From Scenedesmus sp. PABB004 (lineage: Eukaryota): 64,000 nt of DNA. Shown here in pieces: positions 1 through 64,000 of the stretch. The notes beneath the pieces were generated by a model. It was not told where the DNA came from. It was given only the letters and a program-made list of their open reading frames with translations, and searched no databases. The first letter of the stretch is position 1. Each line of letters begins with the position of its first letter. The position numbers and the translations under genes are program-made. The stretch covers positions 744,001-808,000 of the forward strand of contig JABVCE010000004.1 of the NCBI GenBank assembly GCA_014905635.1, read 5' to 3'.

Positions 1-2718
<2,718 letters not shown>

Positions 2719-3703
2719 CAACTGCGGGCGCCGCCGCTGCTGTCGCTGTCGCGCGCGCGCCGGGCGGACTCAGGCATGCGCGGGGCGGTCGGGTCAAGGC
2801 AGAGGTCCCACGATGCCGTCAGTGCGGCGGGGGGAGCTGCTGCTGCTGGGCTGGCGCGCAGCGGGCGGCGGCAGCGGACGCGCCGGCGGTTGGGCCTCCG
2901 CCCGCGATCGCTGGGGCTGGTGCTGGGCGCGGCTGCCGCGCGGGACGGCGCGTGGCGGGGTGTTGTGGCGGGGCGGGCGGCTGGGAGGGCACAGGCGCGC
3001 GCCGATCCGATCGGTTGAACCGCTCGTGACAGCTGCACACGATTCGCGCGTCACGAATGCGCGGCGCTGTCCGCGACGACGGACTGCGTGCGGCGGAGAG
3101 ATTGCCACGTGGACAGGCTCACGGCACCACGATGCCGTTGGCTGCAGCCACCGGCGATCGGTGCTGCGCGCGGCGGCCGCCCGCGCGCACTGCTCCGCGC
3201 CGCACACACGTTCCGCTGCTTCGTCGCCCAGACCGCGTGCACACCGTCCCACAGGATCTGCTGCCGCACCGAGCGCGCCGAGCGCGTGGTGTGAGGGGCG
3301 CCCGGCGGCCGGCGCCGCGCGGCGCGGCGCCGCCGCTGCGAGCGCCCCCGGCCTGCCAGCGCGGTGCGGTACAGTCTCGCTGCTTCAAGGAGCTGGAAGC
3401 GTCTGCTGCGGGGCAGCTCGCGCGCGGGAATGCGGGCAGCCACTGCCGGCACTACAGACGACCCATCTGCGCGCGCGCCCAGCTGCCCACGCGGGCTGCC
3501 TTGAGGCGCGTCGGGTGTTGCACCTTGCTCACAACCTACCCGACCCACTTGCGCGCCCATACGCCCGCCCCAGGCCGCAGCGCAGGCCTCGAAGCAGAAG
3601 GGCAGTAGGCCGCGCGCCACAGCCGGGTCTGCAGCTCCCGTCGCCCCTGGCCAGAGCTCTGCAGCACCCTCCGCGCCCGACGCGCGCGCTCGACCGCGCT
3701 GCC

Positions 3704-6054
3704 ATGGCGCGCGGCGCGCCCGCCCGCTGGGCGATGGCGGTGCTCGCGGTTGGCTGCCTCCTGCTCCTCGCGGGCGGTGCCACCGCCCAGGAGGCTGCTC
3801 CCGTGATGCCCGTGGCCACGCCAGCCACGCCGGCCGCGGACGCGGCCCCGGCGACGACCGCGCCCTCCACGCCCGAGGCGGTGCTGCCCGCGGCAGCCCA
3901 GCCAGCGGCGCAGGCGGCGCCCGAGACCACACAGGCGGCGCCCGCGACCACGCCCGAGCCTGCGGCGACGCCCGCGGAGGCGACGCCCGCTGCTGCGGCC
4001 GTCGCGGTCGCGGCCGTGCCCGCTGCGGCGGCGGCGCCCGCCGCGGCGGCGGAGGCCAAGCCCGCCGCTGAGGAGGCGAAGCCCGCTGAGGCAACCAAGC
4101 CCGCCGAGGAGGCCAAGCCCGTCGAGGAGGCCAAGCCCGCCGAGGAGGCCACGCCCGTCGTCGCCGAGCCCGTGCCCGCGCCCGTGCCGGTCGCGGCCGC
4201 GCCCGCGCCGCCGGCGGCGGACGAGCCCCAGGTCGACCCGCTGTGCAAGGCCGTGCCGGGCTGCCTCGCGTGCACGCCGCGCGGCGGCGCGCCGTCGTCG
4301 GGCACGTCGCGCAAGCTCATGCAGGGCGGGGCGGAGCCGAACCTGATGACCGCCAAGACGACGTCCGGCAAGCCGACCATCAACTTTGACGCTCTCGTCA
4401 ACTCGCCCTACGACAAGCCCGACCTCCCCGTCTGCACCTCCTGCGGCATCACGGGCTACACCATCGGCACCGCCGGCAAATGCAGTGAGCGCCGCCGCCC
4501 GCCCGCCGCCGCCGGGCCCCGCGGGCGCGCCGGCCGCACGGCCGCGCGCCCGCGGCGCCGTTCGCCGGGCCGCGCGAGCCGGCGCTGACCACGCCGCCCG
4601 CCCGCCCGCGTGCGTCCGCCGCCGCCAGACTGCCTGCCCGGCTACGGTGACCTGATGCCCAGCGGCACGTGCAACGTCTGCCCCGACGGCTTCATCTCCC
4701 TCGGCGGCCACCGCGCGGTGTGCGTGGAGTGCCAGAACGTGGCGTGGAGCAACCGCGACAACACCGCCTGCGGTGAGCGCGCGGCGCGGCGCGGCTCGGC
4801 TCGGCCCGGCGCAGCGCGGCGCGGCGCGCGGCGCACGGCCGCGCGCCCGAACGCCGCGCCCGCGCGCGCCCCGCCCCGCAGTGTGCGCGTCCGGCTGGTA
4901 CGGCTACACCAACATTGCGACCAAGCAGGCCACGTGCAACCAGTGCCCCGGCACGCGCCCCGTGTCCAAGGAGGGCGCGCGCTCCGCCGCCGAGTGCACC
5001 GCCTGCGCCGCCGGCACCGCGCCCAACGAGATCTTCAGCGGCTGCGGTGCGCACCCCCCGCGCGCACGCGCGCACGCGCGCACGCGCCCACGCGCACGCA
5101 CACGCGGCGCGACGCTGCCGCGGACGCCTGCTGCCTGCCAGCCGGCGCTGTGAACTCACCCTCCCGCCCGCGCCCGCCCGCGCCGCCGCAGTTACCGCCG
5201 TCGCCGCGCCGCCGCCGCCGCCGCGCACGCTGGCCGACGTGCTCAACGCGAGCGCGCCCGTGTCGGCGCCGCCGCCGCCGGTGCCCAAGGTCTACAACGC
5301 GTCGACCTTTGCCAACGCGAAGCAGGACTGGGCGCTGCAGTCGCGCTCGTCGACTGAGACCCAGGCCAACCCCTTCACCGAGCTGCTGGGAAGCGTGATG
5401 GACAGCCTCATCACTGGCAAGCAAGTCGCCTCGGGCGCCGCCACGCCCGGCGACCTGCTGTACAAGGTCATCTCCAAGCCCGCGCCCGAGGTGCCGCGCA
5501 TGGCCGAGATCGCCAACAACCTCGCCGGCCTCGCGAGCCTGCCCGGCGGGCAGCCGCTGACGCTCGAGACGCTCACCGCGCTCGGGTCGAGCCTCGGCGC
5601 GCTCGCCGGCGGCGCCGGCGGCGGCGCGGGCGGCGCCGGCGCGGGCGCGCTCGCGGCGCTGCCGCAGGTCGCGGCCGCGCTGGCCAAGCTGCAGGGCGGC
5701 GGCGCCGCGGGCGCGCCCGCCGGCGAGCTCAACGCCGGGCAGCTGCTCAACATGGCCGGCAGCGTGCTGAAGCAGCTCGACACCGCGTCCAAGCTCCGCG
5801 CCGGCGCGCCCGCGCCCGCGGCGCCGGCGCCGGCGTCCGGCGGCGGCCTGAACCAGCTGCTCGGCGCGGTCAGCGGCCTGAGCGGCCTGCTCAAGCCCGT
5901 CGCGACCGCGGCAGCGCCCGCGCCCGCCGCGCCCGTCGTGACGGCCGCGAGCGTGCTGGCCGACGCGGCCAAGACGGCGAGCGGGTTCGTCAAGGTGCCC
6001 GGCGTGGCGCCCAAGAGCTCCACCGGCTTCAAGCTCCCCGGCCTCGGCAAGTGA
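3704..6054 (+). CDS. Secreted Ala/Pro/Glu-rich protein with Cys-rich (GCC2/GCC3- or ephrin-receptor-like) modules; 4 exons
   Basis: Signal peptide MARGAPARWAMAVLAVGCLLLLAGGATAQ; EAKPAEE repeats; Cys modules CLPGYG..CNVCPDGF..CVEC and CASGWYG..CNQCPG..ECTACAAGT; stop TGA at 6052-6054. Confidence 0.75.
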
Positions 6055-7143
6055 GCGCGGGCCGGCGCTCGCCGGCGGCCGCGAGTCGCGTCGATGGGCG
6101 GCGACGGGGCGGGACACACCGCGCGCGCGGGGCGAACTGCGGGGAGGCGGCGCACGCTGTAGGAGTAGGAGTAGGCCCTAGGCTAGGCGGCTGGTGCATC
6201 GACTGGTAGCTAGCTAGGACCTAGGCGCAGGCCGAGCGGGCGGGGGGCGGGCACAATAAAGGGAGGGCTGGAGCAAGCGAGCAACACAGAGAGTCCAGGC
6301 CACACACACGCAGTGCGCCGCGCCCAGGCTCGGACCTGCGCGCGCCTCCCCTCCCCCTCTGCCGACGCCCCCCTGTCACACACACACACGTCACACAGAA
6401 GCAGCCCGCTCTTGCAGCAGGCGATCGCCCAGACGACGACACGACCAGCCGCGGCACACGTTTGACGCTCACACGGGGCCCCCAAACAACCGGCCCACAG
6501 GCGCCGGCGCGGGCGCTGGCGGTCCAGAGGGCCCGCTTCCCACGCTCACTGACCCACGGACGAAGGCCGACGACCTCGCTTCACACGCGAGCCCCACCAA
6601 CTCTGCAGCCACAAAACACAACACCCACGCCGGCACGACGGCCAACTCCGCCCTTAACACACAGCGCGGCGCCCGCACGGCGCCCACGCCCCCCCCCCCC
6701 TCCCTCAGCTCTCCCCAAAGCGATGCCCCAGCCTCGCGCCGGGTGGCGCCGGGCCAGGGCGGCGGCTGCAGCGGCGCGCGCGCGCCGCGGGTGCCGCCGC
6801 CGGCCCGGGCCTGCGGCCGGTGGGACTACTAAGTGTGTGCGCTGCGCGTGTGTGCACGTGCCGGGCTGGTCGCGCCGCGCACGCGCGGCAGGGGGCAACA
6901 ACAACAACTCTTGTAGAGTGGAGGCGGTGGCGGCGCCGGGGCGCCGCCGCCGCCCACGACAATGCAGCGACACAACCACCAGCCACCACGGCAGTGCCGC
7001 ACACGCGGTCCTGGAGGCTTCGCCGCCGTGCCCCAGCCCCACGCCCCCCCCCCTAGCCGCCCCCCTTAACCCACGTTACCCAGCCAGCCGGCGCGGCCGG
7101 CGCGCCCGCTGGGGCGGGTGCGCCGCGCCGCGCCGGCGCGGCT

Positions 7144-7171
7144 CTCAGGGCTCAGGGCTCAGGGTTCAGGG
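7144..7171. repeat. Degenerate telomere-like heptamer tract (CTCAGGG)3 TTCAGGG
   Basis: Four tandem 7-mers resembling TTTAGGG, overlapping the BTB gene stop codon. Confidence 0.5.
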
Positions 7172-9110
7172 CAGGTAGCGTCGCAGCATGGTGTCGCCGG
7201 AGTAGATCGAGAGCGCGCCGCCGCCGCCGGCGCGGCCCGGCAGCGCGACGGCGGCGACCTCGGTGCCGCGGAAGAGCGTGACGTTCCAGTGGAGGTGCCG
7301 GAAGCTCGGCAGCTCGAGGCGCGGCGCGCCGGGGACCTCCGCGCCGTTGACCTTGAGGCAGAGCCGGCTGGTGCCGCCGAGCTCGACCAGCAGCTGCACG
7401 AGGTCGCCGTCGCGCCAGAGCGGCGCGCCGCCGCCGGGCGCGCCGGGCGCGGGGGCCTGGCGCCAGCCGAAGCAGGGGATCTGCGTGCCGACCTGGTCGA
7501 GGTGGTTCGCGCTCGTCACGCCCAGGAACGCGCCGCTCAGGCCCGCGCTGGGCCGCGTGACGACGCTGAGGACGAGCAGCTGCCGCCCCGCGCTCGCACT
7601 CACAAACAGGTCAAACGGCTCCGCCCCGCCGCCGCTGCCGGCGGCGGCGCCGGCGGCGGCGCCGCTGCTGCTGCCGGCGGCGGCGGCGACGTCCGCCTCG
7701 GTGAGCACGCTCACGCGGAGCGGCGCGACCAGGCCCGCCGCACCCAGCCCCGCTGGCAGCGGCGGGCTGGTGCGGAGGTAATAGTAGGCCGACTGCGCGG
7801 GCTCGCCGCCGCTGGCGGGCGGCGGCGGCGCGGGCGGCGCCGCGCCGCGCGGCGCGCGGGCGGCGCCAGGCGGCGGCGGCGGGTGGCCCGCCGCGCCGGG
7901 GCGGCTCGGGGCGTAGTGCTTGGCGGGCGCGCGCGGGCGCTGGCCGCCGCAGCTCGACGCGCCGCCTGCCGGCTGCCGCGGGCGCGTGAGCTGCTGCTGC
8001 GTCGACGCCCACTGGCTGGCGCCGCCAGCGCCCGCGGCAGGCCGGCTGGCGTAGGGCGACGCCGGCGAGGGCCTGCGGGAGACGGGCGCGGCGCATGGGC
8101 GCATGAGCCGCCGCGCGCCGCGGCCAGCACGCCTCGCCGCCGAGGGCGCGCCCCGTGCCCCGCGCCCTGCCTGTGCACGCGCACGCGCACGCGCGCGCAC
8201 GCACCTGTGGCCGCCCCCGCTCGGGGCCGCGCCCGCCGCCGCGGCGCCGCCGTAGTGCAGGCCGCTCGCCGAGGCGCCGAGGCCGCCGCCGCTGATGGCC
8301 GCGCCGCGCGCGGTGGCCGAGCTGATGGCGCCCTCGTCAATCTGCAGCCCGAGGTACTGCGCCAGCGAGCGGAAGGGCCCCGCGTCGGCGGGCGGGATGG
8401 GCGGCAGCAGCACCGACGTGCTGCAGCCTGCGCGCGGGCGACGGCGGCGGCGCGGGCGCGGGCGGGCGGTTGGCGTGCGCCGGCGGCGGCGGCACAGGGC
8501 GGGCGCGGCACGCGCGTCGCTGGCGCGCCGGCCGTCTGCCGCGGCGCCGCTGGCTGCTCCCTGCCGGAGCGCGCCCTGCCGGGGCGCGCCATTTCGCTGG
8601 CCGCGACGCGCGGCACGCCGCACCTCCCGAGACCTTGAGCTCGCGGAGGTAGCGCAGCACGAGGCTCATGGCGCTGGGGTCGTAGTCGAAGAAGGGCCGC
8701 CCCGAGGCGTCCTTGAGCAGCAGCGACGCGTTGGCGGGGTCAAACAGGAGGTGCAGCAGCGAGCCGCGGACCTGGCGCAGCGTGGAGCGGCTGGTGACCA
8801 TGATCGCGCCGCCGACGTTGAGCTCCAGGATGTCGGCGTCGCTCGGGTGCGGCTCCGCGTGCAGCACGCGCTGGCGGCGCAGCCAGGTGCGGTGCGCCTC
8901 GAGCGTCGATGACGGCGCGCCACGCCCGCCGCCCTCTCCGGGCGACGCCCGCGCCGCCACGGCGCCGCGCGCGCGCCGCCGGCACGGCCCGGACGCTGAC
9001 GGCGTCATGACCTGCTGCCTGGCGGCTCCAGCGCGGGCCGCAGGGGCCGCGGCCGGCTGCTCAGCGGTGCGAGGGCCCGCCCGGGCGACACGCCGCTCGA
9101 GGGCCTGCAT
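7166..9110 (-). CDS. BTB/POZ (KCTD/T1-type) domain protein; 3 exons
   Basis: ILELNVGGAIMVTSRSTLRQVRGSLLHLLFD...DASGRPFFDYDPSAMSLVLRYLR matches the T1-type BTB pattern; beta-rich C-terminal region ends DTMLRRYLP. Confidence 0.8.
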
Positions 9111-9699
9111 CCCGGCGCTCGCGCCCGCCAGCTGCGCTCCGGGCTGCGAGGGCGAGCGATCCGGTCGACCGGGCACGCGCGGGCACGCGTTTTCGAAACA
9201 GATTCCAGGCTTTGTGCGCGACGCGATGGTCGCCAACGCCCGCACCCGCGCGCCGGGCGCGGCGCGGGCGCGGCGGGCGTCCCGCGCGGCTCCCACCTGC
9301 AGCGGACGAGCGGCGCCGGCGCCCGGGGCGCACGATCTGGCTGCCTCCGCGCGGGCGCTAGCGGCAGCGGCGGGGCGGCGGCGGGTGCAGGAGCGTGCGC
9401 ATGCGGCGCGCGGCGCGCGCTGGGAGCCCGCCTGGAGTATGGGCGCGAGGGCCGCGGGCGGACGGCTGGGCGCGCCGCGCGGCGGCTGCGGCGGAGCGGG
9501 ATATTTTTCGTCGCGACAGACGCGCCCCGCGACCGGCGGCGCCGCTCCCTGGGGTCTGCACACCTCCGCCGGCCGGACGCCTAACGCTGCGTTGTGCGTG
9601 CGGCAGCCCGCCCAAGCCGGCGGCCTACGGCGCGAGCGGTTGCGGGCGTGCGAAGCGGCGCCGCGCGCGGGCAGGGGGCCGCCCTCGGCCCGCGCCGCC

Positions 9700-12686
9700 A
9701 TGGCGGACCGGGAGGCGATCAAGGAGCACTACAACCAGCACGTCGCCGACGGCATCACAACCGCGCAGGCGCGCGCGGCGCGGGCGACAGCAGCGGCGGC
9801 GGCGGCGGCCGGGCGCCGCCGCCCGCAGCAGCAGCCACCGCCGCCGCCGGCCCCTGCCGTGCTCAAGGCCCGCTTCCGCCGCAGGCGCTGCGCGCGCGGC
9901 GCGACGGGCCGGCGGCGCCGCTGAAGCGGTTCCACAACGACATCAAGCGCCGCCTCATCTACAGGTCCGCGCCACGCGCTGCCGGGCTGCCAGCCAGCGG
10001 CTGCGCCGCAGCTGGGGCTGCCGCCGCCGCAGCAGCGGGCGCAGCAGCAGGCACGGCCGCGCGCGCCGCCCGCGGCGAGCGCGCGCCACCGCCGTACTCG
10101 CCGGCGCCGCAGGTTTGCGCACCGCGCCGAGGCGCTGCTGGACTACGCCTGCGGCCGCGGCGGCGACCTGCAGAAGTGGACCTCGGCGCAGGCGCGCGCG
10201 CGCGCCTGATCGCCCGCGCGGGGCGCGGCCGGCCCTAGCGCCAGTGGCGGCGCTCGCACGTCGCCACGCGGCGGCGCGGCGCGAGCGCCCCGGGCGGCGC
10301 CGGCACGCGCGCGCAGGTGCAATACGTCAAGGGCCTGGACCTCTCGCCGCGCGAGGTCGAGGAGGCGCGGCGGCGCTACGCCGAGCTGCTGGCCAAGGAC
10401 CCGGGTGCCGTTGGCGGCGGCGGGCCCGCGCGCCAGCAGCCGCGGCCGCCGCGAGCCGGCGCGCGCCGCGCCTGCCCTGGCCCTGCCACTCCCTCACCCG
10501 CTGCCGCGCGTGCGCGCAGGCTGCCGGCTGACGGCCGAGTTTGAGCAGACGGACCACCTGGGGCTGTCGGTCGTGGCCGAGAGCCGTCAGTTTGACGTCA
10601 TAACGGTCATGTTTGCGCTGCACTACTTCTTTGAGGCCGAGCAGACCCTCGCCACGCTGCTCGAGACGGTCGCGCTCAACCTCAAGCCGGGTGAGGGGGC
10701 TCGGCCGCGGGGCCCGCGCGACCGCCGTCGCGGCCGGCCCGCGGCCCGCGGCCCGCGCGACGCGGCGGCGCCAGGCGGGAGGGCGCCGCAGGCGCCGCGC
10801 GCGGGGGCGGGGCGCCGAGGCGGCGCCGCGCCCGTCCGCGCAGGCGGCTACCTGATCGGGTGCGTGCCCGACGGCAAGCGCGTCAAGGCGCACCTGCTCG
10901 CCGCCGGCGGGCTGCTGCAGCAGCCGCACCTCGTCCTCAAGCAGGCCTGGGAGGTGCGCCGCCGCCGACCCGCGCCCCGCACCCCGCGCCGCGCGCCGCG
11001 CGTCACACAGCCGCGCCCCGCAACGCCGTCCCGCGCCCCACGCCGTCCTGCGCCCCACGCCGTCCCGCGCCCCGCGGGTCCAGGGCAAGGAGAGTCCCTT
11101 TGGGTCGGCGTATGTGATGGAGATCCCGGACACCGTGGTTGAGGGCCACGAGGGCCTCACCGAGGGCAGCCACGAGTTCCTGGTCTTTGAGAAGGTCCTC
11201 CTCGGCGTCGCCAAGAAGCACGGCCTCCACCCGGTGCGGCGCCGGGGCGCAGCCGCACCGCCTGCGCTGCGCGCTGCGGGGCGCCGCGCCGCCCACGCCG
11301 CGGGGGGCGCCGGCAGGTGCTCAACTACAACGACCCCGCCCTGGACGCGCTGTTCGAGGAGGTGCGCCGCCGCGGCTGCGCGCGCCGCCGCGCCTGCCGC
11401 AGCGCCGCAGCTGACCCTCCCGCACCCAGCCCCGCCACCCACACACGCGCACACACGCACGCCCACACCCACACCCACGCACCAACCAACCATGCCCGCG
11501 TGTGTGCGCGCAGGGTGACGCAGGCAAGGCCACGAAGCACTTTAACCCCCGCTACCCGCCCACCACCGACGCCAGCCTCGCCCTGGTGCGGCCGCGGCGG
11601 CCGCGGCGGCACGCCCTGGCGCGGCCGGAGCGCGCCTCGGCGCCACACGTGCGGCGCGCACGCGGGCGCGCCGCTCACCGCGCGGCGCGGCGCGGCGTCG
11701 GCCCGCAGGCGTCGCGGCTGTACATGGCGTTTGTGCTGCAGAAGGTGGCCGGGCCGGGCGACGTCTTTGCGCCGCCCCTGCCGCCGCCGGAGCGCGGCGG
11801 CGGCGGCGGCGGCGGTGGCAGGGGCGGCGGGCGGCCGCAGCAGCAGCCGCAGCAGCAGCAGCAATCGGCGCGGCCGCGCCGCTCGCCGACGCGGGAGGAG
11901 CGCTGGGCGGCCGCAGAGGCGGGCGGCGGCGCGTCGCAGCAGGCGCCAGCGCAGCAGGCGCCGGCGCAGGCGCTGCCGCCGCCGCAGCAGCCGCAGTGGC
12001 AGGAGGGCGGCGGCGGCGGGCGCGGCGGCGGGCGCGGCGGCGGGCGGCGCGCCAAGGTGCGGGCGAGGGCGCGTGCGGCATGCGCCGCGCTCACCCGCGC
12101 GTGCCTCACACGCGCCGCGCCGCGCGCAGTCCGACTGGTCGCTGCCGTACCGCGCGGTCGCGCTTCCGCCGGGCGAGATGCCGTCGGCGTGCTTCAACGT
12201 CAAGCCCGCCAACCTCGCGGCGCGCGAGGCCAAGGGCCGCTTCGTGGTGCGGCCGCCGGAGCTGCCGTTCTGGCCCGGCCCGGTGCAGTACGACGCGGCC
12301 GGCAACGCAACGTACACGCAGCTCCCCGACGGCAGCTGGGTGTCCAGCTACTACGACGAGTTGAACTTCCACGCCGCGCAGGCGGCCGCCGCCGCCGCCG
12401 CCGCGGCTGCAGCGGGCCGCGGCGGCGAGCCCGCGGCGCACGCGGCGCACGCGCCGCCGCCGCCGCCGCAGCAGCAGCAGCGGCCGCCGCCGCAGCCGGC
12501 GGCGGCGCACCAGCAGCAGCCGCCGCGGGCGCAGTCGCCGCCGCGGGCGCAGTCGCCGCCGGCGCCGGCGTACCCCCAGCCGCCCAAGCCGGCGGGCGCG
12601 GCGCAGGCGCCCCCTGCAGACGCGGGCGGCGACGCGCCCGCGGCGGCCGAGGCGGACGGCGATGGCGCGGGTGGCGCCGGCGGCGT

Positions 12687-12717
<31 letters not shown>

Positions 12718-13085
12718 AGGGAGGCGGCCGCGGCGGCGGACGCGGACGGCGAGGCCGCAGCGGACGTCGCGTCGCCCGGGCGCGGCGGCAGGGGCCGCGG
12801 CCGCGGCCGCGCGGCGGGCGGCGCCAAGCGCGGCCGGGACGGCGCCGCGGGCGACGCCGGCGACGGGGGCGCGGGCGCGGGCGAGCAGCAGCCGGCCAAG
12901 CGCGCCGCGCCGCCGCGCGGGGGCGGCAGGGCCGGCGGCGCCGGCGGCGGCGGCGGGGGCGCGGCATGCTGGCCCGCGGCCCCGCGCTGGACCCGCTCGG
13001 CTACAAGGCGGCCGGCGCCGTCGTGCTCTCGCCGGAGCAGGTGGCGGCGTTCGCGGAGCTGGGACCCGCGTACGCCGACGCGTGA
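9700..13085 (+). CDS. mRNA cap guanine-N7 methyltransferase (RNMT/Abd1 family) with long low-complexity C-terminal extension; multi-exon
   Basis: IKEHYN, LKRFHNDIKRRLI, LLDYACGRGGDLQKW, FDVITVMFALHYFF, NLKPGGYLIGCVPD, EFLVF, ASRLYMAFVLQK. The 3' end assumes a 1-nt indel at about 12955. Confidence 0.88.
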
Positions 13086-13362
13086 GCGAGAGCGAGAGGC
13101 CGCGCCGCGCTGCGGCAACGCGACGAGGTGGCGTCGTTCGGACGGCGGTCCGCGCGCGCGCCAGGCCGCTGCCGCCGGGCTGGGGCCCGCGCCGCGGGGC
13201 CGCCCAGTCCCGTGCTTCCCGTGGTCGCAGTGCCAGCCTCGTCGCCCCGCTGTCGCCTCACACGCGCGCACCAGCCCGCCAGCGTCGACTGCTGCTCGCG
13301 CCAGCCCGCCAGCTCGCGCGCCGCCCAGCTCTCGCTCCCGCAGGCCGCGTGCCGACGCAGCG

Positions 13363-15205
13363 ATGCCGCGCCCCAAGCGGGCGGCGGCGAAGGCCGCGAA
13401 GCGCGCCAGCGAGCTGCTGAACGACTCCGAAGACGACGCCAGCCCGCCCCGCCCCGCCAAGCGCGCCGGCCGCAAGGAGCGCGTGCGGGTGTGGTGGGAG
13501 CCGACGGCGGACCCCAAGCGCACGGGCTTCTCGGGCGCGTTCTGGTGCGGCGACGGCCGCAGCGCGCCGCGGCGGGCGGCGCCGCTCGCCTGGCGCGGCG
13601 CGTCCGGGCGCGGGCGGGGCCGGCCAGCTTCCCCGGCGGCCTCGACGCGGTGCCTCGCCGCCGGATCAGGCGGGCCGGGAGCTGACGCGCCGCGACGCGT
13701 GCCGTTGTTGGCGGCGGCGCCGCCGCTGCGCTGCCGAGCAGGCCCGCCAACATCGTGCGGCGCACCGACAGCAAGGTCTGGGTCGAGTACGACAACGGCG
13801 AGATCGAGGAGACCAAGGCAGACAACATCTTCCCCATCGCCGTGCCGATCAACTTTGGCGAGGGCTTCGAGCTGCACCCGCCGCTAGAGGCGCGCAGCCG
13901 GCTGCGCCGCGGCCGGCCGGCTGCGCCGCCGCGGCGCCCCCCCCCCCCCCCGTCGGCGCAGCGCGTGCGCGCCGCCGCACGTGCAAGCGCGGCGCCCCGC
14001 GCCGCGCACAGGTCGGCGAGTTCGTCGAGGTTTCAAACGACAGCGCGACCGACCCCTGCGCCTGGCTCGGCTGCGTCGCGGCGCTGCCCGGCCCCGGCCA
14101 GCGCAAGTACCTGGTGCGCGCCGCGGCGGCGGCACACCGCGCCGTGTGCCGGGCCTGCTGCACGCCGCCGCCGCCAAACCCTGCCGTGCTGGGCGCTCTG
14201 CTGCGCGCTGTGCTGCCGCCGCCCCGCCAGATTGACTACCCCTTCCATGACTCGCCCTCCGAGTACATCAAGGTGCCCCGCAGCGCAGCGCAGCGCAGCG
14301 CAGCGCAGCGGCGTGGCCCGCGCGCGGCGGCCGCGCCAGCGCGTCGCGCGCGCGCCGGCGCGGCGGTCACGCCCGCCCCCGCCCCCGCGCGCGCCGCCGC
14401 CGCCACCACCGCAGCTGGAGCTGCTGCGCCGCGCGCTCGTGTGGGAGTACGACTCAGCAGAGTGGAAGTACATCGAGGCGGGGCAGGCCTGGAACGCGGG
14501 CGAGGTGTGCGGCGCGCGGCCGCGCCGCTGCCTCGGGGCGCGCCGCCGCTGCCGCCGCGCAGTGCCCGCCGCGCAGTGCCCGCCGCCCACCCCGCCGCCG
14601 CCGCCGCCGCTGCTGCTCACACTGCCCGCAGGTCGTGTCGCCCATGGAGCTCACGCTGCTGGAGGAGGATGACTACTTCGACCGCATGGCACAGGTGGGG
14701 CTGGGCAACTGGGGCGGGCGCGCGGCAGCTGCGGGGGCGCGGCAGCTGCGCGGGCGCGTCACCGCGCCGCCCGGCCCGCCGCGCTGCCCCCGCAGGCCGC
14801 CAGGGGCGGCAAGGGCGGCAGGGGCGGGGCCAAGGGCGGCGCCAGGGGCGGCGCCAGGGGCGGCGGCCAGGCCGCGCGGGGGCGGGCGCGGCGCGCGTCG
14901 GCGCCGCCGCCGCCGCCCGAGTCGGAGGAGCCGGTGACGGAGAGCCACAGCGAGGACGCGCCGCAGCCCGCGCGCCGGCAGAGCGGCGCGCGCACGCGCG
15001 GGCACAAGCCCGCGCGCCCCACGCGCGCCGCCGTGGACGACGGCAGCGGCGGCGGCCGCCGCGGCGCGCAGGGCACGCGGCGCGGCACCCGCAAGCGCAA
15101 GCCGTCGTCCGTGCGGCAGGTGGGCGGGGCGTGTGCGGCGCACGCGCCGGCCCTAGCGCAGCGCTGACCGCGCCGCCCCGCCTGCCGTGCGCGCTGCAGG
15201 CGTGA
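13363..15205 (+). CDS. Agenet/Tudor-like domain nuclear protein; multi-exon
   Basis: RVRVWW..FWPANIVRRTDSKVWVEYDNGEIEE and VGEFVEVSNDS..AWLGCV..YLIDYP..LRRALVW resemble tandem Tudor/Agenet domains; basic NLS-like termini. Confidence 0.65.
14281..14310. repeat. (CAGCG)6 pentanucleotide microsatellite, intronic
   Basis: Directly visible. Confidence 0.9.
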
Positions 15206-15824
15206 GGCTGCTGGCGAGCGCGGGGCCGGACTGCGCGGCTGCCGGGCGGCAGCGGCTGGGCGGCGGCTGACAGGGGCGGGGTGTCAAGGGGCGGGGCACG
15301 ACGGGGGGCCAGCGACGGACTTGACCACGGGAGGCCCCTGACAACCATCGACGCGGCACTTGATTGAACGCGCGGCGCCGCCTGCGCGCCGTCACGCACC
15401 CACTCCATGCGCGGCGCTGACGGCAGGCGCCGACGAAGACGGCGCCGCGGCGGCAGCCCCCGCGCTGCGGCCGCACGCGCTGCGCGGCCTCGCACTGGCT
15501 TCGGACAACCTCGGGGGCGGCCCGCCGCGGAGCTGCGAATGCTCCCGCGCCCGCCGGGCTGACGCGGTGAAAAGGCCCTGCCTCTCACCGGCTCGGCGGC
15601 AGAGCGCTCGCAACATTACCGTCGCCCCGCGCGCGCCACGCCCGCCAGGGGCCAGCGGTCAGGGGGCGCTCCGCCGCGAGACGATCTTATCACGCGGGGT
15701 GCGTCTAGACGCACCCCTGTGCTCCACGCCCGCCCGCCGCCTAGGCCTATAGTACAAAGCCGCAGCTGCGTCCGCGAGCGCGCCGCCCGCGCAGCCGCTG
15801 CTGCGCGCGGCGCCCGCGCTCGGC

Positions 15825-16431
15825 TCAGCCCTGGCGCTCCCCAGGCTGCGCGTGCGACCACAGGAAGTCCCTGCGCGGGCGGCGAGCGCGTCGGCGCGGC
15901 GCGGCGGCGGAGCGGCGACCAGGGCCGGCGCCGCGTGCGCGCGCAGGGGCCGCCCGCCGCCAGCCGTGCAAGGTCCCCCCTTCGCTGGCGGGCGTGCGCT
16001 GTGCGCGATCGCCGCGCGGGCGGCAGCGGCGCGCGCGCGCGCGAGCAGCGGCGGCGCCGCGCGCCGCGCGCCGCGCCGCGCCGGCCCAATGGCGCCCGCC
16101 CGCGGCGCCCGGCGGCGGCCGGGGGTCCGCCCCACCTGCTGGCCCGCTGCCCGTACTCGTCGTCGGCGTGGGCGCGCCAGGTGAGCGCGTTGTACATGGC
16201 GATCGGCACCAGCAGGGCCATGACCACCACGTCCCGCACCGTGCGCCCGTTCCACACGAACTCGCGCTCGATGTCCTCCCTCCGCGAGAGCCACTGCTCG
16301 ATGTGCTTGTTGTTGTGGACCGCGAGGTCGTGGTTGCCCCGCCCGCCCGCGGGAGCGCCCCCAGGAGCGCCGACGCGCCGCCCCAGCGCCGCCAGCACGC
16401 TCCCGCCCGCGCGGCGCAGGGCGCCGGCCAT
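15825..16431 (-). CDS. NDUFB4: Mitochondrial complex I accessory subunit B15 (NDUFB4, plant/algal type); 2 exons
   Basis: NNKHIEQWLSRREDIEREFVWNGRTVRDVVVMALLVPIAMY..ADDEYG..RDFL follows the plant B15 pattern (N-K-x-I-E-x-W-x-x-x-R-E, one TM helix); N-terminal presequence. Confidence 0.82.
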
Positions 16432-17031
16432 GGATGAGGGCCCCGCTGGGCTGCGGGGCTGCTGCTCCTGCCGGCGCGCACGCTCTGCAGGGAGCGCGGG
16501 GAGACTGCCGTGCGGTCTGGCGCGGCGGGGGACGGCGGGGCGCCCCTCCTCGAGCAAGCGCCCCGGGCGATGGAGCGGCGCGCTGCTGTCATGACGGGCG
16601 CTGCAGGCTCAGCGAATCCAGCCCGCGCGCCGCGTCCGGCACACTCAGAGCAGCCCCCCTCCCCCGATCAGCCAGCGCGCGCTTGTCCTGAACGCTTCCC
16701 TCGCGCGCGCCCGCGCCGCCCGGCCGCTGCCGCCCGCCTGCTATGGTCGGTGCTCCCTCCGTGGCGTCCCACGGTCGCCCCGCGTCGCGCGGCGGTCCCT
16801 GCGGCGGCGAGAGCGCCGGGGGGGGCTGAGGCGCCGCGCGCGGCCCCGGAGCAGCGCGGCGCGGCGTCCAATGTGAGCCGGGGAGCCGCCCCCGCCAGGA
16901 ACTGTCAGCGGGGCACCCGCACCCGGCGGCGCGCGGCCCGGCGCGGCGCGTGAGCCCGGCGGCGGCGGCGCGACAGCGGCAGCAGCAGCGACCGCGGTGC
17001 CCTCGGCGGCCGCTGGCCGGCACGCGGCGCC

Positions 17032-19058
17032 ATGTTTGCGCCGGAGCAGCTCGCGGACCACGACGCCAGCCGGCCGCTGGTGGGGTCGGGCGACGAGCTG
17101 CTGCTCGGCGGCGGCGGCGGGCCCAACGGCAAGGCTTCGAGCGGCGGCGGCGCGCCCGGCGCCGGCGGCGCCAACAAGAGCGGCGTCGGCAGCAAGGCCA
17201 AGAAGAAGCCGGCGGCTGCGGTCAACGTGCGCAACTGGCTGCGCATCGACGAGAACGGCGAGACCACGATGATGCAGGTCCGGCGCGGCGCCGCGCGCGG
17301 CAGTAGTAGTGTGGGCAGGGGGCACGGGGCGCTGCGGGCACGGCACGGCACGGCGGCGGCCGCGGCGGTGGCGGCGACGCGATGCGGCGGCGCGGCAGCG
17401 CGGCGGCAGCCGCGCGGCCGGCGCGCCCCGGCCGGCGTGGGGCTGCCGGCGCGCCGGCCGCCGCCGGCGTCCGCCCCCTCACCCTTTCCGCGCGCCGCCG
17501 CCGCTGCCCGCTGCCCGCCGCCGCCCCCGCCCGCGCGGTGGTCAGGCGGACAAGTACAAGCTGACGCACAAGCTGGGCGTGCAGGGGCGCGACCTGCGCA
17601 TCATGGACCCCTCCCTCGCGACGAGCTACCCGAGCGCGATCCTCTGCCGCGAGAAGGCCCTCGTGGTCAGCCTCGAGCACATCAAGGCGCGCCGCCGCCG
17701 CCGGCGCCGCCGCCTCCGCCGCCGCCGCCGCCGCGCGCCGCCGCGCTCTGCTGCGCGCCGCCGCCGCCGCGCGCCGCCTCGTTCCGCCGCCGACGACGTG
17801 CTGCCGCCGCCGCCGCCGACCTCCTGCCGCGCGCCGCGCGCCGCGCGCCGCGCCGCGCAGGTCATCATCACCACGTCCAACGTGCTCGTGATGAACCCGG
17901 AGGACGAGAACGTGCTGCCCTTCATCACGGAGCTCAAGATGAAGATCAGCCAGCCCGCGCTCGCCGTCAGCGCGTCGTACCCCGTCGGCCTCAGCGAGAT
18001 GGGCAACGCCGGTGCGGCGGCGCGTCGGCGAGCTGGCCGCGGCGGCGCGGCCGGCGGCAGGCGCGGCGCGCGGCGCGCCCACGCGCCGCCGCCCACCGGC
18101 CGCGCAGGCAAGGGCTCGATGGCCAACCGCAGCGTCGCCAAGCTCGACACGCTCGCGGCGCTGCAGATGCCGTTTGAGCTCAAGGCGCTGGAGGTGTGCC
18201 TCGACTCGGTGAGCGGCGCACGCGCGGCGGCCGAGCGACCCCAGCGCGCCCGGGCGGCCTCTCCCTCTCACTCTGGCGCGCCAGCGCTCGCCCCGCCGCG
18301 CTCCTCACCCCCCGCGCCTCGCCCCGCCGCCGCGCCGCGCCCGCCGCACACACGCGCGCCCAACCGCAGATGGCGTCGTACCTCAACCGCCTCACGAGCG
18401 ACCTCGAGGCCGCCGCCTACCCGGCGCTCGACTCGCTCACGAGCCGCGTGACGGCGCACAACCTCGAGCGCGTGCGCCGCATCAAGAGCCGCCTCGTGCG
18501 CCTCACGACGCGCGTGGAGAACGTGCGCCGCCGCCGCCGCCGCCGCCGCTGGCGCTCCCTCTCCCTCTCACCCTCTCTCGAGCGCGCACTCGCGCTCGCA
18601 CCCGCGCTCACACTCACACCGCGCTCGCACGCACACACCGCGCTCAACTCACTCCCGCTCACATCACTCACATCACTCGCTCACACCTCACATCGCTCCT
18701 GCTCACTCCTTCTCACTCCTTCTCGCTCCCCCGCAGGTGCGCGAGGTGCTGGAGGGCTACCTGGACGACGACCAGGACATGAAGGACATGAACATCACCG
18801 CCAAGGAGCAGCACGCAGCCGCCGCGGCGGCCGCGGCAGAGGCACAGGCGCGCGCGCGCCGCGCCGCGCGCCGCGCGCCGCGCCGCGCCGCGCGCCGCGT
18901 CACGGCGCAACCGGCCCTGCCCGTGCGCCTCGGCGGCCGGCCCTGCGGCGTGTGAGCGTGAGCGCCGCGCGCACGGGCCCGCGCCCGCGCAGGCGCGGAG
19001 CTCGAGCAAGCGCACGAGCAGCGGGCGCACGCGGTCGAGCAGCAGCAGCAGCAGCTCG

Positions 19059-19089
<31 letters not shown>

Positions 19090-19674
19090 GCGTGGAGGAG
19101 GAGGAGATCGCCGAGGTGGAGATGCTCCTGGAGGCGTACTTCATGCACGTCGACAACACCTTCAACCGCCTCCAGGCGCGCGCGCCGCGCGCCGCGCCAC
19201 AGCGCTCCCCGCGCGGCTCGCTGCACGCACCCTCACCTGCACCCCCACCCACACCCACCCACCCACACCCTCACCACGCACACGCACGCACCCACGCACA
19301 CTCGCCCGCACCACACCCACATTCACATCCACATCCCAACCCACCCACCCAACCCACCCACCCACACCCACACCCACGCACCCACCCCGCAGACGCTGAA
19401 CGAGTACATCCAGGACACGGAGGACCTGGTCAACCTCAAGCTTGACCAGCACCGCAACCAGCTCATTGGCATCGACCTCATCCTCACCTCCTTCACCGCG
19501 TCCATCGCGATCATGACGGCCGTGGCCGGCTACTTTGGCATGAACCTCAACTCCTACATCCAGGAGGACCCGGTCTACTTCAAGCTCGTCACGCTCACGA
19601 CCACGTTTGGCGGGCTCACGCTCTTTGCGCTCTTCGTCGCGTTCCTCTGGTTCCGCCAGATGCTCGTGTTCTGA
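17032..19674 (+). CDS. MRS2: MRS2/MGT (CorA-family) magnesium transporter; multi-exon
   Basis: [83 protein letters not shown] and the YFGMN signature followed by TM2. Confidence 0.95.
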
Positions 19675-19710
19675 GTGCGCGGCGCGCGCACGCGCGGCGG
19701 CGCGGTGCGA

Positions 19711-19892
19711 GGCGGCGCCGCCCGGCGAGGGAGCAGTGGCGCGGCGGCAGCGCGCGGCGTGGCGGCGGCGGCGCGCGCGCGGCGCGGCGGCGCCGCCCGG
19801 GGAGGGAGCAGTGGCGCGGCGGCAGCGCGCGGCGTGGCGGCGGCGGCGCGCGCGCGGCGCGGCGGCGCCGCCCGGGGAGGGAGCAGTGGCGC
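19711..19892. repeat. 75-bp tandem repeat, about 2.4 copies, in the 3' UTR region of MRS2
   Basis: GAGCAGTGGC recurs at 19731, 19806 and 19881 with near-identical intervening sequence. Confidence 0.9.
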
Positions 19893-20072
19893 TCGCGCTC
19901 GCGTGCCGCGCGGGCGGGCGGAGCCTGGGGCAGGGGCTGGGTTGAGGAGGGGCGTGCGCTGCCAGGGGCGCGAATCGGCTTTTGCTGTACAGCGGGCGCT
20001 TGAGCCCTCGCGAGGGCTCTGGAGAGGCTTTTGGTGGCGGCGGCGCAGAGGGGCGGTTGGCAGCACGCGCTG

Positions 20073-20077
20073 TGTAA
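20073..20077 (+). promoter_or_regulatory. Putative chlorophyte polyadenylation signal TGTAA for the MRS2 gene
   Basis: TGTAA is the established chlorophyte near-upstream element; it lies about 400 nt after the MRS2 stop. Confidence 0.5.
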
Positions 20078-20123
20078 CACGGCGCCGCGCCACACGCGCC
20101 CCGCGCGCCCACCGCGCCCCGAG

Positions 20124-23068
20124 CTACGGCGCCGCGCCCACCGCGGCCGCGAGCCGCGCACGCGCCGCGGGCGGCAGCGCGGCGCAGCCGGCCGTCACGA
20201 GCCGCGGCCGCCGCCCGCCGGCCGCGGCCGCCGCGCCGTGCCGCGGTGCCGCGACGTGCACCTCGGCCAGCACGCCGCAGTTGCCCACGTCGACCACCAC
20301 CAGCGCGCCGCTCGCGAGGCTCAGGCTGGCCAGGCGGCCGCACGACGCGGCGCGCAGCTCGCGCAGCACCGGGCTCGCGGCGCTCAGCGACACGAGTGAG
20401 CGCGCGCCGGTCGCGTCGCACGCCTCCAGCGCCAGGTTGGCTGCGCGCGCGCGGCGCGGGGCGGTGTGGCGCGGCACGGCGGTCGGACGCAGCAGCGCGG
20501 CCCGGCGGCGGCGGCGGCGCGCGCGCGCGCGCACCCGTGAGGTGCAGCGCGCCGATGCCCCAGCAGCCGTTGACGTCGAGGCGCCGCAGCGCGGGCATGC
20601 CCTGCAGCACGGCGCCGAGCTGCGCGCCCGAGGCCCTGCGGCAGCCAAAGAGGTTGAGGGTCTCCAGCGCGGGCACGTGCCACGCGTCGGCGTGCATGTC
20701 GACCAGCTGCCCGCACTGCGCGAGGCTCAGCGTGCGCAGCGCGGGGCACCTGCGCGCGCGCGCGGCGCGCGGCCGCGTCGGCGGCGGGCGCCCCGCCCCG
20801 CACGGCGGGCGGCGCGGCGCGGCGCGGCCGCGCCGGCGCGTCGGCGGCGCGGGAGCGACGGCGCGCACCGCATGCGCAGGCGGTAGAGGGTGCGGCAGGC
20901 GGCGAGGTTGAGGCTGTGCAGGCGCCCCAGCGCCAGGTCGACGACGCGCAGGTAGTGGCAGCCGGAGAGGTCCAGCGCCGACAGTGGGTGGCTCGCGGGC
21001 AGGTGCAGCACGAGCTGCGTGAGCCCCGGCACCCGGCTCGCGCGCAGCTCGCGCAGCACGCCCTGCGCCCGGCGGCGCACGCGGTCGGCGGCCGGGCGCG
21101 TGGGCGCGCGCGCGCGCGCGCGCGCGCGCCGCCGCCGCCGCCCGCGCCGGCGTGGCGCGCACCAGCGGCGGCACGACCAGGCCGGCCGAGGTGATGCCCC
21201 TGCAGCCGGCGACGTCGAGCGTGGCCAGCGAGTGCTTGGTCACGGGCCCGGACAGCAGCTGGCGCAGGCCCTCGTCCGCCAGGCCCGCCACGCCCGCGAG
21301 GCGCAGCTCCACGAGGCCGGACGACGACGACGCCGCGGCAGCGGCGGCCGCCGCGGCCGCGGCCGCCTGCGCGCTGGAGCGCAGCTCCAGCTCGGAGAGG
21401 CGGCTCGACACGGCGGCTGCCAGCGCGGTGTTGACGGGGCTGCGGATCGCCGGGTTGCGGCCGCCCAGCGCCGGCTCCGCCGGCTCCGCTGCGCCCGGCC
21501 CCTCCGCCTGCTGCTGCTCCTCCTCCGGCGCCTCGGCCGCCGCTGCGTCGCCCAGGCCGCCGCTGCCGGCCTCGCCCGCGTCGCTGCCGCTCTCGCCGCC
21601 GGCCCGCCGCGCTCGTCGTCGCTGCTCGCGCCGGCGCTGCCGTCCTCCTCCTCCTCCTCCTCGCCGCCGTCGCCGGCAACGCCGCCGGCCGCGGCGCCCG
21701 CGCGCGCGACCGCGGCGGCCCAGTGGTCCTGCCACGTGCGCGGCGCGGCGCGTGGCTCGTCGTCGCCGTCGCCGTCGCTGTGCTGCTCGTCGCCTGGCCC
21801 TGCCGCCAGGCCCTCGCAAAGTCGCTGGTACTTGGCAAGCGCGTGGAGCGACTTGGTGGTGATGCGCGGGCAGCGGCTCAGGTCCACCGACCTGTGGGGT
21901 GTGCGGGCGCGCGCGACCGGCGCGTGGGCGCGCGGCGCGGGGCGAGGCCGCGAGCCCGCCAGCCGCCCGCGCCGCGCCGCGGCGCCCCCCCCCCCCCCCC
22001 CGCGGCCGCCGCGCACCGCAGGGCCTTGAGGCTGGCCAGCGCCTCGGCGAGCACGCGGTCGGTTGCGCCGAGCAGGCCACGCAGGACGAGCCCCCGCACC
22101 GGCACGGCGCGCGGCGCGGCGGCGCCCTCCGCCACGGCGAGGAGGCACTTCAGCAGGTTGGCCTCCGCCTCGTCCTGGCACATGGCCGCGACCTGGCGCG
22201 GCCGCGGGGCGGGAGGGGACGGAGGCGTCGGCGGCGGCGGCAGCGCGGGGCCACGCGCCGCGCCGTGCGGCGCGCACCTGCGGCCGCGCGCCATCGCCCG
22301 CGCCCGGCCGCGGCAGGCGGCGCTCGAGGTGGCTCGCGTCGACCACGCCCGCGCCGCCGTGGCCGGCGACCATGCCCACCAGCCCACTGTACCCCAGGCC
22401 CGGCGGCAGCACGAGACGGCGCACGAGCCGCCGCGCGCCGTGCGCGGCCTGGCTGAACTCGGAGCACGCGGTCGCCGCGCGCGCGAGGTCACGCAGCGAG
22501 AGGCGCGCCAGCACGGCGGCCTTGACGTCCGGCGGCAGCTCGCCCCACGCCACGCCGCCGCCGCCGCACGTGGTCGGCGCCGCCGCGGCAGCCGCGCTGC
22601 TGCCTGCGGGCGGCGCGCGGGCGGTCAGCGGTCGGCGGTCGGCGGTCGGCGCGGGCGGTCGGCGCGCCGCCCCGTCCCCAAACCTGGCCTGCGCGCACCT
22701 GCTGCGCCATCGCCAGCGCCGCCCAGGATCGCGAGCAGCGTCTCCGTCGCCGCCTCAGCGCTGCCGCCCGCCGCGGCCAGCACGTCGGCGATTAGGCCGG
22801 CGTCCGCGGACGCGCCAAACAGCTCCGTCAGCGCCGCCGCCGGCGGCGGCGCCGCGCCGTCGTCCCCCGGCGCGGCCTTGAGCTTGAAGAACGTCTCCCG
22901 CTCGCGCCGGGGCCGGGGCGGCTCGCCGCGCCGCCCGCGCGGCGGCAGCGGCGCGGCGTCGGCAGCGGCGTCGTCCTCCTCCTCCAGCAACGCGCGGAAG
23001 GCCGCCAGGCCGCGCGGGTTGGAGAGGTCGTGGGACTCATTGCCGCCGGAGCGCTGCTTGCGGGTCAT
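20124..23068 (-). CDS. CUE-like + F-box + leucine-rich repeat protein; multi-exon
   Basis: LTELFGASADAGLIADVLAAAGGSAEAATETLL (CUE-like); WGELPPDVKAAVLARLSLRDLARAATACSEF (F-box); LRRs LDLSGC, LNLAAC, LSLAQC, LNLFGC, LDVNGC. Confidence 0.8.
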
Positions 23069-23585
23069 CGGCGGCGGCGCGGCGCGCGGCGCGGCGCGCG
23101 GGCGACAACCGGCGCGCGGCGCGGGGCGCGCTGCTGCTGCGACGCCGGCAGGCTGGTGGGTGGGCCGGTGGGGCCGAGGGTGTGGGCACGCGGGTGGCGC
23201 AACAGCGAGCTGGGATGCGAACCAGCTCCGCACAAACTCGCTGCCAGGCCCCAGGGCGAAAAGGCCGGCCTGTAGCAGCTCCCGCTCCTCCGGGGACCCG
23301 CAAAAGTGGAGTGGTCCCTCGCGCGCCTGCCCTCGCAGCTCACACCAGCAGCACCGCGCTCGCTCATCTTGGGCGCCAGGCGCGCCCTCGCAGCAGGTGC
23401 GCGCCCGGCGCGGCGCCCCGGGGCGGCGTCGTGGGACGCGCGGGCGCGACAGAGCTGCCCCTTGCCGGCCTCGCAGGCGGGGTGCTGAACGCACGCAGCC
23501 GAGGTGCCCACCCGTCGCTGCCCGACCCCAAGGGACGCCGCAGGGCGACGGACAGTTGGGGTACGCGTCCGGACTGCGCTCGCGC

Positions 23586-26377
23586 ATGGCCTCGTCGGGC
23601 GTCGGGCCGCCCAGCGGGCCCGGGCCGGGGGCCATCGCTGGCGCGCCCAGCGCTGGCGCCTCGCCCGAGCGCCCGGCCGGCGCGGGCGGCGGCCTGCTGC
23701 TGGGCCAGGCCACCGCGATGCCGAGCACGCTGATTCCGGTGGCCACGGCCGCGCCAGGCGCGCCCGCGGCGCCCGCGCACGCGCTGGCCCAGCCCGAGCT
23801 CGCCCCCGCCAGCGCGGCCATGGCGCCCCCGCCGGCCGCCGGCCCGGCCTACGACGAGGTGCGGGGGCGCGGCGCGGGGGGCGCGCGGCCGCCGGCGGCG
23901 CCCCGGCGCGCCCGCGGCGGCCGCAGCAGCGGCGGCGCGCGTCGCGAGCCGCGCCGCGCGCCGCGCGCCGCGCGCCGCCCCGCCGCAGTCGCCGGGCAAG
24001 GGCTGCAAGAGCAAAACCTACCGCGGCGTGCGCCAGCGGCCGTGGGGCAAGTGGGCGGCGGAGATCCGCGACCCGACAGTCGGCGCGCGGCGGTGAGCGC
24101 GCGCGCGTGGCGGGCGCAGCTGCGGGCGCGCGGCGGCGGGGCCGGCGCGTGGCATCTGTGCTACGCCGACCGCGGCGGCCGCCCTCTCCCGCCGCGCCCG
24201 CAGGTGGCTGGGGACGTTTGACACCGCCGAGGAAGCGGCGCGCGCCTACGACGCCGCGGCGCGCGCGATCCGCGGCCCCGCGGCGCGCTGCAACTTCCCG
24301 CTGACGGACGAGGGCGGCGGCGGCGGCGGCGACGCGGCCGCCAAGGCCAAGCTGCGCGCCGACATCGAGGCCGGCAAGGTGCACAGCGGCGCGCTCGCGC
24401 CGCCGCCCGCGGCGGCGGCGGCGCTCGCGGCGGCGGCGGCGGCGCCGGTGCACCCGGGCGCCACGCACGGCGGCGCGGTCGTGGCGGCGTCGGCGCTGGT
24501 CACGGACGGTGCGTCTGGCAGCGAGCGGGCCGGGGCTGCCGGCAGCGCGCGCGCTCGGCGGGCGGGCCTGCAGCGCAGCAGAGCGGGGGCAGTGGCGCAC
24601 GCTCCGTCGGCGGCGGCCGCGGCGCCCGCCCACGCGCGCCCCGCTCCGCGCCCGCCTGCGCAGGCAACAAGGTGCGCGGCGTCAAGGTCGCGGCGCCGGG
24701 CGTGCGCAAGGTCAAGCGCTCCTTCCTCGGCGGCACGCCGGGGCCGAGCCAGCCCTCGGCCACGGTCGCTGCGGTGCTGGAGGGCAGCGGCGTGCCCATG
24801 GGCAGCAGCGTGGACGAGCACCACCTCATCCACAAGCCCGCCAAGCTCGGCCACGCGGGAGAGATCACGGGCGCGATGCCGGTCGCCGACGCGATGCACA
24901 TGGCGCACGTCAACCACGTCAACCACTCCAGCCCGGTGCGCGCCGCCGCCGGCCGCGCCCCGCGCCGCGCCACCGCGCCCGCGCTGCACGGGCGCGCGTC
25001 CGCCGCGTTGGCACGCGTCCGCCGCGTTGGCGCGCGGCCGCCGACCCGCGCCATGCCGCCGCCGCCAACCCTTGGCAGATGTTCCCCGGCGGCCTGCACC
25101 CCGGCATCGGCTCGGGCAGCCACCGCCTGCCGGAGTGGCCGCCCGCGGGCTCGATCGGCTCGCTCGGGCGCTCGCCCGGGGCATGGTGTTTGGCACGCCG
25201 CCGCTCGGGCGCAGCGTGGATATGGTGGACATGTGCACGCAGCTCATGGAGGCGGGAGGTGCGCGCCGCGCCGCGTGGCGCCGCGCGCGCGCGGCTGTGC
25301 GGCCGCGCGGCCGCGCGCGCGGCGGCCGGCCGGTCGTGGCGCCGACCGCGCGCCTGCGCCTGCGCCGCCGCGCCCGCGCCCGCGCCGCGCAGTCGACAGC
25401 ATGAACCTGGGCAGCCTGCGGCAGGAGCTGCTGCTGCCGGCGCTGCTCGCGGGCGGGCCGCACCAGCTGGGCGAGGACGAGGACGAGCTGGAGGCTGAGA
25501 TGATGATCATGGGCCAGACGCCCGGCTCCTTTGGCGCCGCAAGGCGCCCGCAGCACCTCGCGGGTGCGGCGCCCGCGCCCGGGCCGCGCGAGCGCGCCGC
25601 GCGCGCCGCGCCGCGCGTGCCGGCGCCGGCCCGCGCCGCCGATCCACGCCGCCGCGCCGCGCGGCGCCGCCGCGGCGTGCAGGGAGCATGCCGCCGCCGC
25701 CGCCGCGCGCGCGGCAGACGAGCAGCACCGGCACCGGCAGCTTTGTCAGCAGCATCCTGGGCAATGGCCTGCCGCCGCACGCGCCGCACCACAGCCACCA
25801 CGCGCACGGCGCGCACCCGGGCGCGCAGCAGCAGCCGCACAGGCTGCAGGCGGCTGCTGGCGCGGCGCAGCGGCCGCAGCAGCAGCACCCCGGCGCGGCG
25901 CAGCAGCCGCACCCGGCGGCGCAGCAGCCCGCGGCGCCGCAGCCCCCCGCGGCGCCGTCGTCGCAGCAGCAGCCGGCGTCGTCTTCGGCCGCGGCGGCGG
26001 CCGCGCAGCCGCGTGGCGGCCCCGCGGCGATGCAGGCGCACGCCGCAGCGCTGCTGGGCGGCGGCGGCCGCGCCGCCGCCGGGGGCGCCGCCGCCCGCGG
26101 CGGCGGCGGCGCCCCCGGCAGCGGCAGCGACGACAGCGACAGCGACGACAGCGACAGCGAGGATGACATGATGGGGATGTCCCCCGAGCTGCCGAGCCAG
26201 ATGCTGGGCGCGGGCATGGGCATCCGGCCGGGCACGGGCTTCAACCAAAACGTGTTCCAGGCCGCGTTCCGGATGCACGGCGGCGCCGCGATCGCGCCCG
26301 TCGTGGCGGGCGGCGGCGGCGTCGCCGCGGCGTGGGCGCCCGCCGCCGCGACGGGCATGAACGCGGGCGCGCGCTGA
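23586..26377 (+). CDS. AP2/ERF transcription factor; multi-exon
   Basis: [57 protein letters not shown] is a canonical AP2 domain, split by an intron. Confidence 0.93.
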
Positions 26378-27685
26378 GCGCGCTGAGCGCGCCGCGGCCG
26401 CCGGCCCCAGCGCGGGGCGGCGGGCTCCGTTGAGAATAAAGGGCGGGCGGGTGTGACGGGCGAGACCTCTCTCCTTTGGCGCCGCGCGCGCACGCGGCGG
26501 CCCTCTGTGCATTGCGGGGTCGTGTGCATGTTCCTGACTGACTGACAGACCACCCCCGCGCGCTGCGGCGGCGGCGGCCCGGCGGCGGCCGCCTGCCGCC
26601 GCGACAGTTGTTTGGCGCGGCGCGCTGTTAGAGTTCCGTGTTACGTTACGTTACATACACGCCCATAACCTCATGGTCTGCCCCGCCGGGGGCGCCTGGC
26701 GCGCGCCGCGCACGCGCGCGCCGCCGGGCGCCCCCCTCTCGTGACCGACCGACCGGCCCTCCTGCCCGTTTGACCGACGGCGACCATGCATCGATCGATT
26801 CCCCTATGACGGCCGCTGACAGGGCGCTTTGCTGTACGGGGGCCGCTGCTGCGAGGGAGGGAGGCGCGCGCGCGATGGGCGTTGCTGGCCGGAGAAGAAC
26901 GCCTGCTGCTGCTGCGCCGCCCGCCGCACAGCGAGTGTGTGCGCGCGCGGACGCACAAGGATTCATCGGCGCGCCGCGCCCGCCGCTGCTGCTCACCCGG
27001 CCCCAGCTCCCCGCGCCCGCGCCGCCCTGGGGCCGCCCTGCGCATCACGCGGCGGCCGGCGGCGCGGGCGCGGGCGGGCGGGGGCGCAGAGCAGCAGCAC
27101 GGCGGGCGCGCGCGCGTGCAGGCAGCGGCGGCGGCGCGAGCCGGCCCAGGGGCGCGCCCCGCGCTCTCTTTGTGTGCACAGGCAGGCGGGCTGTATTTTT
27201 AGCAGGGCGGCGTGCGCGGCACCGTCGCCGCCGGCGCGCCTGGCGGCCCTCCGCCGCCAACGCACGCCACGGAGTGCGGCGCTGCGTGCGCGCCATTGAT
27301 CCACCGCACTGCGCCCGAGCAGCTCATTGCTGTCGCACTCCCTGCACTGTAGGCGGCGGCGGGTGGCGCTCGCGGGAGCGTGTGTGTAAAAGGTTCTGCG
27401 ACAGGCAAGCGCGCCTCGATCAGCAGCGCGCAGCGTCGCTGAACCCTTGCACCGTCACGCCGCGACGACGCCGCGCTCGCCCCCTTCCCTCCCCGCCCCG
27501 CCGCCCTGCCCGCCACACCCCCGCCCGCGCCTCGCGCCGCCGCCGTCGCCCCTGGGCGCGCCCGCGCCGCCGCCGCAGCAGCAGCCGCCCGCGCGGCGCC
27601 CTCCGCCGCCGCCGCGGCGCCCCCGCGGCCCCGGGGCCGCGCCCCGCCGCCCGCCGGGCCTGTGACCCCGGGGAGCGTCGCAGCC

Positions 27686-29178
27686 ATGAAGACGAAGGGC
27701 GGGCGGGTGATGAACCCGACCGATGCCTACAGGAAGCAGGCCCGCAAGCGCGAGATTAAGCGCAACAAGGCCGAGCGCACCTTCGTGCGCGAGACGCACT
27801 TCCGCAAGACGGCGGCCAGCGAGCTCAAGGCGGAGCTGGAGGAGCTCATCGCGCTGGAGCAGACGGAGGAGCTCACCAAGCTGCAGAAGCTGCGCAAAAA
27901 GGTGGTGCTGGAGGCCTATGAGACGGCCATCCGCAAGCAGAAGGTGTGTGCGTGCGCCCCGGCAGCGGCGCGCACACGGAGGCGCGCACGGCGGCGCGCA
28001 CGCGTGCGCCGCGGGGTCGACGGTCGTGCATGCGCTGCGCCGCTGCGGCCGCGGCCCGCAGGAGGAGGAGTTTCGCAAGCGCGCGGCGGAGGAGGAGGGC
28101 ACGGAGGTGCACGAGGGCCTCTCCAGCGTGCCGCTGCCCAAGCCACCGCCGCTGCCGGCGGGGCCGCAGCCGGGCCTGCCGCCGCCGCCGGGCGCGCCGC
28201 CGCTGCCGCCGGGCCCCGCGCCGGGCGGAGCAGGTGGGCGGCGCGCGCTGCGCCCGCGGCGCGGCGCGCCAGAAGCAGCCGGCGGGCCCGCCGGCGCCTG
28301 CGGCGGCAGCGCTGAGCCGCCCGCTGCCCCGCCCGCGCGCGCCCGCCCGCCCGCCGCCAGGCATGCTGCCGCCGCCGCTGGGGCCGCCGCCGGGCTTTGC
28401 CCCGCCCGGCCTGCCGCTGCTGCCGCCGCCGCCCGGCCCGCCGCCGGGCGCCGTGCTGCCGCCGCCCAAGGGGCCGCCGCCGCCGGCGTGGGGCAGGCCG
28501 CCGCCCGGCATGCTCGCGCCGCCGGCCGGGCCGCCGCCTGGGGCGTGGGGCATGCCGCCGCCTGCAGGCGCAGGCGGGCTGGGCATGCTGCCGCCGCCGT
28601 CGATGCCGCCGCCGGGCGCGGGCGGCATGCTGCCGCCGCCGTCGGTGCCGCCGCCGGGCGCGGGCGGCATGCTGCCGCCGCCGTCGGTGCCGCCGCCGGG
28701 CGCGGGCGGCGGCAGCATCCTGCCGCCGCCGCGCGTGCCGCCGCCGGGCGCGGCGCCGCACGCCAAGCCCGGCGGCGGCGGCCACGCGACGACCACGATC
28801 GCGGCGGCGAGCACGGTGGCCAAGCGGCCCCTCGCGCACAAGGACAAGGCGCTGACGAGCATGGTGCCCGCGTCGGTGCTCGTGCGGCGGCAGGCGCCCG
28901 GCGCGGGCGGCGCCGGCGCCGGCAGCGCGGCAACGGGCAGCAGCGAGGAGGTGCGGATCGGCCCCGGCTTTGGCCTCGCCCCCGTGCAGAAGAGTGCCGT
29001 GCCGGGCGCGCGCCGCGCCGCGCCTGCGGCGCCGCCGCCCGCGCTCGGCAAGTGGGGCTCCGCCGTCAAGACGTCCGTCGTCGCGCCGCACGGCGGCAAG
29101 GGCGGCGCCGCGGCGGGCGCGGCCGCGGTGGACGCCAAGGTGGCGGACTTCCTCGGCAGCCTCGAGGGCCTGCTGTGA
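27686..29178 (+). CDS. WBP11: WW domain-binding protein 11 (WBP11/ELF5-like splicing factor); 3 exons
   Basis: MKTKGGRVMNPTDAYRKQARKREIKRNKAER Wbp11 N-terminus; proline-rich middle; LTSMVPASVLVRR and C-terminal DFLGSLEGLL. Confidence 0.9.
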
Positions 29179-29315
29179 GACCGCCGGCGACCGCCGGTGA
29201 CCGCGTGGTTGCGCGGCACGGGCTGGGGCGTGCTTTTACCCGGCAACGCGACGGCCCGCGAGCCCCCCGCAACACTGCGCCACGTGCACCGCGGCGCCAC
29301 GCCGCGCAGCTGCAG

Positions 29316-30381
29316 CTACGCGCGACCGTCGCCCGCCGGCGCCGCGTCGACCGCGCCCGCCGCTGGCTCCGGCGACGCCAGCGGCGGCGCGCCGCCCACG
29401 TCAAAGCCCATCGCTGCCAGCTCCTCCCTGCACTGCGCCAGCAGCAGCGCCGCGCCTGGCGGCCCGCCCGCCCCGCCGCCAGCCGGCGCATCCGCTCCAG
29501 CTGCGGCAGCGCCGCTGCCGCCCGCGCCGCCGCCGCCGCGCGCGTCCGCCGCTGCTGCGGCGCTGCCACTGCCGCCAGCGGCCGCCGCGTCGGGCGTGTC
29601 GTCTGCAAGGCGGTCCGGCAGCCAGGCGGCAGCGGCGGGGCCGGTCGTCACCCGCCAGCGCGGCGCGTCGCGCGTGCCGCCCCGGCAGCCGCCGCCGCAC
29701 CTCCCAGCGCGAGCGCCTGCAGCGCCGCGGTCAGCTGCTGCGCGACGTCGGGCGCGGGCGGCTGCTCCAGCAGCGCCACGCACGTCTCCTGCATCACTGC
29801 CTTGGTGGGCAGCGCGCTCAGCCGCGCCAGCAGCGCCTGCGCCTGCGCGGCCCGCTCTGGCGGCCCCTCGTGGCGCGCGGCCAGCGTCTGCAGCGCGCCC
29901 TTGACCAGGCCCCACTCAAAGCCGGCGCGCGCGCCCTCGGCGAAGCCTGCAGCGCGGCGGCGGCGGCGGGCGCGCAGCGGTGGCGCGCGTCGGCAGGCGC
30001 GCCGCCCGAGGCCGCGCGCGCTGCCCGCCGCCGCTGGCTGCTCCCGCTGCCGCCCGCTGCCGCGGCCGCGCCTGCGTTGAAGCCGTGCGCCAGGGTGAGC
30101 TCCCTGCCCTCGTCCATGCCCTCCCGGAACCCGGTCTGCGGCGGCGGCAGCAGCGGCCGCGGCAGCAGCGCCGGTGTCGGGCCGTGCTCCAGCGGCTGCG
30201 CCAGCGCGCGCCTGGCGACCAGCGGCTGTGTGCAACAGCGCACGTTGTAAAACGTCGACCGGCGGGCCTCCCACTCGCGCCCCAGCTCAGCGCGGCCCTC
30301 GCCGCCCTCGCTGCTGCTGTCGCCGCCCCACACATCATCGCCGTCGTCCACGGGCTCCGGCGCGCTCTCCCTGGCACACAT
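29316..30381 (-). CDS. YAE1: Yae1-family protein (Yae1_N); 4 exons
   Basis: DDVWG..REWEARRSTFYNTGFREGMDEGRELTLAHGFNAGFAEGARAGFEWG, the deca-GX3 motif typical of Yae1. Confidence 0.8.
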
Positions 30382-30661
30382 GGCGCTCGGCGCACGCTCT
30401 GGCCGTGCGTTCTCGTGGTGGCGGTGGCGGCGAGAGCAGCGGTGCCAGCGGCAGCACGGCAGCGGTGGCAGCGGTGGCAGCGGCGGCAGCGACGGCGGCG
30501 GTGGCGGCAGCGGCGGCAACCACAGTTGGCTCTGCGCCAGCGCCAGCACGGCGGCACCTGGCGGACAGCCGCCGAGGTTCAGCTGGGCCAGCCCCCGCCG
30601 CCGGACCCCGCGCCGCGCTGCGGCGACGTGTGTGTGGCCTGCGATCGGGCCCCGGCGCGCG

Positions 30662-30754
30662 AGGTCGGCGGTGCAGGTGGTCGGCGGTGCAAGTCGGCGG
30701 TGCAGGTCGGTGGTGCAGGTGGTCGGCGGTGCAGGTGGTCGGCGGTGCAGGTGG
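30662..30754. repeat. Minisatellite of six GTCGG(C/T)GGTGCA units with 13-16 bp period
   Basis: Units start at about 30664, 30680, 30693, 30706, 30722 and 30738, between divergent genes. Confidence 0.85.
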
Positions 30755-31226
30755 ACCAAAACCCCGGTCAACACGATCCCGCGGGCGGTCCGCCCCCGCG
30801 CCGCCGCTGGGCCGAGGCCGAGGCATCTTGGGAGCTGCCGTGCGTTGCGCATGGGGGCCAGAGCTCCAGGCGCCACGACGGACGGCCTCACGGGCGGCCG
30901 CCGAGGGCGCGCGCCGAGCGCGGCGCGCGCGCCGCCCCCGCGGCGGCCTGCCGCTGGCTCCCGTGGGGCCGGGCGTGATCGGGGTGACCCGCATGGCTCG
31001 TCTCATGCGCGGCTGGCGCGGTCAGCGAGCTGCTGGCCGCTCTCTTGGCCCGCCCCGCGGCGCCGCGGCGGCTCAACTCGGTGTCCGCCCGCCCATAGCC
31101 CGCCCCGCTCGCTGCACTCCCCGATCCTTCTCAGCGCGCATGCAGGGCCGCAGCCTGCGACCCGCCAGCACGCCGCAGCCGGCGCCGGCGAGCAGCAGCC
31201 CGCCCCGCGCCGACCCGGCAGCAGCG

Positions 31227-33919
31227 ATGCGCCGCGGCAGCGCAGCCATGCACCCCACCGCGACGCTCTCTCGCCTGCTGGCCACGCTGCTCCTCGCCTG
31301 CGCGGCCGCTGCGGCCGCGGCGCAGGAGGGCGCCGCTGCGTGCCCCGACCTGGCCGCCGACGACCTGCCCAACGCCGCCGCCCTGCGCTCGGCCGTGACC
31401 GCCGCCTGCGTGGGTGCGTCGGCGGCGCCGCGCAGCCGCAGCCGTCGCCGCCGCCGCGCTGCGCGCGCCGCCGCCCGCGCTGAGGCCCGCACGCACGCAC
31501 GCAGGCGAGACGGGCGCCGCGCCCAACGCCACCGCGTGCGCCGCCTGCAGCTGCGCGCTGACCACCGCCGCCGCGCCCCGGCTGGTCGCGGCGGGCGCGG
31601 TCGCGGCGGCCGACCTGTACACGGGCGCCGCGGCGGCCGCGCTCGCGGCCTCGCTCGGCGCCTGCACGCGCACGTGGGGCGTGCAGCTGCTGGACGACCG
31701 CCCCGACCTGCGCCTGGGCCAGCTCCTGGCGCTGGACACCTGCCAAGTCGACGCGACCGTCACCGCGCGCTGCCTGGCGCAGCCGGCCGCGCCCGCCGCA
31801 GCCGCGCCCGCGCCTGCCAGCCAGCTCCTGGCCGACGCGGGCTGCGCGCTCGTCGCCAACAGCACCGCTGCCGCGGACGCGTGCGCCGCGGCCGCGGCGG
31901 CCCGCGCGGCCGCGGCGCCCGCGCCCGCTGCGCCCGCGCCCGCCACGACCGGCACGCTGACGATCACGAGCGCCACCACGCGCGACCCCGTCGCCTGGCG
32001 TGCGGGCTGCTGGTGCGACGAGGCCGCGCTGGACCCCGTGTGCGACCCCGCGACGCGCCGGCAGTACCCGAGCGCCTGCGCGGCCGACTGCCAGGTGTGT
32101 GCGCGCGCGCGCGGCGCGCGCAGGCCGCCCCCGCCTCGCGCGGCGCCCCCGACCCGCCACGACCCGGCGGCGCCGCCGCTGCGCGCAGTACGTCGCGGCG
32201 ACCGTGCCCTGCGCCTCCCTGCCGCCGCTCGCGCGCGCCGCGCTGCGCGCCGGCGACGCGGGCGGCGTCGCGGCCGGCTCGGTGCTGGTCTATGACGAGA
32301 GCCTCGCCCCCGGCGCCGCGGCGCCCGCAGCCGACCTCGCGGCGTTCTCCGGCCCCGCGGCCTCCACGGCGCCGCCGGAGGACGACCCCGACACCCAGCT
32401 TCAGTACACCTACTACGAGACCGACGCGCCCGACTCGGGCGACGCTGCCGCGCTCGCGGCCGGCGTGGCCAAGGCGCTGTCCGCCGCGTCGCTCGGCGCG
32501 GCGCCGCCCAACGCGACCGCGACGGCGGGCGGCGCCGACGGCGCCGCGGCGGGGGCCGGCGGCGGCGGCGCCGCTGCCGCCCCCGCGCCGCGCCCGCGTC
32601 AACACCGCCGACCAGCCGCCCGGCCTCGCGTGGCTGACCACCGCACCCGACGGCGCCGCGCCCGGCGTCTACACGCGGTGCGGGGGACGCGGCTGCGGCT
32701 GCGCGGCGCGCCTGCCGCCCCCCAGGGCGCGCGCGCCTGCGCTGCGCCGGCGGCGGGGCGCGCGCGCGCCCACGCGCCCGCGACGACCCGTGCCGCTGCG
32801 CGCCTTGCAGGAGCCCCGAGCGCACCAGCCGCCTGATGGCCGCCCTCATGGCCGCGCCGCGCCGCGCCGAGAGCCAGGCCGCCGCCGCGGCTGCGGTGCC
32901 GCAGCTTGGCGGCGGCCTCGCCGGCGTGCTCAGCAGCGCCGAGGCGGCCGCGGCGGAGCAGCGCCGCCAGGCGGGCGCAGGCCTCCTCCGCAGCGCTGCG
33001 CTGCCCGCCAACGGCACCACCGCTCCCCTGCTCGCCAACGTGACCGCGGCCCTCGCCAACGCCACGGGCGGCGGCGGGCTGCTCAACGCCACCGCGGCCG
33101 CACCTCTGCTCAACGCCACGCGCGCGGCGGTGGCTGCGTTTGACGGCCTGCGCGACGCCGCCGCCGGCCGAGCAGAGGCCGCCGTCGCGGCCTTTGACGG
33201 CGCCCTCGAGCGCGCCGCGGGGTCCCTCTCTGGCCCCGACGCCGCACCGCTGGCGGGCGCGGGCGTGCTCGCGCGCATGCGCGCGGCGGTGGCCAACGCC
33301 ACCGCGGGCGTGGCCAACTCCCCGCTCGCCGGCGAGCTCACCGCCCTGCGCAACACCACGGGTGCGGCGGCGGCGCGGTCTGGCGCGCCGCCCTGCCGCC
33401 TCCGCGCGCGAGCCGCGCGGCAGTCCCTCACTCACCGCCGCTGCCGGCTGCGCAGCTGGCCTCTTCCGCAGCGCCACGCTGCCCGCCAACGGCACCACCA
33501 CCACTCCCCTGCTCGCCAACGTGACCGCGGCCCTCGCCAACGCCACGGGCGGCGGCGGGCTGCTCAACGCCACCGCGGCCGCGCCCCTGCTCAACGCAAC
33601 GCGCGCGGCGGCGGTCACCGCGCTGGATGGCCTGCGCGACGCCGCCGCCGGCCGCGCGGAGGCCGCGGTCGCGGCCTTTGACGGCGCCCTCGAGCGCGCC
33701 GCGGCGACCCTCCCCGGCGCCGCCGCGCCCGCTGCCCCGCTAGCGGGCGGCGGCGAGCTCGCGCGCGCACGCGCGGCTGTGGCCAACGCCACGGCCACGG
33801 CCAACGGCACGACCGCGGGCGCCCGCGCGGCCGCCGCCAACGGCACGGGCACGGGCGCGCGCACGGCCAACACCACCGCCCCGGGCGGCGGGCGGCGCAA
33901 CCGGCTCTTCCTGCTGTGA
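31227..33919 (+). CDS. Secreted Ala-rich glycoprotein with a Kazal-like module and a duplicated N-glycosylation-rich repeat; multi-exon
   Basis: Signal peptide ([20 protein letters not shown]); CWCDEAALDPVCDPATRRQYPSACAADC is Kazal-like; many NAT/NGT/NVT sequons. Start could be 31248. Confidence 0.65.
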
Positions 33920-34323
33920 GCCCTGGGCGTGGCGGGCCCTCTAGGGCGAGCTCCAGGGCGGTCCTGGGGCGGGAGGAGATGGCGGCGTTGACCGTGATCC
34001 AGGGGGGTTGGGGGACTCGGTCAGCATTGGCTGGAGCGGGGGCGGCCGGCCGGCGCGTGATCACTGCAAGCTGAGCGGCCGCAGCCCGGACCGTGCCTGC
34101 CCTGCCAGGAGCGCAGCGCAGCGCGCGGACGGCATTGCCTTGCCCACGAGCCATCCGCGCGCCTCGCAGCGGCGACAACACCAACTCGCGCTCGCGCCGC
34201 ACGCCGCCAAACGCGCGCCGCAGCACAGCTCAGCGCGCCGCCGTGGCCCAGCCGCCGCGGGCTGCTGAGCCCCACCGCCCGTGGCGAAGCAATCAAACTC
34301 TGCATAGGCGCGCCGGGCGCAGC

Positions 34324-36153
34324 TCACGGCGCGGCGGTCGCGGGCGACGTCCTGGGCGCGCTCGTGCCGGCGGCGTACCTGCGGCGGCGGGCGCGCCGCG
34401 GCGCGGGCGTGGGCGCGCGGCTGCTGGCCGCGCCCAGGGCTGACAGGGCAGCCCCGCCGGCCCTGCTCACATCCACCCCGTCCAAAGGAAGCCAAGGACC
34501 TGGCCCGCCAGCGCCGCCGCGCTGCGGCCGCCGCCGCGGAGCAGCCCCGCCTGCCAGTCGCCCAGCGTCGCCGCGGCCAGCGCCAGCAGCGTGGCGCCGA
34601 GCCCCAGGTTGAGCCACCTGCCGCGCCGCGCGGCAGGCGTCGGCGCGCGCACGGGCGCCGGCGTTGCTGACTGGCTTGCGTGCCGGCGGCCGCCCGCGTG
34701 GACGGCCCGCCGCCGCCGCAGTGCGGGCCGCTGCCGCGCCTGAACGTCGTGGCGCCCAGGCGCCCGCGGTCGGCGCCATCCTTCAGCGAGTAGGCGACCA
34801 GGGTCGCCGCCAGCAGCCCGCCGCCGGAGCAGCGCTGCACAAACACGACGATCGGGCCCGCCAGCCCCTCGTGCAGCGCGAGCGGCCGGCCCGGAGCCGC
34901 GCCGAGCGCGGCCGCGGCGGCGAGCGCGAGCCCAAGCGTCAGCAGCGAGTACGCTGCCGCCGGCCACGTGCGGGGGAGCAGCACGCTCAGCGCGCCCGCG
35001 AGCGTGCGCGTGGGCGAGGGGAGCGGCAGCAGCGCGGCGTGTGGCCTGTGCAGCGCGTACACGCGGCCGGCGACGAGCAGGCCAGGGCCGCACAGCCCGC
35101 CCACGAGCGCTGCGGCACGGCGGCGGCGGCGGCGGTGGCGGCGGCACTCGCCGCTGGCGAGCGGACGCGGCGCCTGGCGGCGCCGCAGGTGCGCTGCCAC
35201 AGGCAGCTGTGGTGCGCTGCCACAGGCAGCTGTGGCGTGTGCCGGCGCGCGCCCGCACCTGCGAGCAGCGGGCCGCGCACCGACGCGCCCTGCGCCAGCA
35301 CCACCAGGCCCGCGCCCGCCTGCAGCGCAGTTGCGATTGTCAGCCGTAGGAACGTGTCGAGATGCAGCTGCCCCCGCAGGGCCGCCTCCTGCGGCGCGCG
35401 GCAGGCGCGGCGGTGGGCGCGCCGTCGCCCAGCGCGGGCCTCGGCCCGCGTGTCCGCCGCCGCCGGCGCTGCGCCGCTGGCGCCGCGTGAGCCTCGCCTT
35501 GAGAATGAACTGCACAGCACACGTCGTGAGCAGCGCCGCGCCCGCGTGGCGCACGTGGGACGCGACGACGCTGTCCGCGGCCGCGCCAAACAGCGCGCGC
35601 GACAGCGGGCCCGGCGCGAGCAGCGCGGCCGCGGCCGCGCCCGTGCTGGCGACGCCGAGCGCCCAGAACGCGGCCGCCGCGGTGGAGGGGGCCGACAGCA
35701 CGCCGGTCACGCGCCGCGACACTGCGCCGGGCAGCGGCGACGGCGCGGCGCGCTTGGGCTCCCTGGCCGCGCCAGCGGGCCCGCCGTCGCAGCCGCGGCA
35801 GCGGCGGCCCACCCTTGGCGGCGGCCGATGCCACGCGGCCCTCGACCTGCAGCTCGGTGCTCGCCGGCGCGCCGCCAGCTGGGAAGGCCCGCACCCGCAC
35901 ACCGCGCCACGGCGGCCGCCCGGCCGGCGCGCGCCGCGCCGCGCGCGGCGGCGGCAGCGCTGCGCTCGGGGGAGGCGGCGGCGGCGCGCGCTGTGGGCCT
36001 GGGCCCCCCCAGGCACAGTGCCCGCAGCCTGGCGCGCGGTGGGCCGAGCCCGGCGGCGCGCCGGGCCGTGCGCGGCGCGCGGCGCCGCTGCGGCTCCTCA
36101 CGTCCTGCGGGCCCCTGTGCGCGGCGCGTCGCGGCCGCCGCCGCGGCAGCCAT
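34324..36153 (-). CDS. Uncharacterised multi-pass membrane protein, possibly plastid-targeted; multi-exon, start uncertain
   Basis: Several hydrophobic helices; internal pseudo-repeat LKEAALRGQLHLDTFLRL / LKDGADRGRLGATTFRWLNLGL; last exon MYAAGTSAPRTSPATAAP*. Confidence 0.55.
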
Positions 36154-36581
36154 CCGCGCAACGTGGGGTAGCGGCGGCCGAGGTCGGGCGTCAGCGGCCA
36201 GCGGCGGCGGGGCAGCGGGCGGGGCGAGGCGCGTGCGGACCGACCAGGACTGCGGGGTGTTGCAGGCGGTGTTGCACTGCGGGGTGTTGCAGGCGGCTCG
36301 CCACACGATGCCGGTGCGATCCACCGCCGCGCTGCACCGCCGCATTGCGCCGCCCGCCCGCCCAGCCGCCGCGTGCAGCTCGCCTCCCTGTCGCGCCGCG
36401 CTGAGCCGCCACACACACATCGCAGCCCGTGGCGCCAGGCTCTCCCGCTGCGGCGCAGGCGCAGGCGCGCGCCGGCCGCCACGCCGTTTGAGCGCGCGCC
36501 GCTTCCGCCGAGCCCCCGCGCAGCCCCAGCGCGCGGGGCAGCGCAGCCCCAGCTCGCGGGGCAGCTCACGGCACGCGCGCG

Positions 36582-38456
36582 ATGGGCGGCATCGCGGCCC
36601 CCGCGGCGTGGCGGCGCGCTGCGGCGCTCGCGGTGGCGTGGGCCCTCGCCGCCCACGCGCTGCGCGGCGGCGTCGGCGGCCGCTCGCCGCCGCGTGCGTT
36701 TGATGCACGGCGGGGCCCGCCGCCGCCCGCTGAGCCGCCGGCGGACGCGGCGCGCTACTGGCGGCCGATGGCGGAGCTGGTGCTGCCGCACGGCCACGTG
36801 CTCGAGGAGCACTTTGCGCGCACGGCCGACGGCTACGTGCTGCGCCTCTTCCGCATCCCGCCGCGCAACGCGAGCGCCGCCGCCGCGCGCGCGCCGGTCG
36901 TCTTCTGCGCGCACGCGCTCATGGACTCCAGCGCCGGCTGGCTGCTGCGCGGCCGCCGCTCGCTCGCGCTGCAGCTCGCGGGCGCCGGGTTTGACGTCTG
37001 GCTCGGCAACGCGCGGGGCAACCGCTACAGCCGCAACCACACCACCCTGGACCCGACCAGCCGGAGCTTCTGGCAGTTCAGCTGGGACGAGCTCGCGGCG
37101 CACGACCTGCCCGCCAGCGTGGGCGCCGCGCTGGCGGTGTCGGGCGCGGAGCGGCTAGTGTTCATAGGCTATAGCCAGGTGTGGCGGCGGCGCGAGCGGC
37201 GCGGGGCGGCCAGCACGCTGCGCGTTGTGCGCGTGCGCCGCGGCCGCCGCGCCATGCGCCGCGATTGTGCCGCCGCATCGTGCGCCGCAGGGCACGATGG
37301 TCGGCCTCGCAGCGCTCGCGAGCCAGCCCGCGCTCGCGGCGCGCGTGTCGCTCGCGGTGCTGCTTGCGCCCGTGGCCTTCACGACGGCCATGACCAGCCC
37401 CGCCTTCGTGGGCAGCGCGGCGCTGGGGCTCGACCGGTGCGCGCGCAGCACGGGGCGCGTGCCGGCCGCGCGGCGCGCGCGCGCGCGCGCAGGGGCCTCG
37501 GTGGTCTGAGCCCTGCCGCACGTGCACCCCCCGCGTCGCCGCGCCCCGCCGCCGCGCCCGCCAGGCGGCTGCTGGCCATCGGCTACTACGGCGAGTGGGG
37601 CAGCTTCGTGCAGGCCAACAGCGACGCGATGCAGCCCTGGTGCAGGTGCGCGCGCGCGTGGCCCGTCCGCCCAGCACAGACGCGCGCGCGGCGCAGAGCG
37701 AGACGCCGCTGCCGCCCGCGCGTCCTGGCCAGGCGTGCGCCCTGGCTCTGTCTGGCCTACCTGACCGCGTTCTGCGGCCGCAACCCGCGCGGCAACATCG
37801 ACGCGGAGCGCGTCGCGCTCGCGCTCCAGCACATCCCCGCGGGCACGAGGTCCGCAGCACGGCGCGCAAGCCCAGGCCGCGCGCTTCGCGGCGCCACGCT
37901 GCGGCACGCGCCCACGCGCCGCCGCGCGGCACCGCCGCGCAGCGTGCAGGTCATGGCGCACTGGGCGCAGTCCATCCGGCGCAGCGCGACGCGCCTGCAC
38001 GCGTTTGACCACGGCACCGACTGCGGCGACGGCCGGCGCTGCAACCAGCGCGTGTACGGGGCCCCCGAGCCGCCCACCTACGACCTGGGCGCAATTCGGA
38101 CGCCCATCGCGCTCTTCACAGGCGCGCGCGCGCGCGCGCGCCCCTGCTGCCGCGCGTCAGCCTCGCGCGCGCGCGCGCCCCTCCGGCCGCCGCCCACTCG
38201 CCGCCGCCGGGGCGCCACCGCCGCGCCGCGCGCAGGCGGGCGCGACACGATCTCGACCGGCGCCGACGTGGCGCTGCTCAAGGCAGCGCTCGCGCCGGGC
38301 GTGGTCGTGCTGCACCACCACCAGCCTCACTACGCTCACCTGGACTTTGAGCTCGGCTCGGACGCGCCGGACGTCGCGTACCCCGCGCTGCTCGCCCTGG
38401 CGACCCGCTACGCGGGAGACGAGCTGCGGCAGGAGCGGCAAGTCTCCAGGGACTGA
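36582..38456 (+). CDS. Secreted triacylglycerol lipase, lysosomal/gastric acid-lipase family (alpha/beta hydrolase); multi-exon
   Basis: TADGYVLRLFRIP, GFDVWLGNARGNRYSRNH, FWQFSWDELAAHDLPA, nucleophile elbow GYSQG (split by intron), GGRDTIS and YAHLDF. Confidence 0.93.
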   Translation: MGGIAAPAAWRRAAALAVAWALAAHALRGGVGGRSPPRAFDARRGPPPPAEPPADAARYWRPMAELVLPHGHVLEEHFARTADGYVLRLFRIPPRNASAAAARAPVVFCAHALMDSSAGWLLRGRRSLALQLAGAGFDVWLGNARGNRYSRNHTTLDPTSRSFWQFSWDELAAHDLPASVGAALAVSGAERLVFIGYSQVWRRRERRGAASTLRVVRVRRGRRAMRRDCAAASCAAGHDGRPRSAREPARARGARVARGAACARGLHDGHDQPRLRGQRGAGARPVRAQHGARAGRAARARARRGLGGLSPAARAPPASPRPAAAPARRLLAIGYYGEWGSFVQANSDAMQPWCRCARAWPVRPAQTRARRRARRRCRPRVLARRAPWLCLAYLTAFCGRNPRGNIDAERVALALQHIPAGTRSAARRASPGRALRGATLRHAPTRRRAAPPRSVQVMAHWAQSIRRSATRLHAFDHGTDCGDGRRCNQRVYGAPEPPTYDLGAIRTPIALFTGARARARPCCRASASRARAPLRPPPTRRRRGATAAPRAGGRDTISTGADVALLKAALAPGVVVLHHHQPHYAHLDFELGSDAPDVAYPALLALATRYAGDELRQERQVSRD

Positions 38457-38999
38457 CAGCGGGCGTGGCGCGGGCACAGGGTGATCGGTCATGACTGCCG
38501 CGGCGCCGCGGCCTGCGCAGGCTTGCAGGACGGCCCCGCTGTGCACCTGGGACAGCGCGCTGATGGATTATGACTGACGGTTCACGACCCCCGCGCTTTT
38601 TCGCGCACGCCGGGCGGTCGCTGGCGGGGTTTTGACAAGCCGCGAGCCTTGTGAGACTTGCCTGACTCGGCCGCACACAGCCGGACTGCGTGCGGTGCGG
38701 CCTTTCATCGGTCCAGACCCTGCCTTCTTCATTGATTTCTCTAATCGCTGCGCGATCACACTGCATCTGCTGTGATCCCGCCTGCGCGCGCCTTGCGCGC
38801 CACCTGGTGCTTAAGCCGCCGCCCGTGTGACCGCCTCTTGACCCTCCCCCCCTCGACGCGCCCGCCCGGGACCGGTTTGGTTGGTTTCACAGGCCTCGCG
38901 GCCGGCCGGGTTTGACAAGTGAGCGCAGTCCCCACAGCCCCAAGGAATGACGCTCGCGCGGCCGCCGCGCGCTCCGCGGCTGCCAGCAACCGCGCGGCG

Positions 39000-41900
39000 C
39001 TAGCGGCCGCGGTCATCGTAGCTGTCCCAGTCGAATCGCTCGTCCTCCTCCCAGCCCGGGGGCATGCCGAGCGGCGGCCGCGGCCCCTCCGGCGCGCCAC
39101 CGGCGTCGCCGGGCTCCGCGCCGCTGCCGGGCTCGGCGGCGGCGCCGGGCTCGGCGGCGGCGCCGGCCTCCGCGCCGCCGGCCTCCGCGCCGCCGCGCGC
39201 GAGCGCGCCGCGCGCGGGGCGCGCCGCGGCCGCCGCTCGAGCGCCGCCCCTCGTCGTAGGAGTCCCACGACCCCAGCGCGTCGGCGTCGCCGTCGCCGTC
39301 GTCGTCGTCGTCGCTGCCGCGCCCGCGCTCCGCCGGCGGCGCGAGCCCGGCGGCCTTGGCCACCGCCGCGCGCGCGGCCGCGCGCGCCACGGTCGACTGC
39401 AGCCCCTCATCGTACTGGTCCCAAATGAAGCGCTCGTCGTCGTCCCAGTTGGCGGTGAAGCTCTCGAGGCTCTCCAGCGGCTCGCTGCGCGCGGGCTTGG
39501 GCGCGGAGAGCTCGCGCAGCGCGAGGTGGTGCGCGAGCAGCTCCTGCTGCTCCCGCTCCTCTGCCGCGGCCGCGCGCTCGATCTCGCGCTGGCGCTTGCG
39601 CTCGCGGCGGCGCGCGAGCCAGGCCGCGAGGCGCTGCCCGCCGCGCGGCTGCTCGCCGCCGCCGCCGCCGTCGCCGTCGTCGTCGTCGCGCAGCGACGGC
39701 GCCTGCCAGACCTGCTCGTCCCACGCGGCGTCGCCGGGGCGCTTCTCCAGCGCGCCGCCGCCACCGCCACCGCCAGGGGCGCCGCCGCTCTGGCCGCCGC
39801 CGCCGCTCGGGCCGCCGCTCGGGCCGCCGGAGCCGCCGCCGCCGCCGGCGCCCAGGTCGGGCTGCAGGTCGTCGGAGTGCAAGTCCTGCCAGCTGCCGTG
39901 CTGCAGGTCGTTGAACCCCGCCGCCGCGAGCGCGCCCGCCGCGCGCGCCTGGCCGGCGCCGCTCGCCGCCGCGGCGCGCGCGAGGCGGTCGTGCGTGCGC
40001 TGCTGCCGCTCGAGCGCCTGCTGCTGCTGCAGCAGCGCCGCGGCCTCCGCCTCGACGCCGCCGGGAGGCGCGCCCGCGGGCGGCGGCGGCTCGGGCAGGT
40101 CGAGCAGGGCGTAGCTGTCGTCCGCCGGCGCCGCGCTGGCCGAGTGGTAGGTGTTGAGGGGCCGGATCATCTCGGCCTCCTCAATGAACCCGTCACGGTC
40201 CCTGCACGCGGGCGCGGCGGCGCGGGCGCGGTGGGCGCGGCGGGCGCGGGCGGGGGCGGTGGTGCGGTGAGCGGGCGTGGGGGCCTCGGCCTTGCTGGGA
40301 GGCGGCGCTCGGTGCCGGCGGGCGGGTCCGCGGCATCGCGGCGCTGCACGGAGCGCCGCGCGGCACACAGCACGGGGCCGCGGAGCGGCAGGGCCGCGGC
40401 GGCGCGGCGGGCCCCCCCTCTCCACACCCACCGGTCAAAGGCCTGCCAGAGGAAGTCGATGTGCGTGGGCGTCATCGCGCGGTTGCCGAGCGCCTCCATG
40501 AGCAGCGCGCGGAAGCGCGCGCGGTCGACGTACTTGTAGCGCACGCGCTTGACCGCGCGCAGCACCTGGTCCACGTCCTCGATGTTCTGCACCAGCAGCA
40601 CGCTGCGGCGGCGGGCGCGGGCGGGGGCGTGCGGGCGGCGGGGGTCAGGCGGGGGTCAGCGCGGGGGCCACGTGGGCGGGCGCGTCCGTGCGCGTGCGCG
40701 CGCTGCCGCCGGCGCCGGCTGGAGCGCGGGTGTGTGGCCTGTTGGTGCGCACCGCAGCATCTTCTGCTCGAACGACTTGTTCTGGTTGACCTTGCGCCAG
40801 TTGCGCGTGTACTGCAGCGGCGGCGGCGGCGGCGGCGGCGTGCAGGTCGCGGGGCGTGCGCGACGACGGCGGCGGCGGCGGCGGCGGGCGCGCGGAGAGC
40901 GCGACGGCGGCGCGCGCGAGGGCGGGCGGCGCTGCGCTGCGCTGCGCTGCGCTGCGCTGCGCTGCGCTGCGCTGCGCTGCGCTGCGCTGCGCTGCGCCGC
41001 GCGCACCCAGAAGCGGCTCGCGGGGTACGACAGCGCGCTGAGCAGCAGGCTGCCGCCGCACACCTGCGGGCGCGCGCGGGGCGCGGCGGGCGGGGTTGGG
41101 TTGGGGGTCAAAACCTTCAACCCTGAGCCCTTCAACCTTCAACCCTTCAACCCTTCAACCCTTCAGCCCTACAACCCTGGCCCTGAACCCCTGTGCCGCC
41201 CCGCGTTAAGGCCCCGCACCAGGAAGAAGTAGGTCGACTCGTCCGCCGGCAGCGGTGTCTCCAGGTTCATCCCGAAGAATGCCGGCAGGATGGTGGACGC
41301 CATCACGCTGGCAGCAGCGCAGAGAGCGAAGAGAGAGAGAGAGAGCGGGCGGGCGCGGGGCGCGGGCAGGGCGGGGCGCGGGCGGCGTGGGCGGGGCGGG
41401 GCGGCGTGGGCGGGCGGGCGCGCTGGAGGGAGCGGGCGGGCGGGCGGGCGGCGTGGTGGCGTCGCACCTGATGTTGAGCATCGACAGCCAGCTGCGTTTG
41501 GCCAAGCACACGCCAGGGGCGGGGCGGGGCGGCCAGGGCGGCGGCGGCGGCGGCGGCGCGTCAACGGGCGGCCGGCGCGCGCGGGGCCCCGGCCGCGGCC
41601 CAGCCCAGCCCCGCTGGGTTTAGGCCCTAAACCGCCCCGCCCCAGGGCTCACAGGTTGACCATGATGATGTGGTTCCGGCTGCTGTCGAGCTGCGCACAC
41701 GCGCAGGGCGCCGCGGCGGCGGCGGCGGCGGCGGCGCGCGTCAGCCCCGCCAACGCAGCAGCGCGGCGGCCCCCAGCGCGCCTGCGCGCGCGCCCCGCAG
41801 CGTCCGTGTCCCGCCCGCATCCCGCCGCCGCGCCTGCATGTGCCAGAGGCTGCGCGTGTTGTCCAGGTCCTCCTCCGCCTCGTTGATGGAGCCCTCGAGG

Positions 41901-44206
41901 CTCTGGATCTCGCGCTCGTACGACTCGAGCATCTCCGTCAGCATGCGCACCTGGCGGGTGCAGGGCGGCGGCGGCCGCGCGGGAGACAGCGCGCGAGCGA
42001 GTGCGTGCGTGAGCGAGGGAGCGAGCGCACGTGCGAGAGTGTGATAGCGGCGCGTGCGCGGCGGCGCGCGCTGCGCAGCGTGGCGGCGGGCCCCGCGCCG
42101 CGCGCGCCGCGCGCCGCGCACCTGCTGCCCCGGGCCAACCGAGACCTTGGCGTCGCGGGCACCGCCGCGCGTGGTGCCGTAAATGATGGAGAACGCGGTG
42201 CTGGGGCCGGCGAGGCCGTCGTCGTCCGGGTCCAGCCCCTCCTCCACCTCGCGCTGGCGGTGGCGCTGCAGCTCGCGCGACACCCACGCCGCGTGCGCCT
42301 GCTGCTGCTTGTGCCACGAGAGGCAGAGCTCCGTGAGCGTCTGGTTGTCCTCCAGCGCCTGGCGCGGGAGAGGGTTACGGCCGGCCGGGCGGGAGGCGTG
42401 GGCTGAAGGGAGCGCGAGAGCGGGCCAGCCAGCAGCCCCCGGAAGGCGCGGCGCCGCGGCGGGCGGGCGGGCGGGCGGCGGCCCCGCGCACCGCCTTGAT
42501 CGCCGCGCTCGTCTCCTTGACGTCGTTCTTCACGCTCGTGAGGAACTTCTGGATGGGGATCAGCCTGGCGGGCACACGGGCGGCGACGCGCGGCGCGCGT
42601 CGCGGCGCGGCGGGCGTGGGCGGCCGCGCGCGTCGGCACGAGGTGCGCGGCGCCGAGCCCCGCGGCGCGCCGCCCAGCCCCGCGGCGCGCGCCGCGCACT
42701 GGTGGGCCTTGTCCATGGCGCCCTGCGGCTGGCTGGGCTGCCGGATGTCGGCAGCGATGGACTCGAGCATCCAGTTAAGGTGCTGGCACTTCGTGTAAAA
42801 GTACTCTGTGCATGTGCACAGGCGGCGCAGAAGCAAGGCGAGTGCGTGTGTGCGTGTGTGGGTGTGCGTGTGCGCACGCGCGTGCGTGCTGTGTGCGTGC
42901 GTGCGTGTGCACGCGCCGCATGCGCCGGCCCTGCCGCCGCCGCCGCCGCCGCCGGCGCCGGAGCTGTTGGCGCACCGGTGGTGGCGTCGAGCAGCACCTC
43001 CAGGACCAGCATCTCAAACGGCACGTCCTTCAGGTCGCTCCCGCCGCCGGTGCGCCCCGCCGGGCCGCCGAGGCCGTCGTCGTCGCCCGGCTCGCCGCCC
43101 GCCGCCCAGGCCTTGCGCGCGCGGCGCGGCGCGCCGCTCGCGGCGAGCACGTCCGCCGCGCCGAGCGCGCGGCCGCAGCCGTGCGAGCTCGGGCCCGTCG
43201 CGCTCGCGCGCGCCGACTCGGCCTCGCGCTGCTGCTGCTCCCACAGGCGCAGCGCCATAAGGCGTTGGTCGTTCGCGGCGAGGATGTTCTGGCTCAGCTT
43301 CTGCGTGTCGGCGTCGCGCCTGCGGGAACGCACGCGACGCGCAGCGCGCGTCGGTCTGCCCGCCGCCTGCCTCTCCCGCGCGCGCCAGAACGAGCGCGCG
43401 GCACGCCCGCGCCCAGGGCGGCGGCGGCGGCGCCCGCGCCCGCGCGGCGGCGCACCTGCTCTTGATGAGGATGGCCTTGTCGGCGGTGATGATGGCCTTG
43501 ACAATCTCAGTCTTCACCAGGATCTTGCCATCATGCACCGCGATGGTCGCGCGCTGCGCGTGCCGTGCGGCGGCGGCGGCGCGGGCGGTGAGCGCGGGCG
43601 GTGAGCACGGGCGCAGCTGCGGCGGCAGCCGCAGCGGCGGCCCTGCGCGGGAGGCGTGGCTGCGCGGCGGACCTGCGGCGCCGCGAGGCGGCTGAGCGGC
43701 GCGAAGAGCACGACGTCACGCGGGTGCAGGCCCTGCAGGGGCAGCGGCAGCGGCGGCGGCGGCGGCGCGGGGGCGTGGGCCACCACCGACCGCGCTGCTG
43801 CCGCGACGCAACGCCGCCGCGACGGGCGTGAGCGCCCGCCGAGCTGCCGCCGCCGCGGCGCGCCGCCCGCACCAGCTGCTGCGGCGTGCGGGGGCGGTAC
43901 TCCTCCACCGCGGTGCCGTTGGCGTGAAACTCCACCACCTGGGCGCGCACGCACGCGCGGCGGCGGGCCGTCAGCCGAGGCGTCGCCGGCGCGCGCGTCT
44001 GCATGCGGGTCACGTGCTGCCGTGCCAGCGCTGCCGCCAGTGCTCGGTCGTTCCTGAAAGAGGGGGACCTTGCGCCGGAACTTGCGGCCGAGGCCGCCGT
44101 GCATGCCCTCGGTGTAAAACTGCGTGAGCACGTGCCCCGGCTCGGTGAACTCCTCCGGCGTGAGCGTGCCGCCCTGGAGCTTGTCCGAGCTCGGCCACAG
44201 CAGGCT

Positions 44207-44246
<40 letters not shown>

Positions 44247-44689
44247 AGCGCCGACGCGCCGCGCTCCGCCGGCTGCGCGCGCTGATTGAGCGGGTGGTCC
44301 GGCGGCACGTCGCAGCTCAGGCTGATGCCCGGCGGCGCCCCCGCGGCGCTGCCGCTGCTGCCGCTGCCGCCGTCGCTGGCGCTGCTCGCGCTGCGCCGCG
44401 GCGCCTGCAGCAGTGCCGGCAGCAGCGCGCCGCTGCGCGGCCGCCACGCCGGCCAGCTCCCCTTCCAGGGCGCCGCGCGGGGCGCCGCATCGCAGGGAGT
44501 TGGCTGCAACCTCAGGCCATGCGATGCGCCCGGCAGCGCCTGTAATTGAGGGCCCTGCCGGCCCTGGTGCTCCGCCTGGCTCGAGGCTGCTGCTGCCGAG
44601 CCCGCGCCCGCGCCAAGTGAGCCGCTGCACCCACGAGACTGCGCGGCAGCCCGCTGCAACACCGACGCGATCAGTGGCCGGCCCGGCAT
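39000..44689 (-). CDS. Organelle-targeted MRS2/CorA magnesium transporter with C-terminal EF-hand and acidic Trp-repeat tail; multi-exon
   Basis: GLHPRDVVLF, VKTEIVKAIITAD, VPFEMLVLE, EMLESYEREI, LDSSRNHIIMVNL, FFGMNLE signature, then FDRDRDGFIEEAE EF-hand loop. The extreme 3' end needs a frame change near 39245. Confidence 0.85.
40930..40996. repeat. (GCTGC)n pentanucleotide microsatellite, intronic
   Basis: About 13 tandem GCTGC units. Confidence 0.92.
41110..41190. repeat. Degenerate telomere-like tract (CCCTTCAA/CCCTGAA/CCCTGAG units) in an MRS2 intron
   Basis: About ten tandem 7-8 nt CCCT-based units, AT-richer than the flanks. Confidence 0.55.
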
Positions 44690-45033
44690 GGCCGCATCGC
44701 GCGCGGAGCCGGATAGCGACTGCTGCCGCGCCGCGTTCTCGCCTGGCGCGGGCCCGCCGCAGCTGGGCTGAGCGCGTGGCGCGAGCGGAGTCCCGGGAGC
44801 GACTCCACGGCGCGCTGCGCCGCGGCGCAGCCGAGCGCGCGCCGCGCGGCGGAGGCACAGCCAGGCCGGACCGCCGCCGCGCGCCGCTGGCCGCCAGTCG
44901 CCGCGGCCGAGCGGCCAGCAGCCAGGCGCCACCGGTTACTCTCGCGCACGCAGGCTGACTCCCACGCGCGCGCGCGCGCAGGCTGGCTTCACGCGCGCGC
45001 GCGCCGTCCCTGCCGCCGCGCCCCGCGGCGCGC

Positions 45034-46682
45034 TCAGGCCTTGCGGAAGCGCTGCGCCCACGCGCCGAGCCAGTTGACCGCGACCATCATGACCAGCGAG
45101 ATGAGCAGCAGCACGGTGCCGATCTGCGGCGGCGGCAAGGTCGGCGGCGGCGGGGTCGGCGGGGTCGGCGGCGGCGGGGCAGCGCGGCGCGGCGCAGCAG
45201 CCAGGCGCCCAGGCGTGCCGCGCGGCTGCGCACCACGGTGGCGCGCGCGACGTCGTACTGCTCGAGCGCCTGGAAGATGAGCACCGGCGCGATGAGGTCC
45301 TTGAAGGGAAAGTTGGAGCTCACGATCACGATGCTCCCAAACTCGCCCAGCGCGCGGCTGAATGCGAGCGCCGTGCCCGTGAGCAGCGGCGGCAGCAGCG
45401 GCGGCAGCAGCACCTGCGTGAACGTCGTCCACGGCGACGCGCCGAGCGACCACGCGGCCTCCTCGACCTCCTTCTCCATCTCCTGCAGCACCGGCTGCAT
45501 CGTGCGCACGACAAAGGGGAACGACACAAACACCATCGCCACCGCGACGCCGAGGCGCGTGTAGACGACGTTGATGCCCAGCTTGGCGAGCAGCACGCCC
45601 AGCACGCCCTCCTCGCCGTACACCGTCGCGAGCGTGAGCCCCGCGACCGACGTCGGCAGCGCAAACGGGAGGTCCACCGCGGCGTCGATCCACTTCTTGC
45701 CTGTGCACGCGACGCGACGCGACGCGCGGCATGGCGTGTGGGACACGCGCGCACGCACGGCGAGTGCAGCCAGCGCCGGCCCGCTGACCGCCGGTCCGCC
45801 GCGCGCCGCAGCCCGCCCGCGCGGAGCCGCGCAGCGCGGCACCGACCCTGCGCGCGGCCGCGCGTCGGCGCACCGGGGAAGTCGTACTTGACCAGCACCC
45901 AGGCGAGGAGGAAGCCGAAGACCGCGTTGACGGCGCCCGCGGCGGCGGCCATGGTGAAGGAGACGTTGAACGCGCTCAGCGCGACGGGGTCGGTCGCGGC
46001 CGCGACAAACTGCTCGAGCGGCACGAGGCTGCTCTTGGCGAGCAGCGCCGTGATGGGCAGGACGAGCATGAGCGCAAGGTAGCCGAGCATGTAGGCCCAC
46101 GCGAGCGGGCCGCCCAGGTCCCACACCGACACGCGCGGCAGCGACAGCCGCCCCCGCACGGGCGGCGCCCACGGCGCGCCGGCGCCGCCGCTGCTGCCGC
46201 CGCTGCTGCTGCCGCCGCCGCCGCTGCTGCTGCTGCCGCCTGCAGGCCGGGGTGCGGCGGGCGGGCGCGGGCGCGGGCGCACGAGCAGGTGAGCGGCCGC
46301 GCGGCGCTGCGTGCGCGGCCGCTCCCTGCGGCGCCCGCGCCAGGCCGACCGCGCGGCGCGCACCTGCGTCCAGCGCGCCTGCTGCTGCGCGTGACCGGGC
46401 GCCCGCTCGCCGCTGCTGCGGCGGGGCGCTCCGCGGCAGCGCCGCGGGCTGCGGCGCCGCCGGCGGTCGCGGCAGCGGCGGCGGCCGCGGCTGGCGCGGC
46501 GCGAGGCGCGGTCGCGCGGGGGCTGCGGGGCGGGTGCGGGGCGTCAGCTGAGGCGCCGCACCGCGCCAGCGGGGGCCGCGATCCGCCGCAGTGCCCGGCG
46601 GCAGCCGCCCTGCAGCCGCCCTGCTCGCACCTGGCGCCTGCAGCCCCGCCCGCGCCGCGCCCGCCCGAGCGGCGACGCCCAT
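45034..46682 (-). CDS. SULP1: Chloroplast envelope sulfate ABC transporter permease SulP (CysT homologue); multi-exon
   Basis: [65 protein letters not shown] (EAA loop), [12 protein letters not shown]; transit-peptide-like N-terminus. Confidence 0.92.
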
Positions 46683-47110
46683 GACGACTGCTGGCGCGTT
46701 CCTCGCGCAGAACGGCTGCCGCGCGAGTCTGCGGCCGCCGGCCGGGCGCGGGGGCACGCGATGCGACAGAACGGCGCCCGCAAGACGGTTCCGCGTGCGC
46801 CGTGCGGCTGGCGCCTCGAGAGGTGACTTGCGCGAGGAACGCGTCAGCCCGGAGCCGCCGGGGACCTTGTCGGCGCGCCGCCGCCACGCGCGGCGGCGCA
46901 GCGGCAGCTGTTCAGCAGCGGCAAGGCTCCTCACGGCCTCACGGCCCTGCTGGCTGCCACGCCACGGCGCTGCCACTCACGCGCCCGAGCGCATCATTCA
47001 AGACTGCAGCGGGCATCAGGCCCGGCTCCGCGCTCCGATCGCCGCCACCGATCGCGGCGACGCCACGACGAGCGCCCCGCGCGTGCGTGCGCGCCGCAGC
47101 GGCAGTCGCC

Positions 47111-48772
47111 ATGGCCGGCTTCGGGGTGAGCGCGTCGTGGTCCAGGGGGCCGCCCTTGCACCGCGTTGGCCCGCCGCTCGCTGCACGCGCGCCACGCGGC
47201 GGCGCCGCCCGACCGGCGCGGATGCGGCCGCAGGCGGGCACGTCCTTCCTGGATGACGACGACCCCTACGATTTCGGGGGCGGCATGAGGGCGTTTGACG
47301 CGGTGCGGCGGCGCACAACGGGCACGGCCGCTGCTGCGCGGGCGCGCGCCGCCGCCGCGTCCGCCGCCGCCGCGTCCGCCGCCGCTGCGTGCCGCCCACG
47401 CGCCGCCCCCGCGCTGCTGCAGGTGGTCCGCTACCGGCCGGAGGAGCAGCAGCACCCCAGCTTTGGCGCGGGGTGAGCGGGCGCGCCAGGCGCTGCGCGG
47501 GCCTCCTGCCCGCGCGCCGCCACGCGTGCACACGACCCCCGACCCCCGCGCGCGCACGCCCTCCACGCGGCGCCTGCAGGCTCGCGAGCCTGGGCGCGGC
47601 AGCGGCTGGCGACAAGTGGCGGCAGGCGTTCCTGCGCGTTGCGGCGGCGGCGGGGCTGGCCGGGCCCGACCCCGACCCCGACGCCGTCGCGGCGGCGGTC
47701 GCGGGCCTGCGCGGCGCCGAGGCGCGCGCGTGCACGCTGCAGCAGCAGGAGGCGGCGCTGCAGGTGCAGGTGGCGCACCTGACGCTGCAAAACCTGGAGC
47801 TGCGCCGCGAGCTGAGCAGCGGCTGGTGCGCGGCGGAGCCGTCGGTGCTGCATGCGCGGCAGCTCGTGCTCGACCCAGCGATACAGCAGGAGTTTGCGCG
47901 CCTGCGCGAAGAGCTGGTCGAGGCCAAGGCCACGATCAGCCAGCTGCGCGAGCACAACGACTCGCTCACCTTCACCGCGGTGCGGCGGCGGCGGCGGCGC
48001 GCCGCGCGGCGGCGGCACGCGACGGGCGGCGGCACGCGACGGCGGCGGCGGCACGCGACGGCGGCGGCGGCACGCGACGGGGCAGCTGGTGGCGCAGCGC
48101 CCGCGCGCGTGGCGGCGACGCCGCCGCGGCCGGCCGCGCAGGAGTCCAAGATGGGCCGCGCGCTCATCAACAAGCTCAAGACGCTGGCCGACGAGAACAC
48201 AGAGATGGCGGCGCAGCTGCGCGATGGCAACGCGACGCAGGCGCGGCGCCCGCGCGGCGCCGGCGCCCCGGGGGCCGCGCGGCGCGGCGCGCTGTGGTCC
48301 CGGACGCCCGCCCCGGCCCGGCCGGCCCGGCCAGACCCCCGCCGCCGCTGGCACCGCCGCCGGCGCGCGCGCGCAGGCAGCGCTGGTTGCGGTGGAGCGG
48401 CACCACGCGGCGGAGCTGCGCAAGGCGCTGGCGGAGCTGCGCGACGCGGCGGGGCGGCTGGACGAGGAGAACGAGGAGCTGCACATGCTGCGCTTCCTCG
48501 CCACGCGCCAGATCCGGGAGTTGCAGGGCTCGGGCGGCGGCGCCGGCGGCGACGCGCGCGAGCGCGAGAGCGCGAGCGCGCGGGACTGGGACCGGGACCG
48601 CGAGCGCGAGCGGGACCGCGAGCGCGAGCGAGAGCGCGAGCGGCCGCCGCCCGCCGCGCGGCGCGGCGCGCACGCCGGCGGCGCGGGCCGCGGCGGGCGC
48701 GGGCGCGGCGGCGGCGACGCGCGCGACGCCGGCAGGGGCGGCTTCGCCGCCGGCTCGAAGCGGCCGCGCTGA
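47111..48772 (+). CDS. FIP37: m6A writer regulatory subunit WTAP/FIP37/Mum2 family; multi-exon
   Basis: RQLVLDPAIQQEFARLREEL..LTFTAESKMGRALINKLKTLADENTEM matches the WTAP coiled-coil core. Confidence 0.88.
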
Positions 48773-48831
48773 GGGGGCATGCAGGCGGGGGGCGTTGCAA
48801 CGCTGCGGTTGTGCGCCTCGCGCGCCCGAGC

Positions 48832-49797
48832 TCAGTCCACGAGCACTTGGACGTCGTGGCAGCTGTCCAGCAGCCGGCCGTCCTCAGCGATGGCGACAAA
48901 CGTCGGCAGCCGCACCCAGCCGCGTCGCAGCGGCAGGACCAAGAACGACACCTCGGCGCTCGCCCCCGGCGCCAGCGGCGCCACGCGCTGGCTGCGCGCG
49001 CCCTGCACCGCGACGTCCGGGTGGGGCGCCGGGCCGCCGCCGCCGCCGCCGGGCGCCGGCTGCGCCGGCGGCTGCGGCGCCGACCTGCGCTGCAGGCCGC
49101 CGGCGAGCGGGCCCTGCTGCCCGGCCGCGGGCGGCGGCAGCGGTTGCGGCGCCGCGCCGCCGCCGCCGTCGCTGCTGCGACTGCTGGGGCCGCTGCCGCC
49201 TGCCGCGGCCGCGCCTCCGGGCGGCGGCGGCGGCGGCCCCGAGGGCGACAGCTCTGTGTACAGCACCAGCAGCGCGCCGCCGCCGTGGTTGGCCGCCGCG
49301 GTGAGCGTGAAGGTGGCGACCGCAAGCTCGCCGACCGCGAGGCGGCCCGCGAGCGGCGCGGCCGCCTCGCCGCCGCTGCCGCCCGCCGCGGGCTGCACGC
49401 CGCCGCCGCCCGCCGCGGGCTGCAGACGCGTGAGCTGCATCAGCACCTCCCGCCCGCTCACCGCCAGCGGCCCCGACAGCGGCTGCGTGAGCAGGCGGCC
49501 GGTCTTTCCCTCCGGGTTGCTCCAGTGCAGCTCCAGCCGGCCCACAGAGGCAGGCGGGCCGCCGCCGCTGCTGGCGCGGCCGGGGCCGACGGCCCCGCCG
49601 CCGCTGCCGGCTGCGCCGCCGCCGTCCAGCGGCGGCAGGTGGCTGTCGATACTCCACAAATAATTGCGGCTGCCGCCCGGCGGCAGCACTGCGAGCGGCT
49701 CGCACTGCTGGGCCGGCTGCGGCCCAGCTGCGCTCGCCGGGAGCTGCTGCGGCTGCTGCTGCTCCAGGCCATTCGGCAGGGGCTTCACGCCTCCCTG

Positions 49798-49849
<52 letters not shown>

Positions 49850-50803
49850 ACAGAGGGCGCAGCCGCAGCAGCCCTGGCGCCCGCCGAGGTGCCCCCGTCG
49901 TCGCTGTCGTGCTGCTGCCGCGTGTCGCTGCCGTTGGCGCCGCCGCCCGGGAGCTGCTGCCGCGCCTGGCCCGCGCCGCCGCCGCCCGTCGACTTGCGCT
50001 CGCGGCCGTGCGCCTGCTGGTCCGTCTGCAGCTGCTGCCACGGCCGCGCGTCCGCGCCCGCCGGCGGCAGCGCCGCGCCGCGCGGCGCGAGCAGCGCGGC
50101 CGCGACGCCGTCGCCCGCGGGCAGCAGGCTCACGGTGTGCAGCGCCAGCGGCAGCGCCGTGCTGTTGCCGACGCAGACCTCCAGGAACGACGTCGTGCGC
50201 GTGCGGGCCGCCCAGCCCGGCGCCGGCGGCGCCGCGCCGCGCACGTGCGGGAGGCAGCGCACGCGCGTGCGCACCGAAAGCGGGCTGGTCGCGGTGAGCT
50301 TGAAAAACTGGACCACGTACTTACGCTCCCCGCCGGCGTCCGTGAAGACCGCCGACGCGACGAGCGTCGCCAGCCCCTGCTCCTTGATGTCGGCGCTCGC
50401 CGCGACCTCGTGGCGCGCGCCCGGCGGCAGCAGCGCCAGCGGCGCGGCGCCGTTGTCGTGCAGCGCCGCCGCGGGCGCGCCGCCCTCGACGCCGAGCTCG
50501 ACCTTGACCGCCACTGCCGCGATGGGCGCCGCCAGGCCGTTGGTGAGCGCGATGCGGAAGTCGACGGTCTGCGGGTGGCGGCGGTGGTTGCGGCAGCGGC
50601 GTTGGAGAGCCGCCGCTGGCGTGAGGTGCGGCTGCGGCTGCCGCTCCTCCCCGCACCTCGCCGAGGTAGAGCGTCGCGCCCTCGCGCAGCGGCTCGAGCC
50701 GCGGCGGCGCCGCGACCGCTGCCGCCGCTGCCGCGCCGCCGCCGAGAGCCAGCGCTGCCCCAGGCTCCCGTGACGCGCGCCAGAGGACGAAGGACAGCGC
50801 CAT
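48832..50803 (-). CDS. TRAPPC13: Trafficking protein particle complex subunit 13 (TRAPPC13/DUF974)-like; 2 exons
   Basis: TLYLGETVDFRIAL, DIKEQGLATLVASAVFTD..GERKYVVQFFKL..PLSVRTRV, FLEVCVGN, GRLELHWSNPEGKTGRLLTQPL. Confidence 0.8.
49797..49848. repeat. (CTG)n trinucleotide repeat encoding polyQ in TRAPPC13
   Basis: Directly visible; reads as a Gln run on the minus strand. Confidence 0.9.
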
Positions 50804-51501
50804 GGCAGCGGCCGCGGGTCGACGACGAGGGCGCTGCTGCTGCCGCTGCTGCGCCGCTGCTGGCGCCGCTGCTGGCGCCGCTGCCGCGGGGCGGGCTGAC
50901 GCCAAGCAGCGGGAGCTGCTGGGCGTGCGGGTGGGGCGGGAGAGCTAACCCGCGTGCTTCAACCGCCGCGTTGCGCCGCTGCGACGGTGCAGTTCGCCTG
51001 AGCTCCGCCGTCGCCCCTCAGCTGGCAAACCCCCGCCCGCAGCCTTGCCCGCGGCCCTGTTGCCACGGCGCGCTTCGCGAAGGCACGGTCGGCAGCGCGC
51101 CAGCAAGGGCGCCCCGCGGCGCAATCTGGCGGCGCCGCCAAGCGCTGGCTGACCGGCCGCCGAAGCCCGACGGTGCGCCTTGAACGGGCCCTCTTCACAT
51201 CGGGCTCGGCGCGGGGCCCCACGCAGCCCCGGACGCGGGGCCGCCGCCGCGGCGCGCGCGCCGCTGCTGCTGCGCGCCAACGCCCCGCCGCGCCCGCCGC
51301 GTGCTTCGCAGGCGCCGCGCGTCGCACGCTGCCGAGCATGGGTCAAGCGGCGCTCGTCGACCACGCCCGCGGCGCCAGGCGGGCCAGGCTGGCCGACTCG
51401 CGCGCCCCCGCCGCGCCGCGCCCCGCCAGCATCATCGCTCGGGGGGCAACAGGGTCGCGGGGAGCTCAAGGGCCACTTTTCTCTATTTTGCGAGGTGGTT
51501 T

Positions 51502-52719
51502 GTTGACGACGAGCCAGGCGGCGAGGCACGTGATGCCCGCACAGTCGACCTCGTTCGAACTGAGCGGGCATCACGTGCGCCGCCGCCTCGGTTCGCCGTC
51601 AACGGCGCTGCGCGATGCCGCCTCTCCTACAGCGCCGCCGCCGGCCAAACGGCCCTCTCGCGCAGTGACGCCGGTGACTTGGCTGCCCAGCTGCAGGTCA
51701 CGGCGTCACTGCGCGAGGGCTTGGTCGTCGCCGTGCCGGCGGCGGCCAGGGCAGCCGTCGGCCGCGGTCCTGCAGGATCCTTCAGCGTTTCGCTGCGCTG
51801 CGTGGTGTGCTTGAACATTGCGTCGAGCTCCTGTACCTTCTGCCCCAACCAATCAGGAGCTCGACGCAGCGCTCAAGCGCATCACGCAGCCTGATCGACG
51901 CGCTCAACGCGACCCTGGTTGGCGCCACGCAGCGGCGGCGGGTGCGTGGAGCGCGCCGGCCGACATCGTTTCTCGCAACATTGGCGTTGCCGGAGGGCAT
52001 GTCGCCCGGCGCGCGTCACGCAGCCGCCGGTGAGGTTGTCGGCGCACGGGCGCTCCTCGTACTCTTGGTCGTTGGCCCAACGACCACGCAGTATGAGGAG
52101 CGCCCGCGCGCCAAGAGCCTCACCGGCGCCGCGCCCGCCGTCGAGGCCGCCAGCGGGTGCCCACCATGACCGCGCACGCCCAGACGCTGCACCAGGAGCC
52201 GCAACGTCGGCGTCGGCCGGCTCTAGCACGCTGCCGCGGGAGTTGTTCAGCTCCCAGGCGGGCAGGCCCCGCCTGGGCGCAGGTCAACAGCTCCCGTGGC
52301 AAGGTGCCACAGCGGTCGACGTCGCGGTCAACGCGCTGTGCTGCTGGCGCAGCGCAAACGTCGCGGCCCGGCGTGCGGGTCGCCGAGGCTGAGGCGGCCG
52401 CTTCTCGATGGGCCCGGCGCGAGCGGCAGCCGGCCGCGGCGCATACTCGTCGCGCGTTGCTCGACGTGACGCGGGACGAGTGTGCGCGCGCGGCGCCGGC
52501 TGGCACTCGCGCCGCCGACGTTGCGGCGGCGCTCCGGCCGGTCCTCAGCCTCGCCGGCTGCTCTGCAGGCTGCTCCACGCATCAGCCCGAGCCCCGGGAG
52601 CGGTGCTAAAACTCGTGCCACGTCATCTTGACATGGGGCCAGTTCAAGCATCGCCTCCGCGGCTCGGGCTGATGCGTGGCTGGGCGCGGCGGAGGAGCAG
52701 CAGGCTGCAGAGCAGCCGG
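51502..52719 (+). ncRNA. Array of eight consecutive long imperfect stem-loops; candidate polycistronic miRNA/small-RNA precursor
   Basis: Hairpins at about 51502-51603, 51634-51746, 51797-51890, 51936-52029, 52026-52127, 52185-52354, 52384-52553 and 52554-52719. Perfect cores include GCACGTGATGCCCGC (15 bp), CTCGCGCAGTGACGCCG (17 bp), TGCGTCGAGCTCCTG (15 bp) and CCACGCATCAGCCCGAGCC (19 bp). The hairpins are directly visible; RNA function is inferred. Confidence 0.65.
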
Positions 52720-53125
52720 GGCGGGTGGCGGCGGCACAGCAGGTGGCACGGCGGCCGCCGGTGCCGCCGACCAGGCTGGCGCTCGCCGCGCGGCAAGCCG
52801 GGTGACGACAGCGGCAGCTGGCTCCTCGCGCCACGCGGCGCCCTGCGTGGAGAAATGAACGGTCCCGTGAGCGCCGTCTGGCCAGCTCCGAACCCGCCTG
52901 CTCAGCAGAACCGCGCCGGGGTGACGCTGCTGCCTGCTGCCTGCCGCCCCCCTGCCGTCGCCTCTCAGCTGGCGCAGCCCCTCCCCGCCCGCACCGTCGC
53001 AGCCTCAACCACACGCGCGCCCGCACAGGCGCTGCCGTTGCCGCCGCTGCCGCTGCCGCCGGTGCCGTCGCCGCGCGCCGCTGCTGCCGGCGGCCTCTCG
53101 ACACACGCCGGCCGCCGCTGGCGCG

Positions 53126-55069
53126 ATGCTGCTGCTCACCAACATCGCCCACCTCTGGACCGGCGACGAGTCGCTGGGCGAGATCCGGGACGCGGCGATC
53201 GTGATCGACGGCGCTGCCATTGCGTGGGTGGGGCTGGCCGCGGACGTGCAGCCCGAGCAATTCGCCGCCGCGGCCGAGGTGGTCGACCTCGCCGGGCACG
53301 TGGTGACGCCGGGCCTGGTCAACACGCACACGCACATGTGGAACTGCCTCACCCGCTGCGTCGCGCACGTGCGGGCGGGCGGGCGTGCGCGCGCGCGGGC
53401 GGCGGGCGGGCGGGCGCGCGCACACGCTGCCCTGCCCGCGCTGCGGCGCGCCCCGGCCGGCCCGCCTGCTGCTGAGCGCGCGCCGCGGCCCGCCGCGCAG
53501 GACGAGGGCTTGGGCGGGTGGCTCAGCGCGCTGTTCCCCGTCTGGGCGAGCCTCACGGTGGGCGGCGCGCGCGCGCCCGCTGGCCGGCCGGCCGCCCCTG
53601 GGCGCGGCGGCCCGCCCACGCGCCGCCGCATCGCGCGCGCAGGCGGACGACGTCGCGGCGGCGTGCCGGCTGGCCATGGCGGAGCTGCTGCTCAGCGGCA
53701 CGAGCACCTCGTCCGACCACCTTTACACCTTTCCAAACGACGTGACCCTCGACGTCACGATCGCCGCCGCGGCGGCGATGGGCCTGCGCTTCCACCCCGT
53801 CCGCGGCGGCATGAGCCGCGAGTGGCAGGCGCGCGCCGCCGCGTCCGCGCCCACGCCCGACGCGCCGGGGCAGCTCGGGGGTATGCCGGCGGCGCTGTTC
53901 GAGGGCGATGAGGACATGCTACGTGACATGGAGCGCTGCATCGCGCAGCACCACGACATGGCCCGGTGCGGTGCCCTCCTGGCTGCGGTTGCAGGCGCTG
54001 GCTGGGCGGCCGCGCGCTGGGCGCGCGGCGCGGCGCCGGGCGATTTCCGCCGCACAACAGCCGCGCCGCCGCGCCGCCGCGCCGCAATCGCCCCCGGCGG
54101 CAGGCACTCGATGGTCCGCGTCGCGCTGGGGCCCGCCGTGGCGCGCAGCGCGTCGCTGGAGCTCATGCGGCGCGTCGCGGCGCTCGCGGGCGCGCACGAC
54201 GGCGTGCGGCTGCACACGCACCTCGCGGAGGGCGAGGTGCGCGCGCGCGCGCGCGTGTGCGCCGGCCCCGCGCCTGCCTCTCGCCCGTGCCCGCCCTGCC
54301 TCTCTTTCGCGCGCTCTCGCCCGCCCACGCCCGCCCCCGCCCCTCTCTCGCCCCCCGCGCGGCGTGTGCCGCGCAGGACGACCTCTCGTACACGCAGTCA
54401 GCCCTCGGCTGCGCCACGTTCAGAGAGTACGTCGCCTCCATCGGCTGGGACAGCCGGAAGACCTGGTTTGCGCACTGCTGCAAGGCCGAGCCGGCCGACG
54501 TGAACGCGTTTGGCGCAGCGGGCGTGGGCGTGGCGCACTGCCCGACGAGCAACCTGCGCCTCGCGGCGGGCGTCGCCGACGTGCGGCGCATGCTCAACGC
54601 GGGCGTCACGGTGAGCCTGGGGACCGACGGCGCCGCGAGCAACGACGCGCCGCACATGCTGGCGGAGGCGCGCATGGCGATGCTGCTCGCGCGCCGCGGG
54701 GGCTGCCCGGCGGGGTGCTCGGCGCGCGAGGCGCTGTGGGCGGCCACGCGCGGCGGCGCGGCCAACCTCGGACGGGACGACGGCATCGGACGCATCGCCC
54801 CCGGCTGGGCGGCCGACGTGGCGGCGTGGCGCACCGACGACAGCCTGCCCTTCGCCGCGGCGGGGGCCGACCCCGTCGCGGCGCTGCTGCTGTGCGGCGG
54901 CAGCGCGCCCGTGAGCTGGCTGCTCGTCAACGGCCGCGTCGTGGTGCGGAGCAGGGTGCTGGTCGAGCCGGGCAGCGGCGCGCCGGTCGACCTGGCGGCG
55001 ATCATCGCCGACGCACGCGCGCGCTCGCAGCGCCTGCTGTCGCTGGTGCGGCGGCCGCCGGCGCCGTGA
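53126..55069 (+). CDS. Metal-dependent amidohydrolase, 8-oxoguanine deaminase / AtzB-like family; multi-exon
   Basis: [66 protein letters not shown] and [10 protein letters not shown] metal/catalytic motifs. Confidence 0.9.
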
Positions 55070-55226
55070 ACGCGCGGGCGGGGCTGGCGGCGGCCGGCGG
55101 TTGCCCGTTCACGTCGCTCGCGCGCGCGCCGCCCAGCGCGGCTGCAACCGCGCCCGACTGGGCCCTGCCGTGCCGTGCCACCGCCTGCGCGCAGCCAGCA
55201 GCAGCCAGCGCGTCGGCGCGGCGTCA

Positions 55227-55651
55227 TCACACGGCCGCGAGGCCCACGTACTTCTCGCACACCGCCAGCCCCTGCGCCTTGCGCAGCTTGCGCGCGACGC
55301 GCGCCAGCGCCGCGTCGCCGCCGCCGTCGCGGCCCGCCGCGGCGAGCAGCTTGGCGTGCAGCTTGGCGATGCGCATGCGCTTCTTGGGAGCGCCCTCGAG
55401 GATCTTGGCAGCCAGCCGCGCCCACTTGACGCGCGACTTCGCCGCGCCCTCCGGCGCCGGCGCCGCTTGCTGCTGCTGCTCCTGCTGCTCCTGCTCCTGC
55501 TGCTGCTGCTCCTGCTGCTGCTGCTGGGCCGCCGCCGCCGCTGCGGCCTTGGCCCGCTTGGCCGCCTTCTTGCCGCCGCCGTCCGCAGCGCCGGCATCCC
55601 CGCCCCGCTGCTTGCGCTTCTTGCCGCCGCCCGCCGTCGCTGCGGTGCTGC

Positions 55652-55707
<56 letters not shown>

Positions 55708-57468
55708 CCCTGCTGCCGCCGCTTGGCGGGCATGACGATCACGATGCCGCTGCTCAGCCGCGTCTCAACGTAGCCTGCCGCGGCAGCCGCCGCGGCCGCC
55801 GCCGCCACCGCCTGCTCCTGCTCCTGCTCCTGCTGCTGCGGCGGCGCGCCCGGCTCCTCCCCCTCGCCCTCGTCCTCGCTGTCGCTGCCCAGGCGCGTCT
55901 TCTGGCCCGCCCAGCGCGCGCCGGCGACTTTCTTGGGCATACCGGCGCGGCCCAGCCCCTGCTTGCCCTTGGTCGCGCCCTCGTGCGCCTGCGCGGCGGC
56001 ACACGTGCGGCGGCGGCACACAAGCGGCGGCGGCGGGCGTGCGGCGCAGCGTGAGCGTGCGGCACCAGGCCGCCCGCGGCGCGACGCGGCCGCGCCCGCG
56101 TGCGCCCCGGGCCGCACCTGCATGTAGAGGGCGGTCTGGTCGTCCTCTTGGAAGCCGGCGATGGTGATGGCGGTGCGGCCGCTGCGCGGCGCGGGCGGCG
56201 CCGCGCCGCCGGCGCGGCCGCCCTTCACGAACAGGCTGCGCCACCACGCGCCCGCGCCGGCGGGCTCGGGCTCGGCGCCGCCGGCGGGCGCGTCCGCGCC
56301 GGGGCCCTCGGAGCCCTGGCGCTCCGCGCCGCGCGCGGGCGGCGAGTCCGACCCCGGCGGCGTGGCAGGGCGCAGCGCCTGCTCGCTGCTGCCGCCGCCG
56401 CCCTCGCCGCCGCTGCTGTCGCTGCCGTCGCCGTCGTCGTCGTTGCTGCTGGCGCCGCCACGCGCGACGCCGCGGCCGCGGCCGCGCGCGGCGCCGGCGG
56501 CGGCCGCCCAGGCGTCGGCGCCCTCGGCCCCGCCCGCCGGCGGCGCCGCGCCCGGCACGCCGAGGATGGCCGCCAGGTCGTTGGCCGAGTAGTTGCGCAC
56601 CGTCTTGGCCGCCTCGCGGCGCTGGTAGCGCCCGAGGTGCGTCGCGGCGCGCACACGCGACGCGCCGCGCGCCGGCGCGGCGCCCGCGCCGGCGCCCGCG
56701 TCAGAGTCAGAGTCGCTGCTGTCGCTGCCGCTGCCGCTGCTGCTGCCGTCGCCGGAGCTCGAGCTCGAGCTGGGCGGCGGCGGCGCCTTCCTGGCCCTCT
56801 TGCCCGCCGGCTCCGCGGCCGCCCCACCCTGCTTGCGCTTGGCCGCCTCGCCCTTGCCCTTGCCCTTGCCGCCCTTGGCCTTGGCCTTGGCGGCGCCTGG
56901 CTTGGCGGCCCTGGCGGCCTTGGCGGCGGCCGGCGGCGGCTCGCTGTCGCTGTCGCTGCTGCTGCCGCTGCTGGCGCTGCCGCGCGTGATCTCCTTGAGC
57001 CCCGTCAGGATCGCGTCGTAGCCCACCATGCCCGTCGTCCAGTCGCGCAGCTTGTGCGCGTGCTCCGCCTGCGGCCGGCGGCGGCGCGGCGGTCAGCGGC
57101 GCGCGCAGCGGTCGGCGGCCGGCGCGCGGCCGGCGGCTGGCGGGGCTGCTGCGCGCACCGCGCCGACGCCCAGCGCGTCGTGCTTCTTCTTGACCTTGAC
57201 GTGCTCCTTGATGCCCTGGCTGCTCGCGCCCTGCGGCGCACGCGCGGCGCGGCGGCCGCCGTCGGGCGCGCGCGGCGGCTGCGGCGGCGCCGTGCCGCGC
57301 GGCGGCCAACTCCCGCCGCCCCGCGCCGCCGCAGCGCGCGCGCGGCCGCACCAGGCCCTGTCCCTCGCGCCAGCCCAGGTTGGCGAGCAGCTTGTAGCCC
57401 ATGGAGGCCTTGTCCACGCCCTGGTAGAGATTGGGCAGCGCGCTCGCGGGCGGCGGAGCGGACGCCAT
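55227..57468 (-). CDS. G-patch domain protein, PinX1/Gno1/GDP1-like ribosome biogenesis factor; multi-exon
   Basis: YQGVDKASMGYKLLANLGWREGQGLGASSQGIKEHVKVKKKHDALGVG G-patch; GFQEDDQTALY..GKQGLG..VAGARWAGQKT; Lys/Ser-rich. Confidence 0.85.
55653..55704. repeat. (CTG)n repeat encoding polyQ in the G-patch gene
   Basis: Directly visible. Confidence 0.9.
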
Positions 57469-57790
57469 GGCGGCGCGCGCCCCGGGAGCGCCCGTGGAAG
57501 CCGGGAAGCGCGGACGCGCCGTGCGGCGGGGCGCGGCGGGGCGCGCAGCGGCCGGTCGCGGGCGGGCGCGGTCGGCGCGGCCTCGCGGGCCGGCGGCTGC
57601 GAGCTGGGAGGGACGCTGGACGCTGTGCGAGTGCGATGGAGAGGCGAGCGCGGCCTGCGGTGCGCGTGGTCTCTGCGACGCGTGTTTCTTTTGGGGCTCC
57701 GCGGCCAACGCTGTCCTCTGCGTCCCTGCGCGCTTCGCACACCGCTCCCCAGGCGCCCTCCGCACACAGCACACACACCGACAAGGCGCC

Positions 57791-58343
57791 ATGGCGCTGC
57801 TCAAGCTCCTCGGTGCGGCGACAGCAGCGGCGGCAGCAGCAGCGGCGGCAGCGGCGGCACGCCGCGCGGCGCCGCCGCCGCTCGCTGCGCCTGGGCGCCC
57901 AGCCGCCCCGCCGCGCTGCTGCCGCAGCAGGGGCGCTGCAGGGCGCGGCGCGCGCGGCGCGCTCGCTGGAGGCGTCGGTGCAGGAGGTGGTGGAGGTGCT
58001 GCAGCCCGGCCCGCTCGGGGTGCGGCGCGGCGCACCCCGGTGGCCCCGGCGGACCTTGCCGCGCCAGGCCGCGCGCCCGACGCGCCCGCCGCCCGCCGCC
58101 CGCTGCGCGCAGAGCTCGGCGGCGCGCTGGGACGCGCAGCGGCGCGCCGACGCCGACGCGGCGGTGCAGCGCGCGGCGGCGAGCTGGCGCGCGCTCGAGG
58201 CGCAGCAGGCGGCCTGGGAGCAGCGGGAGCAGCAGGCGCAGCAGGCGCAGCAGGCGCAGCAGGCGCAGCAGGCGCAGCAGGCGCCACAACAGCAGGGCGC
58301 GGCCGGCCCCTCCGCGGACGGCAGCGGCGAGGGTCACCGCTAG
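57791..58343 (+). CDS. Small uncharacterised helical protein; 3 exons
   Basis: GT-AG splicing gives MALLKLL..SLEASVQEVVEVLQPGPLG/SSAARWDAQRRADADAAVQRAAASWRALEAQQ..; coding-like codon usage. Confidence 0.6.
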
Positions 58344-58632
58344 CGCGCAGCCTGGCGGACGGCACGCACCATCCGCTCTGTTCCACAGGACGCCGGCCGC
58401 CATGCGGCCGCGCGACCGCGCCGAGCCGCGGCCACGGCCGTGGCTCGCGCGCCCGCCGCCACGCCCGCGCGCCCGGGCGCCGCGGCCCGCCGAGCCCCAG
58501 CGCACGCGGCGGGCGGCGCGGCACCGCGCCCCGCGCGCCCGCGCGCCGCGCACCTCACCGCGCGCGGCCGGGGCGGCCCCTCGCGCCGGCGGCGACGGCA
58601 GCTTGGCGCCGGCGGCGGCGCTCAGCCGCTCG

Positions 58633-59336
58633 GCCGCGCGCTGGGCGAGTTTGGGAGCATCGTGATCGTGAGCTCCAACTTTCCCTTCAAGGACCTCATC
58701 GCGCCGGTGCTCATCTTCCAGGCGCTCGAGCAGTACGACGTCGCGCGCGCCACCGTGGTGCGCAGCCGCGCGGCACGCCTGGGCGCCTGGCTGCTGCGCC
58801 GCGCCGCGCTGCCCCGCCGCCGCCGACCCCGCCGACCCCGCCGCCGCCGACCTTGCCGCCGCCGCAGATCGGCACCGTGCTGCTGCTCATCTCGCTGGTC
58901 ATGATGGTCGCGGTCAACTGGCTCGGCGCGTGGGCGCAGCGCTTCCGCAAGGCCTGAGCGCGCCGCGGGGCGCGGCGGCAGGGACGGCGCGCGCGCGCGT
59001 GAAGCCAGCCTGCGCGCGCGCGCGCGTGGGAGTCAGCCTGCGTGCGCGAGAGTAACCGGTGGCGCCTGGCTGCTGGCCGCTCGGCCGCGGCGACTGGCGG
59101 CCAGCGGCGCGCGGCGGCGGTCCGGCCTGGCTGTGCCTCCGCCGCGCGGCGCGCGCTCGGCTGCGCCGCGGCGTAGCGCGCCGTGGAGTCGCTCCCGGGA
59201 CTCCGCTCGCGCCACGCGCTCAGCCCAGCTGCGGCGGGCCCGCGCCAGGCGAGAACGCGGCGCGGCAGCAGTCGCTATCCGGCTCCGCGCGCGATGCGGC
59301 CATGCCGGGCCGGCCACTGATCGCGTCGGTGTTGCA
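58633..59336 (+). pseudogene. 704-bp inverted duplicate of 44655-45358: SulP 3' fragment with its last intron, intergenic DNA and the first codons of the MRS2-EF-hand gene
   Basis: Reverse complement aligns colinearly (coordinate sum 103991 at both ends); one internal substitution noticed, at 59174. Confidence 0.93.
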
Positions 59337-59641
59337 TCGGGCCGCGCACCCATCCAAGAAGTTGCCCTCTCGCGTCAAACTGGCCCTTCCCCGAGCAGGG
59401 TTGACCCGGTCAACTGGTTGGTGAGGCGCGGCGGTGGGCGGGCGTTCAAAAGCTCTGCCGAGCGCTGTCTGAAGCTTGGTGGGCCCTTCCCGAGCCCCGC
59501 GGGTGAGCGGGCGCGGCGCGCGGGCGCGGAGAGGGAGCGCGCGCCCGCGGCATTCGAATGTGGGCACGCTAACGCGCAAGGGCCGTAGCGGCCAACGCCC
59601 GCGGCCGCGGGCCCCCGGCGCCACACCCAGAGAATCCCGCA

Positions 59642-60157
59642 ATGTGCTTGGACGAGATGACGGCCGCCGGCTGCGTCGCGACGCAGCTGCAGCAGCTCGT
59701 GCTGTGCGGGTGCGCGCCCCCTGCCGGCCTGCGCCGCGCCCGACGCCCGGCGCGCCGCGCCGCGCCGCGCGCCGCGTCCTCTCACCCCGACCGTGCTCCG
59801 TGCCCGCGCAGGCCGCCCGCGGAGCCGGCGGTGAGCCAGCAGGGGGCCGGCCCGGGCGCGTGCGGCATGCCCCCGCCGACCAGCAGAAAACGGGCGCTGC
59901 CGCAGTCGCCCAGCCCCTCGCCGCGGCTGTGCAAGGCCGTGGCGGAGCCTGTCGTCGGTCACAGCAGCAGAAAGCGCCTGCGCGCGCCGCTGAGCGTGGT
60001 GGTGCCGGCGGACTGCACCGACGACAGCGACTGCGGCGGCCTCCGCCGGCCCGCCCAGCGGCTCTTCCGCGACCTGGAAGAGCAGGGCGTGGCGGGCGTC
60101 ACGTGCCCGACCGCGCCGAAGCGGGCGGCGCTGGCGCTGGCGGCGGCGCTGCGCTGA
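59642..60157 (+). CDS. Small uncharacterised protein, possibly a CDK-inhibitor-like (SMR/KRP-type) protein; 2 exons
   Basis: In-frame 102-nt GT-AG intron 59710-59811; motifs SRKRALP, RRPAQRLF and TCPTAPKR. Confidence 0.5.
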   Translation: MCLDEMTAAGCVATQLQQLVLCGCAPPAGLRRARRPARRAAPRAASSHPDRAPCPRRPPAEPAVSQQGAGPGACGMPPPTSRKRALPQSPSPSPRLCKAVAEPVVGHSSRKRLRAPLSVVVPADCTDDSDCGGLRRPAQRLFRDLEEQGVAGVTCPTAPKRAALALAAALR

Positions 60158-61011
60158 CCGCGCGGCGGCGGCGGCCGTAGCGGCGCCGCCACCGCCGCCG
60201 GCGCCGCCGCCACCGCCGGCGCGTGCCACCGTCCGGAGCGGGCTGCAGCGGCAGCCCGCGCGCCGCGAGGCGGCCGGAGGCAGTACGCAGCGGGACGCGC
60301 GCCACAGCGGCGGCAGGCGCCAGGCGCCACTCGGACTCACGGGCGCGCGGGCGCTGCGTGGCGCGCCGTGGGCCGCAGATGCGGCGCCCGCCCATGCAGG
60401 AGCGGGACGGCCGCCGCGCGTCGGCGCACGTGCGGCGCGGCGGCGGCCGCGACCCCGCGGGGCGCCATTTCATGCCGCGGGCGTCGGCTTTTTGGTGCTT
60501 GAACTCTGACAGCTAGCTTGGCCACAGCCACAGCTCGCCAGTGCCCCGGGTCGCGCGCCCGGCGGGCCTGCCGTGGCGCCGCCCGTGCGGCCGCGCGGCC
60601 GCGCTCGGTAGACAGAGACTGCGCTGCCGCGGGACTGCGCTCCCGACTGTTTGCCGGTGCCCGCCGGCCCTGGGACCCCTCCACTCTCTTGCTGCACTTT
60701 TATTCCTTGTGCGCGCGCGCTGCCGCGAGGCAGCACGCTCGCGCGGCGGCGACGCCGCGCCGCCCGCCGCGCAGGCGGAGGCCGAGCTGCCGGCGCCGCC
60801 GGATCGCGCACTCCCGCAGTTTCACCTCTGCAGGCGCCGCAATGCGCCGCAGCAGCCCGGCCCCCGCCCCCTCCCCCCACGCCGCCCCCTGGCGGCGTGC
60901 ACCCCCAGTCGTGCGCGGCCGGACCGCCGCAGCACCTGGGCCTCGCGGCGCACACAGAACCGCGCTCGGTAACCCACCCGGACCACGCACGCGCCCGGGG
61001 CCGATGCGCGC

Positions 61012-62672
61012 TCACGCGCTGCCGCCGCCCGGCAGCGCCGGCGCCAGCAGGCCGAGCGAGTCCAGCAGCCCGGGCAGCAGCCGGCGCCACGCGGCCGGGT
61101 CGCGCAGCGGGCAGTTGGCCGCGCAGCACGCGGAGTAGCGCGCGCCGTCCAGGGGGCACACGCCGTGCCCGCAGCCGCACAGGGGCGGCAGGCGCAGCTG
61201 CTCCTTGTCCAGCCGCGCGCCGACCTTGGCCAGGGCGGCCGCGAGCGCGTCGCCCGCCAGCAGCGCCGCGCCGCACCCTGCCAGCGCGCCGCCCGCGAGC
61301 CCGCTGCCGCCGCCGGCGGGGCCTGCCAGCACCGCGGCGCGGCGGGGCGCGCCGTCGCGGTTCTGCCGTGCGGGGCGCAGGCTCAGCTCACCCCGGCGCG
61401 GCAGCGCCAGCGGCTGGGCCTTGACGGCGTGCGGCGCTGGGCGGCCGCCGTGCGCCGGCGGCGCTGGCGCCAGCGCCGGCGCAGGGTGCCACGCCGGGCT
61501 GGCTGCCGCCGGGCCGCTGCAGCTGCCGGCGGCGCCCTGCGGAGGCAGCGAGCCGACGCCGGCGCTGCCCATCGCGTGCGCAAACGCCAGCAGCCTGCTG
61601 CTGCCCAGGGCCGGTGTCGCGACCGCGCCCGGCTCGGCTGCCTGCTCCCCGGGCGCCGCCTCGGCCGCCGCCGCCGCCTCGGCCGCGCTGTGGGACTCGC
61701 GGCGGCTGCTCGGCTCCTCCGCTGGCTGCGGCACGCTGTCGTAGCCGACAGCGGCTGGCTGGGCCGCCTCCCCGGGAGGCTGGGGCTCAGCCGCCGCTGC
61801 GGGCGAGCGTGGAGGCGACGGCGGGCCGCAGCTGGCGGCGCTGGCGCCTGCGACCGCTTCGCCCGCGTCGCCGCCGCCGGCGGCGACCGACGCCGGGCGC
61901 GGGATGCCCCTGGCTGGGGGCTCCTCGCCGGCGGCCGCCGGCAGCGGCCCGGCGGGCAGGTGCCGCTCCACCAGCGGCGGCCTGCCCTGCGACGACGGCC
62001 CGGCCCCGGCCTGGGCCTGCGGCGGCGCCGGCCCGGCCTCGCGCTGCGCCGCGGGGGCCCTGCCCCTGCCCGCGGCGCGCAGCCGCTCCGCGTTGCGGCG
62101 CTCCACCTCGGCGGCGAACGCCTTGGCCGCGGCCGCGCGCGCCTTGGCCGTGTCGAGCCGTTCGTGCGGCTGCTGGCACCGCCGCGCGTGCGCGGCGCGG
62201 GCGGCCGCGGCGCCGCGCGCGGCCGCGCACGCGCGCTGCGCGCCGCCGCCCCGGGGCCCGCGCTTGGCGGCCAGCAGGTCGCGCTCCTGCGAGTCCCGCG
62301 CCGCCGTGTTGACCGCGGCGGCGCAGTCGGGCGTGATTGGCAGCCGGCCCTCGCCCCAACCGTGGCGCTGCGGGGCGGCGGCAGAGTGGGCGTGGGGCGT
62401 GGGGCGTGGGGCGCGGCGCGGCCGCTGCGGCCGCCTGACCTCCACGCTGTGCAAGCATGCTGCTACGGGCTTGTGGCACTCGGCCACGCCGCGGGTGAGT
62501 GGCGGGATCGTGAGGTCGCACGGCTCCGCCTGCGCAGGCGCAGCAGCGGCGGCGCGGCGCGGCTCGGCCCGCGCCGCTGCTCGGCCCACCGCAGCGCGTC
62601 AGCTTGCCCCCCTCGAGGCCGCCGCGCGCCCACCTGCGCGGCCCGCCGGCCCAGATGCTGCAGGCGGTCCAT
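61012..62672 (-). CDS. CCDC15-like protein with C-terminal Cys cluster; multi-exon
   Basis: C-terminus RLPPLCGCG..CAANCPLRDPAAWRRLL resembles, from recall, the LPPLCxCG..CANNC end of CCDC15; N-terminal coiled coil AKAFAAEVERRNAERLR. Confidence 0.5.
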
Positions 62673-62904
62673 GGCCGGCGGCGGCGGCGGCGGCGGCGAG
62701 ATGGCGGTGCCGCGCAGCACGCCGCGCCGCGCAGCGCTGGGCGTCCTGCGGTGATGCTGGCGCGCGGGCAGCCGACCGGGCTGGACGAGCGGCTTGTGAG
62801 GGCCCAGCCGCGAGCGCTGCCGGGGCGTCGGCTGGCCGGTCAAACATGACGCCGCGACGGCGTTGACCGCGCGCCGCTCCGCCACACGCACTTCGCGATC
62901 GCGC

Positions 62905-64000
62905 TCAGCGCCGCGCGCGCGCCATGCCGCGCCGGCCCGCGGCCGTAGCGCCGCAACACTCGCCGTACGGCAGCAGCGTGCGCGGGCAGGTGCGGTGCCG
63001 GCCGACCACGTGCGCCCACGGGAGCAGCTTGCAGCTGTCGGGGTCGCGCAGCTTCAGCGCGGCCTTCAGGTCGTCTGCGGCGGCGGCGCCAGCGGCAGCG
63101 GCACGCGCGCGTCGTCGGCTGCCACGCGCGCGCCCGGCACCCGCGCGCCGCCAGCCCGCCGTCGCGCGCCGCGGCGCCCGCCGCGCACCCTGGCGCCGCT
63201 CGACGCGCAGCCGGCTCACGGCCTCGATGGCGGCCGCGTCGTCCGACTCCAGCGGCATCTCGCGCCCCGCCTCGCGCTGCGCGTGGAGCAGCTGGTAGGC
63301 CTCGCGGTGGCGGGCGTACGTGTAGATGAGGTCACGCACCTGCGGCGGCGGCGCGGGGGCACGGTGGGCGGGCGGGCGCGCGGCGCGCGAGGCGGGCGCG
63401 CGGGGCGCGAGGCGGGGCGCGCGCCGGGCGCGCGGGCGGGCGACGGGCACGCCGCCCGCCGGCGCACCGCGTCGGGCCTGCTCGACGCCGTGTCGGCGAC
63501 GCGCGCGAGGAAGGCGGCGTCGCGCGCCATGGCGAGCGGCTGGCGCTTGACCGCCGCCTTGTCCTCGGCGCTCATCGCGCTGCGGCGCGGCGCGGCGCGG
63601 CGGGGCGGTCAGCCGCGGCGCGGCGCGCGGGGCGGGGTCGGCCGCGGCGCGGCGGGCGGGGGCCGCCGGGGCCGCGCCGCGCGCGCGAGCGCGCCGCGCA
63701 CGCGAGCAGGGTGCAGTGCTCCTCATAGCGCGCGTGCTGCACGCGCTCCGCGTCAAAGCGATGCACGTAGTGCGCGCGCTGCCCCCGCGGCGACGGCGCG
63801 CGCGGCAGCGGCGCCACGGCCGACTCGACCCGTATGCTGCCCTGGTAGTCTGCGGCGCGCCGCGGCGCCGCCGGCGGCGGCGGGTTGCGCGCGGCCGCGC
63901 GGGGCGCTGCGGCGAGGCGCCCGCGCGCGCGGCGGCGCGGCAGCCGCGGCCGCGCTGCGCCGCCGGGCAGCGGCGGCGGCGGCAGCGGCGGCGGCGGCAG
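62905..64000 (-). CDS. Uncharacterised protein, 3' exons only (5' end beyond the window)
   Basis: Spliceable exons DYQGSIRVESA..HARYEEHCTLL / AMSAEDKAAVKRQ.. / VRDLIYTYARHREAYQLL.. / DDLKAALKLRDPDSCKLLPWAHVVGRH..*. Confidence 0.6.
   Translation of the reverse strand, partial: CRRRRCRRRRCPAAQRGRGCRAAARAGASPQRPARPRATRRRRRRRGAPQTTRAAYGSSRPWRRCRARRRRGGSARTTCIALTRSACSTRAMRSTAPCSRARRARARGAAPAAPARRAAADPAPRAAPRLTAPPRRAAPQRDERRGQGGGQAPAARHGARRRLPRARRRHGVEQARRGAPAGGVPVARPRARRAPRLAPRAPASRAARPPAHRAPAPPPQVRDLIYTYARHREAYQLLHAQREAGREMPLESDDAAAIEAVSRLRVERRQGARRAPRRATAGWRRAGAGRARGSRRRARAAAAGAAAADDLKAALKLRDPDSCKLLPWAHVVGRHRTCPRTLLPYGECCGATAAGRRGMARARR

Follow-up and report, generated by a model that had tools for sequence, protein, structure and literature searches.

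A tiled block of eight strong hairpins between two divergent algal genes, a candidate cluster of small-RNA precursors

Described hairpin loci and the present array

A miRNA gene is recognised by a single stem-loop containing a duplex of ~21 nt with few mismatches, by the precise release of a 20-24-nt pair with 2-nt 3' overhangs, and by the participation of a Dicer-like enzyme and of Argonaute. In the algae studied so far, clustering of miRNA genes is rare and the genes are not conserved from one species to another; polycistronic miRNA clusters include mir-17~92, mir-309 and plant clusters made up of non-homologous miRNAs. The hpRNAs of Drosophila are hairpin-RNA endo-siRNA loci, and such loci, as well as young plant MIRNA genes, arise when their target genes are duplicated in inverted orientation. 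MITEs are also known sources of miRNA genes.

In Chlamydomonas, DCL3 is described as cutting stem-loops that reside in non-coding RNAs, introns and UTRs, and as destabilising the mRNAs that bear them (PMC4817775). According to the same study, dcl3 mutants over-accumulate mRNAs with UTR stem-loops, among them five whose 5' UTR harbors siRNA precursors and nine with fold-backs but no clear small RNAs (PMC4817775). For Ectocarpus, two miRNA clusters are reported among ~63 families, in an account that describes clustering as common in Drosophila (PMC12026948). Template-switch mutations, in turn, are presented as events that make whole hairpins in a single step and that have given rise to new miRNA genes in primates (PMC10710096).

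Within the 64-kb stretch of algal DNA analysed here (hereafter the window), positions 51502-52719 hold eight separate fold-backs (H1-H8), the intervals of which measure 92-166 nt and tile ~1.2 kb. Like the DCL3 precursors of Chlamydomonas reinhardtii, these are long, near-perfect stem-loops of a GC-rich unicellular eukaryote, and they share with those precursors, as the latter are portrayed in the study, a lineage-specific character and the lack of a conserved family (PMC4817775). Unlike them, they comprise eight unrelated hairpins packed into 1.2 kb and are known from DNA alone; in the main text of the Chlamydomonas study, the word 'cluster' has 0 occurrences (PMC4817775). The block also resembles the polycistronic miRNA clusters of animals and plants in that hairpins the size of pre-miRNAs follow one another at intervals of tens of bases on a putative single transcript and in that members need not be paralogues, but its stems are longer and more perfect than those of animal pre-miRNAs, and it consists of predicted precursors only. 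With template-switch hairpins and miRNAs born de novo it shares an adjacent inverted copy across a short spacer (PMC10710096), whereas the known events are scattered over genomes and here eight are tiled at one locus. Finally, the apparently coding-derived arms, the lineage-specific occurrence and the near-perfect duplexes recall hpRNA and young MIRNA loci; such loci, in contrast, usually consist of one long hairpin derived from a single gene or of tandem copies of one hairpin, and no parent gene of the present arms was found in the window (blastn), in Pfam or in protein searches.

Eight hairpins in a non-coding gap

The block is held in a non-coding gap (50804-53125) between two divergent start codons. 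Codon-phase GC periodicity, followed in 201-nt windows, is strong at 48700-50800 and at 53100-55000, and none is seen in the intervening 50800-53100 stretch. To the left, a TRAPPC13-like gene (48835-50803, - strand) turns its 5' end towards the block. Its match to the Pfam family TRAPPC13_N is weak (E 0.0021, below the cutoff) and its exon 1 peptide has no Pfam match, but three homologues align at E 3e-79 to 7e-67 with identities of 47-50%, and the Atlas neighbours of one of these are TRAPPC13 clusters of eukaryotic origin. The start codon of this gene is probably the ATG at 50803, an in-frame triplet at the point where the periodicity ends. To the right lies an amidohydrolase gene of several exons (53126-55066, + strand; Amidohydro_1, E 1.6e-29), the start codon of which is at 53126. 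The position between divergent TRAPPC13 and amidohydrolase genes, as proposed in the first-pass annotation, is thus borne out, with a 2.3-kb gap devoid of coding periodicity separating the two.

The GC content of the block is 69-77%, that of its flanks 77-87%. Directly left of H1, the sequence shows an AT-rich patch (51474-51500), the most AT-rich of the gap, which at a guess might be promoter-like or represent an end signal. TGTAA, the green-algal poly(A) signal, occurs eight times in the window against 2.8 expected, with no instance on either strand of the gap. Scans for sigma-70 promoters and intrinsic terminators returned 0 and 0, both being bacterial-type signals that are inapplicable to a eukaryote. 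A few further features of the flanks deserve mention: a GCT-type tandem repeat is present at 50832-50887 in the left flank, long tracts of the poly-glutamine or poly-alanine type are found at 49650-49800 within the TRAPPC13-like gene and at 55400-55700 within a 621-aa ORF, and that ORF (55227-57092, - strand) has no Pfam match.

As the first-pass annotation had it, eight fold-backs fill the ~1.2 kb of the block. Each has 35-69 pairs, an apical loop of 3-20 nt and a spacer of 0-77 nt to its neighbour; the z-scores given here for the individual hairpins are relative to dinucleotide shuffles. H1 (51502-51603, 102 nt) has 43 pairs, a perfect core of 15 bp and a loop of 6 nt (z -12.5 on the + strand and -11.0 on the - strand), and H2 (51633-51744, 112 nt) has 48 pairs and a perfect core of 17 bp formed by 51657-51673 and 51701-51717 (z -8.2 and -6.6). 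H3 (51797-51890, 94 nt, 35 pairs; z -11.5 and -8.8) closes on a pyrimidine-rich loop of 20 nt. H4 (51937-52028, 92 nt, 37 pairs; z -7.7 and -6.9) and H5 (52029-52128, 100 nt, 42 pairs; z -11.9 and -10.2) adjoin without a spacer, the latter with a loop of just 3 nt. Further along the array follow H6 (52197-52332, 136 nt, 51 pairs; z -7.7 and -8.0) and H7 (52410-52513, 104 nt, 42 pairs; z -6.5 and -6.2), which is set within an outer helix spanning 52384-52553. The last and longest, H8 (52554-52719, 166 nt, 69 pairs), encloses an inner hairpin at 52575-52679 with a perfect core of 17 bp, and its z-scores are -9.9 on the + strand, for the inner part, and -12.1 on the - strand.

The earlier description of perfect cores of 15-19 bp needs correction: longest Watson-Crick runs of 15-17 bp are present in four of the eight hairpins, but the actual range over all of them is 8-17 bp. 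When G:U pairs are counted, unbroken helices reach 9-19 bp, and all eight form the single stem-loop expected of a miRNA precursor. Comparison of the block with the window by blastn yields eight self-reverse-complement matches (E 2e-27 to 6e-9, the best being that of H5), with arm identities of 72-86% that differ widely between hairpins. The claim that the hairpins have no sequence in common stands insofar as blastn detects no direct similarity among them; H3 and H4, however, have a 15-nt motif in common at their bases (51877-51891 and 52011-52025), and the hairpins are therefore not wholly unrelated. A shorter motif, CCACGCA/TGCGTGG, has six of its 21 window copies inside the block (51799, 51925, 51943, 52084, 52575 and 52673), with copies at the bases of H3, H4 and H8, an enrichment without significance after correction for all 7-mers.

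The eight hairpins are real and statistically very strong. The comparison with dinucleotide-shuffled controls that the first-pass annotation had called for places all of them far below those controls on both strands: against 200 shuffles each, z ranges from -6.5 to -12.5 on the + strand and from -6.2 to -12.1 on the - strand, and in none of the 16 folds (eight hairpins on two strands) is the native energy matched by any of the 200 shuffles. Individual duplex energies lie between -66 and -126 kcal/mol. For the 1281-nt stretch taken as a whole, the folding energies are -917.7 kcal/mol (+ strand) and -889.8 kcal/mol (- strand), a difference of 28 kcal/mol in favour of the former, which is also the more stable in six of the eight hairpins. 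When pairing span is limited, the fold divides the block into hairpin domains, and no nested or partial arms are seen in it.

Because the window is 79% GC and stable folds are common everywhere in it, we regressed minimum free energy on GC content over the full 64 kb, using 150-nt windows at a step of 50. Residuals below -2.6 sd are obtained for ten windows, all ten of which lie within 51451-52700, the best value elsewhere being -2.56. Close inverted repeats are found as 99 pairs across the window, and those of the 25 longest that fall outside the block are GCC/GGC-type low complexity. Shuffling of 38 candidate palindromes gives z-scores of -7.9 to -13.0 for the block's eight, at 61-80% GC, and only two palindromes elsewhere (26970-27115 and 49031-49239) reach -7.9, both of them self-complementary GCC/GGC triplet low complexity of 89-90% GC; the second is situated inside an exon of the TRAPPC13-like gene. 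Among sequence of normal complexity, the other 62.8 kb of the window hold no comparable hairpin. Low-complexity GCC/GGC stretches can thus be mistaken for hairpins in this genome. The second-best structural outlier of the window scan, at 42794-42910, consists of TGTAA followed by a GT/GC-rich microsatellite with a local GC dip to 61-63%, and probably reflects an intron or the end of a gene.

With respect to other classes of element, the block was described early on as being neither a tandem array nor a credible ORF. The former holds, as TRF detects no tandem repeats between 51428 and 52926 and the hairpins lack direct similarity to one another in blastn; the latter is taken up below. No tRNA was found in the block, and a search of the whole window against Rfam 15 gives 0 matches at the gathering score. 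A permissive Rfam scan returns eight matches to miRNA hairpins, all generic; the highest score is 32.8 bits, where the threshold is 83.

Environmental copies and a distant relative

A search for sequencing runs that contain the sequence listed three (X1-X3), all of metagenome DNA with shares of 0.08-0.11 and none recorded as RNA. They come from fresh water or lakes and belong to different studies, and their short-read contigs cover parts of the block, whereas the flanks yielded no long pieces. One X3 contig matches 51880-52030 with 0 differences and takes in all of H4, and an X1 contig matches 52240-52401, likewise with 0 differences. Two contigs of X2 are ~5% diverged, matching 51626-51905 with 15 substitutions and 24 gap letters, and 52085-52273 with eight substitutions. 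The arrangements H2-H3, H3-H4-H5 and H5-H6 recur in these metagenome contigs, and the order seen in the window is preserved in all matches listed. Since independent contigs carry the same arrangement, the block is real DNA and not an assembly artefact, and its presence in a ~5% diverged variant indicates that the array is older than that divergence.

The diverged X2 form further allows a comparison of stems and other positions, in which the listed changes, at a depth below 5, amount to nine substitutions in 258 stem positions and 11 in 211 others (Fisher p 0.37), a count that omits the 24 gap letters and three of the 15 substitutions of the contig at 51626-51905. Eight stem substitutions have their partner covered by the same contig, and in none of the eight is a compensating change listed. 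In H2, seven changes fall in the 3' arm, with the covered partners free of listed change, and in H3 three fall in the loop and one in the stem. Given the undisplayed gaps and substitutions and the depth below 5, X2 provides weak evidence against constraint on H2.

An alignment-based search of metagenome contigs for TRAPPC13 matched 80 pattern stretches and led to one confirmed locus (L001), a TRAPPC13 relative on 4955 bp of 71% GC at 41% identity. No hairpin outlier occurs in the 2.2-kb region preceding the TRAPPC13 gene at this locus, an observation that concerns one distant relative.

Origin and possible function of the block

We propose, tentatively and at somewhat less than an even chance, that the block is best read as a cluster of Dicer-substrate hairpins, i.e. 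as a locus, specific to its lineage, for an RNA with several hairpins. Eight duplexes of 35-69 bp would form independently of one another in a transcript across 51500-52720, which could be a non-coding RNA in its own right or belong to a flanking gene, as its 5' leader or an intron of that leader. A Dicer-like RNase III would cut the duplexes into small RNAs of ~21 nt of the miRNA-like or hairpin-siRNA type. Each hairpin would most likely have been born by a local fold-back (template-switch) inverted duplication. We infer from the DNA transcription, Dicer processing and the existence of any target, as well as the transcribed strand, with the + strand weakly favoured because it folds better overall and in six of the eight hairpins. 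The small-RNA reading is supported by z-scores of -6.2 to -12.5 in all eight hairpins and on both strands, by stems of 35-69 bp with small loops and few bulges, which fit Dicer substrates, by the lack of coding periodicity, of a passing Pfam match, of a tRNA and of a tandem repeat, and by the recurrence of the array in three metagenome runs. Furthermore, eight hairpins that are intact, do not overlap and are crowded into 2% of the window are not what a uniform neutral process predicts, and their concentration points either to selective retention or to a mutational hotspot at this site.

The latter possibility, a serious contender that we rate somewhat below the small-RNA reading, is that the block has no RNA function but is a site where fold-back (template-switch) mutation recurs at the level of the DNA, and that its hairpins are decaying palindromes. 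During replication, the nascent strand would repeatedly have folded over and been copied from itself, the intergenic stretch being free of constraint, and hairpins already in place may stall forks and provoke further events. Every hairpin of the block is an adjacent inverted duplication with a spacer of 3-20 nt, which is the footprint of template switching, and the spread of arm identities is as for events of differing age. The pairing data are consistent with such decay and at the same time argue against RNA-level selection on the stems: with 25 G:U pairs on the + strand and 16 on the - strand there is no significant strand bias, the pattern that decaying DNA palindromes would give, and the X2 stems are neither spared nor accompanied by listed compensation. 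The hairpin-free region upstream of the TRAPPC13 relative in L001 also speaks against selection on pairing, and the small-RNA reading is further disfavoured by the location of the block where promoters are expected, between divergent start codons and in a gap without TGTAA, as well as by the lack of an Rfam family at the gathering score. The indirect tests of RNA-level selection are neutral or negative, and they lend no positive support to the small-RNA reading. What the hotspot does not readily accommodate is the presence of eight intact, non-overlapping hairpins in 1.2 kb with no normal-complexity counterpart in the remaining 62.8 kb; nor does it account for the lack of nested or partial arms, which a neutral process would be expected to leave as it overwrites older hairpins. 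From recall and a limited literature search, we know of no described mutation hotspot of such form. We also give a slim chance to the idea that the hairpins are cis-acting structures in a long 5' leader of the amidohydrolase mRNA (+ strand) or of the TRAPPC13-like mRNA (- strand), where the mRNA would itself be a direct substrate of a Dicer- or Drosha-like enzyme, or scanning would be blocked, so as to tune the host gene without any trans-acting small RNAs. The UTR stem-loop mRNAs reported to over-accumulate in Chlamydomonas dcl3 mutants offer a precedent (PMC4817775), and read-through into a flanking gene is possible since no TGTAA intervenes between the block and either gene, but eight duplexes of -66 to -126 kcal/mol would abolish cap-dependent scanning, and leaders 0.4-1.9 kb long would be required. 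Even more doubtful, in our view, is a nest of different palindromic MITEs or foldback elements inserted side by side. Whole-length palindromes of ~100 nt are indeed typical of some MITEs; against this, no hairpin of the block has a second copy within the 64-kb window (blastn matches outside the block being only GC low-complexity noise), none of the eight is flanked by a target-site duplication of at least 3 bp at its ends, and the edge-to-edge landing of eight different families is unlikely. In addition, the metagenome matches listed, at depths of 2.2-4.8, show the hairpins solely in the same order and context, and exact 22-mers have 0 matches for H3 in a metagenome contig collection and 0 for H5 in genome contig and viral contig collections.

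A separate line of evidence concerns the ancestry of the arms. Codon-like 3-base GC periodicity is found in the 5' arms of H1, H3, H5 and H6 (permutation p 0.025, 0.0025, 0.0005 and 0.021, respectively), and the Fisher combined p over all eight 5' arms is 4e-5. In 45-nt controls, p<0.025 is reached by two of 23 pieces from the non-coding flanks and by 20 of 49 coding pieces, and both positive flank controls lie at 50855-50944, over and just past the GCT-type tandem repeat. With the two flanking genes as training set, a codon-position model is significant on the + strand for the 3' arms of H2 and H3 and for the spacers 51891-51936 and 52514-52553, and on the - strand for the 5' arms of H3, H5 and H6, so that H3 displays codon-like periodicity in both arms. 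In every case the codon-like 'sense' direction runs outward from the loop, which fits a former + strand CDS in which the reverse complement of each segment replaced the sequence lying upstream of it, and which also fits the polar copying in one replication direction that the hotspot would entail. These are hints that the array may have been built from former coding sequence. In a more specific version, to which we assign a small chance, a former + strand CDS was hairpinised by polar fold-backs and kept for distinct small RNAs directed against the parent gene or its paralogues. That the block instead is, or recently was, protein-coding, as a short-exon orphan gene or a pseudogene with the hairpins being secondary, is highly improbable. 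The four periodic 5' arms of eight at p <=0.025, the combined p and the two significant + strand spacers would be in keeping with it, but there is no coherent frame, 201-nt windows are without periodicity, and removal of the 5' arms and loops does not leave a long coding-like ORF. Nor do the predicted products resemble known proteins: 0 of 15 block ORFs has a Pfam match that passes the cutoff, a 133-aa ORF has 0 matches by phmmer against 1.84 billion proteins, and a 163-aa ORF has 0 in a word search of proteins. The differences between the two arms of H3, moreover, fall on codon positions 1 and 2. The first-pass statement that the block lacks a credible ORF accordingly agrees with the 15 ORFs and their want of a passing Pfam match or coherent frame. 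A gene structure with its exons in the 3' arms, and with the 5' arms plus loops as introns, was also considered and dropped, as donor-like GT and acceptor-like AG are not consistently placed at arm starts and loops.

Template switching could explain how the hairpins were born whether the block is functional or neutral. If transcribed and diced, the block would pack unrelated small-RNA precursors of a unicellular alga into an unusually dense cluster, and would be a clean natural case of hairpin genes arising from serial fold-back duplication, possibly from coding sequence. If not transcribed, it would represent a local template-switching hotspot that built eight stable palindromes side by side, an outcome of interest for replication fidelity in very GC-rich genomes. 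And should it be a hairpinised gene kept for its small RNAs, the array would amount to a compact, non-paralogous small-RNA operon in a freshwater eukaryote of ~79% GC. The metagenome matches indicate that the organism or its close relatives live in fresh water at low abundance: in the 49000-55000 part of the window, identical pieces come from lake or freshwater runs of 2018 and 2024, and the ~5% diverged form comes from a run of 2022.
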